Source of the DNA: a virus
Lineage: Duplodnaviria; Heunggongvirae; Uroviricota; Caudoviricetes
Reading direction: 5' to 3' (one strand)
Virus record (IMG/VR): IMGVR_UViG_3300025913_000020
DNA: 64,000 bases
Shown: piece by piece, positions 1 to 64,000 of the stretch
Numbering within the stretch: the first letter of the stretch is position 1
Layout: each line of letters starts with the position of its first letter
The notes under the pieces: generated by a model
Database searches by the model: none
What the model was told of the DNA's origin: nothing
The model's input: only the letters and a program-made list of their open reading frames with translations
Translations under genes and position numbers: made by a program

Positions 1-2
1 AC

Positions 3-218
3 ACCTTCAACATCTGGCGGCTGACCTCCACCAATGGGACTTCGTGGACTAACGATCACATGGTGCTTTACAGCGGATGCACGCCGTTCTGCGTGGCGCA
101 GACGCCCAATCAGCGATGGGTGGACACGAATCACTATTGGCTCTATTACGGCCTGGATGAGACGATCACCAACCCATCAGCCGAAATCCACGGCTGGTAC
201 ATGCAGGCCAATCCCTGA
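3..218 (+). CDS. 3-prime fragment of a BNR/Asp-box repeat protein (gene begins outside window)
   Basis: Stop-free frame from window edge to TGA 216-218; translation ...WRLTSTNGTSWTNDH...GLDETITNPSAEIHGWYMQANP contains an S-x-N-G-x-S-W Asp-box; not in ORF track only because no start lies in window; converges tail-to-tail with 219..1142. Confidence 0.35.
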   Translation, partial: TFNIWRLTSTNGTSWTNDHMVLYSGCTPFCVAQTPNQRWVDTNHYWLYYGLDETITNPSAEIHGWYMQANP

Positions 219-1142
219 TCATTGGTATTGACCGCCGTTGTTCGTGGTCCCGGAAGAATTGCCGGGGAAATAGGTCGCGCTTCCGGTGAGGGTGTGAATC
301 ACACCGTTCAGGTTTAGATTGAAGCGTGAACCGGTGGTCGAGCCAGTGAAGGTTACGTTGAACATGGCCACCACACCGGCATCGTCTGCGGCAGCGAAAG
401 CTGTGAAGGCAGGGGTGCCGGTGATGGTCACGGTGGGAGAGATCGTATCGTTGATGATCGAACCACGGGTGGCGTAGTAATGGTTCCCTGTACCGCCCGA
501 GATCGTATAATTTCCTGAGACGATGATGGCCGAGTTGTTGTTCGCAAACAGGTGAACTCCACCCGACTTGGCCGGTCCAAAGTTCATGCCGGTTCCCACC
601 GTCAGCGACGCACCCTGCGACATGATCACCGAGTTGCCGTTGGTGGCCCAAATCTTGAAGTTCTGAATCGTCCAACCGCTGATCGCGCCTGAGCCGCTGA
701 TACCGTCCCCAGAGGCAGGAGCCAGGAGCACGTTGGCAGGGGTGCCTGAATTACCGTTGATGTAATAAGAACCATTGCCCGCCACAGGCGGCAGCAGCAC
801 GTTTTCATTGTAGGTGCCGTCTGCGATCTGGATGACGTTGCTGCTACCAGGAGGAAACCAAGAGCCTGCAACCGTATAGACTGCCTTCTGGATCGTTTTG
901 AAAGCACCGCCTGCGGTGTTGTTGGTACCGGCGTTGGAATCACTGCCGTCAGTTCTGACGAAGTAAGTCAGAGATGAGGCCAGAGGCGCAAAATTCGTGC
1001 TTCCCGTGGCCAGAGACGCCACGCGAGCATCAACTTGTGCTACGGACTGAGTCGTGTAGGGGGTGTGCTGATATGGCGGCACCTGGGCGCTCACGTAGAA
1101 CGCCAGCATTGCCACTAACCAGATAAGTATAAACAGTTTCAT
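219..1142 (-). CDS. secreted Gly/Thr/Asn-rich fibre-like protein (receptor-binding/depolymerase accessory candidate)
   Basis: 307 aa; signal peptide MKLFILIWLVAMLAFYVSAQVPP; G/T/N/S-rich beta-type composition; last gene of minus operon 5983->219. Confidence 0.55.
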   Translation of the reverse strand: MKLFILIWLVAMLAFYVSAQVPPYQHTPYTTQSVAQVDARVASLATGSTNFAPLASSLTYFVRTDGSDSNAGTNNTAGGAFKTIQKAVYTVAGSWFPPGSSNVIQIADGTYNENVLLPPVAGNGSYYINGNSGTPANVLLAPASGDGISGSGAISGWTIQNFKIWATNGNSVIMSQGASLTVGTGMNFGPAKSGGVHLFANNNSAIIVSGNYTISGGTGNHYYATRGSIINDTISPTVTITGTPAFTAFAAADDAGVVAMFNVTFTGSTTGSRFNLNLNGVIHTLTGSATYFPGNSSGTTNNGGQYQ

Positions 1143-1153
1143 GCTTTAATTAC

Positions 1154-2878
1154 TCAATAATAGGTGATCTGAATCAGGTCGTGGTCGAACCAGAGGCTCG
1201 GGCTGTTCGGGTTCAGAGTGAAGGTGACGCGGAAAACATTGTTGGTCGTGGCGTTGAGCGTGGTCCGATTGCCGAAGATTCCGCCTGCGAATGCCGTCGA
1301 GCCGATGTTGCCGAATCCAACTGTGGGGAGAGTGCTCGATCCGTGCCACCAGGAACCCAAAAGGCTTTGAGCATTCAGCGACCCGCCTGCTTTGAGCGTG
1401 GCATTGAATTTATAGGGTCGGATGCCCGTGCCCTGGCCGAACTCAGTGGCATCCATCTGCTGATCGTAAATCACCGTGCTACCGAAATAAACGCGCACGC
1501 GGTTGGTCATCGTTGCCGCCGCGTTGTTCAGCATGAAGCCGGTCATGTCGAACTGATAGGCGTGGTTCCCGAACAGCGTGTTGGCCGGGATGGTGAAGTT
1601 GATCATGTCCGTCTCAGTCACTGTGTTGGTCACGCCGCCGATGGTGGTGTTGTACAGCAGCGTTTGCGGGAACAGTGGTTGCGCGAGGTTGGCGCTTCGA
1701 GTGACGAACCGAATCTCAGCCGTGGCGGGCACGGTCAGGTTGTTTGTATTGGAGAAATAATAAGGGATGATGCAGTCGCCGGACTGGCCGTAGCCAATCG
1801 GTGAGCCGTAGCCGCCGTCACCCTGGCCGGTGCAGATCGTCGCCAGCCGTTCGACTTTGGCATACAGCCAGACGTTGGTCAGGTTATTGTAAGTGTCCCA
1901 GGCGGAAACATCACGGGCTTCGAGAACCGTGGTCTCACGGTCACCGGTGACCAGGACGACGCGGCGACCGCTTGCTGAACCGTAGGCGTACATCGTGCAG
2001 GGCATCCCCTGGCTCGTGTTGAAGCCGAACGACACCGGCCCGTCTGTCACCCACGAAGTTCCGTTGTTGGTCGAGTGAAGCTGGTAGAAAATCAGGCTGC
2101 GATTGGCGAACGCCTGGTCACGCCGGACCATACAGAGCACGTTGCTATTACCCAGGTAGGCAAAAGTTGGCTCACGGAATCCACTGCTTGGGGAAGTCAC
2201 CATGAAGTTGGTCTGCCAGTTTGCGCCGTTGTCGTCCGAGGTCAGCGCATAGGTGACACTGGCGTCGAGGCTGTTACTGAAACCAGAATACCCCATGCAG
2301 AGGCGGTTATTAGCGAGTGTGATGATCGGGCCATTGGGAACGTTCGTATTGTCGTAACCGGTGAAGCTTTGAAAGGATGTGGCATTCACCCAGTTTGTGC
2401 CTCGGTTGTCAGAGAGTAGGATAACGGTATTCGTCACCACTCCAGCAGGTACGATCGTACCCGCGCTGGCTAGGATATAGCGACCGGACGCGGTGATCCC
2501 GAACGCAAACCCAGGTGCGGCCACGTCCACGGCACCGTTGGTGTAGATCATCAGCGGTGTGCTCCAGGAGTAGCCCTGGTTGGTTGAGCGGATCAGGTAA
2601 ATCGAGCGATTGGTGGCCAGGTGTCGGTTGCCCGCTGCAAAGACAGCGACGAAATCACCGTTGGTGTCGAGTGCCGTAAACGGCCAGGAATTGTAAGTGC
2701 CCCCAACGGCGGTGACGTTTGTCTGAAAGAAAAGCGGCACGGTCTGTTTGGCTACCGAAATCAGGTTGGGTGAGCTTTCTGCATTGGTAGTGGCTGAATT
2801 GTGCTGAAAGGGTGGCACCTGGGACAGCGCCGAAAATGTACAGAACAGTGCCGTTAAAAAGTAAACAATGGTTTTCAT
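1154..2878 (-). CDS. secreted BNR (Asp-box) repeat beta-propeller protein, sialidase/glycosidase-like
   Basis: Start placed at internal MKTIVYFLTALFCTFSALSQVPP signal peptide (track ORF extends to 2989); four S-x-D-x-G-x-T/S-W Asp-boxes: STNQGYSW, SDNRGTNW, SDDNGANW, STNNGTSW. Confidence 0.6.
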   Translation of the reverse strand: MKTIVYFLTALFCTFSALSQVPPFQHNSATTNAESSPNLISVAKQTVPLFFQTNVTAVGGTYNSWPFTALDTNGDFVAVFAAGNRHLATNRSIYLIRSTNQGYSWSTPLMIYTNGAVDVAAPGFAFGITASGRYILASAGTIVPAGVVTNTVILLSDNRGTNWVNATSFQSFTGYDNTNVPNGPIITLANNRLCMGYSGFSNSLDASVTYALTSDDNGANWQTNFMVTSPSSGFREPTFAYLGNSNVLCMVRRDQAFANRSLIFYQLHSTNNGTSWVTDGPVSFGFNTSQGMPCTMYAYGSASGRRVVLVTGDRETTVLEARDVSAWDTYNNLTNVWLYAKVERLATICTGQGDGGYGSPIGYGQSGDCIIPYYFSNTNNLTVPATAEIRFVTRSANLAQPLFPQTLLYNTTIGGVTNTVTETDMINFTIPANTLFGNHAYQFDMTGFMLNNAAATMTNRVRVYFGSTVIYDQQMDATEFGQGTGIRPYKFNATLKAGGSLNAQSLLGSWWHGSSTLPTVGFGNIGSTAFAGGIFGNRTTLNATTNNVFRVTFTLNPNSPSLWFDHDLIQITYY

Positions 2879-2880
2879 AG

Positions 2881-3096
2881 TTAGACAGAGGCCAGAAACC
2901 AGTCGGTGCTGCTGGTACCAGCCGTGGTTTTGTACCAGACCTTGCCTGCCTGAGCGCCGGTGCCGATGACAATTCCAGCTCCGGTGCAAGAGATGACGCC
3001 GGTCGGATCGACCGAGGAAGGAAAGGTAGTGCTGGCTGCCGTGGTCACCCCCTGGCCATCTGCTGCGTTTGGGTTCGGTACGTATGTCGGATTCAT
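2881..3096 (-). CDS. small Gly-rich hypothetical protein
   Basis: 71-aa frame MNPTYVPNPNAADGQG... filling 230-nt gap between 1154..2878 and 3111..4943; longer track ORF 2881..3297 overlaps upstream gene out of frame. Confidence 0.3.
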   Translation of the reverse strand: MNPTYVPNPNAADGQGVTTAASTTFPSSVDPTGVISCTGAGIVIGTGAQAGKVWYKTTAGTSSTDWFLASV

Positions 3097-3110
3097 GCTG
3101 TAAATACAGT

Positions 3111-4943
3111 TCAGTCTCCGAACACTTCGCTTTTGAATAGGGTCACTGAATTCCCCGCTCCCGTGCTCGTGTTGGTGAAGACGAAAAAGCCTCCAGCCGG
3201 AACGTAGCCGATCAGTTGTCGAAAGTCGCCGCCCTGCGCTGGAATGGATGCGCTGGTGTTGAAACCGACTGAGTTGGTGATCACGTTTGGAATCCACATC
3301 TGCATGGCCACGTTGCCTGATACGGTGGTCGAGATGAGCTGGACGATACCTGCCACTTCCCAGGGAGCGCCGGTGTTGTTCGTGTAAAACTGACCGCTCA
3401 CGAAGTTCGAGATGGCGATGAAGCCGTGGTTCATTGGGATATTGATCGTGAAGACGCCGTTGCTCAGTATCATCTTCGTGACATGGCCGACTTGAAATTG
3501 AAGCTGCGAGGCAGCGGCGGTTCCACCTTCGATTTGAGGAGCGTTGATCGTCAGGCTATTGGTGCCGTTACTGAGGAGGGCAAAGTTGGTGGCAAGCTGC
3601 ACCGGATCATTGAAGCTGCCAGGTCCGAGCCAAATGCCTGAAAAGTTCTGGAACGGTTGCAAATAAACGCCTGCATTGAAGACACCGGCTTTGTTGAAAT
3701 CTTTAATCGTCAGCAGGTAGTTGTTGTCCACGTCATTGGTTTGGAGCGGCTTCACCTGCATCCGATGGAAGGATCGAGAGTTGGCATTGAAGAACAGCAC
3801 GTTGGTCGTAGTGCCACTCGGCACGGTGAACGTATCGGCTGCTCCCACGCCTGAGTCCACCGCAGCAAAATTGATGATGCCCCGCAGGACGGAGTTGGTG
3901 TCCCAGAAATCCGCCACGGTGTTGGCCCACGCTCCGCCTGCCGGAAGGACTGAGTGCTCGACGGCGTACATGTCCCAGTCCAGACGCTGAACGAATCCAC
4001 CTGTGGGTCCACCGATGACGCCGATCGTACATCCGCTGGTGACCGTATGCCCCATGTGAATGCCGTGGGTGCCGCCAGGGAAGTACCAGCCTTTGTTACA
4101 CATCCAGACACGAGCGTCGTCCACGTCCGAGTGCTCGTTCAGTTCGTAGCCCACGTCGAAGCCGCGCACGTCCACGTTGTGAATCTCGCTGATCACCCAG
4201 TTATTGATGGTCGGCGTGATGATGCCTACTGAAGCGTGCGTAGGCTGACTCTGCTGGCCGCCTGGCTGGCCGGTGTCCACCACACAGTCGCGGATCGCGA
4301 CCTGGCCGACATATTGAAGGTTGAGCGGCGTGGTTTGCGGGTTGTCGTAAGCTCGGAAGGTAAGACGTTCCAGTTTCAGATACACTGCGCTGAGATTGAT
4401 GGAGCTGCCGCTTGGTCCGGCTGTTCCGATGATCGTGTAACTGGGGTCAATCGGGATGTTGGTGGAGATGATGATCGCACCATTGGTGTTAATCACCGGC
4501 AGCACTCCATTGTTCCAGACTGTGTTGAGTGTCGGATCAGTAACGCCTCGGATGGTGATCGGGCAGATGGTCTGATTGATCAGGCTGCGAACCGGCAGAT
4601 GGAGCTGGCTGTGGTTGAGGCCCGAGATTGAACCCGCGCATTCTGTGAACGACCCGTTGATCAGGTAAAGCCCGTCTGGGACTATGATCGTGCCGCCGAC
4701 ACCGTTGTTGGTCAGAGAGTCGATGGCTGACTGGAAGGCCGCCGTATCATCAGTGACGCCATCGCCCTTGGCACCGAACGCCCGCACGTTCACTTCTCGC
4801 GGCCAGTAGCTGAAGATATTCAAGATGCTTTTGAAAGCGGCATCGAGGTTGGACCCAAGGAAGCCGTTGATGGGTGTGAGTGCGCCGATGCAGATGAGGC
4901 CGATGGCGATCAGGATGCCGAGAAATAGTTTTTTGATTTTCAT
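3111..4943 (-). CDS. right-handed beta-helix (pectate-lyase fold) depolymerase/tailspike-like protein with N-terminal signal/anchor
   Basis: 610 aa; hydrophobic N-terminus MKIKKLFLGILIAIGLICIGAL; VRAFGAKGDGVTDDTAAFQSAI motif typical of pectate_lyase_3 / tailspike / polygalacturonase-like beta-helices; ATGA overlap with 4940..5983. Confidence 0.65.
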   Translation of the reverse strand: MKIKKLFLGILIAIGLICIGALTPINGFLGSNLDAAFKSILNIFSYWPREVNVRAFGAKGDGVTDDTAAFQSAIDSLTNNGVGGTIIVPDGLYLINGSFTECAGSISGLNHSQLHLPVRSLINQTICPITIRGVTDPTLNTVWNNGVLPVINTNGAIIISTNIPIDPSYTIIGTAGPSGSSINLSAVYLKLERLTFRAYDNPQTTPLNLQYVGQVAIRDCVVDTGQPGGQQSQPTHASVGIITPTINNWVISEIHNVDVRGFDVGYELNEHSDVDDARVWMCNKGWYFPGGTHGIHMGHTVTSGCTIGVIGGPTGGFVQRLDWDMYAVEHSVLPAGGAWANTVADFWDTNSVLRGIINFAAVDSGVGAADTFTVPSGTTTNVLFFNANSRSFHRMQVKPLQTNDVDNNYLLTIKDFNKAGVFNAGVYLQPFQNFSGIWLGPGSFNDPVQLATNFALLSNGTNSLTINAPQIEGGTAAASQLQFQVGHVTKMILSNGVFTINIPMNHGFIAISNFVSGQFYTNNTGAPWEVAGIVQLISTTVSGNVAMQMWIPNVITNSVGFNTSASIPAQGGDFRQLIGYVPAGGFFVFTNTSTGAGNSVTLFKSEVFGD

Positions 4944-5983
4944 TTGCGAATCATGAAGTGGAGTCGGTAATTGGCGCTGTCTGTCACACCGTTAAGTGAG
5001 GCAACGAATCCATCCGTGGTGGGCTGACCGACCCAGGTGGGCCAGAGGTTCAGGCTGTTGACATCCGGCATGGCGATGTTGCCTGTCACACAGGATGGAG
5101 TGAACGGTAGGTTGAGGCCACCAACGTAAACAAAATTGGTTCCGTTAGGGATGGCGATGTTCGTGCCGAAAGTGGTGCCCGCTGACAACAGGACCAGCGT
5201 GGACGCGACCGCGTTGGTACCGGCGATGGCGATTCCCAGGGCTTCGCGTGCGATGTTGGTTCCGTCGATGGCGATACTCAGCGCTTCCCGCGCCAGGTTG
5301 GTGCCCTGTATTGCAATGCTGAGAGCTTCGTTGGCGAGATTCGTCCCGGCCACCGCGATGATCGTGTTGCCGTTGACTCCTGAGATCGCGCTGTTAGCTG
5401 TAGCCTGGGCCGCAGCGGCGGCGTTTAAGGCATTGGTGCCAACGTTTGTTCCGATCTGAGCGAGAGCGTACGCGGCGTTAGCTCGATTGGTACCGGCGAC
5501 CGAGATCGTCATTACACCGTTCACGCCACTGATCGCGCTCTGAGCATCTGCTTCAGCCTGAGCAGCAGCGTTCAGTGCGTTGGTTCCAACGTTGGTGCCG
5601 ATGGCGGCGAGATTGTAAGCTCCCGTGGCGCTCTGGCCCAGGGCCTGCATCGCGAGATTGATGGCGTTGGTGCCAACGTTTGTGCCGATGCACGCGAGGC
5701 TGTAGGCGGCGTTCGCAAGCGCGAGCGCTTGCGGGCCAACGTCCGGTGCGGGCGGCGTTGGCGGATCAGGCTTGAACAGAATGAGATCAGACCAGGACCC
5801 GCTGCCCTGCGGGACTGTGCCGTAATTCTGAATTAAAACGATGAAATTGCCGTTGCCGTAGGATGCAACGTCACGAGGCGGCACGTACGTTCCGGCTGGC
5901 ATCCACGTGCCTGTGAAGTTCAGGTCCGTGGAGCTGACGTAGGTCGTGTTGCCGTTTAGGTTCGCGTACGCGTAGATCGCCAC
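4940..5983 (-). CDS. tail-fibre-like protein with tandem IGTNVGTNALNAA repeats
   Basis: 347 aa, GTG start; at least 6 imperfect tandem repeats (IGTNVGTNA / AGTNLANEALSIAI); first gene of minus operon, about 20 nt downstream of palindromic motif 6005-6016. Confidence 0.55.
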   Translation of the reverse strand: MAIYAYANLNGNTTYVSSTDLNFTGTWMPAGTYVPPRDVASYGNGNFIVLIQNYGTVPQGSGSWSDLILFKPDPPTPPAPDVGPQALALANAAYSLACIGTNVGTNAINLAMQALGQSATGAYNLAAIGTNVGTNALNAAAQAEADAQSAISGVNGVMTISVAGTNRANAAYALAQIGTNVGTNALNAAAAAQATANSAISGVNGNTIIAVAGTNLANEALSIAIQGTNLAREALSIAIDGTNIAREALGIAIAGTNAVASTLVLLSAGTTFGTNIAIPNGTNFVYVGGLNLPFTPSCVTGNIAMPDVNSLNLWPTWVGQPTTDGFVASLNGVTDSANYRLHFMIRK

Positions 5984-6000
5984 GCCTTAAATACGGAAAT

Positions 6001-6020
6001 AAAAATTGTTTACAATTCAC
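6001..6020. promoter_or_regulatory. palindromic AT-rich promoter/operator motif AAAAATTGTTTACAATTCAC in divergent region (serves minus operon 5983 and plus gene 6045)
   Basis: 60-nt divergent intergenic; core TGTTTACA palindrome flanked by A-run and T-run; family member (see other sites). Confidence 0.55.
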
Positions 6021-6044
6021 TTATAGAGCAATACTCTTAAGTCA

Positions 6045-6266
6045 ATGAATGCTTTGACCACCGGAATGTTCATTCGCGTGCGCGCTGACCATGAGAATAC
6101 GGCACGCGCTGGCCTCGACGGAATGGTCATGGCCAACAGCCCAGAGGGCGAATCCATGGTCGGTCTGTTCTTCTGGTGTGACCGTCATAACAATTTTCAG
6201 CGCTGCTACTGCGTCGGCACCGAAGCCTGGGACAAAAGCGAACTGGACTTTGCGACGGTTGAATAA
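6045..6266 (+). CDS. hypothetical protein (73 aa)
   Basis: first gene of plus block; ATG 26 nt after motif; no SD. Confidence 0.45.
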   Translation: MNALTTGMFIRVRADHENTARAGLDGMVMANSPEGESMVGLFFWCDRHNNFQRCYCVGTEAWDKSELDFATVE

Positions 6267-6280
6267 AAGTTTACAATTTC
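6265..6280 (+). promoter_or_regulatory. partial motif copy AAAAGTTTACAATTTC ending 1 nt before ATG 6282
   Basis: half-site GTTTACAATTT between stop of 6045..6266 and start of 6282..6707. Confidence 0.3.
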
Positions 6281-6281
6281 G

Positions 6282-6707
6282 ATGAAACCTATTCCTGATC
6301 ACCTGATCCATAATACTGCCGCGCTACTCGAACGAACCTTGTTCGCGGTCGAGGCTACGAGCTTTGAGCAATTTTGCCTGTGGGAACAGCACGCCAAAGG
6401 CAGCTTGCACCGGATTCACCGTGAGCTGCACTGGGAGCAGATGAGTCCTGGCTGGATGGAACAGGTCGGTAAAATCGGCAGGTGTCCCTGCATGATAGAA
6501 CTCTCCTGGGCCGAGATCGACGGTCAGATTATTTTGTTCTGGCATCAGTGCAGTGCAGTGACCGATTCACGCCAGGCCGAAGCCTGGTTCGAAAAGAATT
6601 TTAAGAAGAAGTGGGATGGCGGCACACGTCGCGCCATGATCGACGCCCAGAACTTCGGCCACTGCCTGTCAGCGATCAAAGAAGCCAATTTAGCCACCCA
6701 TGCCTGA
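6282..6707 (+). CDS. hypothetical protein (141 aa)
   Basis: complete ORF, operon context. Confidence 0.5.
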   Translation: MKPIPDHLIHNTAALLERTLFAVEATSFEQFCLWEQHAKGSLHRIHRELHWEQMSPGWMEQVGKIGRCPCMIELSWAEIDGQIILFWHQCSAVTDSRQAEAWFEKNFKKKWDGGTRRAMIDAQNFGHCLSAIKEANLATHA

Positions 6708-6918
6708 ATCCTCTGAAATCGTTCAATACGAATACGCGCTCGAAGTCAGAGACGCGCTCGGTCACTGGTGCCGCCTGCGCGATACCAAACCGTCTTTGAG
6801 GCTGATGCAACTGCATCTGGAAGTGATCTGGGGCAAGAACATTCCGAAGGACGGCATTCGTATCATCGAGCTGAAATCTACCGAGCGCATCCTGCAACGT
6901 GAGCTGTGGACCGTCTAG
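6700..6918 (+). CDS. hypothetical protein (72 aa)
   Basis: 8-nt overlap with upstream gene. Confidence 0.4.
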   Translation: MPESSEIVQYEYALEVRDALGHWCRLRDTKPSLRLMQLHLEVIWGKNIPKDGIRIIELKSTERILQRELWTV

Positions 6919-7129
6919 CATGAGCACCGAGGCAAATCCATCTATTCCCATGCAGCTCGAAGCCGCCATGAAGCAGGCCGGGCTGAATCGGCTCGACATG
7001 GCGCTGGCGCTGAAGACGCATCCGTCTGCGGTTACGAAATGGCTGAAGCCCGAGTCCAACATGACCATCAGCACGCTGAAGCGGTTCTGCGACGTGCTCA
7101 GCCTGGATGTAAAACTGATCAAACTATGA
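6899..7129 (+). CDS. XRE-family helix-turn-helix transcriptional regulator
   Basis: AGLNRLDMALALKTHPSAVTKWLKPESNMTISTLKRFCDVLSLD fits Cro/C1-type HTH; true start may be internal Met at 6920. Confidence 0.6.
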   Translation: MSCGPSSMSTEANPSIPMQLEAAMKQAGLNRLDMALALKTHPSAVTKWLKPESNMTISTLKRFCDVLSLDVKLIKL

Positions 7130-7347
7130 GAAAATTTCTATTTGTGCTCAGCGCGACTGCTGTCAAACCAGGTGAGACGTTCGGACCCGTCAACACGAAC
7201 ATCACCAAGGAAATCCACGGCCTGCTCCCCAATGAAAAAGAGCTGTACCAGGTGCGCTACCAGTTCTTCGATTTCCTGTCCAAGAAGGGCTACTCGCTGC
7301 TCATGGACCAGGTTATCATCCTGGGCTTTTACCAGATCGAGTCATGA
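7126..7347 (+). CDS. hypothetical protein (73 aa)
   Basis: start at MRKFLFVLSA, ATGA overlap with stop 7129; N-terminal extension of track ORF 7039..7347 rejected. Confidence 0.45.
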   Translation: MRKFLFVLSATAVKPGETFGPVNTNITKEIHGLLPNEKELYQVRYQFFDFLSKKGYSLLMDQVIILGFYQIES

Positions 7348-7736
7348 TTTACACGCCCGAGCACATCACTCATCTCGAAGACAACGAAGTGTTTGTCTTT
7401 GGATCGAATCGAGCTGGCCGCCACGGCATGGGCGCGGCGCTCACGGCCAAGGAGCTGTTCGAAGCTGAGTATGGCGTCGGCGAAGGTCCTACGGGCCAGT
7501 GCTACGCGCTGCCGACGAAAGGCCGGTCGTTGCGCACGCTGACCCTCGCCGAGATCGACGGCTCTATCCAGAGATTTCTGGAACATGCCACGGCGCACCC
7601 GAAGAAGACATTCCTGGTGACCAAGATCGGTTGCGGTCTCGCTGGTTATGCGCCCGAGGTCATCGGTCGTCTGTTCTTCAAGTCCGGCGCGCTGCCTGCC
7701 AACGTTGTGCTACCAAAAGAATTCCATACGCAATGA
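7344..7736 (+). CDS. Rossmann-like protein, tentatively SLOG/LOG-DprA-superfamily-like
   Basis: 130 aa; strand-glycine motif VFVFGSNRAGRHGMGAA and later GCGLAG loop; ATGA overlap upstream. Confidence 0.5.
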   Translation: MIYTPEHITHLEDNEVFVFGSNRAGRHGMGAALTAKELFEAEYGVGEGPTGQCYALPTKGRSLRTLTLAEIDGSIQRFLEHATAHPKKTFLVTKIGCGLAGYAPEVIGRLFFKSGALPANVVLPKEFHTQ

Positions 7737-7960
7737 GCTTTGTGCTGCCAGACGTAATCTTTTATTTTCCGCCGGTACCTGTGCGCCGTGGGATGCGTGA
7801 CTACGCCCACGATCAGACCGTAAACAGATGGGCATGGGATCGTGGCTGGCTACCCAAAGACGCGAAAGGCCAGATCGAAGTTTATCCTGGTCAGCGTGCT
7901 GAAGTATGGGGCGGTATCGCCAGGAATTGCCAGCAATACCTGGCACTTAAGTTTGTATGA
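7733..7960 (+). CDS. hypothetical protein (75 aa)
   Basis: internal ATG MSFVLPDV with ATGA overlap to 7736 stop. Confidence 0.4.
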   Translation: MSFVLPDVIFYFPPVPVRRGMRDYAHDQTVNRWAWDRGWLPKDAKGQIEVYPGQRAEVWGGIARNCQQYLALKFV

Positions 7961-8211
7961 TCCAGCTTGATGGCAAAATTGATGAGAAGCGACTGCGGCA
8001 ATTCGCCAGCCAGGTGAAGCATATTCCGCCGCACGCGTTGCACGTTATCCACGAGATGATGTGCAAGGATCAGAGTCCTGAGTTTTATCACGGCCAGATG
8101 GCGGCGCTCCAGTTTGCTCATCAGCTCATGGCAGGAACACAGAGTCAGAACACGGTGGGCGCGACGATGGCTGTGGTCGCCAAGCACATCGTGGACAACG
8201 GATGGTGGTGA
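7957..8211 (+). CDS. hypothetical protein (84 aa)
   Basis: ATGA overlap with 7960. Confidence 0.45.
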   Translation: MIQLDGKIDEKRLRQFASQVKHIPPHALHVIHEMMCKDQSPEFYHGQMAALQFAHQLMAGTQSQNTVGATMAVVAKHIVDNGWW

Positions 8212-8434
8212 TATGAATAACACGAGCAATTACATCGTTTGTCCCAACTGCCACGGTAAACTCCGTGAAGGAGAGGCCAAGTTTCAGCAGGTGGCGGGCG
8301 AGCCTCTTTTCGATATGACCTGCCTGAAGTGCAGCCATCGCTGGCGAGCACATCATCGTGATTTCAAACGCGATCTTTCTACGGACCCGAGCCGTAATCC
8401 ATTCAACCCAGTCAACATCACACCCAGGTTTTAA
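8212..8434 (+). CDS. zinc-ribbon protein (CPNC...CLKC)
   Basis: 74 aa from MNNTSNYIVCPNCHGK; two CxxC pairs. Confidence 0.45.
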
Positions 8435-8435
8435 T

Positions 8436-8771
8436 ATGAGTGACGATGGACCAGCAGATTTAATGAAGCTCGGCAAGCACGTGGACGAGTTCATCGAGGA
8501 GATGGAAGGACCGGCCACGCCTGAAATGGGCAATGTGGTGTACGCTCGATGGTTCTTCTTGCTTGCCCGTCTTCCGGCCTTCATGCAGATGCAGTTCGAG
8601 CCGTGGATTCAGCAATACAAACTGTTCTGCACCTTTGAAGGAAAGCGGTACCGTTGCACCGGTGCCAGCCGGATGGGTGACGTGTGGCTGGCCAAGGACT
8701 TCGAGCGCAGGCAAGGGTATGACTTGCGCGTTGATCTCGTCAAATGCACCCACTGGAGCGGCACGCCATGA
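8436..8771 (+). CDS. hypothetical protein (111 aa)
   Basis: start MSDDGPADLMKLGK. Confidence 0.45.
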   Translation: MSDDGPADLMKLGKHVDEFIEEMEGPATPEMGNVVYARWFFLLARLPAFMQMQFEPWIQQYKLFCTFEGKRYRCTGASRMGDVWLAKDFERRQGYDLRVDLVKCTHWSGTP

Positions 8772-9166
8772 CCTGTGACCAATGCGGAAAAGAATTTGAC
8801 CCGGCCAAGCTCGATGAAGTGATGTTTCACGCCGGAGACCACACGCCCATCGTCGCGACCGGAATCGAAGGCCACCAGGTGGAGCAGCCGGACACCGACG
8901 ATCTGCTCAGTGTTCAGCATCTGTCCCGGTCTCATCGAACAACGATGACGCAGAACCAGCGTAAAGAACTGGTTCGCATTCTTTCGATGGCGTTCGAAAA
9001 AGACAAACCGTACCTGACTCTCGAACAGCTCGCGGGAATGAATGATCGACAGGTTGGTCTCGCGTGGCTGCGGATGTGCGACTATATCACTGAAGGCCAG
9101 TATCAGCGTGAGTTTGAAGCGTGCGTGGGTTTACCTGTTTTTCTAACCAGAGATCGACATGAGTGA
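8768..9166 (+). CDS. hypothetical zinc-binding protein
   Basis: start MTCDQCGKEF, ATGA overlap with 8771. Confidence 0.45.
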   Translation: MTCDQCGKEFDPAKLDEVMFHAGDHTPIVATGIEGHQVEQPDTDDLLSVQHLSRSHRTTMTQNQRKELVRILSMAFEKDKPYLTLEQLAGMNDRQVGLAWLRMCDYITEGQYQREFEACVGLPVFLTRDRHE

Positions 9167-9626
9167 CGTGAAAGTTTTTGGTGGTTCCGGTATCACCGTG
9201 GACCTGTACCAGTTCATCCGCGAGCTGCTGCCCCCAGGCAAAACCATCCTGGAACTCGGCAGCGGGGACGTGAGCACGCGCTACCTCAGCGAAGTTTACA
9301 AAGTATTCTCCGTGGAGGATAAGCCGGAGTGGCTGAACAAGCACAAGGCCACCTACATCCACGCGCCGCTCGTTAAGGGCTGGTACGACGTGGATGTGCT
9401 GAATGTGGCCATGCCCAAGGATTACGATCTCATCTTGGTGGACGGTCCGACCGGTGAGGGCAATCGGATCGGCTTCTTTCATCATCTGGAGATTTTCAAT
9501 ACCAAGGTCCCAATTATTTTCGACGACACGAACCGGACCGGCGAATGGTACCTGGCCCAGAGTGTGGCCGCCTTCCTGGGACGCCCGGCTGTATTTCATT
9601 CCACGTTTGCAATCTTAATGCCCTGA
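9159..9626 (+). CDS. class I SAM-dependent methyltransferase
   Basis: 155 aa; motif I ILELGSGDVSTRYL and post-I acidic DYDLILVDG. Confidence 0.6.
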   Translation: MSDVKVFGGSGITVDLYQFIRELLPPGKTILELGSGDVSTRYLSEVYKVFSVEDKPEWLNKHKATYIHAPLVKGWYDVDVLNVAMPKDYDLILVDGPTGEGNRIGFFHHLEIFNTKVPIIFDDTNRTGEWYLAQSVAAFLGRPAVFHSTFAILMP

Positions 9627-9646
9627 CCTATGCCCTGACCTATGCC
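9618..9646 (+). repeat. 2.4 x tandem 12-mer ATGCCCTGACCT spanning stop of 9159..9626 and start of 9642..9914
   Basis: each unit reads ATG-CCC-TGA (Met-Pro-stop); first unit ends the methyltransferase, third ATG starts next gene. Confidence 0.7.
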
Positions 9647-9914
9647 AAGAAAAACTAACCTACCAAAACGATCCACACATAGCCGCGTTGAAGAAGCCAG
9701 AGAACTTCTTTTAAGAGCACGGGCAGCCGTGCTCTTGTTAAACAGTGATGCTGTTCGTGACGCGCAGAACAAGCGCCGGTCTGCCATCTCCAGGACTCAC
9801 GCTGGCCGCCGATTCAGGATGACTGGCTCCATCTGCTCCACCATCGAATCGCTGCGCGAACTCCTCTGGGAGATGCCCGGTGTGGATTACAAGCAGACCT
9901 ACCGGAAGAAATGA
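9642..9914 (+). CDS. hypothetical basic protein (90 aa)
   Basis: complete ORF. Confidence 0.4.
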   Translation: MPRKTNLPKRSTHSRVEEARELLLRARAAVLLLNSDAVRDAQNKRRSAISRTHAGRRFRMTGSICSTIESLRELLWEMPGVDYKQTYRKK

Positions 9915-10054
9915 AACCGCCGAAGCCAAAGCATCATCCTTGGCGGGGTTGGGTGCCGATCACATCCGCCAGAAGACCTAACGAGAAAGACCACGCCAAG
10001 CATTTGGCGGAGGCGAAGGAGCGCGCCAAGAAGTTCAAGCGCACTAGGGCTTGA
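9911..10054 (+). CDS. small basic protein (47 aa)
   Basis: below track cutoff; MKPPKPKHHPWRGW...; ATGA overlap with 9914. Confidence 0.25.
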   Translation: MKPPKPKHHPWRGWVPITSARRPNEKDHAKHLAEAKERAKKFKRTRA

Positions 10055-10712
10055 TCCAATAGCACGCGCCCATATCGACCGTTACCTTGATGTCCGGCAT
10101 GTTGTCGCCGAAGTAATCGCGAATCGCGTCCTGCTCACCTTTCAGCACCCAGTCATCCGACAGCACCACGCCGCCGCTCACCACTTTCGGATACAGGTAT
10201 TTCATGCAGCACTCGACCGACTCGTACAGATCGCCGTCCAGGCGCAGCATGGCGATGGGTCCGATCTCAGTCTTGGGCAGCGTGTGCTGGAACCAGCCCT
10301 CATGAAAGTGAACCTTATCAATCGGCAGATTAAGATTCATCAGGTTTGACTTCACGCCGACGACTGAGCACGAGGAAATGCCACTGCTCTTGAGGCGTTC
10401 CTCCAGGGGCAGATTCACGTCCACCACGAACTTGCCGATTCCCGGCTGATCGAGGTCCTTTGGCCCGGCATAAGGGATGCCTTGGAAGGAGTCGAACAGG
10501 TGCAGGTCGCGCATGTCGCCCTGGTCGAGCATGGCCGTCATCATGGACGCTGCGCTGCCGCCGTAGGCCACGCCGCACTCAACGAAGGCACCCGGCACGC
10601 TCAACGCGTGTTTGGCGAGAATGTAGGTGTGCTGGATGCCCTGATATGTGGTGAGCGCGTACCCCACCAGGTGCTGTAAGGACCTGGTATTGCCGTAATT
10701 GAATTCAACCAT
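10044..10712 (-). CDS. TylF/MycF-family (macrocin-type) sugar O-methyltransferase
   Basis: 222 aa; FVECGVAYGGSAASM glycine motif and LRLDGDLYES acidic motif characteristic of TylF-type SAM methyltransferases. Confidence 0.7.
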   Translation of the reverse strand: MVEFNYGNTRSLQHLVGYALTTYQGIQHTYILAKHALSVPGAFVECGVAYGGSAASMMTAMLDQGDMRDLHLFDSFQGIPYAGPKDLDQPGIGKFVVDVNLPLEERLKSSGISSCSVVGVKSNLMNLNLPIDKVHFHEGWFQHTLPKTEIGPIAMLRLDGDLYESVECCMKYLYPKVVSGGVVLSDDWVLKGEQDAIRDYFGDNMPDIKVTVDMGACYWIKP

Positions 10713-10719
10713 GCCCTAT

Positions 10720-11328
10720 TTACGCGGGGACGAGCAGAGTGTCCCAGTGGCCCATGATGCCGAGGCCGACACTGGTCAGATCAAATTTGAGCGGTTTGAC
10801 TTTCAGTTTCGTCCAGAGCTTTTCGTAGTAGCTCTCGCCGTGCTCATCGAGCGTGTTGAAATCATGGAACTCCACCGTGATCTGGCCGAAGGTAATGTCC
10901 TCGGGCCAGTTCTCCAGGATCAGGAATTCAGCCAGCTCGCAATCGAGTTTGATCAGGTCCCAGTGCTTCACGCCGACCTTTTTGGAAAAGCTGGCGATGT
11001 TCATTGTGGGAACGTTTACAATTTTGGCGTCGTTCACCAGCCACGGCAGGTGGGTCAGGTAATTTCCTTCACCGGTTGAGAACATAGCGTAGTCGGCGGC
11101 TGCCCGGTCGTCGTGGACCATGGCCATCGAATGGAAAATCACTTCCGGTATGAATGGCTCGGTCACAGTCGGGTCCGGCTCGATGGCGTGAATGATAGCG
11201 TTTGGCCGAAGTTCCAGGAGAGCTTTGGTAAATCCAAAGTTGCGTGCGCCCACGTCGAGAACAAAGGGCCTTTCCGGCAGCAGGTCCATGCTGATCGTGT
11301 GCGAACTGACCGAGAGTAGCGCTTCCAT
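10720..11328 (-). CDS. FkbM-family methyltransferase
   Basis: 202 aa; VLDVGARNFGFT motif typical of FkbM methyltransferases. Confidence 0.6.
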   Translation of the reverse strand: MEALLSVSSHTISMDLLPERPFVLDVGARNFGFTKALLELRPNAIIHAIEPDPTVTEPFIPEVIFHSMAMVHDDRAAADYAMFSTGEGNYLTHLPWLVNDAKIVNVPTMNIASFSKKVGVKHWDLIKLDCELAEFLILENWPEDITFGQITVEFHDFNTLDEHGESYYEKLWTKLKVKPLKFDLTSVGLGIMGHWDTLLVPA

Positions 11329-11329
11329 A

Positions 11330-11674
11330 CTAAGACTTACTGTCGGCGTGCTCGGCGGTGCGCTGCTTGTCCGAGGCCAGCCACGCGGCTTTGGCGACCA
11401 CCCTGGTCACGCAGATGATGCTTTTAGTGAGCACACCGTTGTAGTTGGCCGGGTCCATGTGGGAATAGTTTTCTTCCCACCACAGCTCGAAATTGTAAAC
11501 GCTCTTGGTGTTGGCCAGCAGCCCGTCAGCCTGGTCGAGTCCGATCGTACGCCAGCCGCACTTTTTGCAGACCATCAGGTCGGTGGGAACTTCGAACGTG
11601 CGCCCCTTATATTCCTGGGTGACGTTCCCGTAGCTCTCCTCGAACTCCTCGTTGTCGCAGTGCAGGCAGATCAT
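11330..11674 (-). CDS. zinc-ribbon protein
   Basis: start MICLHCDNEEF...CKKCGW; ATGA overlap with 11671. Confidence 0.45.
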   Translation of the reverse strand: MICLHCDNEEFEESYGNVTQEYKGRTFEVPTDLMVCKKCGWRTIGLDQADGLLANTKSVYNFELWWEENYSHMDPANYNGVLTKSIICVTRVVAKAAWLASDKQRTAEHADSKS

Positions 11675-11868
11675 GGCTCGGTCTTGCTCCAACCCCAGTC
11701 CCAGTTGGTCACCAGGTAGTCGATGGCCGCCTTCTCGATCTGGGTTTCCACGTGATTTGCATCCGGGTGATAGAGTACGAAATGTTTGTTCTTGTAGCCG
11801 TTGGCTTCGAGCAGGTTCAGCGCGTCACTGTCGCATCTGAAGCCTTCTGGGTTTGGTCCTGTGGGCAT
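11671..11868 (-). CDS. hypothetical protein (65 aa)
   Basis: operon context. Confidence 0.4.
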   Translation of the reverse strand: MPTGPNPEGFRCDSDALNLLEANGYKNKHFVLYHPDANHVETQIEKAAIDYLVTNWDWGWSKTEP

Positions 11869-11871
11869 GGC

Positions 11872-12111
11872 TTAGATGGTTGCTTTTCGCTCGGCGACTT
11901 CGTTTTCCGATATAGCTGCTACGACGATTTTGTAGTGCTGCACGTCCCACGATTTGTCCTTCAGGATTCGTCTTTCGGCTTCGTTGGTGGCCCGGTCTAT
12001 CGCGCCCGCAAGGTCAGCCTGGTCGAAGATGACCTCGGGGTCGCCGTCGATAGTGTGCTGCTTCGACCGCACCCAACGAATAAAAACATGGAATCGGATT
12101 GCGGGCTGCAT
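11872..12111 (-). CDS. hypothetical protein (79 aa)
   Basis: operon context. Confidence 0.4.
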   Translation of the reverse strand: MQPAIRFHVFIRWVRSKQHTIDGDPEVIFDQADLAGAIDRATNEAERRILKDKSWDVQHYKIVVAAISENEVAERKATI

Positions 12112-12112
12112 G

Positions 12113-12763
12113 TCAGGACCTTTTGACCGTTTTGCGCACTTCCGGTTTGATCTTGCCGAGGCGCTTTTTCAGCTTCATTGCCGAGTCTTCCTCCACCATT
12201 GCTTCAGCGATCCGGCGCGCTTGATCTTCCGCACCCAGTTCCTTTGCCACGCGCAGAATGTCCGGCTGAAGCCGGGCGGCGATGCGCTGCATGTTGTCCT
12301 GGCTGTGCGCGATACTGTGGAGCAGGTCCAGGGAACGATAGGTAAACAGGCGCGCTTCGCGGGCGTAATCGAGACCACGTTGATTACACATCCAGTGGAC
12401 GACATCCAGGAAGTCGGAGTCGTTGGGCGCGTCCACGTCGAATGCCTTCATGTGCTTCACGGCCTGGTAGGCGTAAGCGTGCGCGAGGGAGCCGGTGCCA
12501 CGCAGCTCGATTTTTACCTTGCTGATGCCCGAAGCGGACTTGAAATACTTTTCGATCTGCTTGTCCGTGGCCGTGGCCTGAGCGGAGATTTCAAATCGTG
12601 ACGCAGTGAGATCGGTGTAGCGGGCATAATAGAGATGTTCCACATGGAACTTTATCTCGAAGGATTCCGTCCATCCTTTTGCGATGGCGCGTCTGCCTTG
12701 TTCGTTCAGCTTCGGCGAGAGATTGCAGATGATTTTAACCCAACGTTTTTTTGATTCGCTCAT
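12113..12763 (-). CDS. hypothetical protein (216 aa)
   Basis: start at MSESKKRW; helical composition. Confidence 0.45.
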   Translation of the reverse strand: MSESKKRWVKIICNLSPKLNEQGRRAIAKGWTESFEIKFHVEHLYYARYTDLTASRFEISAQATATDKQIEKYFKSASGISKVKIELRGTGSLAHAYAYQAVKHMKAFDVDAPNDSDFLDVVHWMCNQRGLDYAREARLFTYRSLDLLHSIAHSQDNMQRIAARLQPDILRVAKELGAEDQARRIAEAMVEEDSAMKLKKRLGKIKPEVRKTVKRS

Positions 12764-13229
12764 AGATTTTGGTGGTTGAGAGTCCCTGTACATTTTGCAA
12801 AAGCGCGATCTCGCATTTGGCGCGCCGGGCAGCTTGGACCTCTTTCTTGTCCAGCGTCTCCAGTGTATAATCTCCGCCCTTGAACCAAACGTCCGGCTTG
12901 AATTCGGTGATCCATTTGGTGATGCGTGACTCGTTAAAGATGAAAACCATGCTCACCATTTCCAGAGCGGCAACTACTGTGGCGCGCTGGATGTCCGGGT
13001 TGATAGGGCGGCCTGGACCCTTTAGGCGTTTTACCGACGTGTCACTATTCAGCAGTACGATCAGGTGTGAGCACTTCGAACGGGCGTGAGTCAGGTAGTG
13101 GATGTGACCGGCGTGAAGAATATCGAAGCATCCGTTTGTGACGCCGATCCTGCCAGACCGGTGCAGCTTTATCCATTCCTTGGCCTCTTTCAGGGTGCCG
13201 ATGATCTTGTGCGCGCCGTCGTAACTCAT
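12735..13229 (-). CDS. cytidylyltransferase-fold nucleotidyltransferase, RfaE/HldE domain-II-like (sugar-phosphate adenylyl/cytidylyltransferase)
   Basis: IGVTNGCFDILHAGHIHYL = (T/H)xGH nucleotidyltransferase motif as in HldE C-domain; LLNSDTSVKRLKGPGRPINP matches RfaE-II. Confidence 0.7.
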   Translation of the reverse strand: MSYDGAHKIIGTLKEAKEWIKLHRSGRIGVTNGCFDILHAGHIHYLTHARSKCSHLIVLLNSDTSVKRLKGPGRPINPDIQRATVVAALEMVSMVFIFNESRITKWITEFKPDVWFKGGDYTLETLDKKEVQAARRAKCEIALLQNVQGLSTTKIYERIKKTLG

Positions 13230-13235
13230 GACCAG

Positions 13236-13254
13236 ATTTTGTTTACAATTTCTG
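13236..13254 (-). promoter_or_regulatory. motif copy ATTTTGTTTACAATTTCTG 8 nt upstream of ATG 13229
   Basis: between stop of 13261..14061 and start of 12735..13229. Confidence 0.45.
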
Positions 13255-13260
13255 TTACCG

Positions 13261-14061
13261 TCAATCTTTTCCTTCGATGATGCGCTGAAGCTCCTGCTGG
13301 CCGCTGTGGGAATCCAAGCAGCCGTTGTAGTAAGGTCCGTTCACGAAACCGATTTCATCGTGCGTGATTCCCGCCTGCTCGGTGGTTGCTTCGTACCAGT
13401 TTCCCAGAAGTTCCTTGCGGTAGGTGACGCAAAGCCGGGCGACTGCTTCACGTGCTTTGTAAAGTTTGATGGCGAGCGGGCGGCGGGTGGCAGCGGCAGC
13501 GTTTTCCCATCCTTTGACGATCTCAGGTTTAACTTCAGACCACTGGGGCAGCGGCGCGCCGCTGATGGCTGACTTCCAGCCAGTGGTTTCACAGTAGGCT
13601 TCGTAGGCGAGTTGTCCGGGCGTTTTTTCCATAATTTTATCGGGTTGGGTTTTACTTTCTTCTTTTAATATCTTGCGGGCTTCGGTTTCCCCGGACGCTG
13701 TCAGTGCCACACGTTGAGGATTGCCGTTGATGAAATGCCGTGATACTTCGATAAGACCGCGTCGTCGTAGCGCCTTCAGGGTGTTCATCTGAGCCACGAA
13801 GGTAGGACTCTGGCCCTCGGCCTCATCTGGATGGACAAAGCATGGGTTGTTGTACTGCGTTTTTAGCCAGGAATGTTGCACCAGCACACCACCGCAAAGG
13901 TGCATTTTGATTAACGCGGCGTCCATCAGTTCAGAGGTAGCGTCCCCGAGCATGGTCGGCACCGTTTCCTTTTTCTTGAATGTTCTGGAGCTGCTTTGCA
14001 GGACTGCTTTTTTATCAGCTTCGAATTCGGCTTTTATTTTGGATTGGAAGTCAGTTTTCAT
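13261..14061 (-). CDS. hypothetical protein (266 aa)
   Basis: complete ORF; no motif recognised. Confidence 0.5.
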   Translation of the reverse strand: MKTDFQSKIKAEFEADKKAVLQSSSRTFKKKETVPTMLGDATSELMDAALIKMHLCGGVLVQHSWLKTQYNNPCFVHPDEAEGQSPTFVAQMNTLKALRRRGLIEVSRHFINGNPQRVALTASGETEARKILKEESKTQPDKIMEKTPGQLAYEAYCETTGWKSAISGAPLPQWSEVKPEIVKGWENAAAATRRPLAIKLYKAREAVARLCVTYRKELLGNWYEATTEQAGITHDEIGFVNGPYYNGCLDSHSGQQELQRIIEGKD

Positions 14062-14888
14062 TCACCTGAATGAGTGGTATTGACTGCGGTTAATCGTTTG
14101 GCTTCTTCGATGTAGCTTTCGTCGATGTCGAACCCGATCACCTGGGCGACACCGAGATTCTTTGCGCCGATGGCGGTGTTGCCGATCCCCATGAATGGAT
14201 CAAGCACGGTGATGAACTCTGGTTCGAAAGTGCCGCCCACAGTGAGCCGGATGGCGTATTCTGCCAGTTTGGCAGGAAAAGTGGCAGGATGCGGTCGCTG
14301 AGCATTCCGGCTCTGGATCGTCTCGTAGGGGATGAACCAGACGTTGCCCCGGCAGCGCTTATCCTTGCCGCTCGTATGGCCCCACCGCTTCACGTTGCTC
14401 TTGTCCGCGTAAGGAACACCGAGAGCCAGGCGGTCGATGGGCGTGCTTCCTTCCAGCGTCAGATGGAACACGAACTCGTGGTAGTCGTTCAGAAAGCGAT
14501 TGGAGTTAATGGGCTTGAAGTGGCCCTTCGAAAGGACTGACCCGTCGTCCTGGTCAAGACTGATGCTCTTAATCCAGTGAATTGTGTTTTGCAGGACGAA
14601 CAGCTCGGCAGCCACCAGAAGCGCCTTGTGCGGCAGGAGCGGCATTCGCGGGCAACCTCCCAGGTTCAGGAACAGCGATCCGTTGGGCTTCAGCACCCGT
14701 TTGACTTCGGTCAGCCATTTCTTCGTGAAATCGAGATAAACTGCCTCTTTCTGATGATCGTTGTACTTGTGATATTTGATGCCCAGGTTGTAGGGTGGCG
14801 AGGTCACGCACACGTCCACCGAGGCCGGAGCGATGCGCTGCGCCATGCCCTGGATGCAGTCTTCAGCAAAGAGTAAAACTTCAGTCAT
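14058..14888 (-). CDS. DNA methyltransferase, beta-class N4-cytosine/N6-adenine type
   Basis: DVCVTSPPYNLG (motif IV SPPY) near N-terminus and VLDPFMGIGNTAIGA (motif I) near C-terminus, the order typical of beta-class amino-MTases. Confidence 0.75.
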   Translation of the reverse strand: MTEVLLFAEDCIQGMAQRIAPASVDVCVTSPPYNLGIKYHKYNDHQKEAVYLDFTKKWLTEVKRVLKPNGSLFLNLGGCPRMPLLPHKALLVAAELFVLQNTIHWIKSISLDQDDGSVLSKGHFKPINSNRFLNDYHEFVFHLTLEGSTPIDRLALGVPYADKSNVKRWGHTSGKDKRCRGNVWFIPYETIQSRNAQRPHPATFPAKLAEYAIRLTVGGTFEPEFITVLDPFMGIGNTAIGAKNLGVAQVIGFDIDESYIEEAKRLTAVNTTHSGE

Positions 14889-14893
14889 CGGGA

Positions 14894-15418
14894 ATGAGAA
14901 CAGATTTTGTTCTGAGCTTCATGGACCTCAACGAAGAATTAGGCACCATCGAAGAAGACCCTTTGGAAGGGCCGACCAAGATCAAACACTATCCGTGCCT
15001 GATCCCTGATCCAGAGCATCCTGCGCTGGCCGTTGACTCGCGCACGATCCGTGTCTGGTGCGAGCTGGATGAAGATTTCTACGCCGTCCTGCTTTCACCG
15101 ATCACGCATCTGGTCCATGAAGTCGCGGCGTCGCTTGATGGTTATGACATCGACGGCTTCCTCGACAGCTACAGTCACTACTATCACCCAGAGTGGCGCG
15201 CCACGCGGGCGATGCAGATGGGCCTGGCCTACCGTCAGCCGTTTTACGTTGAGCTATATGCGCGTCACTACGTGTCGCACACGCCGGATGGCACTGAATA
15301 CGATTGTGACACCAGCTACGAAATCCTTCACGTCAAGGCCCTTCCTCCGAATGAGGTTGCGGCGCGCTGGCAAGAGTGGCTAAGCCGTGGTGGTGATTTT
15401 GGTTCTGTTGAGAAATGA
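14894..15418 (+). CDS. hypothetical protein (174 aa)
   Basis: start at internal MRTDFVLSF; only 5 nt from divergent start 14888. Confidence 0.45.
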   Translation: MRTDFVLSFMDLNEELGTIEEDPLEGPTKIKHYPCLIPDPEHPALAVDSRTIRVWCELDEDFYAVLLSPITHLVHEVAASLDGYDIDGFLDSYSHYYHPEWRATRAMQMGLAYRQPFYVELYARHYVSHTPDGTEYDCDTSYEILHVKALPPNEVAARWQEWLSRGGDFGSVEK

Positions 15419-15834
15419 GCACTTTAGGCCCAGGCTTTTTTCCGTTTGGCCCCTGTATCAATGGTGAGTTTCCCTCCATTCCTGATGCGAACGATTCGTG
15501 GGCATTGGTGGAACTTTACCGATGGCAGTACGGCGTGCTGCCGGGCGACCGAAACGATAAGCCAGAAGGCCGACCATTGGACATTCCTGAAGCGATGGAG
15601 AAAATGGCAAAGGCACTGACTGCGAAAGATGGTGAGGAGATGCCTACCCCGATGAATGTCGCGTCTGTGCTGATGTTTGCCGCAAAACTGGTCAAGCAGC
15701 AGAAGGAAACGTACGATCGCGCCATCGACGCCGCCATATTCGCTGCCAAGGATGCTCTGGCTGATCCGCCCACTCACCAGCAGGATCAGTTGTTAGATAG
15801 CATTCTTGAACGATTACAGGACTTGAAAAAGTAA
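15415..15834 (+). CDS. hypothetical protein (139 aa)
   Basis: ATGA overlap. Confidence 0.45.
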   Translation: MSTLGPGFFPFGPCINGEFPSIPDANDSWALVELYRWQYGVLPGDRNDKPEGRPLDIPEAMEKMAKALTAKDGEEMPTPMNVASVLMFAAKLVKQQKETYDRAIDAAIFAAKDALADPPTHQQDQLLDSILERLQDLKK

Positions 15835-15840
15835 AGCGCT

Positions 15841-16119
15841 ATGGCCTCAATGGGTGAATACATCACAGCGGCCAAGACGCCGGAAAAGAAAGCCCGGCTG
15901 AAGGCCCAGTGGTATCAGGCGGTTCACGATCACGTGATCACTTGCTGCTGCGGTCAGTTGCGCGCCCTGGAGCTGGCCTACCGCTGCCTCTATTGCGGTG
16001 AATGGTATTGTTACAACTGCGCCCAGGTGCATTTCGGCATGACCGTAGCCGACTGGCGCGCCCAAAAGAATGAAGACCACGATGACCACCGAGGAGGCAA
16101 AAAGGGACCTTGTAGTTGA
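15841..16119 (+). CDS. Cys-rich zinc-binding protein
   Basis: CCCGQ...CLYCGEWYCYNC cluster. Confidence 0.45.
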   Translation: MASMGEYITAAKTPEKKARLKAQWYQAVHDHVITCCCGQLRALELAYRCLYCGEWYCYNCAQVHFGMTVADWRAQKNEDHDDHRGGKKGPCS

Positions 16120-16300
16120 GCGGGAGATTCTGCGCCAGCTTGGGAAACTCAACCGATCCGATCCTGCCGTTTATACCCGCGTCACTTTCCAACTGGCTCG
16201 GATTCAGGAACTCGAACAGTTCGTCATCACGACGGCGATTGAGGAGGAGTCTCGCCATCGGACGGCGAAGCTACTTCGTCCTCTCCCAGGTCAACCGTGA
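16070..16300 (+). CDS. hypothetical protein
   Basis: overlaps neighbours; weak. Confidence 0.3.
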   Translation: MKTTMTTEEAKRDLVVEREILRQLGKLNRSDPAVYTRVTFQLARIQELEQFVITTAIEEESRHRTAKLLRPLPGQP

Positions 16301-16481
16301 CTGCTGACCCTGGCGGTATCGCACCGTTCGCGTAATCCTGAATGTGGCGGCGTGCCATGTCCTGCACGATGTCCTGGCAAAAGCGGGCATTACCATTCTT
16401 GTCGATGCCGCACTCACAAATCTCACCAGGGCCGGTGATGATGTGGATGCCGCCGTCTTTTACGATGACTGTCGGACTCAT
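16227..16481 (-). CDS. hypothetical protein (84 aa)
   Basis: CECG motif; weak. Confidence 0.35.
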   Translation of the reverse strand: MSPTVIVKDGGIHIITGPGEICECGIDKNGNARFCQDIVQDMARRHIQDYANGAIPPGSAVTVDLGEDEVASPSDGETPPQSPS

Positions 16482-16484
16482 GTT

Positions 16485-16766
16485 TTAACTACTTGCTCCA
16501 GGGCGCAGTTCTCTGCCGTCCCAGTTTTCCAGCTTCAGCCAGACGTGCCAGCCGCACCCGATCTTAGCGTCTGCCGGGCTGGCGTCCAGAAAGGACTCAG
16601 TCACCAAGCCATCCGGGTGAATGTAGTGGTTCGAGATGTCGCAGTACCTGCCGCAGACGCAGCGGATCAATGGTCGGAGCGGGCGCTGATCCTTGGAGTC
16701 AACGATGGGCATCCAGCACGGGATTTGATCCTTTTCGGAGTCGTACTTTGGAATGACGGTCAGCAT
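16485..16766 (-). CDS. hypothetical protein (93 aa)
   Basis: operon context. Confidence 0.4.
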   Translation of the reverse strand: MLTVIPKYDSEKDQIPCWMPIVDSKDQRPLRPLIRCVCGRYCDISNHYIHPDGLVTESFLDASPADAKIGCGWHVWLKLENWDGRELRPGASS

Positions 16767-17038
16767 TGAATGATTTCTCCGTTGAGGATTCTAAAGTGGT
16801 AGGGGCACCGATCCGGTACCGGCGTTTTATCGTTCCAGCAGTGAAGGACGCTCGGCTCCATCGTGAGCGTGTTGAAGTCCTCGGAAGTGATCTTCCACCG
16901 ACCGGGAGGAGCCTGTCCGTAAGTGACGGTGACTGGCGCGCCGACGTGGTGCTTTCCGCAGGTCGGGCAGCGCAGGATCAGCATCATGCCTTTTTCGTCA
17001 TGATGGACAAAGCCAGGATCGAGATCAACAAGGCGCAT
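16760..17038 (-). CDS. zinc-ribbon protein (CPTCGKHH...CPYH)
   Basis: 92 aa. Confidence 0.45.
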   Translation of the reverse strand: MRLVDLDPGFVHHDEKGMMLILRCPTCGKHHVGAPVTVTYGQAPPGRWKITSEDFNTLTMEPSVLHCWNDKTPVPDRCPYHFRILNGEIIQC

Positions 17039-17328
17039 TATTCCAGTCCGACAGTGAACTCGACGCTGTAGTTGCGGCGTTCAATGTCCTGTTCTGTGTG
17101 CGGTTTCAACTCACCGTCCTTTTTCTCGATGGTCACACGGGCCGCGCCATCGCCATCCACGAAAATTCCAGCCTGGCCACTGTGGCCGGAGCGCGTGCTG
17201 TTGATCCAGGAGAACAGTTCCTCGATTTTGTCCAGGTGCTCGGGCCGGGCACTAATGGTGTACGTGCGCGTTTCCTTCTGGGATTTGTCCTCTCCGATGA
17301 TCGCTTCAATGATTGGGCTTGCACTCAT
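17038..17328 (-). CDS. hypothetical protein (96 aa)
   Basis: operon context. Confidence 0.45.
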   Translation of the reverse strand: MSASPIIEAIIGEDKSQKETRTYTISARPEHLDKIEELFSWINSTRSGHSGQAGIFVDGDGAARVTIEKKDGELKPHTEQDIERRNYSVEFTVGLE

Positions 17329-17336
17329 TTGTTTGG

Positions 17337-18728
17337 TCAGTGGTAAATCTTTCCGTCATCACCCAGGTAAAGGTGGAATTCGCCGAAAGCTTTTGAGGAG
17401 CGCGTCAGCCGGTCGGCCTGCGGTTTGGGCCAGTCACCGTCCCAGAATCCAGCGCCATGGCCGTTGCGTGTGAGCCAGAAGTCGTGACCGCCCTGCTCTG
17501 TACCGCCAACCGATAAATCTTCTGCGTTCTGCGCTTCGAAATTCTGGCAGTCTTCCTCCATCTCAAGCACGGTGCCTTCATCAAGCTCTGGTTCCTCCAC
17601 GTCCAGGGCTTTGCCTTCGGCGTGCAGCTTCTCCAGGTCTTCCTTCAACTGCTCCTCATCGGTGAAATACGCCGCCTCGATGTAAGCGTTGAGAAATTTG
17701 GATCGTTCAGGCGGGCGGGTTATTTCTTTCCAATCGTCTTCGTCCTCGCGGATTCCTTTTCCGCGTGCTGCCGCGTGGAACCGATTCCAGGTGGAGAAAT
17801 GATTCTTCGGCCAATTTCCTTTGGCCTCCAACCAGCGCGCCATCTCAACTTCGCTGCCTTTGAACTCGTCCAGAGTCATGGTGTCGAAGTACACTTTAGC
17901 CGCCCAAAGGTTATCACTTTCTTTGGTGACGTAGGTCTTCATCCAATCGTTAATCTGATACGTCCACGTGAATTGACCGTGCTGCGTAAATCCAGCGTTG
18001 GAAAGAAGTCCCTGTAAATCAGGCGTGATGTCTTTCCAGTCGTCGTCATCGGCAAAAGCTTCCTCTACCCAGTTGATTTTGTATTTGGCGTAGATGGACT
18101 TTAGGCGAGAAATGACTTCATCGGTTTTGAGTCCTATTTCTTTGATCTGCTGACCTTGCCGATTGGTGAGCCAACCGAGGATGTCCCAGGTGTCATCGTA
18201 GCGGTGCCAGATCACGAGAGAGCTGATTCCGGGTAATCCGTTTCTCATCCAGATCGCTTCGGTTTCCCGGCGAAAACGTAACTTCTCCAGGCGATCTTCC
18301 AGCGGCAGCGCGGTGACATCCTTCCAGTCTTCGTCCGCTAAAGCTTCCTGCACCGGCCAGTCTTTGATGTCCACGGCACGCACTTTGCGCTTCGAGAGGA
18401 AAGCCGCCATGGCCCGGTGATGGCCATCCAGGATATTGGGACCGTCGATGAGAATCGGGCCTTCTGGATTCTTACGGTAGGCTTTGACGAGCGACTTGTG
18501 GACCGGCATCTCCGCCACGTGGGTCAACTCTCTGAGTGGGTTACCGTTGGCAAGAAGCTTATCTGGATCGACTTCTTTGATCGGCAGCGGCACGTCCAGC
18601 TCGTGGTGGCCGAACATGTCCCAGACCCACTGTTCTGGACTGTGATCAGCAAATAAATCACCCAAGGTGATGGTCTGTCCTTGCTCAGTTTCAAGGACAT
18701 ACTTGATAATTTGCTGCGCGCTCGTCAC
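17337..18728 (-). CDS. ParB/sulfiredoxin-like nuclease-domain protein with three acidic DWKD(I/V)T repeats
   Basis: 463 aa; ILIDGPNILDGHHRAMAA carries the DGHHR ParB-nuclease signature; repeats ADEDWKDVT, DDDDWKDIT, EDEDDWKEIT. Confidence 0.6.
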   Translation of the reverse strand: MTSAQQIIKYVLETEQGQTITLGDLFADHSPEQWVWDMFGHHELDVPLPIKEVDPDKLLANGNPLRELTHVAEMPVHKSLVKAYRKNPEGPILIDGPNILDGHHRAMAAFLSKRKVRAVDIKDWPVQEALADEDWKDVTALPLEDRLEKLRFRRETEAIWMRNGLPGISSLVIWHRYDDTWDILGWLTNRQGQQIKEIGLKTDEVISRLKSIYAKYKINWVEEAFADDDDWKDITPDLQGLLSNAGFTQHGQFTWTYQINDWMKTYVTKESDNLWAAKVYFDTMTLDEFKGSEVEMARWLEAKGNWPKNHFSTWNRFHAAARGKGIREDEDDWKEITRPPERSKFLNAYIEAAYFTDEEQLKEDLEKLHAEGKALDVEEPELDEGTVLEMEEDCQNFEAQNAEDLSVGGTEQGGHDFWLTRNGHGAGFWDGDWPKPQADRLTRSSKAFGEFHLYLGDDGKIYH

Positions 18729-18732
18729 GCCC

Positions 18733-18881
18733 TAACTACTGTGCTGAAGGAAGACCTGTTTTACACACCAAACCTTGCGTTTGGCGATGTCTTCCGGGTA
18801 ACCCGCCTTTCGGAGGGATAGGTAGAAAAACTTCAATTCCCGCTCCTGTTCCGGCGTTAGTTGACGTGCTTTCCGCTTCAT
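18733..18881 (-). CDS. small basic protein (49 aa)
   Basis: MKRKARQLTPEQERELKFFYLSLRKAGYPEDIAKRKVW...; below track cutoff. Confidence 0.3.
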
Positions 18882-18920
18882 CAGCAGTCGGCTGCCCGAC
18901 TACTAATAAATACGATTCCC

Positions 18921-18939
18921 GCAAAAGTTTACGCGTTAC
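18921..18939 (-). promoter_or_regulatory. degenerate motif copy CGCAAAAGTTTACGCGTTA
   Basis: intergenic between 18929..19540 and small gene 18881. Confidence 0.25.
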
Positions 18940-19540
18940 AGTAAAATCCCCAAGGAGCCGAGGAGTGTTCTATGTTTGGCTCCCAACGATTTTTCAAGGT
19001 GACGCATTCCCACTGCGCAGCCGGTTTTCCAGCGCTATCGGTGAGCCAGCGCACGGACTGGATGCGAATAATCCGATCAGCACGCATGAAGATCGTCGGG
19101 CTGCCGCCGTAAAGGTGAGCCAACATGACGTTCTTGATGTCCTTGGTCTCCTGGTAAATGGCCACGACACTGGCACCAACTTTGAGCAGGCTTGCGCAAT
19201 CGGCTGCGGGGTTGGTTAAGGTTTCGCAGTGGTCGATAATCATGGTCTGGTGAGGGCGAGAGCGCGCTGACCAGTCACCGTGTTCGCCTTCGAAATCAAC
19301 AGAAATTGTCGTCTTGGCGTTGAAAAGCCTTTTGGCCAGCAGGGTTTTTCCGGTCTTGGGTTTTCCGATCAAGACGGTGAGTGTTGGCTTTACCTGCGGC
19401 TCGGTCCAGAACTGGTCCAGACGAAAGTCTTCGGCGACAGCGACGACTGGCTTTGGTTCACTCAGCGCCTTGACGATGAGTGGGGCAGCGAACGGAGTCC
19501 AAGCCAGCAGCTTAAGAAGGGATCGGCGGTTGATTTTCAT
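18929..19540 (-). CDS. P-loop NTPase (kinase/sulfotransferase-like) co-transcribed with fcl/gmd
   Basis: start [12 protein letters not shown] (ATGA overlap with 19537); Walker A VLIGKPKTGKTLLAKRL. Confidence 0.5.
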   Translation of the reverse strand: MKINRRSLLKLLAWTPFAAPLIVKALSEPKPVVAVAEDFRLDQFWTEPQVKPTLTVLIGKPKTGKTLLAKRLFNAKTTISVDFEGEHGDWSARSRPHQTMIIDHCETLTNPAADCASLLKVGASVVAIYQETKDIKNVMLAHLYGGSPTIFMRADRIIRIQSVRWLTDSAGKPAAQWECVTLKNRWEPNIEHSSAPWGFYCNA

Positions 19541-20475
19541 TTGGTGGTTGCGTGGTTTTTCAGGAAGTCGGCATAGGCAATCTTCAGGCCCGCTTCCAGG
19601 GTTACGGACGGCTTCCATCCTAGCGCCATGACCTTGGAGCTGTCCACAAATTTGATCGGGGTGCCGACGACGCCCTTCGGGTCGAACACCAGTTGGTCGC
19701 GCCCGAGGCCCACGGTGTCAGCTACCAGCTCCGCCAGTTCTCGGATCGAAATGTCCGTGCCGTAGCCGATATTGATCGGGGCTTCGTCGTTGTAATTTTC
19801 CATCACCGTGACGCAGGCGGCAGCCAGGTCGTCGGAGTACAGGAACTCCCGGCGCGCCGTGCCGTCGCCCCAGACGTGGACGTGCTCCTGGCCGCTGACC
19901 TTTGCCTGGTAGAACTTGCGGATCAGGTCCGGGATGACGTGGCAGCCGGGCTTGTAGGTGTCATTGATACCGTACAGGTTCGTCGGCATGACGCTGATGA
20001 AGTTGTCACCAGACTGTTTACGGTACGCCTGGCACAGTTTCAGGCCGGTGATCTTGGCCAAGGCGTAAAATTCATTGCTCGGTTCCAGCGGTCCGGTCAT
20101 CAGGTATTCTTCCTTGATCGGCTGCGGACAGAGCTTCGGGTAGATGCACGAGCTGCCGAAGAACATGAGCTTTTTAACGCCCGTGACGTGCGCTGTTTCG
20201 ATGACGTTGAGCTGGATTTCCAGATTGGTGACCAGCATCGACACCGGTTGCTTCATGTTGCCTTCGATCCCGGCGACTTTAGCTGCCGCCAGGAAGACGT
20301 ATTCCGGTTCATGCTTCAGAAAGAATTTCACCGTCTGACCGATGTCGGTCAAATCGAGTTCGCTCCGGGGTGCGGAGAGAAGATTAGTGAAACCTTGGGC
20401 AGTGAGCTGGCGCATCAACGCAGAGCCGACGAGGCCCTTGTGACCGCACACGAGGATTTTGGAGTTCTTGTTCAT
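19537..20475 (-). CDS. fcl: GDP-L-fucose synthase (GDP-4-keto-6-deoxymannose 3,5-epimerase/4-reductase)
   Basis: 312 aa; [15 protein letters not shown] Rossmann motif, [18 protein letters not shown] catalytic YxxxK; immediately downstream of gmd. Confidence 0.85.
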
Positions 20476-21485
20476 TTTGGGTTTTTGCGTACGTCTTCGA
20501 TGTCGGCCTGCACCATTTTGCAGACCAGGGATTTGAAATCGACTTCGGGCTTCCAGCCCAATTCCTGTGCTGCTTTCCGGGCGTCACCGCACAGGTAGGG
20601 GACCTCGGACGGACGCATGTATTTCTCGTCCGTCTCAATAAACATGTGATGATCCAGTCCGGCAAACTTAAACGCGTTGAAGGCGAAGTTCTTCACGCTG
20701 TGGGCCTCCCCGGTCGCGATGACGTAATCGTTCGGTTTGTCCATTTGCAGCATCATCCACATGGCGCGCACGTAGTCCTCGGCGTCGCCCCAGTCGCGCT
20801 TCGCATCCAGGTTCCCGAGCGCCACTTTCTCTTGCAGTCCGGCTTTGATCCTGGCCACGGCACGGGTGATCTTGCGCGTGACGAAGGTTTCTCCCCGGCG
20901 CGGGCTTTCGTGGTTGAACAGGATGCCGCAGCTAATATGCAGTCCATGTGCCTCTCGGGCATTGACGCACATGTTGTGCGCAAAAACTTTGGCTGCCGCG
21001 TAGGGTGAGCGCGGGTGGAATCGGGTGGTTTCATTCTGAACCAGTTTCCCGTCAACAGTTGACATCGAGGTCCCGTACATTTCCGAGGAGGACGCCTGGT
21101 AGAAGCGCGCCTTCGGGCAGACGAGGCGGAAGGACTCCAGCAGATTCAGCGTGCCGATCCCAGTCACCTGAGCCGTGTAAACGGGCTGCTCGAAGCTGAC
21201 TTTTACGTGGGATTGTGCGGCCAGGTTGTAAATCTCGTCCGGCTGGACCTTCGCCAGAATGTGGTGCAGCGAAACGGAATCCATCATGTCGCCGTGGTGC
21301 AGGTGCAGCTTGTCGAAGATGTGGTCGATCCGGCTGGTGTTGAAGGTCGAACTGCGCCGCATAATACCGTGGACCTCGTAACCCTTCCTCAATAAAAGCT
21401 CTGCCAGGTAGGAGCCGTCCTGGCCGGTAATGCCTGTGATCAAAGCCTTTTTGGTTGGTTGCTCGGATGTGGATTCGGTCGTCAT
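20472..21485 (-). CDS. gmd: GDP-mannose 4,6-dehydratase
   Basis: 337 aa; [49 protein letters not shown] (YxxxK) are canonical GMD motifs. Confidence 0.9.
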
Positions 21486-21520
21486 GGTTCCATAGAACCG
21501 AAATCGTAGTTAGATCGCGT

Positions 21521-21907
21521 ATGCAATATCGTTACGGCGCAAGCTTAAGATTAGTGGCTCCGACCGGGCGCGTGGTGCCCGGCCAGTTGGGTGATTGGAA
21601 TGACGGCGACCCCATCATCCATGTGCCCAGTTACCAGATCGAAGCGCCATTAGGCATCCTCGCCGAGGAGGGTTGGGAAATCCCGAGCCTGGAACCGGAA
21701 GGAGTGGCCAGCTACGCCGCCGAGGCCGCCGAGATCGTCAATACCATTCTCTCGGAAGATGAACCGCCTGTGCAGGCCGCCCGGCCTCAAGAGCGGGCTG
21801 TGGGTCGTGATGTCCCGAAATCGAAATCTCGCCCTCACTGCCGGGCCTGTGGCTCGTTCGCGCATACGGAGGACAACTGCCCGATGCAGGGCATGTCCGT
21901 AGTCTAA
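21521..21907 (+). CDS. hypothetical protein with C-terminal CCHC zinc knuckle
   Basis: start MQYRYG; ends CRACGSFAHTEDNC (CX2CX4HX4C). Confidence 0.4.
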   Translation: MQYRYGASLRLVAPTGRVVPGQLGDWNDGDPIIHVPSYQIEAPLGILAEEGWEIPSLEPEGVASYAAEAAEIVNTILSEDEPPVQAARPQERAVGRDVPKSKSRPHCRACGSFAHTEDNCPMQGMSVV

Positions 21908-22207
21908 TTACTTGAACAGCTTCTTGTTCAAGTTCATCAGGCTGCCTTCAGGAATGTTTTTATCGGGTGGACCCCCGCGCCGCCTGGATGCCTTCGCTTT
22001 GGCTTGAATCTTCAGACACTGCCAGGCCGTGAGGATCGGACCCATGCCGCAGATGTGAGGAGACTTCGCCGCGCCAAGATCGCCGATCATCTGGCCGTAG
22101 TCGAGATGGGCGGGATTGCCGAAGTAGTAGCGCCAGGAGAGCACCCAAGCTGCACATCCGAAAAGCCGCAGGCCGATTCCCTTTTTCGGATTTTCTTGTG
22201 CTGTCAT
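21908..22207 (-). CDS. hypothetical protein (99 aa)
   Basis: operon context. Confidence 0.4.
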   Translation of the reverse strand: MTAQENPKKGIGLRLFGCAAWVLSWRYYFGNPAHLDYGQMIGDLGAAKSPHICGMGPILTAWQCLKIQAKAKASRRRGGPPDKNIPEGSLMNLNKKLFK

Positions 22208-22815
22208 TCGCCCAGGATTTCGTCGATAGCGTCGAGATGGCCTTGAATCTTGCTGCGCGCCTCGCGGAACTTTTCCAGGATGACCTGGTCTTTGCTCCGG
22301 CGATACATCAGCGCCATCATAGCTAAATACGACAGTTCAGGTGAGTTGCAGACCTTGCGGGCAAAAGCTTCGAATTGATTCAGGGCGTCGGCGCGTTTGG
22401 GAGTGGGCGTTGGGCCGTGCGCTTGCTCGAACCCATTGGCAACCTTCTCACGGCTTTCGGCTAAATTAAGAGTCGGCTGGCTGTCCGTGGACGACGCTCG
22501 GTTCCTCAACCCGTTCGTCCATGAAGTGGGCCAGCCGATATTTGCAGAATCATTGTCTTTATTGGCCAGCCACCAGGTGGCGTCACTGATCCCACGCAGG
22601 GACGCGGTGATGTGGCCAGGGAGATCGCGCCTCCACTCCGTGAATTTAGTGGTGCGCGTTTTCGAGGCGAAACTTATTTGAGCTTCGCTGGCACCGACGA
22701 GAATGATAAACGAAGTTGTCGGAAAGGGCGGCGGATTAAGCTCGCTGACATCACACTTGACCAGGGGTTCGTGGGGTTCCGAAGTTGCCTTCAAAAGTGA
22801 CTGCGTTGTATCCAT
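22204..22815 (-). CDS. hypothetical protein (203 aa)
   Basis: ATGA overlap downstream; motif 6 nt upstream of ATG. Confidence 0.5.
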   Translation of the reverse strand: MDTTQSLLKATSEPHEPLVKCDVSELNPPPFPTTSFIILVGASEAQISFASKTRTTKFTEWRRDLPGHITASLRGISDATWWLANKDNDSANIGWPTSWTNGLRNRASSTDSQPTLNLAESREKVANGFEQAHGPTPTPKRADALNQFEAFARKVCNSPELSYLAMMALMYRRSKDQVILEKFREARSKIQGHLDAIDEILGE

Positions 22816-22820
22816 ACTCG

Positions 22821-22837
22821 AAAAAGTTTACATTTTC
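22821..22837 (-). promoter_or_regulatory. motif copy AAAAAGTTTACATTTTC, 5 nt from ATG 22815
   Basis: intergenic after 22862..23188. Confidence 0.45.
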
Positions 22838-22861
22838 TTCGTGGACCGCGCAACCCCAAAA

Positions 22862-23188
22862 TTAGTGATGGTGGCCGCCGAAATCGAAGCTGTTGGTGCC
22901 GTGATCGTGGTGCGGCATGTCGGGCATCGGCGTGTGATGCGACTGGTGCTCGATGGGAGGCGGTGGATCAGGAATGGGATTGTGCGAATGGTGCGGAGGC
23001 GGCTCCGTAGTCTGAGCCTGGTGCAGTGGACTCAGCGGGCTGGCCGGATTCAGCGGGCTAATCGGGTCTTCGAGACCGAGCAGATCGCGGGCGCGCTCTT
23101 TTTCACGAAACGGCGGCAGCTCTGCGCGAATGAATGGACGTGTGGGACGATACTTCTTTTTCTTACGGAACAAACTGAATGGCCACAT
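22862..23188 (-). CDS. His/Pro-rich low-complexity protein
   Basis: 108 aa ending ...HHTPMPDMPHHDHGTNSFDFGGHHH. Confidence 0.3.
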   Translation of the reverse strand: MWPFSLFRKKKKYRPTRPFIRAELPPFREKERARDLLGLEDPISPLNPASPLSPLHQAQTTEPPPHHSHNPIPDPPPPIEHQSHHTPMPDMPHHDHGTNSFDFGGHHH

Positions 23189-23442
23189 AGATTACCCTTT
23201 CGCAGTGAGGACAGTGTTGCCCTTTTTGATTTTTACCTTTCTCATTTTTAACTTCATCTCTATCGAGTTTCCGTTCAACGATACGCTACCTGAAGTCACT
23301 TTTGAACCCTTCTTTGTGGCTGCTTCCACCATGATCAATGTCGCGTCGAGAAACATTTTCGCAGTTCGTTTCGGAACGGTCGCGAACAGGGCCTCCAGGC
23401 AGGAGCCGTGGACCGGCCTTTCTTCGACGGCGGATTCAGCAT

Positions 23443-23622
23443 TCACGGAGGACATTGGGTTGGTGGGTTTTGCGGTCTTCCCTTCTCGCGACCGCACATC
23501 TGGCAAAAATAGTAAGAGTAGCTGTCGCCGACCGACACCTTTCGCCAGTCGTGCTCCTTGCCGTCGCGGCAGGTGTCTTCGGTGGGCTGGTGAAGATTCT
23601 GGTCCTGGGGAGCGTCGCTCAT
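23443..23622 (-). CDS. small zinc-ribbon protein (59 aa)
   Basis: MSDAPQDQNL...CRDGKEHDW...CQMCGREKG; ATGA overlap with 23619; below track cutoff. Confidence 0.3.
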   Translation of the reverse strand: MSDAPQDQNLHQPTEDTCRDGKEHDWRKVSVGDSYSYYFCQMCGREKGRPQNPPTQCPP

Positions 23623-23777
23623 TTGGCGGCCTTGGGTTCGAATTTAACGCGCAGATCATCACGAAATCGACCACACCATTGGCAGGTGCTGCCTTGCCAC
23701 CGATGGCGACTTCCCACCTGTTTGCCGGTGCGCGGATTGCGACCGTAACAGGGCCGTAGATGATAAATCGTCTTCAT
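23619..23777 (-). CDS. small zinc-ribbon protein (52 aa)
   Basis: start MKTIYHLRPCYGRNPRTGK 29 nt after motif; track ORF start 23816 is inside motif. Confidence 0.4.
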   Translation of the reverse strand: MKTIYHLRPCYGRNPRTGKQVGSRHRWQGSTCQWCGRFRDDLRVKFEPKAAK

Positions 23778-23804
23778 CCCAGTAAGCTTGTCCCGATGAC
23801 CGAC

Positions 23805-23826
23805 TTTTGTAAACAATCTTGTTTAC
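23805..23826 (-). promoter_or_regulatory. motif TTTTGTAAACAATC plus adjacent inverted half-copy GTTTAC
   Basis: intergenic; overlaps stop of 23823..24080. Confidence 0.5.
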
Positions 23827-24080
23827 TTAGTCTCAGTCTTGTCTTCGTCAGGCTTGATCTCGTCAAACTTGTACTTCTTTGCCAGCTCTGGCAGCTCATC
23901 GGTGATCAGGCCGTGGAGAGCGATGAAGTGACGAGGAACGATAAACTGACGATCACCCACACGGACGACCGTGGTCGGCCCCAGGCGGGAGATTTGTTCT
24001 TCGACGTAGAAACGTTTTTGCGGATCGGAATAATGGAGCGGTTTTCCGCACGCGCACAACTCCATGTCATTTAAGGGCAT
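23823..24080 (-). CDS. hypothetical protein (85 aa)
   Basis: CACGK motif. Confidence 0.4.
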   Translation of the reverse strand: MPLNDMELCACGKPLHYSDPQKRFYVEEQISRLGPTTVVRVGDRQFIVPRHFIALHGLITDELPELAKKYKFDEIKPDEDKTETK

Positions 24081-24349
24081 TCGAAAATATCTTTCGGTAA
24101 AAATCCCGCCTTACCGAGACCGCGTGGTTCCACCAGGATGCCGATGATGCGATGTTTCTTTCCACAACCTCCACAGATGAATGTGAAGGTATCGGTTACG
24201 TCCGTGTGGACCGTGTATTCGGTCCCTATCGGGATACTGTCATCAAGAACGGAAAAGCCGCAGGGGCAGATGCTGAGCTTCTTTAGTTTGACTTTGGTGA
24301 TGGTTTCAAAGGCCATAAAGAATCTCAGTCCTTCAGCGGTTGCGCTCAT
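24071..24349 (-). CDS. zinc-binding hypothetical protein
   Basis: CPCG...CGGCGKKH. Confidence 0.4.
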   Translation of the reverse strand: MSATAEGLRFFMAFETITKVKLKKLSICPCGFSVLDDSIPIGTEYTVHTDVTDTFTFICGGCGKKHRIIGILVEPRGLGKAGFLPKDIFECP

Positions 24350-24690
24350 GGGGTTTGAGCTTCGACCGGCACGGATACTGATGACTTACCGGTGGAAATC
24401 GTATCGGTGTAGGAAGCTTTGCTATTCCGCCCGTCCACAATGTAAACGTAGTGCCCGTTGTCAGAGAACCGGTAAACCTTCATTCCACTGATGGTGAACA
24501 AGAACTGCACGTCATAGTTGCTCGCAGGCATCGAGACCTGGGTGGCGACGGGCGGGGTCACTTTGACCGGCACGCCCTGGTGAGTTTTCTTTAGGAAACC
24601 AGCGGCCATCGCGGCCAGGATGGCTATGATAGCGATCAGGACCAGGACCTCAACCAGCGTCAGCCCTTGGGTTCTTTTGTAGTGAGCCAT
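24346..24690 (-). CDS. prepilin-type N-terminal cleavage/methylation domain protein (type IV pilin/pseudopilin-like)
   Basis: start MAHYKRTQG-LTLVEVLVLIAIIAILAAMAAGF: G-x-T-L-x-E prepilin peptidase site followed by hydrophobic helix; track ORF N-terminal extension rejected. Confidence 0.55.
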   Translation of the reverse strand: MAHYKRTQGLTLVEVLVLIAIIAILAAMAAGFLKKTHQGVPVKVTPPVATQVSMPASNYDVQFLFTISGMKVYRFSDNGHYVYIVDGRNSKASYTDTISTGKSSVSVPVEAQTP

Positions 24691-24962
24691 TTTATGTCCT
24701 TGTAGGTGATTTCGTAAATGTGATCGCGCTCGATCACCTTGACCTTTGGGTCGATGGTCGCAATCGCGACAGGTTGGTTCGCCTTCAGAAATAGGATCAG
24801 CGTGGCAGAGGGAGCGAACGCAAGCCGCACGGTGCCGCCCTCCTTCTTCGGCCAGATGATTCCGCGCATCCGGTAATGGATGATGGTCTCCGGCCACGCC
24901 AGGGAGGCGCGGTTGGCGTTGGCGTAAAAAGTCGGCGGCCCGTTTCTTTCAGCGATTGGCAT
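24660..24962 (-). CDS. hypothetical protein (100 aa)
   Basis: 30-nt overlap with pilin-like gene. Confidence 0.35.
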   Translation of the reverse strand: MPIAERNGPPTFYANANRASLAWPETIIHYRMRGIIWPKKEGGTVRLAFAPSATLILFLKANQPVAIATIDPKVKVIERDHIYEITYKDIKWLTTKEPKG

Positions 24963-25198
24963 TAGTGGTCCCTCGTAATCGACGTATCAGCAGCGGGCAC
25001 CTGCGCTAATGGGTCGGTCGCCGTGATCGTCACCACGTCCACGTTCTGCACTCGGCTGACTTCGACTTTAGCAGGGTAGGCCGTGAACGCGCCGGGCATG
25101 TCGAACACGGCGGTCGGAATAATGACAATGTGATCGGGGCAGGCCAGGAGTTCCTTCGCAATCTGGTGGGCTGTTTTGAATTTGGATAAATCAATCAT
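24962..25198 (-). CDS. hypothetical protein (78 aa)
   Basis: operon context. Confidence 0.4.
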   Translation of the reverse strand: MIDLSKFKTAHQIAKELLACPDHIVIIPTAVFDMPGAFTAYPAKVEVSRVQNVDVVTITATDPLAQVPAADTSITRDH

Positions 25199-25199
25199 G

Positions 25200-25475
25200 T
25201 TAATTTTTCTTGGCGGTTAGGAGCGGGCACCAATCCGGCTGCGGTACGTCCTTAGTTTGGTAAGGACGTACCGAGCCTGCGATGCGGCGGTACGGGCTGC
25301 GGTCGGCCAGGTACTTCGCTTCTGGGTCGGGCTTGGGGTTTTGGGTAATCGAGCACACCACCGCTTTGTCATCATCGCAGAACCAGTCATCCGGGTCTGG
25401 ATCGTTGATAATGCGATGATGCGGGCAGTTGATGCAAAGCACCGTGGTCTGAGCGCCTGTAACAGGATCAGTCAT
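25200..25475 (-). CDS. hypothetical protein (91 aa)
   Basis: start MTDPVTG, ATGA overlap with 25472; CINCPHH. Confidence 0.35.
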   Translation of the reverse strand: MTDPVTGAQTTVLCINCPHHRIINDPDPDDWFCDDDKAVVCSITQNPKPDPEAKYLADRSPYRRIAGSVRPYQTKDVPQPDWCPLLTAKKN

Positions 25476-25798
25476 GGCTTGAAGGTGCCGCCGCCTCGAT
25501 AGGTAATCGCCAGCTTGGCCTGTTCGGCCAGAGGCTCCCAGTCGAGGATGGTGAATTCCTGCGGGGCCTTGCTCCGGTGAAGGGCGACGATCTGCGCGCA
25601 GATTTTCATCATTGCGTCGATGCTGTTGGCCGGGCACATGAGCCATTCTTCGAACTGCTTCCAGCACTCCGCGCAGATGTGCTTCTTCTTGACGTTGGGG
25701 TCAGCGGAGCCGTCCGGCAGCTCAGCGGGCGGCGAGAACGCCAGCCCGCCGTAGGTCATCAGTTCACGCCCGCAGTGATCGCACTTGGGTTTGATCAT
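25472..25798 (-). CDS. zinc-ribbon protein
   Basis: CDHCGRE...CAEC. Confidence 0.45.
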   Translation of the reverse strand: MIKPKCDHCGRELMTYGGLAFSPPAELPDGSADPNVKKKHICAECWKQFEEWLMCPANSIDAMMKICAQIVALHRSKAPQEFTILDWEPLAEQAKLAITYRGGGTFKP

Positions 25799-26361
25799 GC
25801 GCGTCCGGGGATGGAGCGTTCATGGCGTTCGAAGGACATTGGACTGGGCTTGTCCTCCATGTCCTTTTTCTTCTGCGCTTCGGTCATCTTTTTGATGGCC
25901 GGTCCGGTGAGACGGCGGATGTCAAAATCATGGCAGCGGACCATGCCGCCGCTTTTATCGCGCTCGCCCTGGGGTTGAACGTTGACGTGTAGGCATCCGC
26001 TCATGAAAAGGACGAGGCCAATCGCGGTGCCCTTAAATCCGGTCGCGGTGTCTTCGACCTGCGTGCCGAGAATGTGCAGAGGGAGGTCACTGGGAAGTGG
26101 AATAACTTCACCGCCCTTGATGCGCGTGGGCACGATCCAGTGCATCTTGATCGGTTCGCGTGTTTCTCTGTCCAGGCCCTTCGGCTGGAAGCAATAGCTG
26201 TGGGTGAAGTCCATTCCGATTTCCATCAGCGTGATCATGCCTTTCATGTCGCTGGCGGTATCGGTGACCATGCCGCCGAGTTTGAACATCGTGGCAGGAG
26301 TGACTGTGACTGGAGTTTCAGGAGTTTTAGGAGTTTTGGTGGTTGATGGTTTTGGAGGCAT
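25795..26361 (-). CDS. hypothetical protein (188 aa), Thr/Pro-rich N-terminus
   Basis: ATG directly abuts motif 26363-26376. Confidence 0.5.
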   Translation of the reverse strand: MPPKPSTTKTPKTPETPVTVTPATMFKLGGMVTDTASDMKGMITLMEIGMDFTHSYCFQPKGLDRETREPIKMHWIVPTRIKGGEVIPLPSDLPLHILGTQVEDTATGFKGTAIGLVLFMSGCLHVNVQPQGERDKSGGMVRCHDFDIRRLTGPAIKKMTEAQKKKDMEDKPSPMSFERHERSIPGRA

Positions 26362-26362
26362 A

Positions 26363-26417
26363 ATGTTTACAATTTTGAGATGCTGTTATTGGCTTTATAG
26401 ATTTGATTGTCAACAAT
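26363..26417 (-). promoter_or_regulatory. two palindromes ATGTTTACAATTTT and ATTGTCAACAATTTTT in 58-nt intergenic region
   Basis: second copy has CA centre (ATTGT-CA-ACAAT). Confidence 0.5.
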
Positions 26418-26419
26418 TT

Positions 26420-26830
26420 TTATTTGGACTTCTTCACCGGAGTTTTTGGATCAGGCGCTGTCAATTTGAACGCCGGTGAGCGAATGCACAGATTCTGAAT
26501 CTGGTGGCTGCTGTAATTGCCGTAGAAGACCGAGACTTCATATCCAGGAACACGGCCATGGAGGACATTGAAGATCGTAGTCAATTCTTCGGTCGGGTCC
26601 GTGCTGATCGCCTGGATGTAGCCCTCCTGGTGACTGGAGGCCACAGTATTGATCCCGGCGTTGCGGAGCATACGGACCCATTCTCGTACTCCTTCTTCCA
26701 TCTTGCCGTAGAAGCTATTGTTTGCTTCCAGGCCGAAGCTGATGCTCGCACCGGCTTCATGGGCGGCGCGAACCATGGTTTCCAATGTAAGGTTTGGTTT
26801 TTGCTTTTGTTTAGTTGGTGGCTTTTTCAT
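26420..26830 (-). CDS. hypothetical protein (136 aa)
   Basis: start at MKKPPTKQKQ; upstream part of track ORF looks out of frame. Confidence 0.4.
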   Translation of the reverse strand: MKKPPTKQKQKPNLTLETMVRAAHEAGASISFGLEANNSFYGKMEEGVREWVRMLRNAGINTVASSHQEGYIQAISTDPTEELTTIFNVLHGRVPGYEVSVFYGNYSSHQIQNLCIRSPAFKLTAPDPKTPVKKSK

Positions 26831-26879
26831 TTTCCCTTTCCCGTGCGCGGTCGCTTCCCGTCCGGCGACCGCGTTGAAA

Positions 26880-27539
26880 TCAAGCAGCTTTTTGGAGCCG
26901 TGCCAGGCGCTTTTCCTCGTGCTGAGCGCAGATGGACTCTGGCTTGGGTTTGTCCATGCGGATGACGGCCCAGAAGTGGGTGAGGTAGCGTTTGGCATCA
27001 GCTTCGGTCCAAGCGTGGATGTAAACGCTATTGCTGTCCTGTTCGCCTTTGGTGACATTCTCATCTTTTACTTTTTCTAAGAACGTGTCGATCTGCTCAC
27101 GTCGGAGATCGTGCAGGCTCATGTGATAAACTCGCTTGCGACTGCCGACTTTAAGCTTTGGAACGTAACCCAGGTAGTTGATGAAGTACCAGTCAGTGCC
27201 CCAGGCCCCGCCGTACTCGTTGGGAATCTTTTTCCAGTCGAAGGGAATCATGTCTTCCGGCTCGGTCATTAGCAGGTACCACATGCCGGTTTCCTTCATG
27301 GAGAGATGACCTTCGTAACAGGTCTTATGGACCCACTCGTCGAGCATTCGCACCATGTACTGGTTGCGGAAAGATTCGGCGGTTACGTCCCATCCCTTTT
27401 TACAGATGGGGCATGTTTGACCACGCATGTCGGAGATGATCGTGGAGACAGTTCTCCCGTGTTCGTCCCAACACACGTTTAATTGTCCGTAGTCATCGAA
27501 CCCGAGATTGTGAGCGAGGGGTCTTACGATTTGGTTCAT
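26880..27539 (-). CDS. hypothetical protein (219 aa) with CPIC zinc motif
   Basis: complete ORF. Confidence 0.5.
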   Translation of the reverse strand: MNQIVRPLAHNLGFDDYGQLNVCWDEHGRTVSTIISDMRGQTCPICKKGWDVTAESFRNQYMVRMLDEWVHKTCYEGHLSMKETGMWYLLMTEPEDMIPFDWKKIPNEYGGAWGTDWYFINYLGYVPKLKVGSRKRVYHMSLHDLRREQIDTFLEKVKDENVTKGEQDSNSVYIHAWTEADAKRYLTHFWAVIRMDKPKPESICAQHEEKRLARLQKAA

Positions 27540-27759
27540 GTTTGGTGGTTTTAGGTTTGGTAAAATAGCCGAAGCCCTTGGCGCGAAGCGTGGCCATGGG
27601 TGCGCCTTTTGGTTTCACGCTGGCTGAGCCGCCACGCACGAAAAAGTCATGCAGCGCGGTCAGAAACTTCTGTTGCTCCGGGTCATCGGTTTTGATTTCG
27701 AGCAGGCGGCAGCCGTCACTCATGCAGCCCTTGCGGGGCGCTTTGGCGTAAATTTCCAT
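27493..27759 (-). CDS. hypothetical protein (88 aa)
   Basis: 47-nt overlap. Confidence 0.35.
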   Translation of the reverse strand: MEIYAKAPRKGCMSDGCRLLEIKTDDPEQQKFLTALHDFFVRGGSASVKPKGAPMATLRAKGFGYFTKPKTTKHEPNRKTPRSQSRVR

Positions 27760-27761
27760 AA

Positions 27762-28217
27762 TTAGAAAGGGATAGGGACTTTGAAATTCGCGAGCGTGAA
27801 CATCACCAGGGCCAGCGGGATGGTTTCGTAGTGGTCCTTCTGAGGATCGCCGTAGCAGTAGCCGTCTTCGAACTTCCAGAGCTGAAGCGGGTGCTGGTCA
27901 TCGACCGTAAGCGACATCTCCATGATCTCAACCACGTAATCGTCATCCTTGTGGTAGGCCGGGATGTCAGCGTCGATTTCGTCGTCCGGGTGCGGGTGGT
28001 CCACGCGGATCATGCCGTGACGCTTCTGGTGCTCTGCGGGCACCTGGAGGGAACAGAATGGCTTCACGGCTGGCCGCCAGTTCTTGTCGCCCTTGGGAAT
28101 GCCTTTCGTTTCCTCCTGGCCGGGGAAGTAAAACCAAGCGTAGCCAAACAGGTGAATGGCCACTAACTTGTCGATCTCTTTTAGCTGCTCGTCCGTGAAC
28201 TTCTTTATGGCTTGCAT
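27762..28217 (-). CDS. hypothetical protein (151 aa)
   Basis: complete ORF. Confidence 0.5.
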   Translation of the reverse strand: MQAIKKFTDEQLKEIDKLVAIHLFGYAWFYFPGQEETKGIPKGDKNWRPAVKPFCSLQVPAEHQKRHGMIRVDHPHPDDEIDADIPAYHKDDDYVVEIMEMSLTVDDQHPLQLWKFEDGYCYGDPQKDHYETIPLALVMFTLANFKVPIPF

Positions 28218-28411
28218 CTTATTTCAGGCCCAACGTTCAGCCCGGCAAATGCCCACTGTGGCGGATTCTTGACTTCGTGCATCACCGCACGCGCTTCTGC
28301 TTCGCGACGGTCTTCGCACTCGGCCACTCGTCTCCAAACCGTCTCGGTAACATCCGAGGGTTTGGTGACCAGGGTCGCGTACACAGCCCAGGGCAACGGT
28401 TCAGCCTTCAC
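28205..28411 (-). CDS. hypothetical protein (68 aa)
   Basis: weak. Confidence 0.3.
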   Translation of the reverse strand: MKAEPLPWAVYATLVTKPSDVTETVWRRVAECEDRREAEARAVMHEVKNPPQWAFAGLNVGPEIRCKP

Positions 28412-28791
28412 GCTACTTCGAGATCAAATAGTGTAACGGCAAATCTGCTTATGGCGTAATTGATATTCCGGTCGATCACGAGGAGGCGCTTGGCCACCGG
28501 GTGATGCCCGTTTATGTGAACTCTGTTTTGGTCGTCCAACTCCATCGCGAGTTCGTATCCCATCTCGCGAGCTTTTTCCATGCACCGGAGCCACACCATC
28601 TGGGAGGCAATCGGGTTGGCAGTCGGATAAAAAAGTTTTACGTGTTGAAATTTCCAGCCGCTGTCAACGCGGCTGTACCAGTCGTCATTCCACAAGGTCC
28701 AGCCCATGACCTTTTCAGCAATCACTTTGTCCATTTTTCGATTAGGGCTGTCTTCCACAGGCTTGCTAAAATCTAAGGTCAAAACTGGCAT
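28408..28791 (-). CDS. hypothetical protein (127 aa)
   Basis: start MPVLTLDF 28 nt after motif; track ORF start 28830 is the motif translated as MFTI. Confidence 0.45.
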   Translation of the reverse strand: MPVLTLDFSKPVEDSPNRKMDKVIAEKVMGWTLWNDDWYSRVDSGWKFQHVKLFYPTANPIASQMVWLRCMEKAREMGYELAMELDDQNRVHINGHHPVAKRLLVIDRNINYAISRFAVTLFDLEVA

Positions 28792-28816
28792 GTCAGAGAT
28801 ATTTACCTGACGTGAC

Positions 28817-28839
28817 GAAATTGTAAACAATTTTTATTT
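28817..28839 (-). promoter_or_regulatory. motif GAAATTGTAAACAATTTTTATTT
   Basis: intergenic; perfect 12-bp palindrome ATTGTAAACAAT. Confidence 0.55.
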
Positions 28840-29298
28840 AACTTCGCGATATTCTTTTACCTTAACAAAGGCAAGGACTTCCGAGTCGTCATTGAAATCG
28901 CTTAAGTTGCCGTTGCTACCTGGCAGCTTCTCCCAGATATTACCGTCCTTTTCGAACAGTCCGCCATCAGGAATATCACGGACGGCACAAACGCGTCCGG
29001 TCGGCACGCATTTCAAGGGCGAACCATCCGGCAGCGTGATCAGACGCATTTCTTTTTTGTTTTTGCGTGCCGCCTGCCTGAGCGTGATCGGCACGTAGCA
29101 AAACTGATTCGGATCATCGGTGACTGGATCAAACTTCTGCTTCGTGAATCTGCCGTGCCAGGTGCCGGTGTGGCACTCCGAACACAGGATCATGCCGCTG
29201 CTTTTCTTCTTACCGGAGTCAACCAGGCGCGTCCAGTAGTTGCCGTGGAGCGCGGTGTTGTCGATACCGTGGCATTTGTCGCAAACGAACAGTGGCAT
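28834..29298 (-). CDS. Cys/His-rich zinc-binding protein (154 aa)
   Basis: CDKCHG...CSECHTGTWHG. Confidence 0.5.
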   Translation of the reverse strand: MPLFVCDKCHGIDNTALHGNYWTRLVDSGKKKSSGMILCSECHTGTWHGRFTKQKFDPVTDDPNQFCYVPITLRQAARKNKKEMRLITLPDGSPLKCVPTGRVCAVRDIPDGGLFEKDGNIWEKLPGSNGNLSDFNDDSEVLAFVKVKEYREVK

Positions 29299-29618
29299 TA
29301 GTCAACAATCAGAGTTTTTGAAACAGCGTATTCTCGAAAATCCGGTTTTGGTCGCTTCAGCACCATCTTGCGAAAATTGTCACCGTACTCGCCTTCCTCC
29401 TCCCATTTCATGGTGCCTTCGGCCAGGCCGACGACGTTCCTGAAAAAGTCGATACCGTGCGTGGTGGACGTGGTCAGTCCGCGTGAATACTTCTTCGAGA
29501 ACCACATCTTCAGGTCCACGAACAGATCGGGGAAGCGCCACGGTGGGGCCAGGTTGAGGATGTGCTCGCACGCTTTTGCGCATTCGAGCATCGGGTCTGG
29601 CGGGGTGGATTCAGTCAT
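29298..29618 (-). CDS. hypothetical protein (106 aa)
   Basis: start MTESTPPD, ATGA overlap with 29615. Confidence 0.4.
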   Translation of the reverse strand: MTESTPPDPMLECAKACEHILNLAPPWRFPDLFVDLKMWFSKKYSRGLTTSTTHGIDFFRNVVGLAEGTMKWEEEGEYGDNFRKMVLKRPKPDFREYAVSKTLIVD

Positions 29619-29842
29619 AAGATGTTTACGCTTTGAGCGAAGGTCAGCCTGCCCTTGGAGCGCCCGGTGATCTGGCGTGCGAATGCTTTTGTTACCAGGC
29701 CCTTCGACGTACGATCGAGAGCGATCCATTTCACTTCATTACGCACGTCGGTCATTGTGGGACATTGAAAAGCGCGCACCTGGTTGCGCTCGCCCGTTAC
29801 CACAACGGACCAGTGCCCGACCTTATCGCTGTTGTCGATCAT
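29615..29842 (-). CDS. hypothetical protein (75 aa)
   Basis: operon context. Confidence 0.4.
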   Translation of the reverse strand: MIDNSDKVGHWSVVVTGERNQVRAFQCPTMTDVRNEVKWIALDRTSKGLVTKAFARQITGRSKGRLTFAQSVNIL

Positions 29843-30273
29843 GCGCGCTCAAATGCGTGCCAGACGAGCCGACCGCCGAGCTGTTGAAATGTTCCGATGT
29901 AGCGACGATTGGCTTCTTCCGTAGGATTGCCTGTGCCGATGATCTCAATCTCCCGGCGCTGTTTCGGCGCTTTGGGATTAACCATTGCCCAGATGGCCGG
30001 GGTTTCGCCCTGTACTTGAACGGTCAGGATTTTTGCCCCCTCCGGCATCATCACGTTTTGGATGCCTGTTATTTCAAGAGGAAATTTCCAGATGGTTTTC
30101 GCATCGCCTGCGGGCGATTCTTCTTCCTGGTTCCAGAAATCACTGAGCCATTGCATCTCCTTGGAGTACATGTCGGCCCAAGTAGAAAGACCCGGCTGAG
30201 CGTCATCAAGCAGTGATTTGAGCCGGTTTACGTGCTCACGTATGGTATCGAGGTTTGGGGTGGATGAGTTCAT
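29839..30273 (-). CDS. hypothetical protein (144 aa)
   Basis: ATGA overlap. Confidence 0.5.
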   Translation of the reverse strand: MNSSTPNLDTIREHVNRLKSLLDDAQPGLSTWADMYSKEMQWLSDFWNQEEESPAGDAKTIWKFPLEITGIQNVMMPEGAKILTVQVQGETPAIWAMVNPKAPKQRREIEIIGTGNPTEEANRRYIGTFQQLGGRLVWHAFERA

Positions 30274-30275
30274 AG

Positions 30276-30545
30276 TTAGGTTTCTTCAGTTTCTTCAGTT
30301 TTCATGGAAACGTCGGTTGGCGTTTCTTTTTCTTCGTGCTTGAGATCGCGGGCGTAGATCGCGTAATCGACACCTTGTTGCAGACCGACGTGGTTGATGA
30401 ACCCAGTCAGCACGGCGTCCACGATTTCCTGGGAAGGCGCTTCTTTCAGGTCGTGCATGTGGGAATTGCGCTGGTAGTGGTCTGCGTCCTTGCGGAATTG
30501 ACGGGCGTTCTTCGTCAGCATCTCAAGCAGTTCTATCTTTGTCAT
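30276..30545 (-). CDS. hypothetical acidic protein (89 aa)
   Basis: operon context. Confidence 0.4.
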   Translation of the reverse strand: MTKIELLEMLTKNARQFRKDADHYQRNSHMHDLKEAPSQEIVDAVLTGFINHVGLQQGVDYAIYARDLKHEEKETPTDVSMKTEETEET

Positions 30546-30789
30546 GGTGTTCCTGGGCTTTCTGTTTTAGTTCCTTCACTGTTTTGGCGTGGGCCTTGAA
30601 CCGGCCCTTCCAGAAAAGATCATATCCGTGCTCCGGCTTATGGATGCCGCGAAACGGTCGGCAATCCATGATCACGTACAAGCGGGCGAACCGCTTGCCG
30701 TAATACTGGCCGTCCTCCACCCAGTGGCGGTGCTGGTTCCGGCTGTAGCGCCAGTCCAGGGGTTTACTGCTTGGCGCGGTCTTCGACAT
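30523..30789 (-). CDS. hypothetical protein (88 aa)
   Basis: start [10 protein letters not shown]; upstream part of track ORF 30523..31056 overlaps ACP out of frame and is rejected. Confidence 0.35.
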
Positions 30790-31018
30790 ACTTTTGGAGC
30801 TTCCCGAACGTCTGGAGCTTTTCCGCGTCCTCGTCCGAGATTTCGAAACCAAATTCTTCCTCAATGGCCATGAGGACTTCAACGGCGTCGAGGGAGTCCG
30901 CTCCGAGATCGTCAATGAAGTTGGTTTCGGGTTTGAGCTGCGATTCATCGACGCTAAGCTGCTCGACGATGACTTCTTTAAGGCGCTGTTCGACAGTTTT
31001 ATTAGTAGAATTTGACAT
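30764..31018 (-). CDS. acpP: acyl carrier protein
   Basis: 84 aa; [17 protein letters not shown] = ACP phosphopantetheine-attachment (DSL) motif; acidic helical composition. Confidence 0.8.
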
Positions 31019-31022
31019 AGGT

Positions 31023-31040
31023 GAAAATGTTTACGTTTTG
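31023..31040 (-). promoter_or_regulatory. motif GAAAATGTTTACGTTTTG 5 nt upstream of ACP ATG
   Basis: intergenic 31019-31060. Confidence 0.45.
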
Positions 31041-31060
31041 TCTTTCGGTTGGTCAAGCGC

Positions 31061-31462
31061 TCATTGACGGGGTGGCCTCATTTTCTTTTCGGTCCACGCG
31101 GCGTGCATCCCGTCAACGTCCTTTTTCATTCTTTCCACGGTCTCATTGAGCGAGTCCATGGCGGCCTTCTGTGCTTTAGCGCGGTCGCCTTCAAGGAAAT
31201 AAACGTTCCGTCCGACTTCATCTGGGCGATCGTACATGCGGACTCGGCGCACCTGCATGATCTCGTCCGCTTTCACGCGTTCGTGCAGGCCGACAGAAAA
31301 TCCCTGCTGACGCAGCTCGTGCGTGACCATCTGCGGAAGGTAGTTTTTACCTGTGAACTTGACCGCGTACTTGCGGATGCTGGCTGCGATGCCAGTCGGA
31401 TCGACCGCGACGACAAACTCGTACAGGGTGATGATTTCAGTTTTTGGCGCGGCGGTTTTCAT
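31061..31462 (-). CDS. hypothetical protein (133 aa)
   Basis: complete ORF. Confidence 0.5.
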   Translation of the reverse strand: MKTAAPKTEIITLYEFVVAVDPTGIAASIRKYAVKFTGKNYLPQMVTHELRQQGFSVGLHERVKADEIMQVRRVRMYDRPDEVGRNVYFLEGDRAKAQKAAMDSLNETVERMKKDVDGMHAAWTEKKMRPPRQ

Positions 31463-31727
31463 CTTTCCATTTCAGGTATTTTTCCAAGTTTGCGATCCCG
31501 TCCAGCATGGCTTCACGGATCATCGTGTCATCACATCGACTGGCATCCCATTTCCATTTGGTTATGACGTGAGCCACATCTTCCAGGGGCTGAGTCTTGA
31601 TCCAAGCCACGGCGCGCTTCACGTTGTGCATCGCCCACCAGAGGCGGACGCGCAGCACCGTGTAAGTCCAGAACCACACCAGGTGGTCACTCAACGACTT
31701 CCGCTTGTTCGATTTGCTTTTTATCAT
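31437..31727 (-). CDS. hypothetical protein (96 aa)
   Basis: overlap 26 nt. Confidence 0.4.
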   Translation of the reverse strand: MIKSKSNKRKSLSDHLVWFWTYTVLRVRLWWAMHNVKRAVAWIKTQPLEDVAHVITKWKWDASRCDDTMIREAMLDGIANLEKYLKWKDENRRAKN

Positions 31728-32469
31728 TTTTCGGTACGGGTGGCAGCAGGGCGACTCCAGCCAGATTAGTAAGCGTCTGCATGATTCTCTCTGGCGTCAG
31801 GAACTCCGCCAGGCGCTTGCGCAGCTCGTCGATGCGCTTGGAAAATTCATCCAGGGCAGCACGATTCATCTCATTATCTTCGATGCACGCGATGATTTTG
31901 CCGCCGCTATCCGTAAACGCGCCCGGCCAGACCTTGATTTTCATCTCGTGGCCGGACCATTCCTTCATGAGGAATTTTCCGTCCCAGGTGGTGCCGCGAT
32001 AAACGCCCTTGTAGCTGAAGATGAGGCCGGTGCCGTCTCCGCCGCCCCAGGGGCGCTGCTGATCAATTTCTACCAGGAAGAAGTGTTCCCACTTCACTTC
32101 GAATTTTTTATCGAGCGCGCCCCACATTGCCTGGCGCAGGACTTCGATGTCAGTCCCCTCCATCTTGATGTCCAGTTCCTGGCAGACCAGCTCAAAGCTC
32201 ACGTTCCTGGTCGGATGCGGTGGTTCTTCAGACTGTTCAGTCTGTTTTTCCATGCGCAGCTCGATCTTGACGATTTTATTTTTGATGCGTTCTTTCCGGC
32301 GCTCATGCCGGTCGATGTGTTTGCGCTGGTCGCGTCCGCGCTCATCTTTGTCCTCGTCCTCGGGTGAGACGTAGTCCAGGCGCTCGATCTCAACATCCTT
32401 GACTTTGTAAACCCAGGTGTCGATGAGCTTGTACGGGTTGTGACGAGACGATCCTAGTTCGCGTGGCAT
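31687..32469 (-). CDS. hypothetical protein (260 aa), charged N-terminal region
   Basis: complete ORF. Confidence 0.5.
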   Translation of the reverse strand: MPRELGSSRHNPYKLIDTWVYKVKDVEIERLDYVSPEDEDKDERGRDQRKHIDRHERRKERIKNKIVKIELRMEKQTEQSEEPPHPTRNVSFELVCQELDIKMEGTDIEVLRQAMWGALDKKFEVKWEHFFLVEIDQQRPWGGGDGTGLIFSYKGVYRGTTWDGKFLMKEWSGHEMKIKVWPGAFTDSGGKIIACIEDNEMNRAALDEFSKRIDELRKRLAEFLTPERIMQTLTNLAGVALLPPVPKNDKKQIEQAEVVE

Positions 32470-32472
32470 AAA

Positions 32473-32796
32473 TTAGCTTTTAGGGGTGAAGAACTGAGTC
32501 TGGGAAAAGTGGCAATGGCCGATGCGCCCTGGCCTGCCGACCGGACAGCCGAGCGTCCGGGCATGGTGTTCGCCCTTTACCTTTTTGCAGTGTTTGCACT
32601 TCACTGGCTTCGGGGCCAGGACACGAGGCTGAACGAGCGCGGTAGTGACTTCCTCAGCATCGCCGTAGTCGCCATTCTCTACAAATCTGACGAAGCAGTT
32701 GGTGCGTCCCATGCGGTAACTGACGAAAACACCGTTGCCACGGTTGGCGTGGGTGACGAGGTCGCCCGTCACGAATTGATGCTTCTTTTTTGCCAT
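32473..32796 (-). CDS. hypothetical protein (107 aa) with CKHC motif
   Basis: ATG MAKKKHQ 32 nt after motif; track uses upstream TTG. Confidence 0.45.
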   Translation of the reverse strand: MAKKKHQFVTGDLVTHANRGNGVFVSYRMGRTNCFVRFVENGDYGDAEEVTTALVQPRVLAPKPVKCKHCKKVKGEHHARTLGCPVGRPGRIGHCHFSQTQFFTPKS

Positions 32797-32820
32797 GCAC
32801 AATACACTTACACTATTGAC

Positions 32821-32844
32821 GTAAAATTGTAAACATTTTTTATT
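32821..32844 (-). promoter_or_regulatory. motif GTAAAATTGTAAACATTTTTTATT
   Basis: between terminator 32852-32880 and gene start 32796. Confidence 0.55.
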
Positions 32845-32851
32845 ACGAAAA

Positions 32852-32890
32852 AAGCGGCCTGGAATTGCTCCCAGGCCGCTTGGTTTAATC
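32852..32890 (-). terminator. Rho-independent terminator (10-bp GC stem AGCGGCCTGG/CCAGGCCGCT, loop ~9 nt, then UUUUUUCGUAAUAAAAAA on minus transcript)
   Basis: immediately after stop of 32899..33918. Confidence 0.7.
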
Positions 32891-32898
32891 GAGTGATT

Positions 32899-33918
32899 TT
32901 AAGGAGCCGGATGGCCCGTCATCAGATCATTGGTGGTCATGCCGAACGCTTTCATCTGGTCTGCATCCATTTCCACCCACGGCTGGACGGTGAAGGCTTT
33001 CTTGTTTACGAGCTGGCCAGCAATGTGCGGGCTAATGTCGTTGGTAGGTTGGAGGTAATTGCGGAAGTACAGCGGATACGGTTGATTGGTCGGGTAGGTC
33101 TTGAAGAAGACCGAGAAGCGCGCTCGCGTACCGTACAGCGGCGGATTGAGCGACGGATCATTCGTCCAGTTCACCGTATTTGTATTGCAGACGACATAAC
33201 CGTAGTCGGTGAACAATTCCAAATGATTGGTCGGCTCCAACAGGTCTGTCGCGAGATGGTCGGTCGTGTTGGTGTTTGGTGTCAGGCCCCAGGTTGGCAG
33301 CGGCCAGGCCCAGTTGACGTAACCGTGGTACGTGCCGGGACAACCGCCAGAAGTGCCACCAATGAAACCGTTCGTGGCCGCGTGTACCCACGCAACAAAT
33401 CCCGGCTGCTGGACTGCCCGCCAGAATAAGTTTACGCCGGGGATGTTGGGGCCACCGACCATCTGCACGGTGTACTCGCTGTCGTTAGTCGTGCCGATGA
33501 AGATGCCGCCGAGATCATTCCAGTTGGTTGAACCGAGATCGGTTGTCCACTGAACGGTGTAGGCTCTCGTGGGGTCTGTGTTGGTTACCGCGATGTTGTA
33601 GTAGAGATTTCCGTACGGGGCAGCCGTAGCAGCATCAAAGGGACTCGCGCCCGCGCTCACCAGTAGGTTGTTGCTGTCCACCATCCAGCCGTAGTTGGTG
33701 TACACCTGAACGAAGCCCGGTGTCAGAACGCTGGCCACGCGCACCAGCACGGCATCCAGCGGATACTCCTGAATGACTGGCGGTGGATTGGTGTAAGGCG
33801 GACAATTCGTGCATGGTGGACAGTCCGGGCACGGTACCGGCTGAGCAGATGCGTTGATAGAAGTTACGGCGATCAGGGTAGCGACCGCCCCGGCAAATAG
33901 GTTTCGTAATTTAGTCAT
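32899..33918 (-). CDS. secreted protein with Cys/Pro-rich N-terminal region
   Basis: 339 aa; signal peptide MTKLRNLFAGAVATLIAVTSINASA; PCPDCPPCTNCPPYTNPPP segment. Confidence 0.55.
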   Translation of the reverse strand: MTKLRNLFAGAVATLIAVTSINASAQPVPCPDCPPCTNCPPYTNPPPVIQEYPLDAVLVRVASVLTPGFVQVYTNYGWMVDSNNLLVSAGASPFDAATAAPYGNLYYNIAVTNTDPTRAYTVQWTTDLGSTNWNDLGGIFIGTTNDSEYTVQMVGGPNIPGVNLFWRAVQQPGFVAWVHAATNGFIGGTSGGCPGTYHGYVNWAWPLPTWGLTPNTNTTDHLATDLLEPTNHLELFTDYGYVVCNTNTVNWTNDPSLNPPLYGTRARFSVFFKTYPTNQPYPLYFRNYLQPTNDISPHIAGQLVNKKAFTVQPWVEMDADQMKAFGMTTNDLMTGHPAP

Positions 33919-33945
33919 CCACCAAAGAACGAAACCCGCAGAAAG

Positions 33946-33964
33946 GGAATTTGTTTACGCGGCG
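33946..33964 (-). promoter_or_regulatory. motif GGAATTTGTTTACGCGGCG ~30 nt upstream of ATG 33918
   Basis: overlaps stop of 33955..34179. Confidence 0.4.
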
Positions 33965-34179
33965 AAGGACTGTTCTTCGTGCTTCGGCTCTTTTGTCTTT
34001 TCGGATTTCGGGGGTTGACCAAGCGCGGAAAGCGGAATCGCGACCATTCCCAGGAGCTTCATCTGATGCTCGCTCATGGGCTTGCCGCAGGCTCCGCATT
34101 TTTCGTTTTTGGCACCGGTTCCAATGGTGAGCGTTTTGATTTTATCAATGAACGCCTTGTTAGCTGATTTCTTGCTCAT
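33955..34179 (-). CDS. hypothetical protein (74 aa) with CGACGK motif
   Basis: weak. Confidence 0.35.
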   Translation of the reverse strand: MSKKSANKAFIDKIKTLTIGTGAKNEKCGACGKPMSEHQMKLLGMVAIPLSALGQPPKSEKTKEPKHEEQSFAA

Positions 34180-34223
34180 ACGGTTGGACTTAACTATGAC
34201 TTCAGTTTTTCCAAAAGCAAGTC

Positions 34224-34463
34224 TTAGCCTGCTTGTTTGAGGATTTTCTCTAGCGCGAGAAACCGGTTTAAGAGAGCGTCGCGGATCACCGTGGCTTCGC
34301 GCCCGAGAGCTTCCTGGCCCAAGGAATGAGAGAGCTGTGCCAGTTCATGCAAAGACTTCGCTGCTGTTTCCATGGCATGACCCAGGACAACAGCTTTAGC
34401 GGCAGGCGTTAGGTGCCTGCCGCTAAGTACGATCGGTCTTTCTGGCTTCTTCCTGGAGGCCAT
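34224..34463 (-). CDS. hypothetical protein (79 aa)
   Basis: weak. Confidence 0.35.
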   Translation of the reverse strand: MASRKKPERPIVLSGRHLTPAAKAVVLGHAMETAAKSLHELAQLSHSLGQEALGREATVIRDALLNRFLALEKILKQAG

Positions 34464-34468
34464 CCGAT

Positions 34469-35626
34469 TTATTTGAGGACGGGTGCCGGAGTGGTTGCCG
34501 GAGTAACCGCAGGCGTGGTCTTGACGCCGACCATCATCTGTTCGACGGAGTCCATGAAGCTGGACGTGAGCAGGTTCACTTTCATGTCCTGCGGCAGCCA
34601 GCCCTTCACGCCCGAGAACGCGGGTGCGACCTGCTTGGCGATCTCGATGCGGGCGAACACGTCGGCACCGGCCACGGCGTAGGATTCGAGCTTCAGCTTG
34701 TTGGCTTGGGCTTCGGCTTCACCACGGGCGAGAATACCCTTGGATTCGGCGATGTCGGCATCACGTTTGCCTTCGGCTTCCAGCACGCGTTTCTGCTGCT
34801 CGGCTTTGGCGGCGATGATTGCCTTTTCGTTGTCGGCTTCCGCTTTCAAGATGGTGACCTGCTTGTCCCGGTCAGCCCCCACGATCTGGGTGTTGGCGTC
34901 GGCCTGGGCTTTGGCTTTGGCCACCAGCGCTTCTGCTTCAGCGGCCTTCTGCTCCTCCACGGCGCGCAACTGGCGCTGCACCGCGACCTGTTTGCCTTTG
35001 ATTTCCTCGATGTATTTCGGGTCCAGGGCAATGTGCTCGACCACGAAATTTTCCACGATGATGCCGCGCTGAGGCAGCTCCGCGCTGGCCTGGTCCTGGC
35101 CTTTGCCTTGCAGCGCGTTCTGGATGTTCTGCTGGAGCGTCACGAGGCCGGAGCCGGAGTAGGCGTCAAGAGCTTTCATCTTGGTGGCTTCGTCTTTGAC
35201 GACGCGCATCACGACCGGGCGAATCAGCTTTTCCTCAATGTCCGTGCGGACGGTTTTGTGGATGCTGACCAGGTTGGTCGGATTCAGCCGCCAGCGGATG
35301 TTCATCGAGATCGTCATGTCTTGGCCCTCCTGGGACTGCACCAGGTAGGCGTCAGTGGCGCGGCCTTCGCCCTTTTCTTCAGGCGTGGTGTTGTTATTCA
35401 TCACGAAGATGCGCGAGGAGGCGTCGTACGTGATGATCTTCTGGCTCCAGGCAGGGATCAGAACTTGCAGGCCGGGCTGATAGACTTTGTCTTCGACGCC
35501 GTCGTGCCAGGTTTCCTTGATGCCGAGTTCATTGCCTTTGATCATCTTGTAGTTCACGCACTGCAAAAGCAGGAACATTACGATGATGACGGCGATAGCG
35601 CCGCCGATTAGTTTTCGTGGATTCAT
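34469..35626 (-). CDS. SPFH/band-7 (HflK/C-, flotillin-like) membrane protein
   Basis: start MNPRKLIGGAIAVIIVMFLLL (TM helix), SPFH-type core, then long Ala/Glu/Lys-rich coiled coil (EAEALVAKAKAQADA...EAEAQANKLKLE). Confidence 0.75.
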   Translation of the reverse strand: MNPRKLIGGAIAVIIVMFLLLQCVNYKMIKGNELGIKETWHDGVEDKVYQPGLQVLIPAWSQKIITYDASSRIFVMNNNTTPEEKGEGRATDAYLVQSQEGQDMTISMNIRWRLNPTNLVSIHKTVRTDIEEKLIRPVVMRVVKDEATKMKALDAYSGSGLVTLQQNIQNALQGKGQDQASAELPQRGIIVENFVVEHIALDPKYIEEIKGKQVAVQRQLRAVEEQKAAEAEALVAKAKAQADANTQIVGADRDKQVTILKAEADNEKAIIAAKAEQQKRVLEAEGKRDADIAESKGILARGEAEAQANKLKLESYAVAGADVFARIEIAKQVAPAFSGVKGWLPQDMKVNLLTSSFMDSVEQMMVGVKTTPAVTPATTPAPVLK

Positions 35627-35670
35627 ATTGGATTCTTCTGTTTTTGGTTTGGTGGTCCTTCGTCGTGCTG

Positions 35671-35895
35671 TCATAGCCGTTTCCAGAGAACGGAAAGCGT
35701 GGCGTAAATGAGGTAGCCGATGAAAATAAAGGTCACGAAGGGAAGCGCCACCCGCACTTCAGCTTCTCTTTCGATCACCATTACGAGAAACAACGCCACC
35801 CAGATCACGCCAATGATCGCCAGGATTTTAATGTGGCGTTTGAATTTTGGATCGGTTTCCTTGGGAGCGCCGTTTTTAGAGGGTTCTTTGGCCAT
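35671..35895 (-). CDS. small two-TM membrane protein (possible NfeD-like partner of SPFH protein)
   Basis: 74 aa; ILAIIGVIWVALFLVMVI and FVTFIFIGYLIYATLSVL; ATGA-type overlap with SPFH gene. Confidence 0.45.
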   Translation of the reverse strand: MAKEPSKNGAPKETDPKFKRHIKILAIIGVIWVALFLVMVIEREAEVRVALPFVTFIFIGYLIYATLSVLWKRL

Positions 35896-35914
35896 AATGG
35901 TGCAGTGTCAGTTT

Positions 35915-35933
35915 GGTTAATGTAAACAAAAGG
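35915..35933 (-). promoter_or_regulatory. motif GGTTAATGTAAACAAAAGG 26 nt upstream of ATG 35895
   Basis: intergenic. Confidence 0.45.
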
Positions 35934-35982
35934 ACTTTAGCGCGGACAGCGCTGTCGTCAGTTACAATCTGAGAACGATTTT

Positions 35983-36339
35983 CTACCGGCCCGGAATGTT
36001 CGGTCTCTGCTCCGTCAGGTAGCGGGTCATCGCAGGCCGATTCTTCGCGTTGAGAAAGCACATGGCGACCACGGTAATGACGAAAACGATTGCCATCACC
36101 AGGAAGCCAGTTTCGAGGCGAGTCATCTTCTGCTGAAGTACATCGGTTCGAGCACGCTCGTCGTTCAGGCTGGCGCGCAGCGCACCGATGGAACTCGCCA
36201 GGCTGTTGATTTGCAGCGTGCTGGAATTGGTCGTGTAGTCGGTGTTGGTGCTATTGGGCACAACCGGGGGCGTGACGATCTGGGCTTTCAGGTGGAAGGC
36301 CGCGAACAGCAGGAGCAGTGTAATGATAGTGGTTTTCAT
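35983..36339 (-). CDS. signal-peptide plus C-terminal TM protein (118 aa)
   Basis: MKTTIITLLLLFAAFHLKAQ signal; C-terminal LVMAIVFVITVVAMCFL. Confidence 0.45.
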   Translation of the reverse strand: MKTTIITLLLLFAAFHLKAQIVTPPVVPNSTNTDYTTNSSTLQINSLASSIGALRASLNDERARTDVLQQKMTRLETGFLVMAIVFVITVVAMCFLNAKNRPAMTRYLTEQRPNIPGR

Positions 36340-36394
36340 GTGAGATCATGTTTGGGTTTAATGTTACCGCTCGGACTGTGGTAGCAGGCCAGCC

Positions 36395-36416
36395 GGAAAA
36401 TGTAAACAATTTACTG
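36395..36416 (-). promoter_or_regulatory. motif GGAAAATGTAAACAATTTACTG
   Basis: intergenic 36340-36434. Confidence 0.5.
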
Positions 36417-36434
36417 CTTCCCAGTCGAGAAAGC

Positions 36435-36731
36435 TCATATAAATTTCAGCTCGTGCGCGTAGGCCCCGCCGCGATCAACCTTCAATGGAAACTGCGGCTT
36501 CTCAATCAGGGCGTAGTGATTCGCGTGACAGCAAGGTTCGAACGTGGTCGGGCCGCCCTCTGGGGGAGACACGCGCCCCACTCGCTCGCCATTCCAGGTG
36601 TGGACGATGATGTCGAGGGAGACTCCGTGCTCATCGGACCAGACATCTTTGATAATGCCGAGGAGCGGACGCCGAGTGTCCTTTTCTGCGACCCACTTGC
36701 CTTTTTCAAATTTTACAGCACCAGCTTCCAT
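36435..36731 (-). CDS. hypothetical protein (98 aa)
   Basis: complete ORF. Confidence 0.4.
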   Translation of the reverse strand: MEAGAVKFEKGKWVAEKDTRRPLLGIIKDVWSDEHGVSLDIIVHTWNGERVGRVSPPEGGPTTFEPCCHANHYALIEKPQFPLKVDRGGAYAHELKFI

Positions 36732-36958
36732 TTGGCCTTTTCGTGTTTGACCGGCACCAGGTTGTCGAGAATCGCCTGGGTGATCGGCACGTTCTCCCCG
36801 CGATCCTTCGGCTTTTTGGTGCGGTCGGATAGTTCCAGGGAGTGATTTTCACCGTTGATAAAATGTACGATCGTGTAAAGGAATTCCTCGCCGTCGATGA
36901 CAACGAGAACCATGTCCCCCTGGAGCTGGCGCAGTGTGTTTTTGTCCGTGAGTTTCAT
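36713..36958 (-). CDS. hypothetical protein (81 aa)
   Basis: start MKLTDKN. Confidence 0.35.
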   Translation of the reverse strand: MKLTDKNTLRQLQGDMVLVVIDGEEFLYTIVHFINGENHSLELSDRTKKPKDRGENVPITQAILDNLVPVKHEKAKWKLVL

Positions 36959-37290
36959 TAAAACATTGAGACTATTGGGTTGCGCGCCCGTTGCTGCTTC
37001 CACGTGCTCTTTATGTGAGCCATCACCTTATCGAATTGTTCCTCAGTTACGCCGTCTCTAAGCGCTAGGTCCTTCGCCTGCATCATCGACAGCTCCATCA
37101 CGTCCGGTGACAGCGTGTGGTAGAACAGACTGAACAGCATGGCCGACATCACCGTTACGTTTTCTCTTGAGCAGTTCAGCTCGGTCGGGATTTCCGGGCG
37201 AGCAACACCCCGCTCCGAAGGCTGGAGCTGCCCACCACTCGGGGACGGGACGAGCGAGGATGTCGTTGTAGATTCCGCATTTGTTTTCAT
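36958..37290 (-). CDS. hypothetical protein; N-terminus uncertain, overlaps 37058..37420 in another frame
   Basis: C-terminal MELSMMQAKDLALRDGVTEEQFDKVMAHIK looks protein-like. Confidence 0.3.
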   Translation of the reverse strand: MKTNAESTTTSSLVPSPSGGQLQPSERGVARPEIPTELNCSRENVTVMSAMLFSLFYHTLSPDVMELSMMQAKDLALRDGVTEEQFDKVMAHIKSTWKQQRARNPIVSMF

Positions 37291-37420
37291 GAGTCAGATA
37301 TTTGCAGGCTCGATTGGTTGGCGACGTGACTTCGCCGAACGGGCACGGAGCCTGTCGGCAGCAATAACCGGAGTTGATGCACATCCGAGCGCCAGGATGG
37401 AGAGGGAGAGGTTCATTCAT
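37058..37420 (-). CDS. Cys-rich hypothetical protein; C-terminus uncertain
   Basis: CINSGYCCRQAPCPFGEVTSPTNRACKYLTHENKCGIY; overlaps previous ORF. Confidence 0.35.
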   Translation of the reverse strand: MNEPLPLHPGARMCINSGYCCRQAPCPFGEVTSPTNRACKYLTHENKCGIYNDILARPVPEWWAAPAFGAGCCSPGNPDRAELLKRKRNGDVGHAVQSVLPHAVTGRDGAVDDAGEGPSA

Positions 37421-37794
37421 CCTACCAGAACCGCCCAGGCGGTGTGCAATCGTTCTTTCAGCCTTTTGACTGTCAGTTCGAGCCGTTCCAAATTATCAGA
37501 CACGCGAGAAATTTCTTCCACGGCCTGGGCTTCGGTCATCGTGGACTGTTTTCTACCTGCAAGCGGGGTTGCCTTCTGAACGGCCAGGGCGTCCTTGCGG
37601 ATAATCTCCCGGCACTTGCTGCACTCCACGTAGCTGTAATTCAGTCCGCTGCAACAGAATTGATATTCCGCCTTCGGATGGAACTTGGCTCCGCAAATCG
37701 GCTTTTGATCGCAGACCGCGTGAACCTTAGCCGTGGGGTTGTTCTGCCCCGGCATTCCCCACCAGCCCGTTGATGTGACGCGCAGCTTGCTCAT
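37417..37794 (-). CDS. Cys-rich hypothetical protein (125 aa)
   Basis: ATGA overlap. Confidence 0.45.
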   Translation of the reverse strand: MSKLRVTSTGWWGMPGQNNPTAKVHAVCDQKPICGAKFHPKAEYQFCCSGLNYSYVECSKCREIIRKDALAVQKATPLAGRKQSTMTEAQAVEEISRVSDNLERLELTVKRLKERLHTAWAVLVG

Positions 37795-38147
37795 TAAAAT
37801 GCTCGTTTCACTTTCAGTTTATCCTCGCCATCCTGGACGAAGAAGGCCACGTCAGCCGGGATGTCCTCACCGTCCCAGGGCAGGTCGTATTCGGGTTTGA
37901 GTGAGAGCTTGCACTCCGTCCACATGCCCTGTTCGACGATCTGCTTGGCGATCTTCTCAGCCTCGGCCACGGCGTCTTCGCGCTTCTCGAATCCCGTGGT
38001 GTGGTGGCCTTTCGATTTATGGCGCACCGGCTTGCTGTCCGATTCCGGGCCTGGCAGCGGCGACTCGTAATAAATGACTGGATGCCAGCGTTTCAGCTTC
38101 GCGTTGAAGATCATCGCGACAACAGGATTGACAAGAAGTGCGTTCAT
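37794..38147 (-). CDS. hypothetical protein (117 aa)
   Basis: complete ORF. Confidence 0.45.
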   Translation of the reverse strand: MNALLVNPVVAMIFNAKLKRWHPVIYYESPLPGPESDSKPVRHKSKGHHTTGFEKREDAVAEAEKIAKQIVEQGMWTECKLSLKPEYDLPWDGEDIPADVAFFVQDGEDKLKVKRAF

Positions 38148-38190
38148 TGTAATGTGGATGGGTTCCTTGTAATGGTGGTTAGTTAGGTTC

Positions 38191-38221
38191 GGCGGCCCTG
38201 AGTGGGGCCGCCATTTTTATT
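38191..38221 (+). other. GC hairpin GGCGGCCC-tgagtg-GGGCCGCC followed by ATTTTTATT on plus strand
   Basis: between two minus-strand genes; plus-sense terminator-like, minus-sense lacks U-tract. Confidence 0.3.
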
Positions 38222-38447
38222 GCTCTCGCATCAAAGTTTCTACGCGTTCCATGAATTTGGCTTCGTTGGCGGCAGCTTCCATGTGATCACGCCGGGTGAA
38301 AAAATCCATGCCGAAAATCTGGGTCATCGCTGATTTATCCGAACCCTCTCCTTCCAGGGATTCACGTTTGGCTTTCCAGTAGGCGTAGTCCTCGCGGGCC
38401 TTCCTGAGCTGGCGGGCTTTGAGCCATTTGACGAATCTTTCGATCAT
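38217..38447 (-). CDS. hypothetical protein (76 aa)
   Basis: leaderless promoter upstream. Confidence 0.45.
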   Translation of the reverse strand: MIERFVKWLKARQLRKAREDYAYWKAKRESLEGEGSDKSAMTQIFGMDFFTRRDHMEAAANEAKFMERVETLMREQ

Positions 38448-38481
38448 GTGAAAAATGTAAACAATTTATTGTTGGTGTCAA
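38448..38481 (-). promoter_or_regulatory. sigma70-like promoter on minus strand: TTGACA(38481-38476)-16 nt-TACATT(38459-38454)-6 nt-ATG(38447); -10 lies inside palindromic motif
   Basis: hexamers and spacing read directly; predicts leaderless transcript. Confidence 0.55.
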
Positions 38482-38487
38482 TGCCTA

Positions 38488-39273
38488 TCAATCACGTTCA
38501 GCTCTTTCGTGATCATCCATCGCCCGATCCACCACGTAGCCCATCATCTCGTGCTCTTTGTCCATGTCCGCCTGGATGGTGTTGCGCAGGTGCTCGCGAA
38601 ACTCCAGCGGGTTCATCGGGAGTTTGAGCTGCATCACCACGCTGATCGGTAGCAGCCGGGTGATCTCCCGGTGATACGACATCAGATTGCTGTATTTTCG
38701 GTCGAGCCACTTGTCATAATGACGGATCGGCCAGAGTGCTTGCTCAGCTTCACGCCGCGATTTGAAAAAGTCTGCCAGCCAGAAAAGGATGCCATCTGAA
38801 CCTTGCTCCATGTCCCAGTAGTAGAGAATTCCCCACGCGTGCGACCGTGGATTGTACGCCGGTTCGACGAACTCACAGCTTCCCCGGCTGCCATAATCCG
38901 GCTCCTGGCGCGCATACTCCTGGCAGGCGAGGCAGGTCTGGTGATAGCTGCGAGAGCCGAAATAGGCATCCATTTTCCTGATGCCGCAGCACATGCAGAT
39001 GGCATCCAGTTCCAGGGGCTTTTTGGCCGCGTGAAAGAGGGCCAGGCGCAGGCACTGCTGATCCACCCAGTGCTCGTGCTCACGAATGTCAGCTTCCACT
39101 AGCGGCTCGTAAGCCTTCAGCTTTTCCAAGGCACTCGCCTTCGTAATGACGCCCGAAGTCACGTCGCTGCGGATTTTATCCCAGTCGGTGGCGATGGGTT
39201 CGCGGTCAAAAAAGATGTCGGCCCTGATCTTATTCTCATCCAGCAGTTGAATATCAGTAGTCATCTTCGACAC
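38488..39273 (-). CDS. hypothetical Cys-rich protein (261 aa)
   Basis: CMCCG...CLAC cluster. Confidence 0.5.
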   Translation of the reverse strand: MSKMTTDIQLLDENKIRADIFFDREPIATDWDKIRSDVTSGVITKASALEKLKAYEPLVEADIREHEHWVDQQCLRLALFHAAKKPLELDAICMCCGIRKMDAYFGSRSYHQTCLACQEYARQEPDYGSRGSCEFVEPAYNPRSHAWGILYYWDMEQGSDGILFWLADFFKSRREAEQALWPIRHYDKWLDRKYSNLMSYHREITRLLPISVVMQLKLPMNPLEFREHLRNTIQADMDKEHEMMGYVVDRAMDDHERAERD

Positions 39274-41125
39274 CTTTCCATTCGACGAACGTGAAATTTT
39301 TCTTCTCCATGAAAGCCTTCAGCACGGCTTTATAGTTGACCATGAGCGGGACCGCCCACTGGTACTTCGACTTCCAATCCCGGTCGTCCAGAATCTCCTC
39401 CGACAGCGACGGCGGGAGCGGCATTCGCATGAAGTCTGAGTTTTTCAACACGAGCTTGATCGGCTCCTTTCGGCGCTGGCGGCTTCCCCAATCTGCTCCT
39501 GCGGCGCGGCGCTTCATCCAGGGGTAATAATTCACGACCGGCTTGCCGTCCTCGATGCTGAGCACTTCGAAGATGATGGGCTTTGAATCCTTGTAGGTCG
39601 TACCGTTGCTGAAGGACGTAGGACCGGCGACCCATTCGTCCACGTAGGCCACGATCCAGTCTCCCCGGTGCGCTTTGCCATCCATGTAAGGTTCGATCTT
39701 CTTCGAAACGCCGTGCCACGGCAGCGCCTGGCGGTAGTCGTAGATGAGGTTGAAATACTTATCCACGTTCTCCCAGTTGAACAGATCGGTGCCCCTGGGA
39801 ATGTTCAGCAGCTCGGTGTTATCGACGATGCCCTGGAGCAGCACAGCGAAAATCATCTGCTTCTTATTCACTTTGGTCAGATAATCTTGCACGGCCTGCC
39901 TGAGCTGTTTGTCCAGCAATTCCGGGTAGGAGGAACTGTCGAGCCACTTTTCAATAGTGGCGAAGCGCTCATGCACGATCTGGCGCGTGAAGTAAGGCTC
40001 CTCCTCTTTCAGTGGGCCATGCTTCAGTTCACCCATCACGTCGTCCTCGGCTTTGTCGCCGATGGTCTTCTCCCGTTTTTCCTTGATGGCAAAGGAGCTT
40101 TCCCAGACGTGATTCTGGACCACGCGCACGGTACGATCGAACTGTTCCCGATCCGGGAACACCGCGTTTTGGAAGGTAAATTCCACGTCCACGTGGAATA
40201 CGTTCTCGCCGTCGCGCACCCAGATCATGTTCTGCATGTTCAACATGTTGTTGTACAGATTCACGAAGGCGTCGCGCCCGTAGTCCTTGTCCTCTTTGCG
40301 AATGCGCGTCGCCAGGATGCAGCGTTCGAAAGGCAGGAATTTCCAAATCCGGCCTGACTTCACGAGCCACTTCTCCAGGGCCTCCATGTTTTTGAAATCG
40401 AAGTCCTTGAAGTTGGCCAGGAGCGCGATCTCCTCGGACAGGTAAACCCTGTTTTGAAAGACTGCGTACTTGCCGGTGCCTTTGTTGCCCGAACAAATCT
40501 GTGTGCGATGACGCGTGCCGTGAAGGTAAGCGTCCAGGATGCTGAGCTTCTGCTTCATGTCCCGGACTTTTGCGCTGAGGTCCCCGCTCAGGCGCGACAT
40601 CTCCCACTTCCGGCGCATCAGGCCCATCTGTTCGGCCTGGATTTCCATCTGCATGTCATGCCTGCGCGCCTGGAAATCCACCAGGCTCGCGCCCATCGGG
40701 CTGAGCACCACGTCGGTCGTCTCGTTCGTATTGGCCGGGGCTGCGATCTGCTTGTGCTCGGGATGAAGGTACTTGTTGATGTCAGTGACTTTGATCTCCA
40801 GGTGCAGCCCAAAGTCCCGACCGTTTCCATTGTGCAGGCCGCCCTCCGCGTAGTGGCGATTCAGGAGTTTGCGTGTGCGCGCAACGACTTCTGGCTCGTC
40901 GCTCCAGACCTGGATGACTTCGTAAGCTGAGACACCAGGGAGACTGACGGTGTCCAGGAAGAACTTTCTGCCGACCGGCTCAGCCGGAAAGGCCATCGCA
41001 CCGAAAATGATCTTGAGGGCGTCCTCAACATTCTGGGCGGTAGCGTGCCAGTCGCCGTTGCCGTCGCGCTCTTTGTGGGAATTTTCGTACGGATTGACTC
41101 CGATGACGTACAGAAAAGCCTTCAT
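39254..41125 (-). CDS. large hypothetical protein (623 aa)
   Basis: complete ORF; possible degenerate P-loop SGNKGTGKY. Confidence 0.55.
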   Translation of the reverse strand: MKAFLYVIGVNPYENSHKERDGNGDWHATAQNVEDALKIIFGAMAFPAEPVGRKFFLDTVSLPGVSAYEVIQVWSDEPEVVARTRKLLNRHYAEGGLHNGNGRDFGLHLEIKVTDINKYLHPEHKQIAAPANTNETTDVVLSPMGASLVDFQARRHDMQMEIQAEQMGLMRRKWEMSRLSGDLSAKVRDMKQKLSILDAYLHGTRHRTQICSGNKGTGKYAVFQNRVYLSEEIALLANFKDFDFKNMEALEKWLVKSGRIWKFLPFERCILATRIRKEDKDYGRDAFVNLYNNMLNMQNMIWVRDGENVFHVDVEFTFQNAVFPDREQFDRTVRVVQNHVWESSFAIKEKREKTIGDKAEDDVMGELKHGPLKEEEPYFTRQIVHERFATIEKWLDSSSYPELLDKQLRQAVQDYLTKVNKKQMIFAVLLQGIVDNTELLNIPRGTDLFNWENVDKYFNLIYDYRQALPWHGVSKKIEPYMDGKAHRGDWIVAYVDEWVAGPTSFSNGTTYKDSKPIIFEVLSIEDGKPVVNYYPWMKRRAAGADWGSRQRRKEPIKLVLKNSDFMRMPLPPSLSEEILDDRDWKSKYQWAVPLMVNYKAVLKAFMEKKNFTFVEWKGVEDDY

Positions 41126-41553
41126 TCCTTTTCTCCCTTGATCACCGAGTCATTGAATTCGTTCGTCGTCAGCGCACCTTTGGCAAGCTGCACCAGGAGC
41201 GACTTGCCGCGCTCAATGCCTGCTTCGTGCGACAGTTGGATCGCCTCCTGGATGGCCTTAAAGAGATCGTTGAGCGCCTGGCGTTGTTCCGGCGTGGCAA
41301 TGCGGATGGCCGCGTCCAAGCCGCGTGGGTAAAAGGTCCCGTAATCCGGGACGATGGGACTCACGTCACGTTCAGCGTTGGCTGAAAGCGTGCGCTTATC
41401 CACCTGGGGGAACATCAGCTCGATGATGCGGTAGTAGGCCGCCGTCGCTTTCGGGTAAAGCGTGCCGTCGCCAGAGATAAACCTGGGACGGAAGTGCGCC
41501 TGGGCAACCCAGAAGGAGTTTTCAGGAGCTTTTGGTTTGCGACGAGTGCCCAT
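41122..41553 (-). CDS. hypothetical protein (143 aa)
   Basis: ATGA overlap; motif 5 nt upstream. Confidence 0.5.
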   Translation of the reverse strand: MGTRRKPKAPENSFWVAQAHFRPRFISGDGTLYPKATAAYYRIIELMFPQVDKRTLSANAERDVSPIVPDYGTFYPRGLDAAIRIATPEQRQALNDLFKAIQEAIQLSHEAGIERGKSLLVQLAKGALTTNEFNDSVIKGEKE

Positions 41554-41556
41554 AAT

Positions 41557-41577
41557 CGAAAATGTTTACAAATTCTG
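41557..41577 (-). promoter_or_regulatory. motif CGAAAATGTTTACAAATTCTG with TTGATT 17 nt upstream
   Basis: intergenic 41554-41587. Confidence 0.5.
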
Positions 41578-41587
41578 TCAGACTCAA

Positions 41588-42103
41588 TCAATGAAAATAT
41601 CCGATATTAGAAATTCTCCTGCCGCCTTTCGGGGTGCGCCCGAAACGACTGAGGAATTCGAACTTGATGCTGTCTGACTCTGCCCTGTCCATCTCTGGCG
41701 TGGATCGGCTGCCGAGTGCTTCGAACACGGCGCACTGCGCCTGCATGTCTCGCACTTCGTCCCGGCCATCCACCTGAAATTTATCAGAAGGTTTCTGCGC
41801 GTAGCACTTGGGATCAGAGCAACCGGAGCTGAAGAAGTATTCGAAAGCCACGAGGAACGATGTCGCGCTGAGATCAGTCAGGTTCTCGACAAATTCCAGG
41901 AAGCAGGCTGCGTGCTCCGGGCTGTAATCCTTTTTGATGCCGTCATGGATCATCTCCAGGTGGGTTGGACCGAGGTCGCCGCGCTTGGGTCCCCGCCCGG
42001 CGTAATAGCCAGAGCGCGCCAGCAACCGGCCAGAGCACCAGGCGTCAATGGCTTCGTAAAAGCTGGCCGGTGGATTCGTGGGTTTGGGTAGTTCTTTTTT
42101 CAT
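41588..42103 (-). CDS. hypothetical protein (171 aa)
   Basis: complete ORF; small hairpin TTTCGGG-gtgcg-CCCGAAA in 3-prime end. Confidence 0.45.
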   Translation of the reverse strand: MKKELPKPTNPPASFYEAIDAWCSGRLLARSGYYAGRGPKRGDLGPTHLEMIHDGIKKDYSPEHAACFLEFVENLTDLSATSFLVAFEYFFSSGCSDPKCYAQKPSDKFQVDGRDEVRDMQAQCAVFEALGSRSTPEMDRAESDSIKFEFLSRFGRTPKGGRRISNIGYFH

Positions 42104-42324
42104 TATGGGTATTGGGTGAGGGAGTCCCAGGTCGGCAGGTTATACTGCGCGTCCGCGCTGAGACGTTTGTTTTCTTCTTTCCGCCACGCGATTTCATGGT
42201 AGTAGCACGCGTGACAAATAATCAGATTGCCGTGGTGCGGATTCTTGCCGAGGGGCAGAACTCGCACTTCGCCGGTCGCGCTTTGGCAATGAGACCCGTC
42301 GCAGTTGGGATTCAGGTTTGCCAT
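42103..42324 (-). CDS. small Cys/His-rich protein
   Basis: start MANLNPNCDGSHCQ...ICHACYYHE. Confidence 0.35.
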   Translation of the reverse strand: MANLNPNCDGSHCQSATGEVRVLPLGKNPHHGNLIICHACYYHEIAWRKEENKRLSADAQYNLPTWDSLTQYP

Positions 42325-42325
42325 A

Positions 42326-43786
42326 TCACAGCTTTCGGTCGCGGATCGCCTGGGCCAGTTTGGAACCAATCATGGTCAGTGCCTTGTAGTACTCCTCGCT
42401 CAGGTGATTCTCGCTGTACTCGTGGCCGAACTCGTGGATGATCAGGTCATCAATTTCCTGCTGGTTCGTCTCACGATTGAACCAGTCGTAGCCGAGCCGA
42501 CCGACGTTGAACACCAGGGTCCCGCTCGGGCCGTAAGTGGCACCGTAGGGCCAGGTTGCTTCCGCCGCAAAGACCACGCTGATACTTTTGCCGAGCACGA
42601 TCCGGGCGAACGCTTTGGCGTAAGTTTCCACGTGCTGCATCCCGACCGTTACTTCCTTGACCAGCTTCAATGGCGCGCCGTCCGGGCTGTAGGGCTTGGG
42701 TGAAGGCGTGACCTGACCGGCAGGCAGCATCGCGCCCACGCTCTTGACGTTACTCCAGGCGGCCTTGCTGAGCTGATTGCCGGTGACCACCGTGAAGCCA
42801 GCGGCAGCGGCACGGCTGTTGGATTCGATGTCGGACGGATCGTAGATGACGCGTTTCTCACCGAAGCGCTGAGTCATGCACGCCTCGACCGCTGCGGGTG
42901 CGATGTCCGGTGAAGTCAAAGCTTCAGCGGCCCAGGACGTGTTGGCATCCTCGCTGTCGATGATTGTTGACATGTTATTCACAGCGGCTACTGCGAGCTG
43001 TTTTCGGAAGGAAGGCAGGACTTCTTCACGGTCCATCGTGAGCGGAACTTTCTGACCCACGTTGAAGATGTATTTGCCGTCGATCTCGCACACGGGTATC
43101 CCCATCTCGTAGATGGCAGCCGGGCAGCCTTCGCCGGGAACAGCGCGGTAAACTTCCACATTCGTCAGCCGGGTGGTTTTGACCATGTTGCCTTCACCGT
43201 CAGCGACCTCAGTGGCCAGGGCAGCTTTGAATCGCGTCATGCCCGGCGCACTGACGAGGGCTTTGCCGTTGATAGTCGTGATGATGGTCTTTTCGCCAAC
43301 CGGAGGAATCAGCCGAGCGCAGGCATTTACAATCTGGTCGATCTCGTCCTTTTTCACGCGAATCATCATTGAGATCACCGAACCCTTTTCCCGCTTCAAT
43401 CCTGGCGACCGTTGCCTGCCGTGTTTGGTAAAATTGACGGTGCCGGTGGTTGTGGAGACGCAGGCTTCTGAAGCGAGGGCCAGCACCAGCTTCTCGCCGA
43501 GGTTGAACCGACCGCGCTTTTCCGGGTTGGCCTTTTTCTTGGACTCAGCGAACAAGGTGTAGGCGTGCGTGAGGTCAGAGAATCCATCCGGCGCATCGTC
43601 CGTCACACGCAGCATCGCCTGGCCAGGATACCCCGGCACCGACTCAAGCGTGACATCGACCTGAGTGACGCCTTCTTCGTCCCAGGCATTCTGGATCAGT
43701 TCAAAGATAATGAACTCCTTGCCCTTGCGCTGGAGGATTTTCGCCAGCCCGTCTTTGTCTATTTCAAACCATGATGAAGTTTTCAT
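42326..43786 (-). CDS. GHKL-type (Bergerat-fold) ATPase fused to C-terminal HExxHxxxxxH zinc-metallopeptidase-like motif
   Basis: N-box ELIQNAWDE, G1 DDAPDGFSD, G2 GRFNLGEK; C-terminal LIIHEFGHEYSENH; real start MKTSSWFEIDKDG 7 nt after -10. Confidence 0.6.
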   Translation of the reverse strand: MKTSSWFEIDKDGLAKILQRKGKEFIIFELIQNAWDEEGVTQVDVTLESVPGYPGQAMLRVTDDAPDGFSDLTHAYTLFAESKKKANPEKRGRFNLGEKLVLALASEACVSTTTGTVNFTKHGRQRSPGLKREKGSVISMMIRVKKDEIDQIVNACARLIPPVGEKTIITTINGKALVSAPGMTRFKAALATEVADGEGNMVKTTRLTNVEVYRAVPGEGCPAAIYEMGIPVCEIDGKYIFNVGQKVPLTMDREEVLPSFRKQLAVAAVNNMSTIIDSEDANTSWAAEALTSPDIAPAAVEACMTQRFGEKRVIYDPSDIESNSRAAAAGFTVVTGNQLSKAAWSNVKSVGAMLPAGQVTPSPKPYSPDGAPLKLVKEVTVGMQHVETYAKAFARIVLGKSISVVFAAEATWPYGATYGPSGTLVFNVGRLGYDWFNRETNQQEIDDLIIHEFGHEYSENHLSEEYYKALTMIGSKLAQAIRDRKL

Positions 43787-43793
43787 ACTCAGG

Positions 43794-43834
43794 ATTGTAA
43801 ACAATTACAGTCCAATGTCAATACACAAAGTGTA
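43794..43834 (-). promoter_or_regulatory. sigma70-like promoter on minus strand: TTGACA(43821-43816)-16 nt-TACAAT(43799-43794)-7 nt-ATG(43786), plus upstream element TCAATACACAAAGTGTA
   Basis: read directly; second element recurs at 46141-46160. Confidence 0.55.
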
Positions 43835-43847
43835 TTTATTTTACCCT

Positions 43848-44186
43848 TTATTTAATAGGCTTTAATGCGTCATCGTGCGATTTGACTAGGCGCTTTAGTT
43901 TCAAGCTGAAGGGCGTATCACCGGAGCGTAGAGGCGGTAATTCCTCTGTCGTTTTCCTGTTCCTGGCCAGCGCCACGGCGGTCTTAAATGGGTTGGGCAG
44001 CTTGAATCCGCCCACCCGGTTCAAGTGGACCCAGATCGCGGCCCAGTAGCCGAACATCTGGAACTTGTAGCGGGCCAGGGCGTCCCAGGCTTTCTTCTCC
44101 GCTTCTTCCAGGTCGGCTCGAAGGCGCGCCTCGATGTCGGTTACAGCGCTGCCACTTCGAATCTGCTTTTTTGTATCGGTTTCCAT
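43848..44186 (-). CDS. hypothetical protein (112 aa)
   Basis: start METDTKKQ; overlaps next gene 46 nt. Confidence 0.35.
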   Translation of the reverse strand: METDTKKQIRSGSAVTDIEARLRADLEEAEKKAWDALARYKFQMFGYWAAIWVHLNRVGGFKLPNPFKTAVALARNRKTTEELPPLRSGDTPFSLKLKRLVKSHDDALKPIK

Positions 44187-44590
44187 ACGATTGTTTTTCG
44201 GTCCTGGTATCCGGGCACCAGGAGCTTTTTGAATTCCATGTAGAGGTTGTTGCTGACACCGCGTGCAGCCGGGTGCGGCACTGACAGCATGGGTCCGCTC
44301 CATATCCAGGCCAGGGCGTTCTCGGCCTGCTTGCCGCAGGTGATCACGATCTCGGGGGCGCGCTCGGCCAGGACGTTGAGGATGTGCCCGTTGTCCGGCG
44401 CTACGACGCTGTTGGGAGCCTCGCCCACTATGGGGGTGGTGTTCTCGCAGATGGACAGGTCATCCACCAGGTAAATCAGGCGCTGACCGGAGCGAGATCG
44501 GGCCAGAGCGCGCAGCCAGGACTCACGCGGCCAGCGGCGTCCGGCATAGACCGGCGACCAGGCGTTCTGGAGGAAGACTACGGCTTTCAT
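44141..44590 (-). CDS. uracil-DNA glycosylase superfamily-like protein (tentative)
   Basis: start MKAVVFLQNAW; IVGEAPNSVVAPDNGHILNVL resembles UDG motif A (GEAPG...G..L..L) and SVPHPAARG resembles motif B (HPS). Confidence 0.4.
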   Translation of the reverse strand: MKAVVFLQNAWSPVYAGRRWPRESWLRALARSRSGQRLIYLVDDLSICENTTPIVGEAPNSVVAPDNGHILNVLAERAPEIVITCGKQAENALAWIWSGPMLSVPHPAARGVSNNLYMEFKKLLVPGYQDRKTIVWKPIQKSRFEVAAL

Positions 44591-45108
44591 ATCGCTTCTT
44601 TCGCTAGAACCAGCTCCACTTTCTCGACGCCGATTTTGCGTTGATCTCTCCACCAGCTTTCACGCCCCCAGTTGATGGCTAGGAGCTGCGCTTTCGCGGG
44701 GTCGTTGGCATACACTCCAATGCTGACTTTGGGAGCGGAGTCGCCCCACAGCGTGACATGATAGTCAAACGCACCGGACCCGATATGAAGCAGGTCGCGG
44801 CGTTCGGCTTCCTCCGCTGTGATCGTCGGGAAATCGGTAGGCGCTGGAATTGTGCTCCAGGACTGTGAGGTCGGGAGCGACTTGATTCCCTGCGGGCGCT
44901 TCCGACTGCAATACTTTCCATCCTTGGCGACCATTTTACCGGAGAGCAGATCAATCACGACGCCTTTGAATTTAGCCGTGTATTCGCACGCTGATTTTAT
45001 ATCAAAGTGCCGGTCGCGGGCGACCCAGTGATTGAATCGTCCGATCCAGGAGAAGACGAGATAGTTGCAGGGGCGTTTGTCGGTGATGGTTTGGGTGATA
45101 GTGTTCAT
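44587..45108 (-). CDS. hypothetical protein (173 aa)
   Basis: ATGA overlap. Confidence 0.45.
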   Translation of the reverse strand: MNTITQTITDKRPCNYLVFSWIGRFNHWVARDRHFDIKSACEYTAKFKGVVIDLLSGKMVAKDGKYCSRKRPQGIKSLPTSQSWSTIPAPTDFPTITAEEAERRDLLHIGSGAFDYHVTLWGDSAPKVSIGVYANDPAKAQLLAINWGRESWWRDQRKIGVEKVELVLAKEAI

Positions 45109-46109
45109 TATGCTGGCGGGTTGAAGTTTTCGTAAACAAATCGTTCAGTGTCGTCCACAGATAGTCCGGCTGCGGTAGCTGCTTTCCAGAGAGCCGAGCT
45201 GCGTTGGTCTTCTGCGCTGATGTCGCGGCGTTCGCGGAGACCTGGATTGGCTGCGAAGATCGCTTCCCATCTGGCAACGTCTTCGGGGTTGTGCTTCGTA
45301 ATGGTGAATTTGGCCGGGCGTTTCCAGAAGCCGAATAGCTCGTCGTTTTTGCTTGGCTCGAACGTGGCGGTAAATTCCACTTCATCACCCTTGCGCGGGA
45401 ACATCACCTGGCCAGCGGCGTTGTATTCAGGAGCATTGCCGAAGGCGCGCACACCGTTGCCGAAGTCGATGGTGAGCTTGGTGACCATTTTCCGAGGATC
45501 GAAGCCAGGAATAGTTTTGGTGGACAGGACAGTGCCTTTGACTGTGTGGCGGCCACTGAGAGCTTTGCCGGTCGCGGAGGCACGGCGCGCTTCGTCTTTT
45601 TCGCGGATGCTTTCGAGGGTGGTGATCTGCTTCTCGGACAGCTCACCGAAACGGCGCATCTTTTCCAGCATGTCCTTGGCGATCTTGGGAGCACGGGCCA
45701 GGCGGCACCAGCCGATGATGCTCATCGCCTCGGGGTGCGCGGTCAAGAAATCAGCTTCGCGCTTATTGCAAGCCAGGCGCTCGGCGAGGGCCACAGTGTG
45801 CTGTGCGATCATTCTGTCGAACCGGCGCAGATTTTCCACCTTGGCGGCACAGTCACGGCCAACCCAGTAGCCGGTGCCCGTGGGCGCGTGGACAATGGCG
45901 CAGGCGTACTTGAGAGTGTGGCCGCAACAGCCGCAGCGATTGGGTTGGTTTTGAGCTTTGAAAGTCTGCCAGAGCGGTTCGTCGATGACATCCATCTCAG
46001 CCTCGACTGATCCATTTTCTCCTGCGTCCGGGTTGAAGCCGAGGACCACGCAGACAGCAACGAGCCGGAGTTCGTTCACCGGCAGTCCTTTAATAGATTC
46101 GTTTGTCAT
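45108..46109 (-). CDS. hypothetical protein (333 aa) with CGCCGH zinc cluster
   Basis: leaderless promoter upstream. Confidence 0.5.
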   Translation of the reverse strand: MTNESIKGLPVNELRLVAVCVVLGFNPDAGENGSVEAEMDVIDEPLWQTFKAQNQPNRCGCCGHTLKYACAIVHAPTGTGYWVGRDCAAKVENLRRFDRMIAQHTVALAERLACNKREADFLTAHPEAMSIIGWCRLARAPKIAKDMLEKMRRFGELSEKQITTLESIREKDEARRASATGKALSGRHTVKGTVLSTKTIPGFDPRKMVTKLTIDFGNGVRAFGNAPEYNAAGQVMFPRKGDEVEFTATFEPSKNDELFGFWKRPAKFTITKHNPEDVARWEAIFAANPGLRERRDISAEDQRSSALWKAATAAGLSVDDTERFVYENFNPPA

Positions 46110-46116
46110 GCCAGAA

Positions 46117-46160
46117 ATGTAAACGAAATAGAATTGTTGTCAATACCCAAAGTGTAAATA
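46117..46160 (-). promoter_or_regulatory. sigma70-like promoter on minus strand: TTGACA(46144-46139)-16 nt-TACATT(46122-46117)-6/7 nt-ATG(46109), plus element TCAATACCCAAAGTGTAAAT
   Basis: read directly (coordinates +/-1). Confidence 0.5.
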
Positions 46161-46236
46161 GTGAGAAATTTAATACCTCGTTGTAAGTGGCCTAACGACC
46201 GTAGTTAATGCGTGGTAATAGTGGATCGGGTGGGTG

Positions 46237-46273
46237 CCCGGCCCTCTTAGGGTTGGAGGGCCGGGTTTGTTGG
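46237..46273 (+). terminator. plus-strand intrinsic-terminator-like hairpin CCCGGCCCTC-ttagggttg-GAGGGCCGGG followed by TTTGTTGG
   Basis: in 165-nt intergenic region; no annotated plus gene upstream, so may end a small RNA. Confidence 0.4.
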
Positions 46274-46274
46274 A

Positions 46275-46475
46275 GTGCGTATGAAATTTCGCTTAATAGC
46301 AGCACCGGTTGAGCGAGGGGACCTAAACAGGATTTTCTCTCTGTTCGAAGTCGCGCAATTCCTCGAAATAGCTGTTGAAGACCTGGCCCTGCGCGGAAAA
46401 CTCTCGGGAAACGTCAGCCTGGATGGCTATACTTTCGAGGTTGTTCGCAGCGTGCAGGGTTCAAGTTTCAAATAG
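46275..46475 (+). CDS. excisionase/MerR-like HTH_17-type small DNA-binding protein (tentative)
   Basis: 66 aa, GTG start; SLFEVAQFLEIAVEDLALRGKLSG fits E-V-A-x-x-L-x-I-x-x-x-x-L-x-x-x-x-x-G-K-L pattern of Xis/AlpA-type HTH. Confidence 0.4.
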   Translation: MRMKFRLIAAPVERGDLNRIFSLFEVAQFLEIAVEDLALRGKLSGNVSLDGYTFEVVRSVQGSSFK

Positions 46476-48221
46476 CGTTGCGCTGGCTCGGATTCTCAGC
46501 TCGCGATCCTGTTCCATCAGGTCGGGAGCGCGCAGGGCTGTTAGCGCGTTTCCAAACGTGCTGGAGTTCACGCTGTATCCCGTCGCGTCTGAAATCTCCT
46601 GGCGCGTGGCAAACTCCGGGAAGCGCGTCAGCAGGTAACTGAAAATCTTTCCCGCTGCGCCGCTCAGCTTATTCACCCAGAGATTTCTCAGAGCTTCACC
46701 TTTTGGCAACGGTTCAAAGTTTTTCAACAGGGCGCGAGCCTCGGGTATTGCAGTCAGCGTGTCGCCGCTGCGGATGATCGCGTTGTTTTTGGAAAGCTCG
46801 GTCAGCCCGTTGCCGAACGTGCTTGAAGTCACGCTGTAGCCGGATAGAAGCGCGGCCTGGCTGCGGGTCCGCCCTTCGGGATAACTGAGCAGCACGGTCA
46901 GAATCGCTGACGCACACTTGGAAAGTCCACCCGAGGATGGATCATGCACCGGCGATGAAAAATCGTGCCGAGTGGCGACAACTGGAGCCGGGATCGCCTT
47001 GGGTGCTACCGGTGTCGCAACCGCCATACTCGTCTTCTGGATCACGATCAATTTGTTTACAATATCGGTGCGTAGCGCTACCGCCTGATTGGCCAGCTCA
47101 GAGAAGTTCACCACCGTCTTGCTGAAAGTAGTGCAGGCTTCCTCGATTCGCTTCAGAGTTTTTTCCTGCTCGGGCGTTAGCACGGGAACTTCGACCTTTT
47201 CGATTCGCGTGTCCACGACCGTCACCGGCCTGGGCGCGACAGCGGCCTGTTCCGCTTTTACCAGCTTTTGTTTCAAAACAGCCACTTGTTGTTTCAAATG
47301 GGCCGGATCATTCTCGTTGGCGCGCTCAATCGTTTCACGAATCTCATTTCCCAGGCGCACGAGATCGACCTTGGCCAGCTTTTGCGGGATGATGACTTTT
47401 TCACCTGCCTTGGGCGTGGCTGATGAGTTGAAGGTCCGGCGCTGCCGGATGGTGATCCGTTGAAAGATGCGCAGCCAGCCGGGCGACCATATCCAGCCCT
47501 CGCCGGTGTGAAGCGATGCCAGGGACTGCATCATGATGTCGCGCTGTTCCTTCGTGCCGTTGCGCTTCACCCAATCGTCGATGGCGTCCTGGTCCTGGGG
47601 CGAGTTGAGCTGAAGTACGATCAACAGTTCGGTCTGAGTGAAGACATTCTTATTGAGCACAGCCGGGCGCTGCGTGATCAGCGTCGTGCCAATCCCACGG
47701 ATGCCTCCCCGGCGCACCAGGGCTTCGAAGGCTCCGAGCATTCGCTGCTGGCCGTCCTGGGGTTTCTGGGGAGCGAAAGAGTCGGCTTCGTCCACGAACA
47801 GGTGCAGCGGATTGCGGTTTTGATTTTTACGCCGGTAGAGGCGTTCGGCAAAGTCAGTGGCGAAGCGATCCTGCTGTGCGTTGCTTTCGGTCGAGGAGAG
47901 GTCGATGACGTAGTAGCCAGGATGGTCAACCACCATGTCGGCGATGACCCGGCCTGCCGTATATTCCAGTGGAACGTCCGCGTGCTCACCGCCGATGATC
48001 ACCACTGGCAAACCTTCGCGCAGACCGTTTGCTGATGAACGCAGGCCCCACCAGGCACCGGTCGGATCGAGCACGGCAAACGGCTGTGACGCCGCCACCA
48101 GCTCCTCGGCGATCACCGATCCTGTGTAGGTCTTACCGACCCGGCGCATGGCCATGATGGAACACGTCTGGGTGACGAAATCCAACGGCAGCGTCAGTTC
48201 CTTTGAGATTTTGAGGCTCAT
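46461..48221 (-). CDS. FtsK/HerA-superfamily P-loop ATPase with two C-terminal tandem winged-HTH (FtsK-gamma-like) repeats
   Basis: 586 aa; Walker A AMRRVGKTY, FAVLDPTGAWWG, Walker B LHLFVDEAD; C-terminal repeats ...SGYSVTSSTFGNGLTEL... and ...TGYSVNSSTFGNALTAL... Confidence 0.7.
   Translation of the reverse strand: MSLKISKELTLPLDFVTQTCSIMAMRRVGKTYTGSVIAEELVAASQPFAVLDPTGAWWGLRSSANGLREGLPVVIIGGEHADVPLEYTAGRVIADMVVDHPGYYVIDLSSTESNAQQDRFATDFAERLYRRKNQNRNPLHLFVDEADSFAPQKPQDGQQRMLGAFEALVRRGGIRGIGTTLITQRPAVLNKNVFTQTELLIVLQLNSPQDQDAIDDWVKRNGTKEQRDIMMQSLASLHTGEGWIWSPGWLRIFQRITIRQRRTFNSSATPKAGEKVIIPQKLAKVDLVRLGNEIRETIERANENDPAHLKQQVAVLKQKLVKAEQAAVAPRPVTVVDTRIEKVEVPVLTPEQEKTLKRIEEACTTFSKTVVNFSELANQAVALRTDIVNKLIVIQKTSMAVATPVAPKAIPAPVVATRHDFSSPVHDPSSGGLSKCASAILTVLLSYPEGRTRSQAALLSGYSVTSSTFGNGLTELSKNNAIIRSGDTLTAIPEARALLKNFEPLPKGEALRNLWVNKLSGAAGKIFSYLLTRFPEFATRQEISDATGYSVNSSTFGNALTALRAPDLMEQDRELRIRASATLFET
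47048..47068 (-). promoter_or_regulatory. internal motif copy TCAATTTGTTTACAATATCGG inside ATPase gene, 23 nt upstream of in-frame ATG at 47027
   Basis: would express the C-terminal 188-aa tandem wHTH part separately. Confidence 0.3.
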
Positions 48222-48241
48222 GCCTCAAAGAACGGAATCGT

Positions 48242-48481
48242 TTACTTTACTTCCAGGACGACGCGAAATTGGGCCAGACCACAGTTGGTGCAGCGCCGGA
48301 ACTGGATGAATTGAGCGTTTTTGCCGTTGTTCTCGTCCGGGTCAGGATCGCCCCATTGACCCCATTCGTGGGTGTGGACGACTTCAGGATTTGCGGGGTG
48401 GACGTGGACGGCGAGGAGCGCGGTTCCTCCGACCACCAGGATTAGGGCCGCCAGAAGCGGCAGAAAGACTTTTTTCTTCAT
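48242..48481 (-). CDS. small secreted/membrane protein with CTNCG motif
   Basis: signal peptide MKKKVFLPLLAALILVVGGTALLAV. Confidence 0.4.
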   Translation of the reverse strand: MKKKVFLPLLAALILVVGGTALLAVHVHPANPEVVHTHEWGQWGDPDPDENNGKNAQFIQFRRCTNCGLAQFRVVLEVK

Positions 48482-48890
48482 TTTTACGTTTGCCCGTAGC
48501 TGCTGCGATTATGGGCAGAAGCTCGTCATGATATTTTAGAACGTAATCACGATGCTTTTGATCCAATTTTTCGGCGCGCCCACGCATGTAGCCCAGTATC
48601 CAGAGGACAAAATCAATCTGTTCCTTGGTTAAACTTACGTTGGGGTGCTCGTGGCGAAGATCGCGGTCAATACCCAAGCTCTCAATTCCCAGATTCTTCG
48701 CCAGGATGTCGCGCATTCGAACGGCGGCATCGGCATAGACGAAGTCTGATCCAACAGTGGTGAAGTTAAAAACGCCATCGCGGTGCCAGGTCACCAGCAC
48801 GGTTACGTCCTGACCGTGCTTTGCGGCGAGGGCGCGCAGTGTTTCAATGGGTACCGGTACCGGCGTCTTTTTCCATTTTGGAATCGGCAT
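48384..48890 (-). CDS. hypothetical protein with Arg/Pro-rich tail
   Basis: start MPIPKWKK; overlaps neighbours in other frames. Confidence 0.35.
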   Translation of the reverse strand: MPIPKWKKTPVPVPIETLRALAAKHGQDVTVLVTWHRDGVFNFTTVGSDFVYADAAVRMRDILAKNLGIESLGIDRDLRHEHPNVSLTKEQIDFVLWILGYMRGRAEKLDQKHRDYVLKYHDELLPIIAAATGKRKNEEKSLSAASGGPNPGGRRNRAPRRPRPPRKS

Positions 48891-49149
48891 AAACTTGAGC
48901 GAGTTGTCGGTTGGCTTCTTCAATAGTTTTTCGAGTCGCGGGGGTCTCATGCTCCGGGTAGCAGTTCACGTAGATGCGGTCGTAAACGCGCCAGAATTTT
49001 CCACCGAAACCAAGCGTGCCGATGAAGCGCCACTCGGTCGGGTGATTCCTCTTGCTCTGATTGTACACAAAGCTGTCGCGATCACCTTCAGAGGCCCCGC
49101 AGACCTTTACCAGGATGTCGTAGATGCGGTTGAGAGTGGCTTCTGACAC
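48844..49149 (-). CDS. hypothetical protein (101 aa)
   Basis: complete ORF. Confidence 0.4.
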   Translation of the reverse strand: MSEATLNRIYDILVKVCGASEGDRDSFVYNQSKRNHPTEWRFIGTLGFGGKFWRVYDRIYVNCYPEHETPATRKTIEEANRQLAQVYADSKMEKDAGTGTH

Positions 49150-49150
49150 G

Positions 49151-49858
49151 TTATCCCCAGTAAACCAGCGGGTCTCTCCAGCTCGGGAACTTCTGGGTCA
49201 GCCACACATTGGCCGCTTCTTTGGCCTCATCAATGGCTTTGGATCGCGCCATAGCTTCTTCGCGTTTGTCCCAGTTCGCTTCCGGCAATGGGTCGGATGA
49301 GTGCAGGACTTCTTTAGTAGCGGTGTCGATGACATCCACTCGCACGAATTTTGAGCTGACGCCCATTTTGTCTGCTTTATGCTCGCCGGTGGCGCGGTCG
49401 TAAATCTCCTCCTTCTTTTCGTCGAGGTAGGTGCTTCTGAAAGTGTAGCGCGGATTGAGACCGATGTGTGCGTTGTAATCGTAAAAAGCGGCTTTGAAGA
49501 AAATGCTACCGCGTTTGCGACCTTTGTCGTCCAGCAGATCACTCCACATGGAATGGCCGCTCGGACGTTTGGTCCAGCCTTTTGGGAAACTGCATTTCCA
49601 GAAAATACGGTCGGTCTTTTCGCCGAAGGTGAAGCCCAGTTTTTCGAAGTCCTTCACGGTGCAACCCTGCATGTCGATGGGCAGTGTCTCAAGCTTGGCC
49701 TGGGCCTGCTGGCCTTCCCGCTCCTGGGCTTCGATGCCGCCCGGCGTGGCAGCACGAATAGAGTTTGGTATATCTCCGACAGCGGCGGCGGCCATGGACG
49801 CCATGTTCGGTCCGCCCCGATGGACGTGGGTGAATCCTCGTTCTTTGCGTGTTTTCAT
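49151..49858 (-). CDS. hypothetical protein (235 aa)
   Basis: complete ORF. Confidence 0.5.
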   Translation of the reverse strand: MKTRKERGFTHVHRGGPNMASMAAAAVGDIPNSIRAATPGGIEAQEREGQQAQAKLETLPIDMQGCTVKDFEKLGFTFGEKTDRIFWKCSFPKGWTKRPSGHSMWSDLLDDKGRKRGSIFFKAAFYDYNAHIGLNPRYTFRSTYLDEKKEEIYDRATGEHKADKMGVSSKFVRVDVIDTATKEVLHSSDPLPEANWDKREEAMARSKAIDEAKEAANVWLTQKFPSWRDPLVYWG

Positions 49859-49892
49859 TGATTGGTTGGTTAGGTGGTTAGGTGGTTAATTC

Positions 49893-50321
49893 TTACTCAA
49901 ACGCGCCGCTGGCCTGTAATTGCAGGGCGGCAGCAGCTCCTCTCATGAGCATGTCCACATCTTCGGCGGTGGCTTTGCCGTTTGTCCATTCGGACAGATT
50001 GACCAGCATTTTGCGATACTGGCGATCACTGTAATCCTTGCACCACTTCTCGAAGACTTCCTGGAAGTTGGCGCTGGTACGCAATGGCGTGAAGTGTTCG
50101 CCGAGGTCGGCGGCCATCAAATCGAGTTTTGTCTTGTAGTCGGTGTCGGGCAGCAAGAGAGTTTTTGTCTCCCGCGCCATGACCTCATCCAGGACATCTT
50201 GCGGGTCTCGCGACGGGTCTTTTGCTTTGGCAGTTTCCAGGAAGATGTCATTTATTTTTCCGGCCTTCTCCATCACTTCTTCCAACTGCCTCATTGCTTT
50301 GAGTTTATTTAGTGCGCTCAT
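49893..50321 (-). CDS. hypothetical helical protein (142 aa)
   Basis: complete ORF. Confidence 0.5.
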   Translation of the reverse strand: MSALNKLKAMRQLEEVMEKAGKINDIFLETAKAKDPSRDPQDVLDEVMARETKTLLLPDTDYKTKLDLMAADLGEHFTPLRTSANFQEVFEKWCKDYSDRQYRKMLVNLSEWTNGKATAEDVDMLMRGAAAALQLQASGAFE

Positions 50322-50614
50322 GGTTTGTTTAATCGGTCAACTCGCCAGACTTGGTCCTGTCCACAATAGAAAGTCCAGTCATTGGCTCCTACATAAGAAC
50401 CGTGATCGTCGCGGCCTATAACCACCACGGCGATATGCGTCTTCCAGGCGTTGCTTGGGACAGGCAGCGTCTGACCTGGAGGTAAATTGAGGCAGAGGAG
50501 CTGATTCTCTGAAATGACATCGAGATTAGCGGTCGTGTTATTGACCACGGTCAACTGCTGCGAGGCACAGCCGCACAACAGGGACAAGAAGATGACCATC
50601 TTCACCAGCTTCAT
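50318..50614 (-). CDS. small secreted protein (possible lipoprotein)
   Basis: MKLVKMVIFLSLLCGCASQQ signal peptide. Confidence 0.5.
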   Translation of the reverse strand: MKLVKMVIFLSLLCGCASQQLTVVNNTTANLDVISENQLLCLNLPPGQTLPVPSNAWKTHIAVVVIGRDDHGSYVGANDWTFYCGQDQVWRVDRLNKP

Positions 50615-50617
50615 TGA

Positions 50618-50642
50618 GTGAAAAATGTAAACAATTTTTTGC
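50618..50642. promoter_or_regulatory. motif GTGAAAAATGTAAACAATTTTTTGC in divergent region
   Basis: 7 nt from minus ATG 50614; 38 nt from plus ATG 50676. Confidence 0.55.
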
Positions 50643-50675
50643 TTACGTCAACGACGAAGTTCGTTCTTTAAGGAT

Positions 50676-50936
50676 ATGGCACTGAATAAAGCACAAAAGT
50701 TTACGAAAACATCGTTCAAGGCGCAGGCGGATGCGATTGGAAATATCCTCCGTACCAATACCCTCCTGAGCGATGAGGAGAAGGCGTCCCTGAATGAAAC
50801 GTTTGGCGTTCTGACCTGGATGAACCAGTACCAGTTGCACCAGGAAGCAGGCAACAAGGACATCCCGGAAAATATCCGGGCACAGATTTTCGATGGCCGC
50901 CCCGGCGTGAAGCCGGTGCCTCCGACCGTCGATTAA
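50676..50936 (+). CDS. hypothetical protein (86 aa)
   Basis: isolated plus gene; converges with 50933..51304. Confidence 0.45.
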   Translation: MALNKAQKFTKTSFKAQADAIGNILRTNTLLSDEEKASLNETFGVLTWMNQYQLHQEAGNKDIPENIRAQIFDGRPGVKPVPPTVD

Positions 50937-51304
50937 CCTTCGCAGAGCGGCAGCAGCTCGTCAGCGCGCTGCTGCACCCATACCGATTCCATTTGGCCCA
51001 TCAGCTCCATCGCCTCGCGTTTCAGTGAGGCGATCCGGGCTTGATTTTGTTTGTGGGGTGGCTGTTCTTCTTCCGCTCGAATGCGGGCAATCAAAGCGTC
51101 GAGGTCCTGCTGCGTGGCGTACGCTACGTCCGGCTGCTCGGTCTTGGCGAAGGAGAAACGCGATGTGTTGTTCTTCTTGATCGGAACGGCGTTCGGCTCC
51201 TCCGGGTTCCAGCCCATGCGCTGCGCCCCTGGTCCAACGGGCCTGCGCTGCTGCGGCTCCGGGAAGTCGTTGCTCAAAATTTCGTTGATACGCCGTGTTG
51301 CCAT
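50933..51304 (-). CDS. hypothetical protein (123 aa), last gene of structural operon
   Basis: complete ORF. Confidence 0.45.
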   Translation of the reverse strand: MATRRINEILSNDFPEPQQRRPVGPGAQRMGWNPEEPNAVPIKKNNTSRFSFAKTEQPDVAYATQQDLDALIARIRAEEEQPPHKQNQARIASLKREAMELMGQMESVWVQQRADELLPLCEG

Positions 51305-51311
51305 ATTTTAA

Positions 51312-52004
51312 CTACGCGAACTGCACGACGGCGATGTCGCTGATCTTGAAAACCGGATTCGTATGGTTCCAGTTGATGTTCAGGTGATCGAGCACGCCAT
51401 AGGTGCTTTCTCGCATAATTCCCCAGTCATTTAATGGGGTAAAGCTGTGGCCTGCCAACGAGGCTATTTCATTCACCACTTGGGCGTCAAAAGTGGCCTT
51501 ATCAACATCAGTGCAGGCGGTGTCGGTATTTCTGAAAAGCTGGATGTGCCAGTCAGGATTGCCTTTGATGATGTCCACGAAGAACAGTGTGCGGTTAGCA
51601 TCTGTTGCTCCGATGTTCCACGTGCTCGGCTCCAAATCTCCGCCGCCGCCCGTTCCGGCCAGTAGAACACCGTTCCCCCATTCTTCAGCCGCTCCAAAGG
51701 AACAGCCGTAGCGTGTCGGCCCGGTGGCCCGAACGAACGTGTTGAAATTGCCCACCATGTTTGCTCCAAAAAAGTGCGTCGGAGCTAAGCCGGAATCACC
51801 AAAGATGCTGGTATCTCCGGTGCAGATGCCTACGTGAAGACTGCACGAACTTACATCTGCGCCCGAGTCAGCCATGCACAAGCGCATTCCGATCCGCAGC
51901 TTTTGCCACGTGCTGTTGAGCATGAAAAACGGCTGGCGAGCGAACCGACTGGCATCAAGAATGAGCCGATTCTCGCCGCTAATGCTGGAAATGATGGCGG
52001 ACAT
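51312..52004 (-). CDS. virion-associated protein, paralogue B
   Basis: 230 aa; MSAIISSISGENRLILDASRFARQPFF... about 60% identical to 52008..52694. Confidence 0.55.
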   Translation of the reverse strand: MSAIISSISGENRLILDASRFARQPFFMLNSTWQKLRIGMRLCMADSGADVSSCSLHVGICTGDTSIFGDSGLAPTHFFGANMVGNFNTFVRATGPTRYGCSFGAAEEWGNGVLLAGTGGGGDLEPSTWNIGATDANRTLFFVDIIKGNPDWHIQLFRNTDTACTDVDKATFDAQVVNEIASLAGHSFTPLNDWGIMRESTYGVLDHLNINWNHTNPVFKISDIAVVQFA

Positions 52005-52007
52005 GAC

Positions 52008-52694
52008 TTAGGCGAGTTGAACCACCGCGAGATCGCTGATCTTGAAAACCGGAACGCCAAAGTTCCAACTGACGTTGATGTGGTCCATGATTCCATTGGC
52101 AGCTTCGTTCACCAGCAGGTTTCCTGGCGTCTGAAAGCCGTGACCCGCGATAACGGGATTACCACTGACCACCTGGGCGTCAAAAGTAGCTTTGCTAACA
52201 TCGACGCAGTTGTTGTCAGTGTTTCTGAAATAGCTCAGCGTCCACTGCGTGGGTCCCTTCTGGATGTCCACGAACAGCACCGTTCGATTATTATCAGTCG
52301 CACCGATGCACCAGGTCGAAGGCTCCATATCGACGCCGACGCTGGAAACGTTCACGCCGTTGACAAAGCAGCTTCCTGATGAGAAGGAGCACCCGTACTG
52401 AGTGACGGGACTTGTCGCTCGGATAAACGTTGCGAAGTTCCCGACCCAGTTCATGCCCACAGCGTGGTGCGGGGCGGCTCCAGGATCACCCCAGATGCTC
52501 GTATCGCCATTGCACGCTAGAACATTGAAACTGGCCGGGTTTATATTTCCTCCTGAGTCAGACATGCAAAGCCGCATCCCGATGCGCAATTTCTGCCACG
52601 CTTGGCCGACCATGAAAAAGGGTTGCCGAGCAAAACGACTGCTATCGAGGATGAGCCGATTTTCTCCGCCGACACTTGAGATAATTGCTGACAT
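52008..52694 (-). CDS. virion-associated protein, paralogue A
   Basis: 228 aa; tandem duplicate of 51312..52004. Confidence 0.55.
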   Translation of the reverse strand: MSAIISSVGGENRLILDSSRFARQPFFMVGQAWQKLRIGMRLCMSDSGGNINPASFNVLACNGDTSIWGDPGAAPHHAVGMNWVGNFATFIRATSPVTQYGCSFSSGSCFVNGVNVSSVGVDMEPSTWCIGATDNNRTVLFVDIQKGPTQWTLSYFRNTDNNCVDVSKATFDAQVVSGNPVIAGHGFQTPGNLLVNEAANGIMDHINVSWNFGVPVFKISDLAVVQLA

Positions 52695-52698
52695 AGTA

Positions 52699-55677
52699 TT
52701 ATGGTCTGCTGACGTAGTTGCTGGACCAGCCGCTGCCTCCGCTTAAGCCGTCCAAGGCCGATCCAGGGGTGTAAGATTCAAAACTGTCCGTAGCCACAGT
52801 ATTTCCGCTGCGCGCTGCATAGGCGGCTTTCCAGATGCTGCCGCCGTTCAGGCCGTCCAGGAAAGCGTTATTCGCGTACGTTTCAAAGTCATCGAAGGCA
52901 AAACCTGTATTTGGCAGGTCAGGGACCGGATTCTCAAGGCCGCCAGGAGGGATGAAATTTCCGTCTGGCGAGTCAAAGTCGTTGGCAGCCGCGTAAAATC
53001 CTTGTTCGATCATCCACGGCTGGATGGCTTGATGGGTCGGATATGACGCATAAGATGGGTACCATCCGTGGACCGTGCCGGTACCCGCCACGCGAATGTA
53101 TTCTATGCCAGCCGGGATTAAGCCGGTTTTGCCGACATCACCTGGCTGCGAAAGACGGTAGGCTCCGACCTGCGTGACAATCGGGTTGCCGCTTTGGGAA
53201 AAGCTTTGAGTGCCGCTGATGCCATAGAATGTTTGGCCGTTGGCAAAAGTGCCGTTGCTGTAAATGACATAGCCTCCGTTCGGTGTTGCCACCTTGTACT
53301 GACGACCGGGCAGGATACCGCCGCTAAAGACCTGGCCGGTCTGCCGTAGGCGCGGAGAAAAAACCTCCATGAACGACATCCATGACCCAGTGGATGCCAT
53401 CGTCCATGAATCATTTGCGTCGCGAAATTCCGGCAGGATAGTGCCGTTGCGAGAGAGCGCCAGAGTGTAGGCGTCTTCAGTAGTGCGCAGAGCACGTTCC
53501 AGCATGTCTTGCCGGAATCCTTGGAATCCGACCGCGTCCGGCGTGGGCGCGGTGGCAATCAGTTTCATGAGCTGAACCTGTTCGAAGACGAGAGGAATCT
53601 GTGGCTCAGAGCCGAGCTGGAACCAGGCTGAAGATTGACCGGGGATGTCGGTCGCGGCAGTGATAATGCTGGCCTGCCAGTAGATCAAATTGTAGATCAC
53701 CTGGTCACCAGGGTTATAGGATTTTGCCTGCCAGGCTGAAGCCGCCTTCGGAAGCCACGAGATGTTGATCACGGGCGCGAGGTCCTGCTTCACGAGATTG
53801 AAGACGAACGGCATTACATCCGGCTGGTTGGCCTGACCGATCACGTCCAGGCTGGAATGAGCGTCGAGATTGGTTCCCGCTGCGCCAATCCATGTTGCCT
53901 GCATGATGTAGTGGCTGGTGTCCGGTCCGTTGACCTGAACGAAGCGCAGCTTGCGCACATGGAACTGCCCGTTGCCTGCCGTCCATTGAACGCTGAAATT
54001 GTACACCTGGCCGGTGGACTGGATGTCAATGCCAGGGCTTTCAATCACTGTGTTTTCAGGAAGGGCGTTGCCGTTGCTGTCGGTGTAATAGAGCGGCAGC
54101 GTGTTTGCGAGAATGGAAACGCTCCCCTGGCTCGCTTTGATACCGAAGGAGGTTGTCGGCGTCGCTGAGATGTTCGCGAAGTCGATGAACATTTTCCAGC
54201 CGCCCGCAGGCAGTGGAATTTCCCAGTTCCGCACGTCGCCGATCGTACTGTAGTCGGTTCCACCGTTATCCGGGTCTAGCGAGCCTTGGTCATTATCTCC
54301 GCCTGCGACCTCGACCGAAGGGGAAGGGCGAATCAGGCAGTTGAGTGCGTACGTGCCTGAATTACAGATTAGGCGCTCCAGATTAAATGTGATTGAGTCT
54401 GGCATCATCAGCGTCACGTCTTTACCGTTTGGAGCCAGGGTGCTGATGCCTCCGTTGACAAAGGTGGTAAAGGACGAGCTATCCCGGTTACCCGTGGGTG
54501 CGAACACCTGCTGGCTGGAATACGTGCCTTCGGAAATGCAGAGGCGCGCCGCTTTCTGGCGGAAAAATTGCGCGTCCTTCTGCTCCGGTACCGCAGGCAC
54601 CGTCTGGATGGTCTGGCCGGGCAGGATGCCGGGAATCAGGAAGCCCACGATCTGCGGCACGTGAATGGTGTCGAGCGTTTCCTTAAACCATTGAAGCGTT
54701 TTTGCCTGAGTGTCGTAGATGATCCGGTTACGGGAATCCAGCGACGGCTCGGCCAGAAATTGAAGTTTCGTCGGAGCCGGGATGGAATTCCAATTCGTGG
54801 ACGGCGGAATGTCTGAAGTCGTGTTGATGGCCGTGTACCACACACCCTGGTACAAAACTTCGTCGCCTGCGGCGTACACCGCGCCTTGAACAAAAACATT
54901 GTTCGTCAGGACGTAGGTGTCGCTCTCACGGGTGTTGCCACTGCTGTCCGAATCGACTTGAACATAAATGCGACTGGCGTATGCGAACGGGTTCTTCAAC
55001 GCCTGGACCACACGCGAAACGTAACCGGCCACCTGGTTGTCGCGGTCGGCGAGATAGAGGTCAGGGTCTTTTAGGGTCGCTTGGCTCAACGGCTCGGAGG
55101 CGTTCGGCAGCTTAGGCCGATTCGTTCCTTGCGCTGTAGCCCAGACCGAGGTTGAACCTATGTAATTGCCTGCCGGATCGAGTTGGTTGATGGGCGCGTT
55201 GTCACTGAAAATGGATGCCGCTCTCGCCAGTGTTTCGTACAAAAGCAGGTCGCGGTTGTAGAGATTGACATCCGTCACTTTGACGGCGGCGTAGGGAATA
55301 TCTGAATTCAGCACGTACTGAACAGCGGTGCTGTTATTCGGCAGGCTGGCTCCGACCTGGCTTGGGTCGAGCGGCATGAAGATGTTCGTGCCCGATTGAT
55401 CCGTGACGGCGGTAACGCCCTGCAAGACTGGCTGCACGACGGTTCCGTTCCAGACCGTGCGAGAATGAATTGCCACTTTGGCAACAGCGGCGGCGGCCAC
55501 CATGTCGCGGTGCTGGAACTCACGGTCTCGCCGGGCATAGGTGGTGATGTCCAGAGGTTTCCCTGGATCAACGGCGGTCAGCGTGCCCGAGAATTCGTTG
55601 ACTGGAGGCAGCGCGGCACTCCAGTTCAGCGTTCCGGCCAACTGAATAATCAGGGCTGATTCTAAGGAATCGGGCAT
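52699..55677 (-). CDS. large tail/fibre-like structural protein (992 aa) with C-terminal repeats
   Basis: Ser/Thr/Gly/Asn-rich; C-terminal duplicated FDDFETYANNAFLDGLNGGSIW / TDSFESYTPGSALDGLSGGSGW. Confidence 0.6.
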   Translation of the reverse strand: MPDSLESALIIQLAGTLNWSAALPPVNEFSGTLTAVDPGKPLDITTYARRDREFQHRDMVAAAAVAKVAIHSRTVWNGTVVQPVLQGVTAVTDQSGTNIFMPLDPSQVGASLPNNSTAVQYVLNSDIPYAAVKVTDVNLYNRDLLLYETLARAASIFSDNAPINQLDPAGNYIGSTSVWATAQGTNRPKLPNASEPLSQATLKDPDLYLADRDNQVAGYVSRVVQALKNPFAYASRIYVQVDSDSSGNTRESDTYVLTNNVFVQGAVYAAGDEVLYQGVWYTAINTTSDIPPSTNWNSIPAPTKLQFLAEPSLDSRNRIIYDTQAKTLQWFKETLDTIHVPQIVGFLIPGILPGQTIQTVPAVPEQKDAQFFRQKAARLCISEGTYSSQQVFAPTGNRDSSSFTTFVNGGISTLAPNGKDVTLMMPDSITFNLERLICNSGTYALNCLIRPSPSVEVAGGDNDQGSLDPDNGGTDYSTIGDVRNWEIPLPAGGWKMFIDFANISATPTTSFGIKASQGSVSILANTLPLYYTDSNGNALPENTVIESPGIDIQSTGQVYNFSVQWTAGNGQFHVRKLRFVQVNGPDTSHYIMQATWIGAAGTNLDAHSSLDVIGQANQPDVMPFVFNLVKQDLAPVINISWLPKAASAWQAKSYNPGDQVIYNLIYWQASIITAATDIPGQSSAWFQLGSEPQIPLVFEQVQLMKLIATAPTPDAVGFQGFRQDMLERALRTTEDAYTLALSRNGTILPEFRDANDSWTMASTGSWMSFMEVFSPRLRQTGQVFSGGILPGRQYKVATPNGGYVIYSNGTFANGQTFYGISGTQSFSQSGNPIVTQVGAYRLSQPGDVGKTGLIPAGIEYIRVAGTGTVHGWYPSYASYPTHQAIQPWMIEQGFYAAANDFDSPDGNFIPPGGLENPVPDLPNTGFAFDDFETYANNAFLDGLNGGSIWKAAYAARSGNTVATDSFESYTPGSALDGLSGGSGWSSNYVSRP

Positions 55678-55680
55678 ACG

Positions 55681-56289
55681 TTAAATCTGTTCTCCGCGCT
55701 TGCTGGCTTTTATTCTTGCGATTACTTTTTCGACTTCGGCCACGATCTCATTAGCGTGGTCTTCGAGACCGAACTGTTCTGCGTACGCCGCAATTTTAGC
55801 CAAACGCTCTTGTGGCGGCATGTTTTCCCACTCTGGTATCCATTCCCGTCCAAGCTCATTGTCTATGAAGCCTGCGGCAGCGCTTGCGGAATTGTTTGGA
55901 TCGCCTTCACCAAACTCAAATGCTTCAGAACCGGTTTCCCAGGGGTTCTCTGTTATGAAATATCCCATCCGATTCACAAAGTGAAATCCAGCCACGATAA
56001 TATCTTGATTGTCGTCGCCGGTCACGTACGTCCAGACGTATTTTTCATTCGTGTTCTGAACGCGTTGCAGCTCCGGTCCGTAGGTCTCGAACATGGTGCC
56101 GTTAAACGGGGCGTCTTCCCCTTCGTTCGTGACATCGTTTTGGATCGGCTTGTACTTTTCCCACCATATCTCGTACGGGTCCTCAACGGATGGTTCCGGG
56201 AAATCGGCAGAAGTAAGCCCCTTCAGATCGAGATCATCATCTTCAGGTGACTCGTTCAGAACGAATTTGATGATTTTTTCAGCGCTCAT
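55681..56289 (-). CDS. hypothetical structural-module protein (202 aa)
   Basis: acidic PEDDDLDLKGL segment; ATGA overlap with 56286. Confidence 0.5.
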   Translation of the reverse strand: MSAEKIIKFVLNESPEDDDLDLKGLTSADFPEPSVEDPYEIWWEKYKPIQNDVTNEGEDAPFNGTMFETYGPELQRVQNTNEKYVWTYVTGDDNQDIIVAGFHFVNRMGYFITENPWETGSEAFEFGEGDPNNSASAAAGFIDNELGREWIPEWENMPPQERLAKIAAYAEQFGLEDHANEIVAEVEKVIARIKASKRGEQI

Positions 56290-56708
56290 CCGTTGATAAT
56301 TTTGGCGACGCCAGTCATGGCCACCGTCACGTCCACATTCCGTGTATTGTTGCTAACTCCGAAATAGTAGGTGCCGGGCACGGCGAAGTCCCGGTACTGA
56401 AAGTTGTTGAATCCGACTACGCCAGGTGATGAGCACTTCATCAGCACGCCTGCTGAGCACAGCATGGGGCTGGTGAACACTCCGGCGCTGACCAGACCGA
56501 GAGACGTGCTGAAAATGTTGGGCGTGTTTTCCGGCGTAATGATGTTGATCAGGTGAAGGTTGAAGCACCGGACCCGGAGGATTTGCCCCAGGACGATGCT
56601 GATCGCACCAGAAACGATATAACGACCGCGCCTCAACTCCGTCTGCGGGAGCTGGATCGGCAGATCGTAAATCGTCTGAAATCGCTCGTTGGTTACGAAA
56701 CCCTTCAT
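56286..56708 (-). CDS. structural-module protein, paralogue of 59386..59868
   Basis: shared ER(F/K)...D(L/I)PI(Q/N)LP(Q/T)TE...G..IV pattern. Confidence 0.5.
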   Translation of the reverse strand: MKGFVTNERFQTIYDLPIQLPQTELRRGRYIVSGAISIVLGQILRVRCFNLHLINIITPENTPNIFSTSLGLVSAGVFTSPMLCSAGVLMKCSSPGVVGFNNFQYRDFAVPGTYYFGVSNNTRNVDVTVAMTGVAKIING

Positions 56709-56720
56709 GCTTTACATACG

Positions 56721-59066
56721 TTAATCTTCGTCCCAACCCATTTCCCGGCGAATCTCTCGATAGCCCTCGTCGGGAGGGATATAATCGTTATCTTTGTCCC
56801 AGAACCCGAGGTCAAGGATGTCAACGCGATCTCCGTCTTCGATGACGCGATTGGGGTAGTAGCGCCGCCATTCACCCAGATCGAATTTAGCAATCTGGCT
56901 CAGTGGCAGCGTGTCTTCTTCTGGCGGCGCGGGCGGCGGGTCTTTGAGCGTAACAGACAGGACCATCCCGTCGTCCGTGCGCGCCGTAAGCTCTCCCCAG
57001 GAGGAAGTGATCGTGAAGACCGCATCGGGTGGCGGGGTGCCGTGGACTTCTTTGAAGTCGTCATCCTCAGACTCACCAAGCCCAAGCTCCTTTTTGCTGT
57101 CCCCGATCTTCATCATGGTCATGTCGTCGAGCGCCCCGTAGTTGGCGTAGTACATGCAGTCCGAACAAATCTTATAGTCTTGTACTTCACGCGTGGTCGG
57201 ATTGAATCCGTCTGCGTAGTAGCGCTCTCCGCCCAGGGCACGATGGCAGCAGTCACACGGGGTCCAGCTAAATCCAAGCTCATCGCCCGTGCTGAGATTG
57301 TTAATGCCTTCACGTTCCATGAATTCCTGAAAGCGGGCCTCGAACTCAGCGTAGTCATGAGCATTATCAATGTGCTTGAGGGATTGACGGTTGGTGCCGT
57401 ACACGTCCTTGGCGTCCTGGGCCTCGTCTTCCTCCGACTCGTGAACTGGATTGTTTTCCTCGCCGTAGAAAAGGCAGTCGCGCCTGAATTCAGCGACCGG
57501 AGGCTCATAGCTGCCGTTCTTGTTCCAACACCCAAAATCCAGTATGTCCAGGTCAGTGCCTGGTTTTATGTCCTCTTTCCAGTACGATCGCCACTCATTC
57601 ACGTCAAATCGGTCGATATTTTTGAGATTTTCGCCGTCTGCGTCCACCGGAGGATAGATTTCTGTCTTGAGCACTTGTCCGTCTTCAACGCGAACCACGA
57701 ACTCACCGAGTGATGACATCACCTTAAAAGTTTCAGCGGGCGGCGGTTCTCCCAGGACATCCTTAAAATCAGAATCTTCCACGGCTTCGTCGATCTGCTC
57801 GCGATCCGTTTCAGGAAATTCCAGCGGGTCAGGGAACTTCTTGAAGCGAGTAAAATCAAATGAGTCGGCGGTGAAGGAAGCACCATCGCCCTGGCTTGAG
57901 AAGCCGCTCCAGCTAATATCCGCGTCGTCAAAACCCTTATTCTTCAGCAGCCACTTCCATTCGGCCACGACCGGCTCCGCGTAGTAGTTCTGGCCCATGG
58001 CGTCTTCGCCCTGGACCCACCATTCACGCGCTTTCTGTTTCGCACGGTCGTTGAGCTGGCTGTACAGCAGATTGCCTTCATCATACTCGCCGTCTTCACT
58101 GAACCGGTAGTCGTTGGACTCGATGGTCTCGGCTACGACCTCCTCACTGACGGACCAGTCGTAGGCAGCTTCCAGCTCTTTGTAAATTTTTCTGTTCCAA
58201 TCAACCATGCGCTCGTCGATGTCTTTTTCGAGCCGGTCGAGCAACTTTCCAATTCTCAGCTCAATTTCCTGCTGCTCATCGCGGGGAATTTCATCCGTCC
58301 AATACCACTCATCTCGGAGAGTAAAAGTTGTGCTGCGCTCGTGAACATAGTGGTGGTCAGTGCGCTTGACGTTTCCGTAGAGACTCAGAATACCACGCTC
58401 AACGTAATTCCCGATGTCATCCAGATAGTCACCGGCATAAACTTCTTTGCTATCGAAGTCGTCCTCCATGCCTTCCTTGACCGGTTTTTCACCGAGTTCG
58501 TTCAGAACCTCAATGAGTCCATTTTCATCAACGTCCTGCTTCGAAACGCATTTCCAAGCATTATCGACCAGGTCCCAAAAACGAACCGCGAACTGACGCT
58601 CCCCGAAACCTTCGATGCTGACGGCGAGTTTTCCCATCCGCTTTTCCCACGGGAACGGGGCCAGTGTGGACTGTCTGAAGCCGTACCTTTTGAGGAAGTC
58701 GAGTGTCATGTCACCTGCCACTTCCTTGGTGTCAAAGTCTTCGGACTCCTGCACAGGAACAGCGGCGTAGTCTCTCAGCATACGCCTGACAGCGTTTTCG
58801 CCTCCTTCAGTCCGGTGATCAGGTATCCACCCGGTTTGACCCCTTTTATGAAATCCGATGGAATAAAAATCGTTCGGGATGCGGGCTACGGTTACGGCTT
58901 CGTTGGCCATTCGTTTGATCCAAACGCCTTCTTCGGTCGCGAAACCGGCAGCACTGAGCGCCGCGTCCAGAGGTTCACCGGAGACTTCTTTGGTATCGAA
59001 GTCATCAGCTTCCAGAACGGCTTCAACCAGTTGATTTACTTCGTCGCTCATCGGATGATTCCCCAC
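56721..59066 (-). CDS. large acidic virion/morphogenesis protein (781 aa; portal or head-associated candidate) with internal repeats
   Basis: three N-terminal EDFDTKEV repeats and two C-terminal ~95-aa duplicated domains. Confidence 0.6.
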   Translation of the reverse strand: MGNHPMSDEVNQLVEAVLEADDFDTKEVSGEPLDAALSAAGFATEEGVWIKRMANEAVTVARIPNDFYSIGFHKRGQTGWIPDHRTEGGENAVRRMLRDYAAVPVQESEDFDTKEVAGDMTLDFLKRYGFRQSTLAPFPWEKRMGKLAVSIEGFGERQFAVRFWDLVDNAWKCVSKQDVDENGLIEVLNELGEKPVKEGMEDDFDSKEVYAGDYLDDIGNYVERGILSLYGNVKRTDHHYVHERSTTFTLRDEWYWTDEIPRDEQQEIELRIGKLLDRLEKDIDERMVDWNRKIYKELEAAYDWSVSEEVVAETIESNDYRFSEDGEYDEGNLLYSQLNDRAKQKAREWWVQGEDAMGQNYYAEPVVAEWKWLLKNKGFDDADISWSGFSSQGDGASFTADSFDFTRFKKFPDPLEFPETDREQIDEAVEDSDFKDVLGEPPPAETFKVMSSLGEFVVRVEDGQVLKTEIYPPVDADGENLKNIDRFDVNEWRSYWKEDIKPGTDLDILDFGCWNKNGSYEPPVAEFRRDCLFYGEENNPVHESEEDEAQDAKDVYGTNRQSLKHIDNAHDYAEFEARFQEFMEREGINNLSTGDELGFSWTPCDCCHRALGGERYYADGFNPTTREVQDYKICSDCMYYANYGALDDMTMMKIGDSKKELGLGESEDDDFKEVHGTPPPDAVFTITSSWGELTARTDDGMVLSVTLKDPPPAPPEEDTLPLSQIAKFDLGEWRRYYPNRVIEDGDRVDILDLGFWDKDNDYIPPDEGYREIRREMGWDED

Positions 59067-59389
59067 GTTCTCAACTGCGCCAGCACTTCGTCCCCGTATT
59101 CAGCGGTCACGCTTGTTTCCTGCTGCCACCGACCGGTGGAGGTACGCCGGTAAAGCACCAAAAGTCCTTTTCCCTGGGTGGTGGATGCGCCCACGGATGC
59201 CATCCTGCTCCCGACAGACTTCTCCCACCCACGACAGCCCATTTCCCGGTATTTGAAACCGAGAGGCTTAAGCGTGTGCTCCGTCCAGCTATCGCCTTCC
59301 GTCCAGTGATTCGAGTGAACAACATCCTTCCAATCGGAGTCATCCTCCTCGGTCACAAACGCCACGATCTTGTTGATTGCTTCGATCAT
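59048..59389 (-). CDS. hypothetical protein carrying EEDDSDWKDV motif
   Basis: start MIEAINKIVAF, ATGA overlap with 59386. Confidence 0.4.
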   Translation of the reverse strand: MIEAINKIVAFVTEEDDSDWKDVVHSNHWTEGDSWTEHTLKPLGFKYREMGCRGWEKSVGSRMASVGASTTQGKGLLVLYRRTSTGRWQQETSVTAEYGDEVLAQLRTWGIIR

Positions 59390-59868
59390 TGAAGGTCGAG
59401 TTCCAGGCGCGCCTGGCCCACACAGTTTAGCGTGAAGTCGGCACTGTCTCCGGTAGTCAGCAGCACGTTCTGGTCGCTGAACTGGATGTTGTTCACGGCC
59501 AGCCACGAATATGTTCCCGGCGCTACCGTCACGATGGGAGTCGCGGTGCGTGCGACGATGCCAAAGCTGGTTGCCTGCACCACATCCAGAGCCGGGAGTG
59601 CGCTCGGGTCACCGGACGTGTAATTGAAAAACAGGCCCACGTAGCACATGCCGAAGTTCGGCACGATGCGGTTGTCGGGTGTGATGTTGCTCAGAGCAAT
59701 CGTGGAGCTGACGAAATCCAGGTTGAGCATCCGGTAAGTCAAGCGCGTCGGTGTTTCGATTTTCACGGTGGCCACGACAATCCAATCTCCCATTTTGATC
59801 TCGGTCGTCGGGAGGTTGATCGGGATGTCCAGCGTGTTCGATAATTTACGTTCGGTTAGGTAGGCCAT
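59386..59868 (-). CDS. structural-module protein, paralogue of 56286..56708
   Basis: start MAYLTERKLSNTLDIPINLPTTE. Confidence 0.5.
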   Translation of the reverse strand: MAYLTERKLSNTLDIPINLPTTEIKMGDWIVVATVKIETPTRLTYRMLNLDFVSSTIALSNITPDNRIVPNFGMCYVGLFFNYTSGDPSALPALDVVQATSFGIVARTATPIVTVAPGTYSWLAVNNIQFSDQNVLLTTGDSADFTLNCVGQARLELDLQ

Positions 59869-59869
59869 A

Positions 59870-60517
59870 TCAAATTTTGGTGACGACCATGCTGGCGGTC
59901 CGGTTTTGCCGGGCGACGTGCCCGACATACTTCGACGGCAGCGCTGATTCCAGGATTTGTTTTACCCTGGTCACGCCAGAGTGCAACACATTCATGCTAT
60001 CCGCAGGCCAGCTTACGGTCATGGAATCAGCCTGGTTCTCCACGCAGAATCCAGCGCTGGTCAGCGCGTTGACAGCTTCTTCGAATTCATTAACTGTCTG
60101 AGCCACTTCCACGTCGTCGTTCTCAACCACGAGATCGACAAGCGCGGCGGCCTTCTGACGGATGCTCTCGTAGTGATCCGGGTCGTCGGGAGGCGCAACA
60201 AGCGGGTCGTACTGGTGGGGAAGTTCAGGGATTTCGATTTGGCCCTCATGCGACTGCCACAGCATCTCTGCACCCTGCTGCTGGCTTTCCACGGGAACGT
60301 AGGTGTGCATACTGCGCCCGGCGACGTACGCGATAAACCACTTCTCCTCCGCCCACTCTGATCCCGGAGAGGCAACCATCTTCTTCAGCAAAGTGCCGAT
60401 AAATTCCCCGTTCACGGAGACGACGAAAAAATGGCTGCCGTTGGCCGAACCAAAGCGTTCGATCTTGAATTCCGGGTACGTGTCGCCGATGTCTTTGGTC
60501 ATAAAATCATCAGACAT
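59870..60517 (-). CDS. hypothetical structural-module protein (215 aa)
   Basis: complete ORF. Confidence 0.5.
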   Translation of the reverse strand: MSDDFMTKDIGDTYPEFKIERFGSANGSHFFVVSVNGEFIGTLLKKMVASPGSEWAEEKWFIAYVAGRSMHTYVPVESQQQGAEMLWQSHEGQIEIPELPHQYDPLVAPPDDPDHYESIRQKAAALVDLVVENDDVEVAQTVNEFEEAVNALTSAGFCVENQADSMTVSWPADSMNVLHSGVTRVKQILESALPSKYVGHVARQNRTASMVVTKI

Positions 60518-60863
60518 TTAAGATGCCGAGGCTGGCAAGGCGAAGTTTTGTAGGCACCTGGATCACGTCGGCGATATTCGGTCCGACCATCGGGTCCATG
60601 CCGGGATTACAGTCTGCGATGGCCCACCACAATTCAGGTGTTCCGTAAAGCTTCTGGGAAATGAGATCGAGGCGTCCCTCGCCGCCTGTCGGCACTGTAA
60701 ACAAAGTGTCGCTTGGGTCGGGGACGACCACGTTACGTTTCAAGCCGAAGACAGCAACGTTTTGTTCGCTGCCATCTACTTCGGCCTGAATCTGATACGC
60801 CGGTGTTCCCGCAAACATGCTGTACGGGACCAACTGGACGCGGATTGATGCGGCGTCTGCCAT
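60510..60863 (-). CDS. hypothetical structural-module protein (117 aa)
   Basis: 8-nt overlap. Confidence 0.45.
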   Translation of the reverse strand: MADAASIRVQLVPYSMFAGTPAYQIQAEVDGSEQNVAVFGLKRNVVVPDPSDTLFTVPTGGEGRLDLISQKLYGTPELWWAIADCNPGMDPMVGPNIADVIQVPTKLRLASLGILNV

Positions 60864-60897
60864 GCCCTAACTACAGACTCCGGCTTAGCCGTTTACT

Positions 60898-61404
60898 TCA
60901 GCTTGGGGAGGCTGGTGAGGTTGATGCGACCGGTGGCGGTAATTCGCCCGGTTGGTCTTCCGGTAAGGGCATAGCCGCCATTACTGCCACCTGCCGCCGC
61001 GTGACTCCCTGGCGCGCCCAGATTGCCGTGGCCAGGAGATTGTTGATGGCGATGGTCTGTTCCTTGCCTTCCGGCACTTCCTCCGCGATGGCGAGCGCCA
61101 GTTCGCGGCAGGCGTTTTGGATTCGTTCGCATGATGCTAGGGTTTGACTGGACATCGGGGCGTTGAAAACGAAAACGTCGTTTACTTCGGCTTTGATGTC
61201 TTCCGGGGTTATGGGTGTTCGGGCGGTTTCAGTATTCATATTGGATAGAACCATTTTCAATCCGAAAAAGTTCTCCAGGTGGATGATTTTTTCAGTTTTC
61301 GTGTCCGCGATGACCAGGTGGATGCTTTCGAAGGCTCCTTCTCCGATGGAAAGGAAGCTGGCTTCAACTGTTTCTGACAGAGGAATTTTTCCAATGAGTT
61401 TCAT
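60898..61404 (-). CDS. hypothetical protein (168 aa) immediately downstream of terminase
   Basis: ATGA overlap with 61401. Confidence 0.45.
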   Translation of the reverse strand: MKLIGKIPLSETVEASFLSIGEGAFESIHLVIADTKTEKIIHLENFFGLKMVLSNMNTETARTPITPEDIKAEVNDVFVFNAPMSSQTLASCERIQNACRELALAIAEEVPEGKEQTIAINNLLATAIWARQGVTRRQVAVMAAMPLPEDQPGELPPPVASTSPASPS

Positions 61405-63473
61405 GTGACTTTGAAGGTTTTGATGCGTTCGTAGCCGGGCGGCAGGTTAATTTCGACGGGCGGTTTTTCCAGGATAATAGATTCGAACTCGCGGTTGAGA
61501 TGCACGCGAGGGTTGTTCGACGCCATCATCGTCGCCTTTTCCTCAGAATTGATGGCGTTGTAATAAGAACCAGCGCAGGCGTCGGTCGTGTCTTTGCTGC
61601 CCTTGTCCGGGTGATCCACCTTTTTGTCGCCATCGAGCAGCTTTTCCGCTTCCTGCATCATGTGCCGGTGAGCGTAGGGGCGCAGGCGGTGTTCTTCAAT
61701 GGCCATTCTCCAGGCGATGTACGCGTCTTTATTGCGGTCCACGCTCTGCTTGTCCACTTTGAACCCACGCGCTTCAAGCATCTGGAGCTGTTGATCGCTC
61801 TGGTATTGATCGTACGTGATCAGGCCAAAGTTGTAGCCACATTCGTCGCGCAACCAGATCAGGAAATTCTGGACCTTTTCCAGCGATATGGGCTTTACCT
61901 GACCGGCGATGACCGTGAGGATGAAATCGTATTCCACGATCAGTCGATACTCGGAATAGGGCATCACGTCGCCGGGCCGGATGGTGTTCTCGATGAGCTG
62001 CGTCCCTACCAGATGAGAGATGGCGATACCGGCCATGCTGGTGGTCGCCAAGTCGATGTGTGCGTAGCGAAGCTGGCCGGGGTGGCGCTTGGGCATCGTC
62101 TGGGAGGCGATGCGGTGGCAGAAGGCGCGGTGCTCCAGGTAATGCCAGAGCTGCTTGGTGTCCTCGGTCGAGAGCGGTAGGAGTTCCATTCCGTTTTCGC
62201 CCTTTTCCACTGGGTTTACGACGCCGTCCTTTTCGGCCAACTCCACGCACATTTCAAAATCGACCATGGACGCAAACCAGCGGTTGGTGCCTCCGGTTGA
62301 GATTCCGCACACATCCCGCAAGGCGTTTAGCGGTCGTCGCTTGAACTCATCCAGGTACATGACTGGCACCAATTCAACAGACGCGCCACGCGGCGGGTCT
62401 TCCCACGGGCCTTCACCGATCTGTTTGGCATCCTCGTTGTAGTATCCCTTGAGGATCATCGGGATCATGTTCTTGAGGCCGTAGCTGACCTTGAACCATT
62501 TCGGACCAAGCTGAAGGGTGTGCCGCTTAATTTTGTAAACAGAATTGCGATAGACCTTCTGGCAAGAGGGATCGTTCGCTTTGTTGATTTCGGTGATGAC
62601 GGTTTCCGTGAAGGAGGACTCGTCCTTCGCCGACGATGCCAGGATCGAGATCGCGGGCAGGTAACCGGCGACCTTACGAAAGCGGTTATTGATACGATTG
62701 CGGACTTCGTAAGGTCGCTCGTATGCCTTGTTGTCCGGCTCCGCTTCCAAGCGCCAGTTACCTTCGTCCAGTCCGACGCCGATGATGTTACGACCGAGCA
62801 AGTGCTGGCCCCGCGAACCTGCGGTCAAGATGATAGACCCTTTCAGCGGGATGCGAAATCCGCTGTACTGCGAATCAGGGTTGTACTTGCACTGTTCCAG
62901 AAAGTACGGCGAGTTGGCCATGAAATTCATGGCATCACCAAATGCTGTTTCAGTCACGGCGGCCTTCGTGACAGACAGAAGGTTGAAAATGATCTTGGTG
63001 CCTTTGGTGAGGCCGAAGAAATTGTGCGGGTTGCGCAGCAGCGTGGCGATCAGCACCCGGTAAAGGAGGATGGTCACCATGATGAACGTTTTGCCGATAC
63101 CCAGTGATCCAGTGATGACGCAGTTGTGGATGGCACTGTCGTAATTGAAATCGCGGCAAAGGATTTCTTTCCAGGCCGGGAACATGCCTTCGCTGTCCTG
63201 GCTCTTGGTCATCAGGCTCCCGAGATAGTACGGGTCGTCGAGGAACTGCTGCATGGTGGGAGGAATCTCAGTGTAGTCCACCATCTTGAGCTGGTCATTG
63301 ATCTCCGACTTGCCGGACGCCCGATACTGATTGAGCATGTCTTCCCACACCTGACGTGCGTACGGCGACAATGACGAAAGCATCGGGTCAATGTTTTCCC
63401 CCTCAAGTCCGCGAGAGAGAATATCTTCCAACGTTTCCGTCAACGTTTTTTTGTTTACATTTACTTCAGGCAT
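61401..63473 (-). CDS. terL: terminase large subunit
   Basis: 690 aa; Walker A ITGSLGIGKTF, Walker B/catalytic IIGVGLDEGNW, C-terminal nuclease-type acidic motifs AHIDLATT and KDTTDACAGSYYNA. Confidence 0.85.
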   Translation of the reverse strand: MPEVNVNKKTLTETLEDILSRGLEGENIDPMLSSLSPYARQVWEDMLNQYRASGKSEINDQLKMVDYTEIPPTMQQFLDDPYYLGSLMTKSQDSEGMFPAWKEILCRDFNYDSAIHNCVITGSLGIGKTFIMVTILLYRVLIATLLRNPHNFFGLTKGTKIIFNLLSVTKAAVTETAFGDAMNFMANSPYFLEQCKYNPDSQYSGFRIPLKGSIILTAGSRGQHLLGRNIIGVGLDEGNWRLEAEPDNKAYERPYEVRNRINNRFRKVAGYLPAISILASSAKDESSFTETVITEINKANDPSCQKVYRNSVYKIKRHTLQLGPKWFKVSYGLKNMIPMILKGYYNEDAKQIGEGPWEDPPRGASVELVPVMYLDEFKRRPLNALRDVCGISTGGTNRWFASMVDFEMCVELAEKDGVVNPVEKGENGMELLPLSTEDTKQLWHYLEHRAFCHRIASQTMPKRHPGQLRYAHIDLATTSMAGIAISHLVGTQLIENTIRPGDVMPYSEYRLIVEYDFILTVIAGQVKPISLEKVQNFLIWLRDECGYNFGLITYDQYQSDQQLQMLEARGFKVDKQSVDRNKDAYIAWRMAIEEHRLRPYAHRHMMQEAEKLLDGDKKVDHPDKGSKDTTDACAGSYYNAINSEEKATMMASNNPRVHLNREFESIILEKPPVEINLPPGYERIKTFKVT

Positions 63474-63515
63474 TTCCTCTAAAAAGAACCGGTACCGCTG
63501 TGTTCTTAGTTAGGA

Positions 63516-64000
63516 ATGTATCGCTGGAAGAAACGAACACGGGTAGCGCCCAAGGCACGAAGCAAGGAAGAAAAGTGCATCAGTCCGCGCTGCCGTAATC
63601 GTAAGGCGGAGAAGTACACCTACTATAAAAGTCCCCGAACCGGCCTGGTCATAAAGTACGTCAACTACCTCAGCCACTGCTGGAAATGCCGGGCCAGGAT
63701 GCTCAAAGCGCGGCAGCCTGCCACGTACGTTCTCAACGCTGTTCGCCAGCGCGCCAAGGCACGCAAACTTCCGTTTACAATCACGCTTGAGGAGTTCAAA
63801 AAGTGGTGCGAAGACACCGGTTATTTGGAGAAGCGCGGGCGTGACCCGGACAGTTACACCATCGACCGGATCGACCACGACAAGGGTTACCACATCTGGA
63901 ACATCCAGATCAAAACGTTTCTGGAAAACTGCACCAGCGGCCACACGGTGCCTGGGCGTGAAACCATGCAGAATGAGCGCAAGCCTGAGTCGTTCGATTA
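63516..64000 (+). CDS. HNH endonuclease (3-prime end beyond window)
   Basis: ATG at 63516 after in-frame TAG; Cys pairs CISPRC and SHCWKC; TIDRIDHDKGYHIWNIQIKTFLENCTSGH matches HNH; divergent from terL. Confidence 0.55.
   Translation, partial: MYRWKKRTRVAPKARSKEEKCISPRCRNRKAEKYTYYKSPRTGLVIKYVNYLSHCWKCRARMLKARQPATYVLNAVRQRAKARKLPFTITLEEFKKWCEDTGYLEKRGRDPDSYTIDRIDHDKGYHIWNIQIKTFLENCTSGHTVPGRETMQNERKPESFD

Follow-up and report, generated by a model that had tools for sequence, protein, structure and literature searches.

The window, that is, the whole stretch of viral DNA that was analysed (64,000 nt), is phage-like, with genes almost all on one strand; among these are genes for a terminase-like ATPase, for tail-fibre-like proteins of the pectate-lyase and BNR types, and for sugar metabolism. 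At positions 42326..43786 it carries, on the minus strand, a complete coding sequence of 486 amino acids plus stop (ATG start, MKTSSWFEIDKDG), which joins a GHKL ATPase to a zincin metallopeptidase domain. The original prediction had placed an open reading frame at these same coordinates, which we confirmed, and had omitted the strand; the plus-strand translation of 42326..43786 shows stops throughout. An alternative TTG start (to 43804) would take in the -10 hexamer of the promoter, and we consider the ATG to be the start because the homologs begin at the equivalent position. All the motifs originally quoted were found in the protein, well past chance expectation: ELIQNAWDE at residues 28-36, DDAPDGFSD at 63-71, GRFNLGEK at 92-99, and LIIHEFGHEYSENH at 448-461.

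The gene is preceded by a sigma-70-type promoter, TTGACA-N16-TACAAT (43794..43821, minus strand), matching the consensus at 11 of 12 positions. Its -10 hexamer ends 7 nt from the ATG and a Shine-Dalgarno sequence is absent, in agreement with the earlier proposal of an own leaderless promoter; the transcript of the gene is probably leaderless. Four near-identical promoters (TTGACR-N12-TTGTTTACAWT), each 6-9 nt from an ATG, occur in the window, where matches to the promoter pattern number 5 against 0.06 expected, and this class probably marks early units dependent on the host RNA polymerase. Tightly packed with the gene are a 171-aa gene and, downstream, a gene for a 73-aa Cys/His protein (MANLNPNCDGSHC...CHACY...; 42103..42324, minus strand), the latter starting almost directly after the stop of the ATPase-zincin gene and co-transcribed with it. 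The families of these two genes recur in 2 of 170 loci only, and the Cys/His protein is lineage-specific, not a conserved partner. The operon as first proposed included the Cys/His gene, which indeed adjoins our target, and a "UDG-like" gene (44141..44593). The latter matched nothing by sequence in Pfam, PHROG or the PDB and lies upstream of the promoter with another open reading frame in between, so that it is outside the transcription unit; this part of the original interpretation fell, while the architecture it described stood.

Residues 1-124 (43415..43786, minus strand) form a Bergerat-fold (GHKL) ATP-binding domain. Residue conservation was read from an alignment of 42 homologs with 45-73% identity, in which the N-box ExxxNxxD, containing the catalytic Glu and the Mg-binding Asn, is invariant at E29, N33 and D36 (43679..43702, minus strand). 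Equally invariant are D63, P66 and G68 of the G1 box (D63..G68; 43583..43600, minus strand), G92, R93, F94, G97 and K99 of the G2 box (G92..K99; 43490..43513, minus strand), in which GRFNLG has one Gly replaced, and T113 and G115 of the Thr motif, while W6/F7 at the N-terminus are conserved. In the whole family, the N-box motif is present in 249 of 269 members. A flexible stretch of low pLDDT (residues 70-100) occupies the position expected for the ATP lid, between G1 and G2, and in the predicted model the low-confidence residues ~69-91 are the probable lid.

Matches of the window protein alone in the curated libraries were marginal, and evidence at the family level was therefore needed. The single sequence gave a sub-threshold match to the sacsin N-terminal domain in NCBIfam (E 2.9e-5) and a weak one to TmtA, in the GHKL core only, in PADLOC. 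Among the 42 homologs, by comparison, HATPase_c_3 was matched by 27, the sacsin domain PF25794 by 16 and HATPase_c by 13, and the family profile finds sacsin SR1 structures (E 0.023). The proposed GHKL ATPase thus holds, with its invariant boxes and HATPase_c-type matches at the level of the family. At the structural level, the N-terminal 200-260 residues resemble ATPase-plus-transducer modules, and residues 1-254 reach fold scores of 14.8 with T6 topoisomerase II, 14.2 with MutL, 14.2 with Top2, 12.8 with MLH1 and 12.3 with MORC2. With the N-box, the G1, G2 and Thr motifs, and a Bergerat fold recognised by both profile and structure comparison, the protein is a GHKL ATPase, and a second, transducer domain directly after the Bergerat domain (residues 125-254; 43025..43414, minus strand) places it in the GHL subclass. 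By sequence, residues 1-254 are closest to sacsin/Hsp90-type ATPases.

The C-terminal end of the transducer domain carries an invariant loop, Q245-K246-V-P248-L-x-x-D252-R253 (43028..43054, minus strand), which is a candidate gamma-phosphate sensor. In GHL ATPases, the transducer contacts to the gamma-phosphate are made by the Lys of the QTK loop, by Lys307 in MutL and by Arg380 in Hsp90, and we take the invariant Q-K pair to be reminiscent of the QTK loop of GyrB and topoisomerase II. Three members of the family, of ~750 aa, contain a canonical intein (Cys start, LAGLIDADG-like block, end ...SHN then Cys) inserted directly ahead of this QK(V/I)PL loop; inteins usually occupy functionally critical sites. 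The segment 248-PLTMDRE resembles the catalytic loop PLNVSRE of Hsp90 (R336 in HtpG), but an equivalence of the two is unsupported, as the profile alignment shifts the two by ~19 residues and R253 is not paired with HtpG R336. Membership of the Hsp90 family was likewise dropped: PF00183 (HSP90) was matched by none of the family members searched, and hhalign aligned the N-domains only, at a probability of 9% for the family against a single HtpG and of 5% when eight HtpG sequences made up the profile. A comparison of the family with HtpG in the middle domains alone was weak (E 0.019); in it, QKVPLTMDREEVLPSF(L)R falls opposite the Hsp90 signature QRVFIMDDAEQFMPNYLR and IIDSEDAN opposite LIDSSDLP, which is suggestive of an Hsp90/sacsin-type ancestry.

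The transducer is followed by a small alpha/beta domain (residues 255-354; 42725..43024, minus strand) with a conserved DPSDxExN...G...W pattern and a modest fold similarity to the C-terminal dimerisation domain of Hsp90. A conserved proline-rich linker, PAGQVTPSPKPYSPDG (residues 355-377; 42656..42724, minus strand), then leads to the C-terminal domain; P355, A356, G357 and P361 are invariant or almost so, pLDDT is lower here, and the segment may serve as a tether or as an autoinhibitory element.

Residues 378-486 (42329..42655, minus strand) form a minimal zincin metallopeptidase domain. The active-site helix motif H451-E452-x-x-H455 and the third ligand H461 (42404..42436, minus strand) are invariant at all four positions in the 42-sequence alignment, and Y466 is nearly so; HExxHx5H was found in 258 of 269 family members. 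The HExxH lies on helix 438-456, and H461 in the turn ahead of helix 464-482. In the model, H451, H455 and H461 would be the metal ligands and E452 the catalytic base. The C-terminal ~100 residues resemble minimal zincins, the nearest fold being that of Wss1 at 6-8% identity, and the elements of a zincin are in place: the HExxH on an active-site helix, the third ligand, and the succession of backing helix, mixed beta-sheet, active-site helix and C-terminal helix. The three-histidine zinc-peptidase motif of the original prediction was therefore borne out by invariant ligands and a zincin fold.

We also asked to which zincins this domain belongs. A single-sequence Pfam search returned DUF4932 only, marginally (E 0.21), the single-sequence PHROGs search gave nothing meaningful, and phmmer against the PDB gave a marginal match to myroilysin around the HExxH (E 0.03-0.2, including the family profile). 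Among the 21 C-terminal halves searched, WLM (PF08325) and SprT-like (PF10263) had no match at E<=5, and the sub-threshold zincin matches were to DUF4932 (10 of 21), Reprolysin_5 (4), YgjP-like (1) and M48 (1). The spacing of the histidines matches the metzincin motif HExxHxxGxxH, the Gly position being occupied by Ser458 (family consensus HxYSxDH), and only 25 residues with one helix follow H461; a metzincin was rejected, given the missing Gly at the turn and the lack of space for a Met-turn. The zincin domain thus appears to stand outside every curated family and, by analogy, would work like the WLM (Wss1) and SprT proteases yet is not a demonstrable member of either. Taken along its whole length, we are highly confident of the architecture, which is a GHKL ATPase, a transducer, an Hsp90-CTD-like domain, a linker and a Wss1-like zincin.

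With a cutoff of E<=1e-3, an exhaustive profile search of 1.84 billion cluster representatives recovered 2,369 proteins, and with one of E<=1e-30 it recovered 1,214; their lengths are strikingly even (~470-520 aa). The gene is carried by 217 IMG/VR viral contigs of 45-460 kb and by metagenomic contigs of 60-385 kb with phage-like gene content, and the sole match among 50,697 deposited phage records is a 485-kb uncultured huge phage. It also occurs on plasmids (Methylibium and Bosea megaplasmids, and a linear Rhodovastum plasmid) and in the cellular genomes of 121 of ~185,000 species, which span many bacterial phyla and several archaeal lineages; Roseomonas oleicola, Methylibium petroleiphilum PM1 and Planctomicrobium sp. 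SH664 are among the bacteria with prophage or plasmid copies. A sister family of ~520-aa bacterial "ATP-binding proteins", mostly cyanobacterial and counting at least 288 clusters, shows 26% identity to the phage protein across residues 2-309. It keeps the ATPase motifs and the Q[KR]VPxxx[DN]R[DE] loop (110/118), and its C-terminus, FIHEAAHAMNMHHGEDF, has the same HExxHx5H spacing, present in all 118 full-length members, with a weak Pfam match to YgjP-like. That both catalytic centres have been kept together across this deep split is the main argument for their functional coupling.

Neighbouring genes were clustered for 88 and then for 170 loci, and no partner family was found in more than 14 loci; in the window the Cys/His and UDG-like neighbours are lineage-specific. 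A conserved operon or multi-gene system was thus rejected, and the family gene travels alone. Serine recombinases recur loosely as neighbours (14 loci), as do orphan N6/N4 DNA methylases (10 loci), helicases of the SNF2+DUF5710 type immediately downstream (9 loci, the Rhodovastum plasmid included), an AAA ATPase (5 loci), SprT-like proteins (4 loci) and TnpB, and the Methylibium plasmid region contains, on one strand, two methyltransferases and DUF5131, dUTPase, NADAR and HD-domain genes. A survey of polyvalent proteins from phages and conjugative elements, which makes no mention of GHKL or Hsp90 domains, describes zincin MPTases, SNF2 ATPases and methylases as hub domains (PMC5512222). The neighbour repertoire of our family overlaps the early-entry and anti-restriction toolkit of these polyvalent proteins (PMC5512222); a counter-restriction role has been demonstrated for ArdC (PMC7213743) and proposed for zincin MPTase polyvalent proteins (PMC5512222).

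Based on these observations, we propose that the protein is an ATP-driven clamp with a latent zinc protease acting in counter-defence or host takeover, a reading on which our confidence is evenly balanced. GHL ATPases use ATP to drive N-terminal dimerisation and clamp closure, Wss1 and the minigluzincins are latent proteases, and the clamp model was chosen because of this established behaviour. The protein would be a single-chain cytoplasmic enzyme, probably dimeric, at which the conserved W6/F7 and the CTD-like domain hint indirectly, and in which the GHL ATPase, the CTD-like domain and the tether carry the zincin. Upon ATP binding, the lid would shut and the N-domains dimerise, with the invariant loop Q245-K246...D252-R253 sensing the gamma-phosphate. 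Closure of the clamp would trap a client, either a protein or a DNA-bound protein, which would be offered to the tethered zincin, or else closure would unmask the zincin, and the ATPase cycle would thereby gate proteolysis; for such coupling of the ATPase to the protease we would argue no more strongly than against it. We further infer a self-contained "conflict" gene of mobile elements, expressed here from a leaderless mRNA under a host-type consensus promoter, whose most likely target would be a host protein destroyed during takeover, for instance a nucleoid protein, or a restriction or defence protein bound to DNA.

The conflict may also run in the opposite direction. As a single-gene defence or superinfection-exclusion system, the GHKL part would sense a cue from the invader and the protease would be an abortive-infection effector acting on essential proteins of host or invader. 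Chromosomal and plasmid copies do adjoin defence genes, namely a DISARM-like trio of PLD, DUF1998/MZB and helicase in Planctomicrobium and SIR2-HerA in Rhodovastum, and the sister family is found near CHAT and caspase-like proteases and a DAC-domain gene, although DAC or CHAT as a conserved partner was not upheld in three further loci. The sporadic spread given above is typical of defence genes as well. Weak PADLOC matches point to Tiamat TmtA, a single-gene GHKL system, but they fall well short of significance (E 0.005-0.008) and are confined to residues 27-123, that is, the GHKL core, of models of 1,370-1,486 positions, and identity with Tiamat was rejected. Against a defence role, most copies are on phage contigs, often jumbo-sized, within runs of small early-type genes, the orphan methylase and SNF2 neighbours are typical of the toolkit of the invading element itself (PMC5512222), and defence islands also gather prophage-derived counter-defence genes. 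We regard defence as possible and rather improbable.

Clearing of DNA-protein crosslinks or roadblocks for phage replication, in which a MutL/topoisomerase-II-like clamp on DNA would hold trapped proteins, for instance topoisomerase adducts, for degradation by the Wss1/SprT-like protease, is in our opinion unlikely. The protein contains no basic domain and no recognisable DNA-binding domain (median pI of the family ~6.2), it lacks both the Zn-binding/DNA-binding subdomain of Spartan and the partner motifs of Wss1, in sequence its ATPase is closer to sacsin/Hsp90 than it is to MutL or GyrB, and the gene is too sporadic for a core replication function. Least probable of all is that the protein serves proteome quality control or virion morphogenesis as a phage chaperone-protease, with an Hsp90-like folding clamp and a protease that trims or removes structural proteins or scaffolds: the layout with its CTD-like domain recalls the N-M-C domains of Hsp90, the sequence has sacsin/Hsp90 affinity, and various chaperones and maturation metallopeptidases are encoded by jumbo phages (PMC7824862), but across the 170 loci the gene shows no link to genes for structure or morphogenesis, copies exist on plasmids and in chromosomal defence islands without virion genes, and a host-type early promoter is atypical of a late-gene context.

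Returning to the counter-defence clamp, its two domains come from known superfamilies, and our literature searches found no description of a GHKL ATPase combined with a zincin. AAA+ motors drive, to our knowledge, all the ATP-dependent proteases that have been studied well (Lon, FtsH, ClpXP/AP, HslUV, the proteasome), and the Wss1/Spartan proteases, closest in fold, use a separate one (Cdc48/p97). We tentatively suggest, as an idea that we ourselves find somewhat doubtful, that the family is a mechanistically new class of ATP-dependent protease, in which a dimeric GHKL clamp of the Hsp90/MutL type replaces the AAA+ unfoldase ring, and a stand-alone weapon of phages, plasmids and defence islands in bacteria and archaea against a specific DNA-bound or defence protein of the opponent. 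If true, such a direct joining of protease and clamp would solve the engineering problem in another way and would widen the known roles of GHKL proteins. The family comprises ~2,400 clusters at 50% identity, is self-contained at ~480 aa and is spread over bacterial and archaeal mobile elements; since it is this large and all the database names seen for it are "hypothetical protein", one characterised member would annotate thousands of genes. Jumbo phages, whose early genes are mostly uncharacterised, carry many of these. The substrate of a counter-defence protease would reveal the host system that it defeats, while as a defence gene the family would add a new single-gene system.

Among known systems, MutL, type II topoisomerases and MORC share with the phage protein the two-domain arrangement of ATPase and transducer and score highest in fold comparison with residues 1-254; unlike them, it has no Toprim, endonuclease domain, MutL C-terminal domain or coiled coil and, by charge, no DNA-binding surface. 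Compared with Hsp90 (HtpG, TRAP1, Grp94) and the sacsin repeat regions, the corresponding part is shorter, ~354 aa against ~620, with no aligned counterpart of the catalytic-loop Arg of PLNVSRE and without an Hsp90-style charged linker or MEEVD motif, and we know of no Hsp90 with an attached protease domain. The T4 rIIA-type proteins are phage conflict proteins with a GHKL ATPase at the N-terminus (PMC7824862). They have a variable C-terminus and are matched by Foldseek in BFVD (E 1e-7 to 1e-5), but are 650-1,000 aa long and have no zincin domain, and kinship was rejected, the match being to a generic GHKL module and no better than those to Hsp90 or topoisomerases. On the protease side, the closest systems are the DNA-protein-crosslink metalloproteases Wss1/WLM and SprT (Spartan), from which the phage zincin differs by the missing subdomain and motifs mentioned above, and the archaeal minigluzincins projannalysin, proabylysin and selecase; Wss1 is activated by DNA and aided by a separate ATPase, Cdc48 (PMC4559962). 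Finally, ArdC and the MPTase polyvalent proteins are likewise mobile-element proteins in which a targeting module is joined to a Spartan-like zincin, and they too have SNF2 helicases, DNA methylases and SprT-like proteins as neighbours, as does the phage family.

By searching the window for the pattern TTGACR-N12-TTGTTTACAWT, we found five matches where 0.06 would be expected by chance. Four of these promoter-like elements, all on the minus strand, are near-identical (38454-38481, 43794-43821, 46116-46143 and 50624-50651), and the one at 43794-43821 is the promoter of the GHKL-zincin gene (42326-43786, minus strand). In all four cases the element ends 6-9 nt before an ATG, and a Shine-Dalgarno sequence is missing from every one. 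Judged from sequence, they seem to drive leaderless transcription units of host-RNAP type that form a class specific to this phage and are probably early.

Several other genes of the window were analyzed. The minus-strand gene at 44141-44593, which the original prediction had called UDG-like, carries GEAPN and HPA motifs, which bear a loose likeness to the GE(A/G)PG and HPS motifs of family-4 uracil-DNA glycosylases. Sequence searches against Pfam, PHROG and PDB returned no match for it, and homologs were found at none of the 169 other loci. The 586-aa protein encoded at 46461-48221 (minus strand) matches a terminase-large-subunit PHROG over its N-terminal ~240 residues (E 3.7e-15), and the same residues weakly match HerA_C, while its long C-terminal half is without any match. 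Two close relatives also have a gene of ~590 aa at the corresponding place upstream, and for one of the two (L007) homology to the 586-aa protein was confirmed. Also on the minus strand, a full-length GDP-mannose 4,6-dehydratase (20472-21485, E 8e-130) and an SPFH/Band-7 protein (34469-35674, E 2e-19) are encoded. These auxiliary genes suggest functions in surface-sugar modification and membrane microdomains.

Downstream of the GHKL-zincin homolog on a 230-kb contig (L006), we observed a fusion ORF (L006:7645-8121). One part is a duplicated fragment of the GHKL-zincin gene, SFRRQLAVAAMNN, equal to residues ~259-272 of the window protein, and the other is homologous to the small Cys/His protein encoded in the window (NPNCDG..C..GEVRVLPL..CHxCY..NLPxW). 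This ORF looks like a recombination scar.

Three members of the GHKL-zincin family (P0192, P0250 and P0253, ~750 aa) are interrupted by a canonical intein, which begins with Cys, has a LAGLIDADG-type block, ends with ...SHN and is followed by Cys. Within the transducer domain, its insertion point falls exactly in front of the invariant loop QK(V/I)PL. The intein marks this loop as functionally critical in an uncharacterised phage/mobile-element ATPase.

On Picosynechococcus PCC 7002 plasmid pAQ6 (L090, 5400-11871), a 519-aa GHKL-zincin protein of the bacterial sister family is flanked by genes for a stand-alone DisA-type diadenylate-cyclase domain and a CHAT protease (1,378 aa). This arrangement, absent from the three other sister-family loci examined, could be a nucleotide-signalling conflict system.

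Separately, a Pseudanabaena sp. ABRG5-3 plasmid (L182, 713-4065) encodes an 'ATP-binding protein' of 877 aa that is 30% identical to HtpG over the N and M domains. This Hsp90-like ATPase lies in an apparent defence context, next to a gene with a TIR domain and one for a large DEAD/DEAH helicase.

On the Planctomicrobium sp. SH664 chromosome (L052, 9455-15494), three genes directly adjoin the GHKL-zincin homolog, coding for a PLD-domain protein, a protein of DUF1998/MZB type and a helicase of 1,139 aa. These are the core genes of a DISARM-like defence system, and this chromosomal copy therefore lies in a defence island.

What the first reader, a model, noticed from the sequence alone, without database searches (positions are those of the whole stretch)
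46461..48221. FtsK/HerA-like ATPase with tandem gamma-like winged-helix repeats, plus possible nested gene from an internal motif
The 586-aa protein has Walker A GKT, a VLDPTG segment and a Walker B DEAD box of the FtsK/HerA/TraD clade. Its C-terminus holds two ~45-aa repeats (S/TGYSVxSSTFGNxLTxL) that look like FtsK-gamma-type sequence-reading wHTH domains. A motif copy lies inside the gene at 47051-47064, 23 nt upstream of an in-frame ATG at 47027. That start would produce the 188-aa double-wHTH module alone. Together they could be a DNA pump plus a free DNA-recognition subunit, with a role in packaging, segregation, or an unknown conflict system. No homologous arrangement is obvious to me.
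Basis: partly seen in the sequence, partly recalled or inferred. Interest (0 to 1): 0.6.

Follow-up and report, generated by a model that had tools for sequence, protein, structure and literature searches.

The report
Phage HerA-type motor with paired DNA-readers
This phage gene encodes a HerA/FtsK-class ATPase tethered to two matched winged-helix DNA-binding domains; it belongs to a very large, unstudied family found in phages, prophages and plasmids, and probably acts as a sequence-guided DNA motor, while the proposed hidden second gene inside it remains weakly supported.

Summary
The 586-aa ORF, its ATPase motifs, the C-terminal repeat, the internal motif copy and the in-frame ATG 23 nt downstream are all present as described.

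- **ATPase:** the core belongs to the HerA clade of the FtsK/HerA superfamily. It lacks HerA's N-terminal barrel and has no partner nuclease.
- **C-terminus:** two MarR/ArsR-like winged helices, with no specific link to FtsK-gamma.
- **Family size:** the architecture is not unique. About 9,000 representatives of 50%-identity clusters carry the tandem module, in phages, prophages and large plasmids of many phyla. None had a functional name or description in the sources and literature I could search.
- **Not the terminase:** classical large terminases sit 5-19 genes downstream in related phages.
- **New observation:** the two recognition helices co-vary within each protein (64% identity) but differ between proteins (37%). 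This points to lineage-specific recognition of a duplicated DNA site.
- **Best reading:** a sequence-guided dsDNA translocase acting on the element's own DNA.
- **Nested gene:** the motif is a real promoter-proximal element of this phage, and the internal copy is conserved in the two closest relatives. It is absent in all more distant ones, and the conservation is not beyond chance. I estimate about 0.15.

The parts
46461..48221 (-). Complete gene, 586 aa: HerA-clade ATPase, helical linker, disordered Pro/Ala linker and tandem winged helix
   Evidence: ORF listing and translation. An identical protein, P0001, lies on a 245-kb contig. AF2 model has mean pLDDT 89.
47436..48221 (-). Compact RecA-like ATPase domain (residues 1-262) with no N-terminal HAS barrel
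   Evidence: Foldseek matches HerA chains at E 1e-13 to 1e-9 and covers STIV2 B204 at TM 0.76. Partial HerA profile hits. pLDDT is above 95.
48129..48152 (-). Walker A / P-loop, A24-MRRVGKT31
   Evidence: Read from the sequence. G29 and K30 are invariant; A24 and T31 are at least 90% conserved.
48057..48074 (-). HerA-type VLDPTG motif (residues 50-55)
   Evidence: Aligns with vlDPHGDY of solved HerA 9x1l. D52 and P53 are invariant.
47781..47807 (-). Walker B, LHLFVDEAD (residues 139-147)
   Evidence: Aligns with HerA EEAHiFAP. D144, E145 and D147 are invariant. Two family members carry an intein inserted directly after this motif.
47664..47675 (-). TQRP motif (residues 183-186), typical of FtsK/HerA-class pumps
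   Evidence: Aligns with SQRPs of HerA. Q184 and R185 are invariant.
47397..47447 (-). Conserved extended tail after the ATPase (R259...TFNSSATPK...G273)
   Evidence: R259, T263, T269 and P270 are invariant. The model shows it as non-helical and extended. Its role is unknown.
47028..47363 (-). Two long helices (residues 287-328 and 350-398), a possible coiled-coil stalk or oligomerisation element
   Evidence: AF2 secondary structure. Sequence is poorly conserved across the family.
46929..47027 (-). Disordered Pro/Ala-rich tether (residues 399-431)
   Evidence: pLDDT is below 50 for 397-429. The alignment here is gap-rich and variable, with P 14% and A 14%.
46722..46928 (-). Winged helix 1 (residues 432-500)
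46464..46703 (-). Winged helix 2 (residues 507-586)
   Evidence: Same evidence as winged helix 1.
46782..46844 (-). Recognition helix region of winged helix 1 (residues 460-480, SGYSVTSSTFGNGLTELSKNN)
   Evidence: Co-varies with the matching segment of winged helix 2: 0.64 identity within a protein against 0.37 between proteins, and 0 of 2000 permutations reach this.
46521..46583 (-). Recognition helix region of winged helix 2 (residues 547-567, TGYSVNSSTFGNALTALRAPD)
   Evidence: A DNA-level repeat is also detected.
47051..47064 (-). Internal copy of the phage's promoter-proximal motif (TATTGTAAACAAAT). It encodes I387-V-N-K-L391.
   Evidence: Conserved exactly in L004 and L006, absent in L003, L175 and L176.
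47025..47027 (-). In-frame ATG (Met399), the hypothetical start of a 188-aa tandem winged-helix product
   Evidence: A Met at or near this boundary occurs in 6 of the 7 closest relatives, but not across the family.

Best explanation
The gene encodes a member of a very large, uncharacterised family of ATPases carried by mobile elements.

**Architecture**
- A compact HerA-clade (FtsK/HerA superfamily) P-loop motor.
- A helical stalk and a roughly 30-residue disordered tether.
- A rigid pair of MarR-like winged-helix domains whose recognition helices are kept alike within each protein.

**Proposed mechanism**
- The paired winged helices read two adjacent copies of a lineage-specific DNA sequence, most likely on the element's own genome.
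- This brings the motor to the DNA. The motor assembles as a ring, as other HerA/FtsK pumps do, and translocates double-stranded DNA using ATP.
- The job would be replication-coupled: moving, segregating, resolving or otherwise processing genome copies. It is not headful packaging.

**What is shown and what is inferred**
- Shown: the fold, intact catalytic motifs, a DNA-binding-type winged-helix fold, the within-protein co-variation, the distribution across mobile elements, and coexistence with classical terminases.
- Inferred: ring assembly, translocation, the identity of the DNA target, and the biological process.
For: **Motor**
- HerA signature motifs are present and invariant.
- Foldseek finds HerA hexamer subunits at E down to 7e-14 and the viral pump B204 at TM 0.76.

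**DNA-reading module**
- The tandem winged-helix model has pLDDT 96 and pTM 0.85.

**Co-variation of the two recognition helices**
- Identity is 0.64 within a protein against 0.37 between proteins. No permutation out of 2000 reaches this.
- A protein's own second repeat is closer than an orthologous first repeat in 92% of comparisons.
- The effect also holds in very divergent members and in ATPase-less proteins with three repeats.
- It is not recent gene conversion. Only 6 of 13 identical residues share a codon.

**Genomic context**
- No fixed partner gene. Recurrent neighbours are DUF5131, integrase, ParB-like proteins, DNA methylases, YqaJ, SF1 and DnaB-like helicases, and (at one split locus) RecT.
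- The family also occurs on large actinobacterial plasmids.

**Importance of the ATPase**
- Two members carry an intein immediately after Walker B. From general knowledge, inteins usually sit in conserved sites of important DNA enzymes.

**Modularity**
- One natural variant has the ATPase and the winged-helix halves separated by a single stop codon. This would be compatible with the two halves working as separate modules, but could equally be a mutation or sequencing error.
Against: - No DNA target was identified. Iteron-like 9-mer arrays are not enriched next to or inside the gene in 158 loci, and nothing stood out in the window.
- HerA's HAS barrel, which helps ring formation in HerA, is missing, so hexamer formation is unproven.
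- Hypervariable readers would fit a conflict system equally well.
- The recognition helices of the window protein carry few basic residues.
- No experiment exists for any family member, and no source gives one a functional name.
Confidence: 0.4

Rival explanations
1. Conflict system. The protein is a superinfection-exclusion, defence or anti-defence factor. Its winged-helix pair recognises sequences on competing phages, plasmids or host DNA, and its motor strips proteins from that DNA or disrupts it.
For: - HerA ATPases are the motor of several anti-phage systems, and those are the best structural matches.
- The specificity helices are hypervariable, as expected in an arms race.
- The gene is accessory and patchily distributed. 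It sits among methylases, ParB-like proteins and DUF5131, genes often found in early or anti-restriction regions.
Against: - No effector partner such as Sir2, a nuclease or DUF4297 is nearby.
- PADLOC models match only part of the ATPase.
- The gene holds a conserved syntenic position in a clade of contigs of roughly 245-250 kb.
- Inteins are more typical of core DNA enzymes.
Confidence: 0.2
2. Packaging function. The protein is the packaging ATPase, as its PHROG 2666 label 'terminase large subunit' suggests, or a pac-site recognition helper that hands DNA to the terminase.
For: - PHROG 2666 hit at E 3.7e-15.
- Fold similarity to the STIV2 B204 packaging ATPase.
- In about 18 viral loci the gene lies 5-19 genes upstream of TerL on the same strand.
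- Sequence-specific winged helices would suit pac recognition.
Against: - Classical TerL genes (PHROGs 38, 15, 9) coexist in those loci, and in MW202482 the gene lies far from TerL and portal.
- There is no nuclease domain.
- The family also occurs on plasmids and on integrated elements whose flanks show no recognisable virion genes.
- The window comes from a tailed phage, and tailed phages use TerL by established knowledge.
Confidence: 0.07
3. Nested gene, as an add-on to any of the above. In this phage and its two nearest relatives the internal motif acts as a promoter, and Met399 starts a free 188-aa tether-plus-tandem-winged-helix protein that competes with or guides the full-length motor.
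For: - The motif is a genuine element of this phage, mostly 1-35 nt upstream of start codons, in both orientations.
- Several copies form the -10 part of TTGACA-16/17-TACAWT promoters.
- The internal copy has an exact core, with about 0.1 expected by chance in the whole window.
- It sits in the longest three-way identical nucleotide run of the gene, inside an otherwise poorly conserved region, and an ATG lies 20-23 nt downstream in all three genomes.
- A Met at this domain boundary is present in 6 of the 7 closest relatives.
- The phage rarely uses Shine-Dalgarno sequences (7 of 76 starts), so the lack of one is not an objection.
- A split variant and stand-alone winged-helix proteins exist elsewhere.
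Against: - The motif is absent from the gene in relatives at 70%, 57% and 56% identity, although those phages use the motif elsewhere.
- The conserved run is barely longer than others (20 against 19, 17, 17, 17 nt) and encodes conserved residues IVNKLI.
- No -35 element lies upstream.
- Met is not enriched in the linker family-wide: 1.27% against 1.54% overall.
- On the opposite strand the same site reads TTGTTTACAAT, the commoner orientation, so an antisense promoter or a regulator binding site is equally possible.
Confidence: 0.15

Closest known systems
HerA helicases/translocases (archaeal HerA-NurA; bacterial Sir2-HerA and DUF4297-HerA defence complexes)
   Same: - RecA-like core with the same signature motifs: Walker A, DPxG, DEAx-FAP and (T/S)QRP.
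- These are the best sequence and structure matches.
   Different: - No N-terminal HAS barrel.
- The ATPase is only about 260 aa.
- Scores fall far below the family cut-offs (47 bits against 970).
- No NurA, Sir2 or DUF4297 partner is nearby.
- It carries a C-terminal stalk, tether and tandem winged helix that HerA lacks.
FtsK / SpoIIIE and Streptomyces TraB (motor plus C-terminal winged helix reading KOPS, SRS or TRS 8-mers)
   Same: - Same superfamily of dsDNA pumps.
- Same design logic: a motor followed by a flexible linker and a winged-helix sequence reader at the C-terminus.
   Different: - No FtsK_SpoIIIE Pfam domain, no FtsK_gamma hit and no membrane anchor.
- Two readers per chain instead of one.
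- The readers are MarR-like and hypervariable between lineages.
- The gene is carried by phages and plasmids rather than by the chromosome.
Minimal viral FtsK/HerA-type packaging ATPases (STIV2 B204, PRD1 P9 class)
   Same: - A compact ATPase core without a HAS barrel.
- TM-score of 0.76 over the whole of B204.
   Different: - Those enzymes belong to membrane-containing viruses with double-jelly-roll capsids and have no DNA-reading domain.
- Here the host genomes are tailed phages with their own TerL, or plasmids.
Initiator and partition proteins that read repeated sites with winged helices (iteron-binding Rep proteins with WH1 and WH2, archaeal Orc1/Cdc6, TubR)
   Same: - Winged-helix readers of element-specific repeated DNA sites.
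- Lineage-specific specificity would parallel incompatibility groups.
   Different: - A different ATPase class, or none at all.
- No iteron arrays were found near the gene.
- The resemblance is functional analogy only, recalled from general knowledge, and was not tested for homology.

Membership tests
HerA (Pfam DUF87 + HerA_C; NCBIfam NF040819) | RecA-like core with HerA motifs (Walker A, DPxG, DEAx-FAP, S/TQRP) | tested here: met
   Residue-level alignment to solved HerA 9x1l. The motifs are invariant in 117 homologues. Foldseek E is 7e-14 to HerA.
HerA (Pfam DUF87 + HerA_C; NCBIfam NF040819) | N-terminal HAS-barrel domain preceding the ATPase | tested here: not met
   Walker A begins at residue 24. 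The AF2 model starts directly with the ATPase sheet.
HerA (Pfam DUF87 + HerA_C; NCBIfam NF040819) | Score above the curated family thresholds over the full model | tested here: not met
   Pfam gives 12.8 and 14.4 bits against cut-offs of 23.2 and 22. NCBIfam gives 47 bits against 970, and only profile positions 382-501 of 561 match.
HerA (Pfam DUF87 + HerA_C; NCBIfam NF040819) | Adjacent partner (NurA nuclease, or a Sir2/DUF4297 effector in defence systems) | tested here: not met
   No conserved neighbour in 158 loci. The window neighbours have no such domains.
HerA (Pfam DUF87 + HerA_C; NCBIfam NF040819) | Hexameric ring that translocates dsDNA | not testable with these tools
   Only a monomer model could be made. 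This needs multimer prediction, cryo-EM or biochemistry.
FtsK / SpoIIIE / TraB | FtsK_SpoIIIE alpha/beta motor domain (PF01580) | tested here: not met
   No hit at E up to 1 in Pfam. The best folds are HerA, not FtsK.
FtsK / SpoIIIE / TraB | Gamma-type winged helix (PF09397) | tested here: not met
FtsK / SpoIIIE / TraB | N-terminal membrane anchor | tested here: not met
   The maximum 19-residue Kyte-Doolittle hydropathy is 1.17, and that peak lies in the Pro/Ala linker.
FtsK / SpoIIIE / TraB | Loading directed by short polar DNA motifs | not testable with these tools
No target motif was found.
Tailed-phage large terminase (the PHROG 2666 label) | Terminase ATPase fused to an RNase-H-like nuclease, acting as the genome's packaging enzyme next to the portal | tested here: not met
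   No terminase Pfam hit and no nuclease domain. Classical TerL genes coexist in related loci and in MW202482. The PHROG 2666 hit covers only residues 8-226.
FtsK/HerA-type packaging ATPase of membrane-containing viruses | Encoded by a virus with a double-jelly-roll capsid and no TerL | tested here: not met
   The window encodes tail and tail-spike proteins. Related contigs encode classical TerL. Only the fold similarity to B204 is met.
MarR/ArsR-like winged-helix DNA-binding domains | Three-helix bundle plus beta-hairpin wing, with helix 3 as the recognition helix | tested here: met

The most novel reading that the evidence does not exclude
The family is a new class of self-recognising DNA motor for mobile elements. 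It would be a HerA-type pump steered by a pair of co-evolving, lineage-specific reader heads, working like a portable FtsK-KOPS system that phages and plasmids use to segregate, resolve or initiate replication of their own genomes. In this phage subclade, a nested promoter and start would additionally release the free reader pair as a regulator.
Probability: 0.15. Interest if true: 0.8.

Novelty: new variant of a known kind. Interest (0 to 1): 0.5.

Why it matters
- **Scale.** The tandem winged-helix module occurs in about 9,000 representatives of 50%-identity protein clusters (7,023 at E up to 1e-10). It is spread over phages, prophages and large plasmids of Nitrospirota, Acidobacteriota, Planctomycetota, Chloroflexota, Actinomycetota, Spirochaetota and others. 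The only functional label it has anywhere is a probably wrong 'terminase large subunit' in PHROGs.
- **Mechanism.** If the motor is steered by paired, co-evolving readers, it would be a mobile-element counterpart of FtsK-KOPS. It would also be a natural example of re-targetable DNA recognition attached to a translocase.
- **Testability.** The co-variation gives a direct hypothesis: swap the recognition helices and the specificity should change.
- **Annotation.** The result also corrects how these genes should be labelled.

Tried and rejected
1. **Terminase or packaging ATPase.** Rejected. Classical TerL genes of three PHROG families coexist downstream, as do TerL and portal in MW202482.
2. **FtsK-gamma kinship.** Rejected.
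3. **Known defence system.** PADLOC gives only partial HerA hits, and no partner gene is present.
4. **Conserved partner gene.** All-against-all clustering of neighbours in 86 and then 158 loci found none. The best candidate is DUF5131, in 28 of 158 loci at variable offsets.
5. **Binding sites near the gene.** The repeat finder and tandem-repeat finder found nothing in the window. A scan for 9-mer arrays across 158 loci showed no enrichment.
6. **Recent gene conversion as the cause of the matched helices.** Not supported at the codon level. Helices 1 and 2 show the effect less or not at all.
7. **Family-wide internal start.** Met is not enriched in the linker, and the Met399 column is mostly gaps.
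8. **More close relatives to test the nested gene.**
   - An exact-pattern scan of metagenome and viral contigs found nothing, and a protein-seeded scan of metagenome contigs also found nothing.
   - P0006 has no retrievable DNA.
9. **Antisense ORF downstream of the motif.** It is open in all three relatives but has no conserved start.
10. **Identity of the neighbouring 486-aa and 623-aa proteins.** No PHROG, Pfam or PDB sequence match.
Full report
**Observation**

The minus-strand ORF at 46461-48221 encodes 586 aa. Its motifs are as follows:
- Walker A is A24-MRRVGKT31.
- A VLDPTG segment lies at residues 50-55.
- Walker B is LHLFVDEAD at residues 139-147.
- A TQRP motif lies at residues 183-186.

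The key residues G29, K30, D52, P53, D144, E145, D147, Q184 and R185 are invariant in an alignment of 117 full-length homologues. The 'DEAD' tetrapeptide is not a DEAD-box. It aligns with the EEAH-FAP Walker B of a solved HerA.

The C-terminal repeat is visible in the protein and also in the DNA. The DNA copies are 41 nt long, 80% identical and 261 nt apart.

The internal motif TATTGTAAACAAAT lies at 47051-47064. The in-frame ATG at 47027 is Met399, 23 nt downstream, and would give a 188-aa product.

**What the ATPase is**

Sequence profiles give only partial, sub-threshold HerA hits:
- Pfam HerA_C and DUF87 score 14 and 13 bits.
- NCBIfam HerA gives E 1e-12 but 47 bits against a cut-off of 970.
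- PADLOC HerA models match part of the domain.

PDB sequence search finds HerA chains. The AlphaFold2 model has mean pLDDT 89, with the ATPase above 95. Foldseek matches it to HerA subunits from HerA-NurA, Sir2-HerA and DUF4297-HerA complexes at E 7e-14 to 1e-9. It also covers the whole minimal viral pump STIV2 B204 at TM 0.76.

The core is therefore HerA-clade within the FtsK/HerA superfamily. It begins at residue 1, so HerA's HAS barrel is absent, and it has no membrane segment.

**What the C-terminus is**

The order after the ATPase is:
- an invariant extended tail (R259...TFNSSATPK);
- two long helices (residues 287-328 and 350-398);
- a disordered Pro/Ala tether (residues 397-429);
- two helix-helix-helix-strand-strand units.

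Modelled alone, the last 157 residues give pLDDT 96 and pTM 0.85, which suggests a fixed arrangement of the two domains.

So 'tandem winged helix' is confirmed and 'gamma-like' is not.

**The family**

The arrangement is not an orphan:
- A word-indexed search found 1,989 proteins. The best 120 have E values of 1e-142 or better, and nearly all of them are 545-630 aa and cover 91-100% of the query.
- A profile of the tandem module finds 8,991 representatives of 50%-identity clusters, 7,023 of them at E up to 1e-10.
- Relatives lie on 278 IMG/VR contigs.
- They occur in genomes of Nitrospira, Acidobacteriota, Chloroflexota, Planctomycetota, Verrucomicrobiota, Gemmatimonadota, Spirochaetota including Leptospira, Myxococcota and many Actinomycetota.
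- They occur on large plasmids such as M. avium p1-JPH1 and Clavibacter sepedonicus pCSL1.
- Only one record among 50,697 deposited phage genomes has the gene. That record is MW202482, where it is annotated 'hera helicase'.

Where names exist they are generic: 'hypothetical', 'DUF87 domain-containing' or 'helicase HerA-like domain-containing'. Three literature searches found no description of this architecture.

**Context**

The window is part of a 245-kb contig. It encodes tail and tail-spike proteins, a DNA methyltransferase and sugar epimerases, so it is a large tailed phage. Most of its genes have no family match.

The gene keeps the same place in related contigs of 34-250 kb. It sits after large fibre-like proteins and before a conserved run of products of roughly 480, 175, 143, 620-646 and 258 aa, with one or two members missing or not reached in some contigs.

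Clustering all neighbours in 158 loci shows no obligatory partner. The recurrent neighbours are:
- DUF5131, in 28 loci;
- tyrosine integrase, in 19 loci;
- ParB-like proteins, in 14 loci;
- C5 and N6 DNA methylases, YqaJ, SF1 and DnaB-like helicases, and MoxR with VWA;
- RecT, seen once, at the split locus L171.

Three different classical TerL families lie 5-19 genes downstream in about 18 viral loci. MW202482 has its own TerL and portal far from the gene. The PHROG 2666 label 'terminase large subunit' should therefore not be transferred to this protein.

**New observation: the two readers co-vary**

Across the 117 homologues, the helix-3 segment of winged helix 1 is 64% identical to that of winged helix 2 in the same protein. 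It is only 37% identical to winged helix 2 of other proteins, and 40% identical to the orthologous winged helix 1.

No permutation out of 2000 reaches the observed value. In 92% of comparisons a protein's own second repeat is closer than an orthologous first repeat.

Examples of matched pairs:
- SSTFGNGL with SSTFGNAL;
- SGGFKNAL with SGGFKNAL;
- KRSSRDTYLQRL with QRSSRDTYIQRL;
- GGTWRTYL with GGTWRTYL.

The pattern holds in members so divergent that tblastn matched only their ATPase. It also holds in ATPase-less proteins with three repeats.

Helix 2 does not show the effect, and in the window only 6 of 13 identical residues share a codon. Recent whole-domain gene conversion is therefore unlikely. 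Selection for two equal readers is the simpler reading. This is what one expects if the pair binds two copies of one lineage-specific DNA sequence.

**Mechanism proposed**

The paired readers dock on a duplicated site. The roughly 30-residue tether and the helical stalk connect them to a HerA-type motor. The motor assembles on the DNA and pumps double-stranded DNA.

Given the neighbours and the presence on plasmids, I favour a role on the element's own replicating DNA, such as segregation, resolution or processing of copies. My confidence is 0.4. Ring formation, translocation and the target are all inferred.

I could not find the target. No iteron-like arrays are enriched near the gene, and nothing stands out in the window.

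The rivals are a conflict role (0.2) and a packaging helper (0.07).

**The nested-gene idea**

The motif itself is real. Its core TTGTWWACAA has 20 copies at up to 1 mismatch against 2.4 expected. Most copies lie 1-35 nt upstream of start codons, and both orientations occur.

Several copies form the -10 part of TTGACA-16/17-TACAWT promoters, with the ATG 6-10 nt after the hexamer. One of these lies at 46143-46116, in front of the next gene. This suggests leaderless mRNAs, and it fits the fact that only 7 of 76 gene starts have a Shine-Dalgarno-like sequence.

Points in favour of the internal copy being functional:
- Its core is exact, with about 0.1 expected by chance in the whole window.
- It lies in the longest three-way identical nucleotide run of the gene among the window, L004 and L006, which are 80% identical proteins.
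- An ATG follows at 20-23 nt in all three.
- A Met at this boundary occurs in 6 of the 7 nearest relatives.

Points against:
- That run is only 20 nt, against 19, 17, 17 and 17 nt elsewhere in the gene, and it encodes conserved residues.
- The motif is missing from the gene in relatives at 70%, 57% and 56% identity, even though those phages use the motif elsewhere.
- There is no -35 element upstream.
- Met is not enriched in the linker across the family.
- On the plus strand the site reads TTGTTTACAAT, the commoner orientation.

No further close relatives could be retrieved. I put the nested gene at about 0.15. It would be a subclade feature at most.

One natural variant (L171) has the two halves separated by a single in-frame stop codon. 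If genuine rather than a mutation or sequencing error, it would suggest that a free reader module is viable in principle.

**Verdict**

The protein is a new architectural variant of a known motor class and belongs to a huge unstudied family.

Noticed in passing
window 46275-46475 (+): A 66-aa ORF runs convergent to the target gene and overlaps its last 15 nt. It is 95% identical in L006 and 83% identical in L004, so it is better conserved than the ATPase itself, and it looks helix-turn-helix-like by eye. It was not called as a gene on the source contig. It is probably a real small gene and is the only plus-strand gene in this stretch.
   Followed up: partly
window-wide, e.g. 43795-43804, 38455-38464, 50625-50634, 46116-46143: A near-palindromic motif, AAAATTGTTTACAWTTTT, is enriched about 8-fold. 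Several copies form TTGACA-16/17-TACAWT promoters whose -10 hexamer ends 6-10 nt before the ATG. Only 7 of 76 gene starts have a Shine-Dalgarno-like sequence. Together these suggest widespread leaderless or very short-leader mRNAs in this phage.
   Followed up: partly
window 47268-47275, 47289-47296, 47330-47337 (-): Three TGAAAC(G/A)A 8-mers lie inside the stalk-coding region, spaced 41 and 21 nt apart. They are 3 of only 4 copies in the whole 64-kb window. They are exactly conserved, in different reading frames, in L004 and L006 and absent in L003. They could be a DNA-level signal or could reflect shared ancestry.
   Followed up: partly
proteins P0226 and P0238 (family members): Both carry an intein of about 330 aa with a LAGLIDADG-like motif. 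It is inserted directly after the Walker B DEADxF motif and is flanked by Cys at its start and Asn-Cys at its end.
   Followed up: no
L171 2077-3810: The ATPase half (347 aa) and the tandem winged-helix half (155 aa as called) lie in the same frame, separated by one TAA stop codon, next to a RecT gene. This could be a natural split, a readthrough site or a sequencing error.
   Followed up: partly
L172 6001-7119 (P0121), and P0123: These proteins have no ATPase and carry three copies of the same winged-helix repeat, again with matched recognition helices. P0121 lies in a phage-like context with Peptidase_M23 and a resolvase.
   Followed up: no
window 48242-48481 (-): A small predicted membrane-anchored protein (79 aa, with a CxxC motif) lies immediately upstream of the target, 20 nt from its start codon. 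It is conserved at 36% identity in L003 and is probably co-transcribed with the target.
   Followed up: no
window 45108-46109 (-): The downstream 333-aa protein has a Cys-rich N-terminal part. Its C-terminal part matches three PHROGs of unknown function (18425, 4750, 4265). It is conserved at 60% identity in L003 and is not found next to more distant family members.
   Followed up: partly
window 46237-46265: A perfect 10-bp GC-rich inverted repeat (CCCGGCCCTC ... GAGGGCCGGG) with a 9-nt loop lies in the 350-nt gap between the target gene and the next gene. It could be a terminator or a protein binding site.
   Followed up: no
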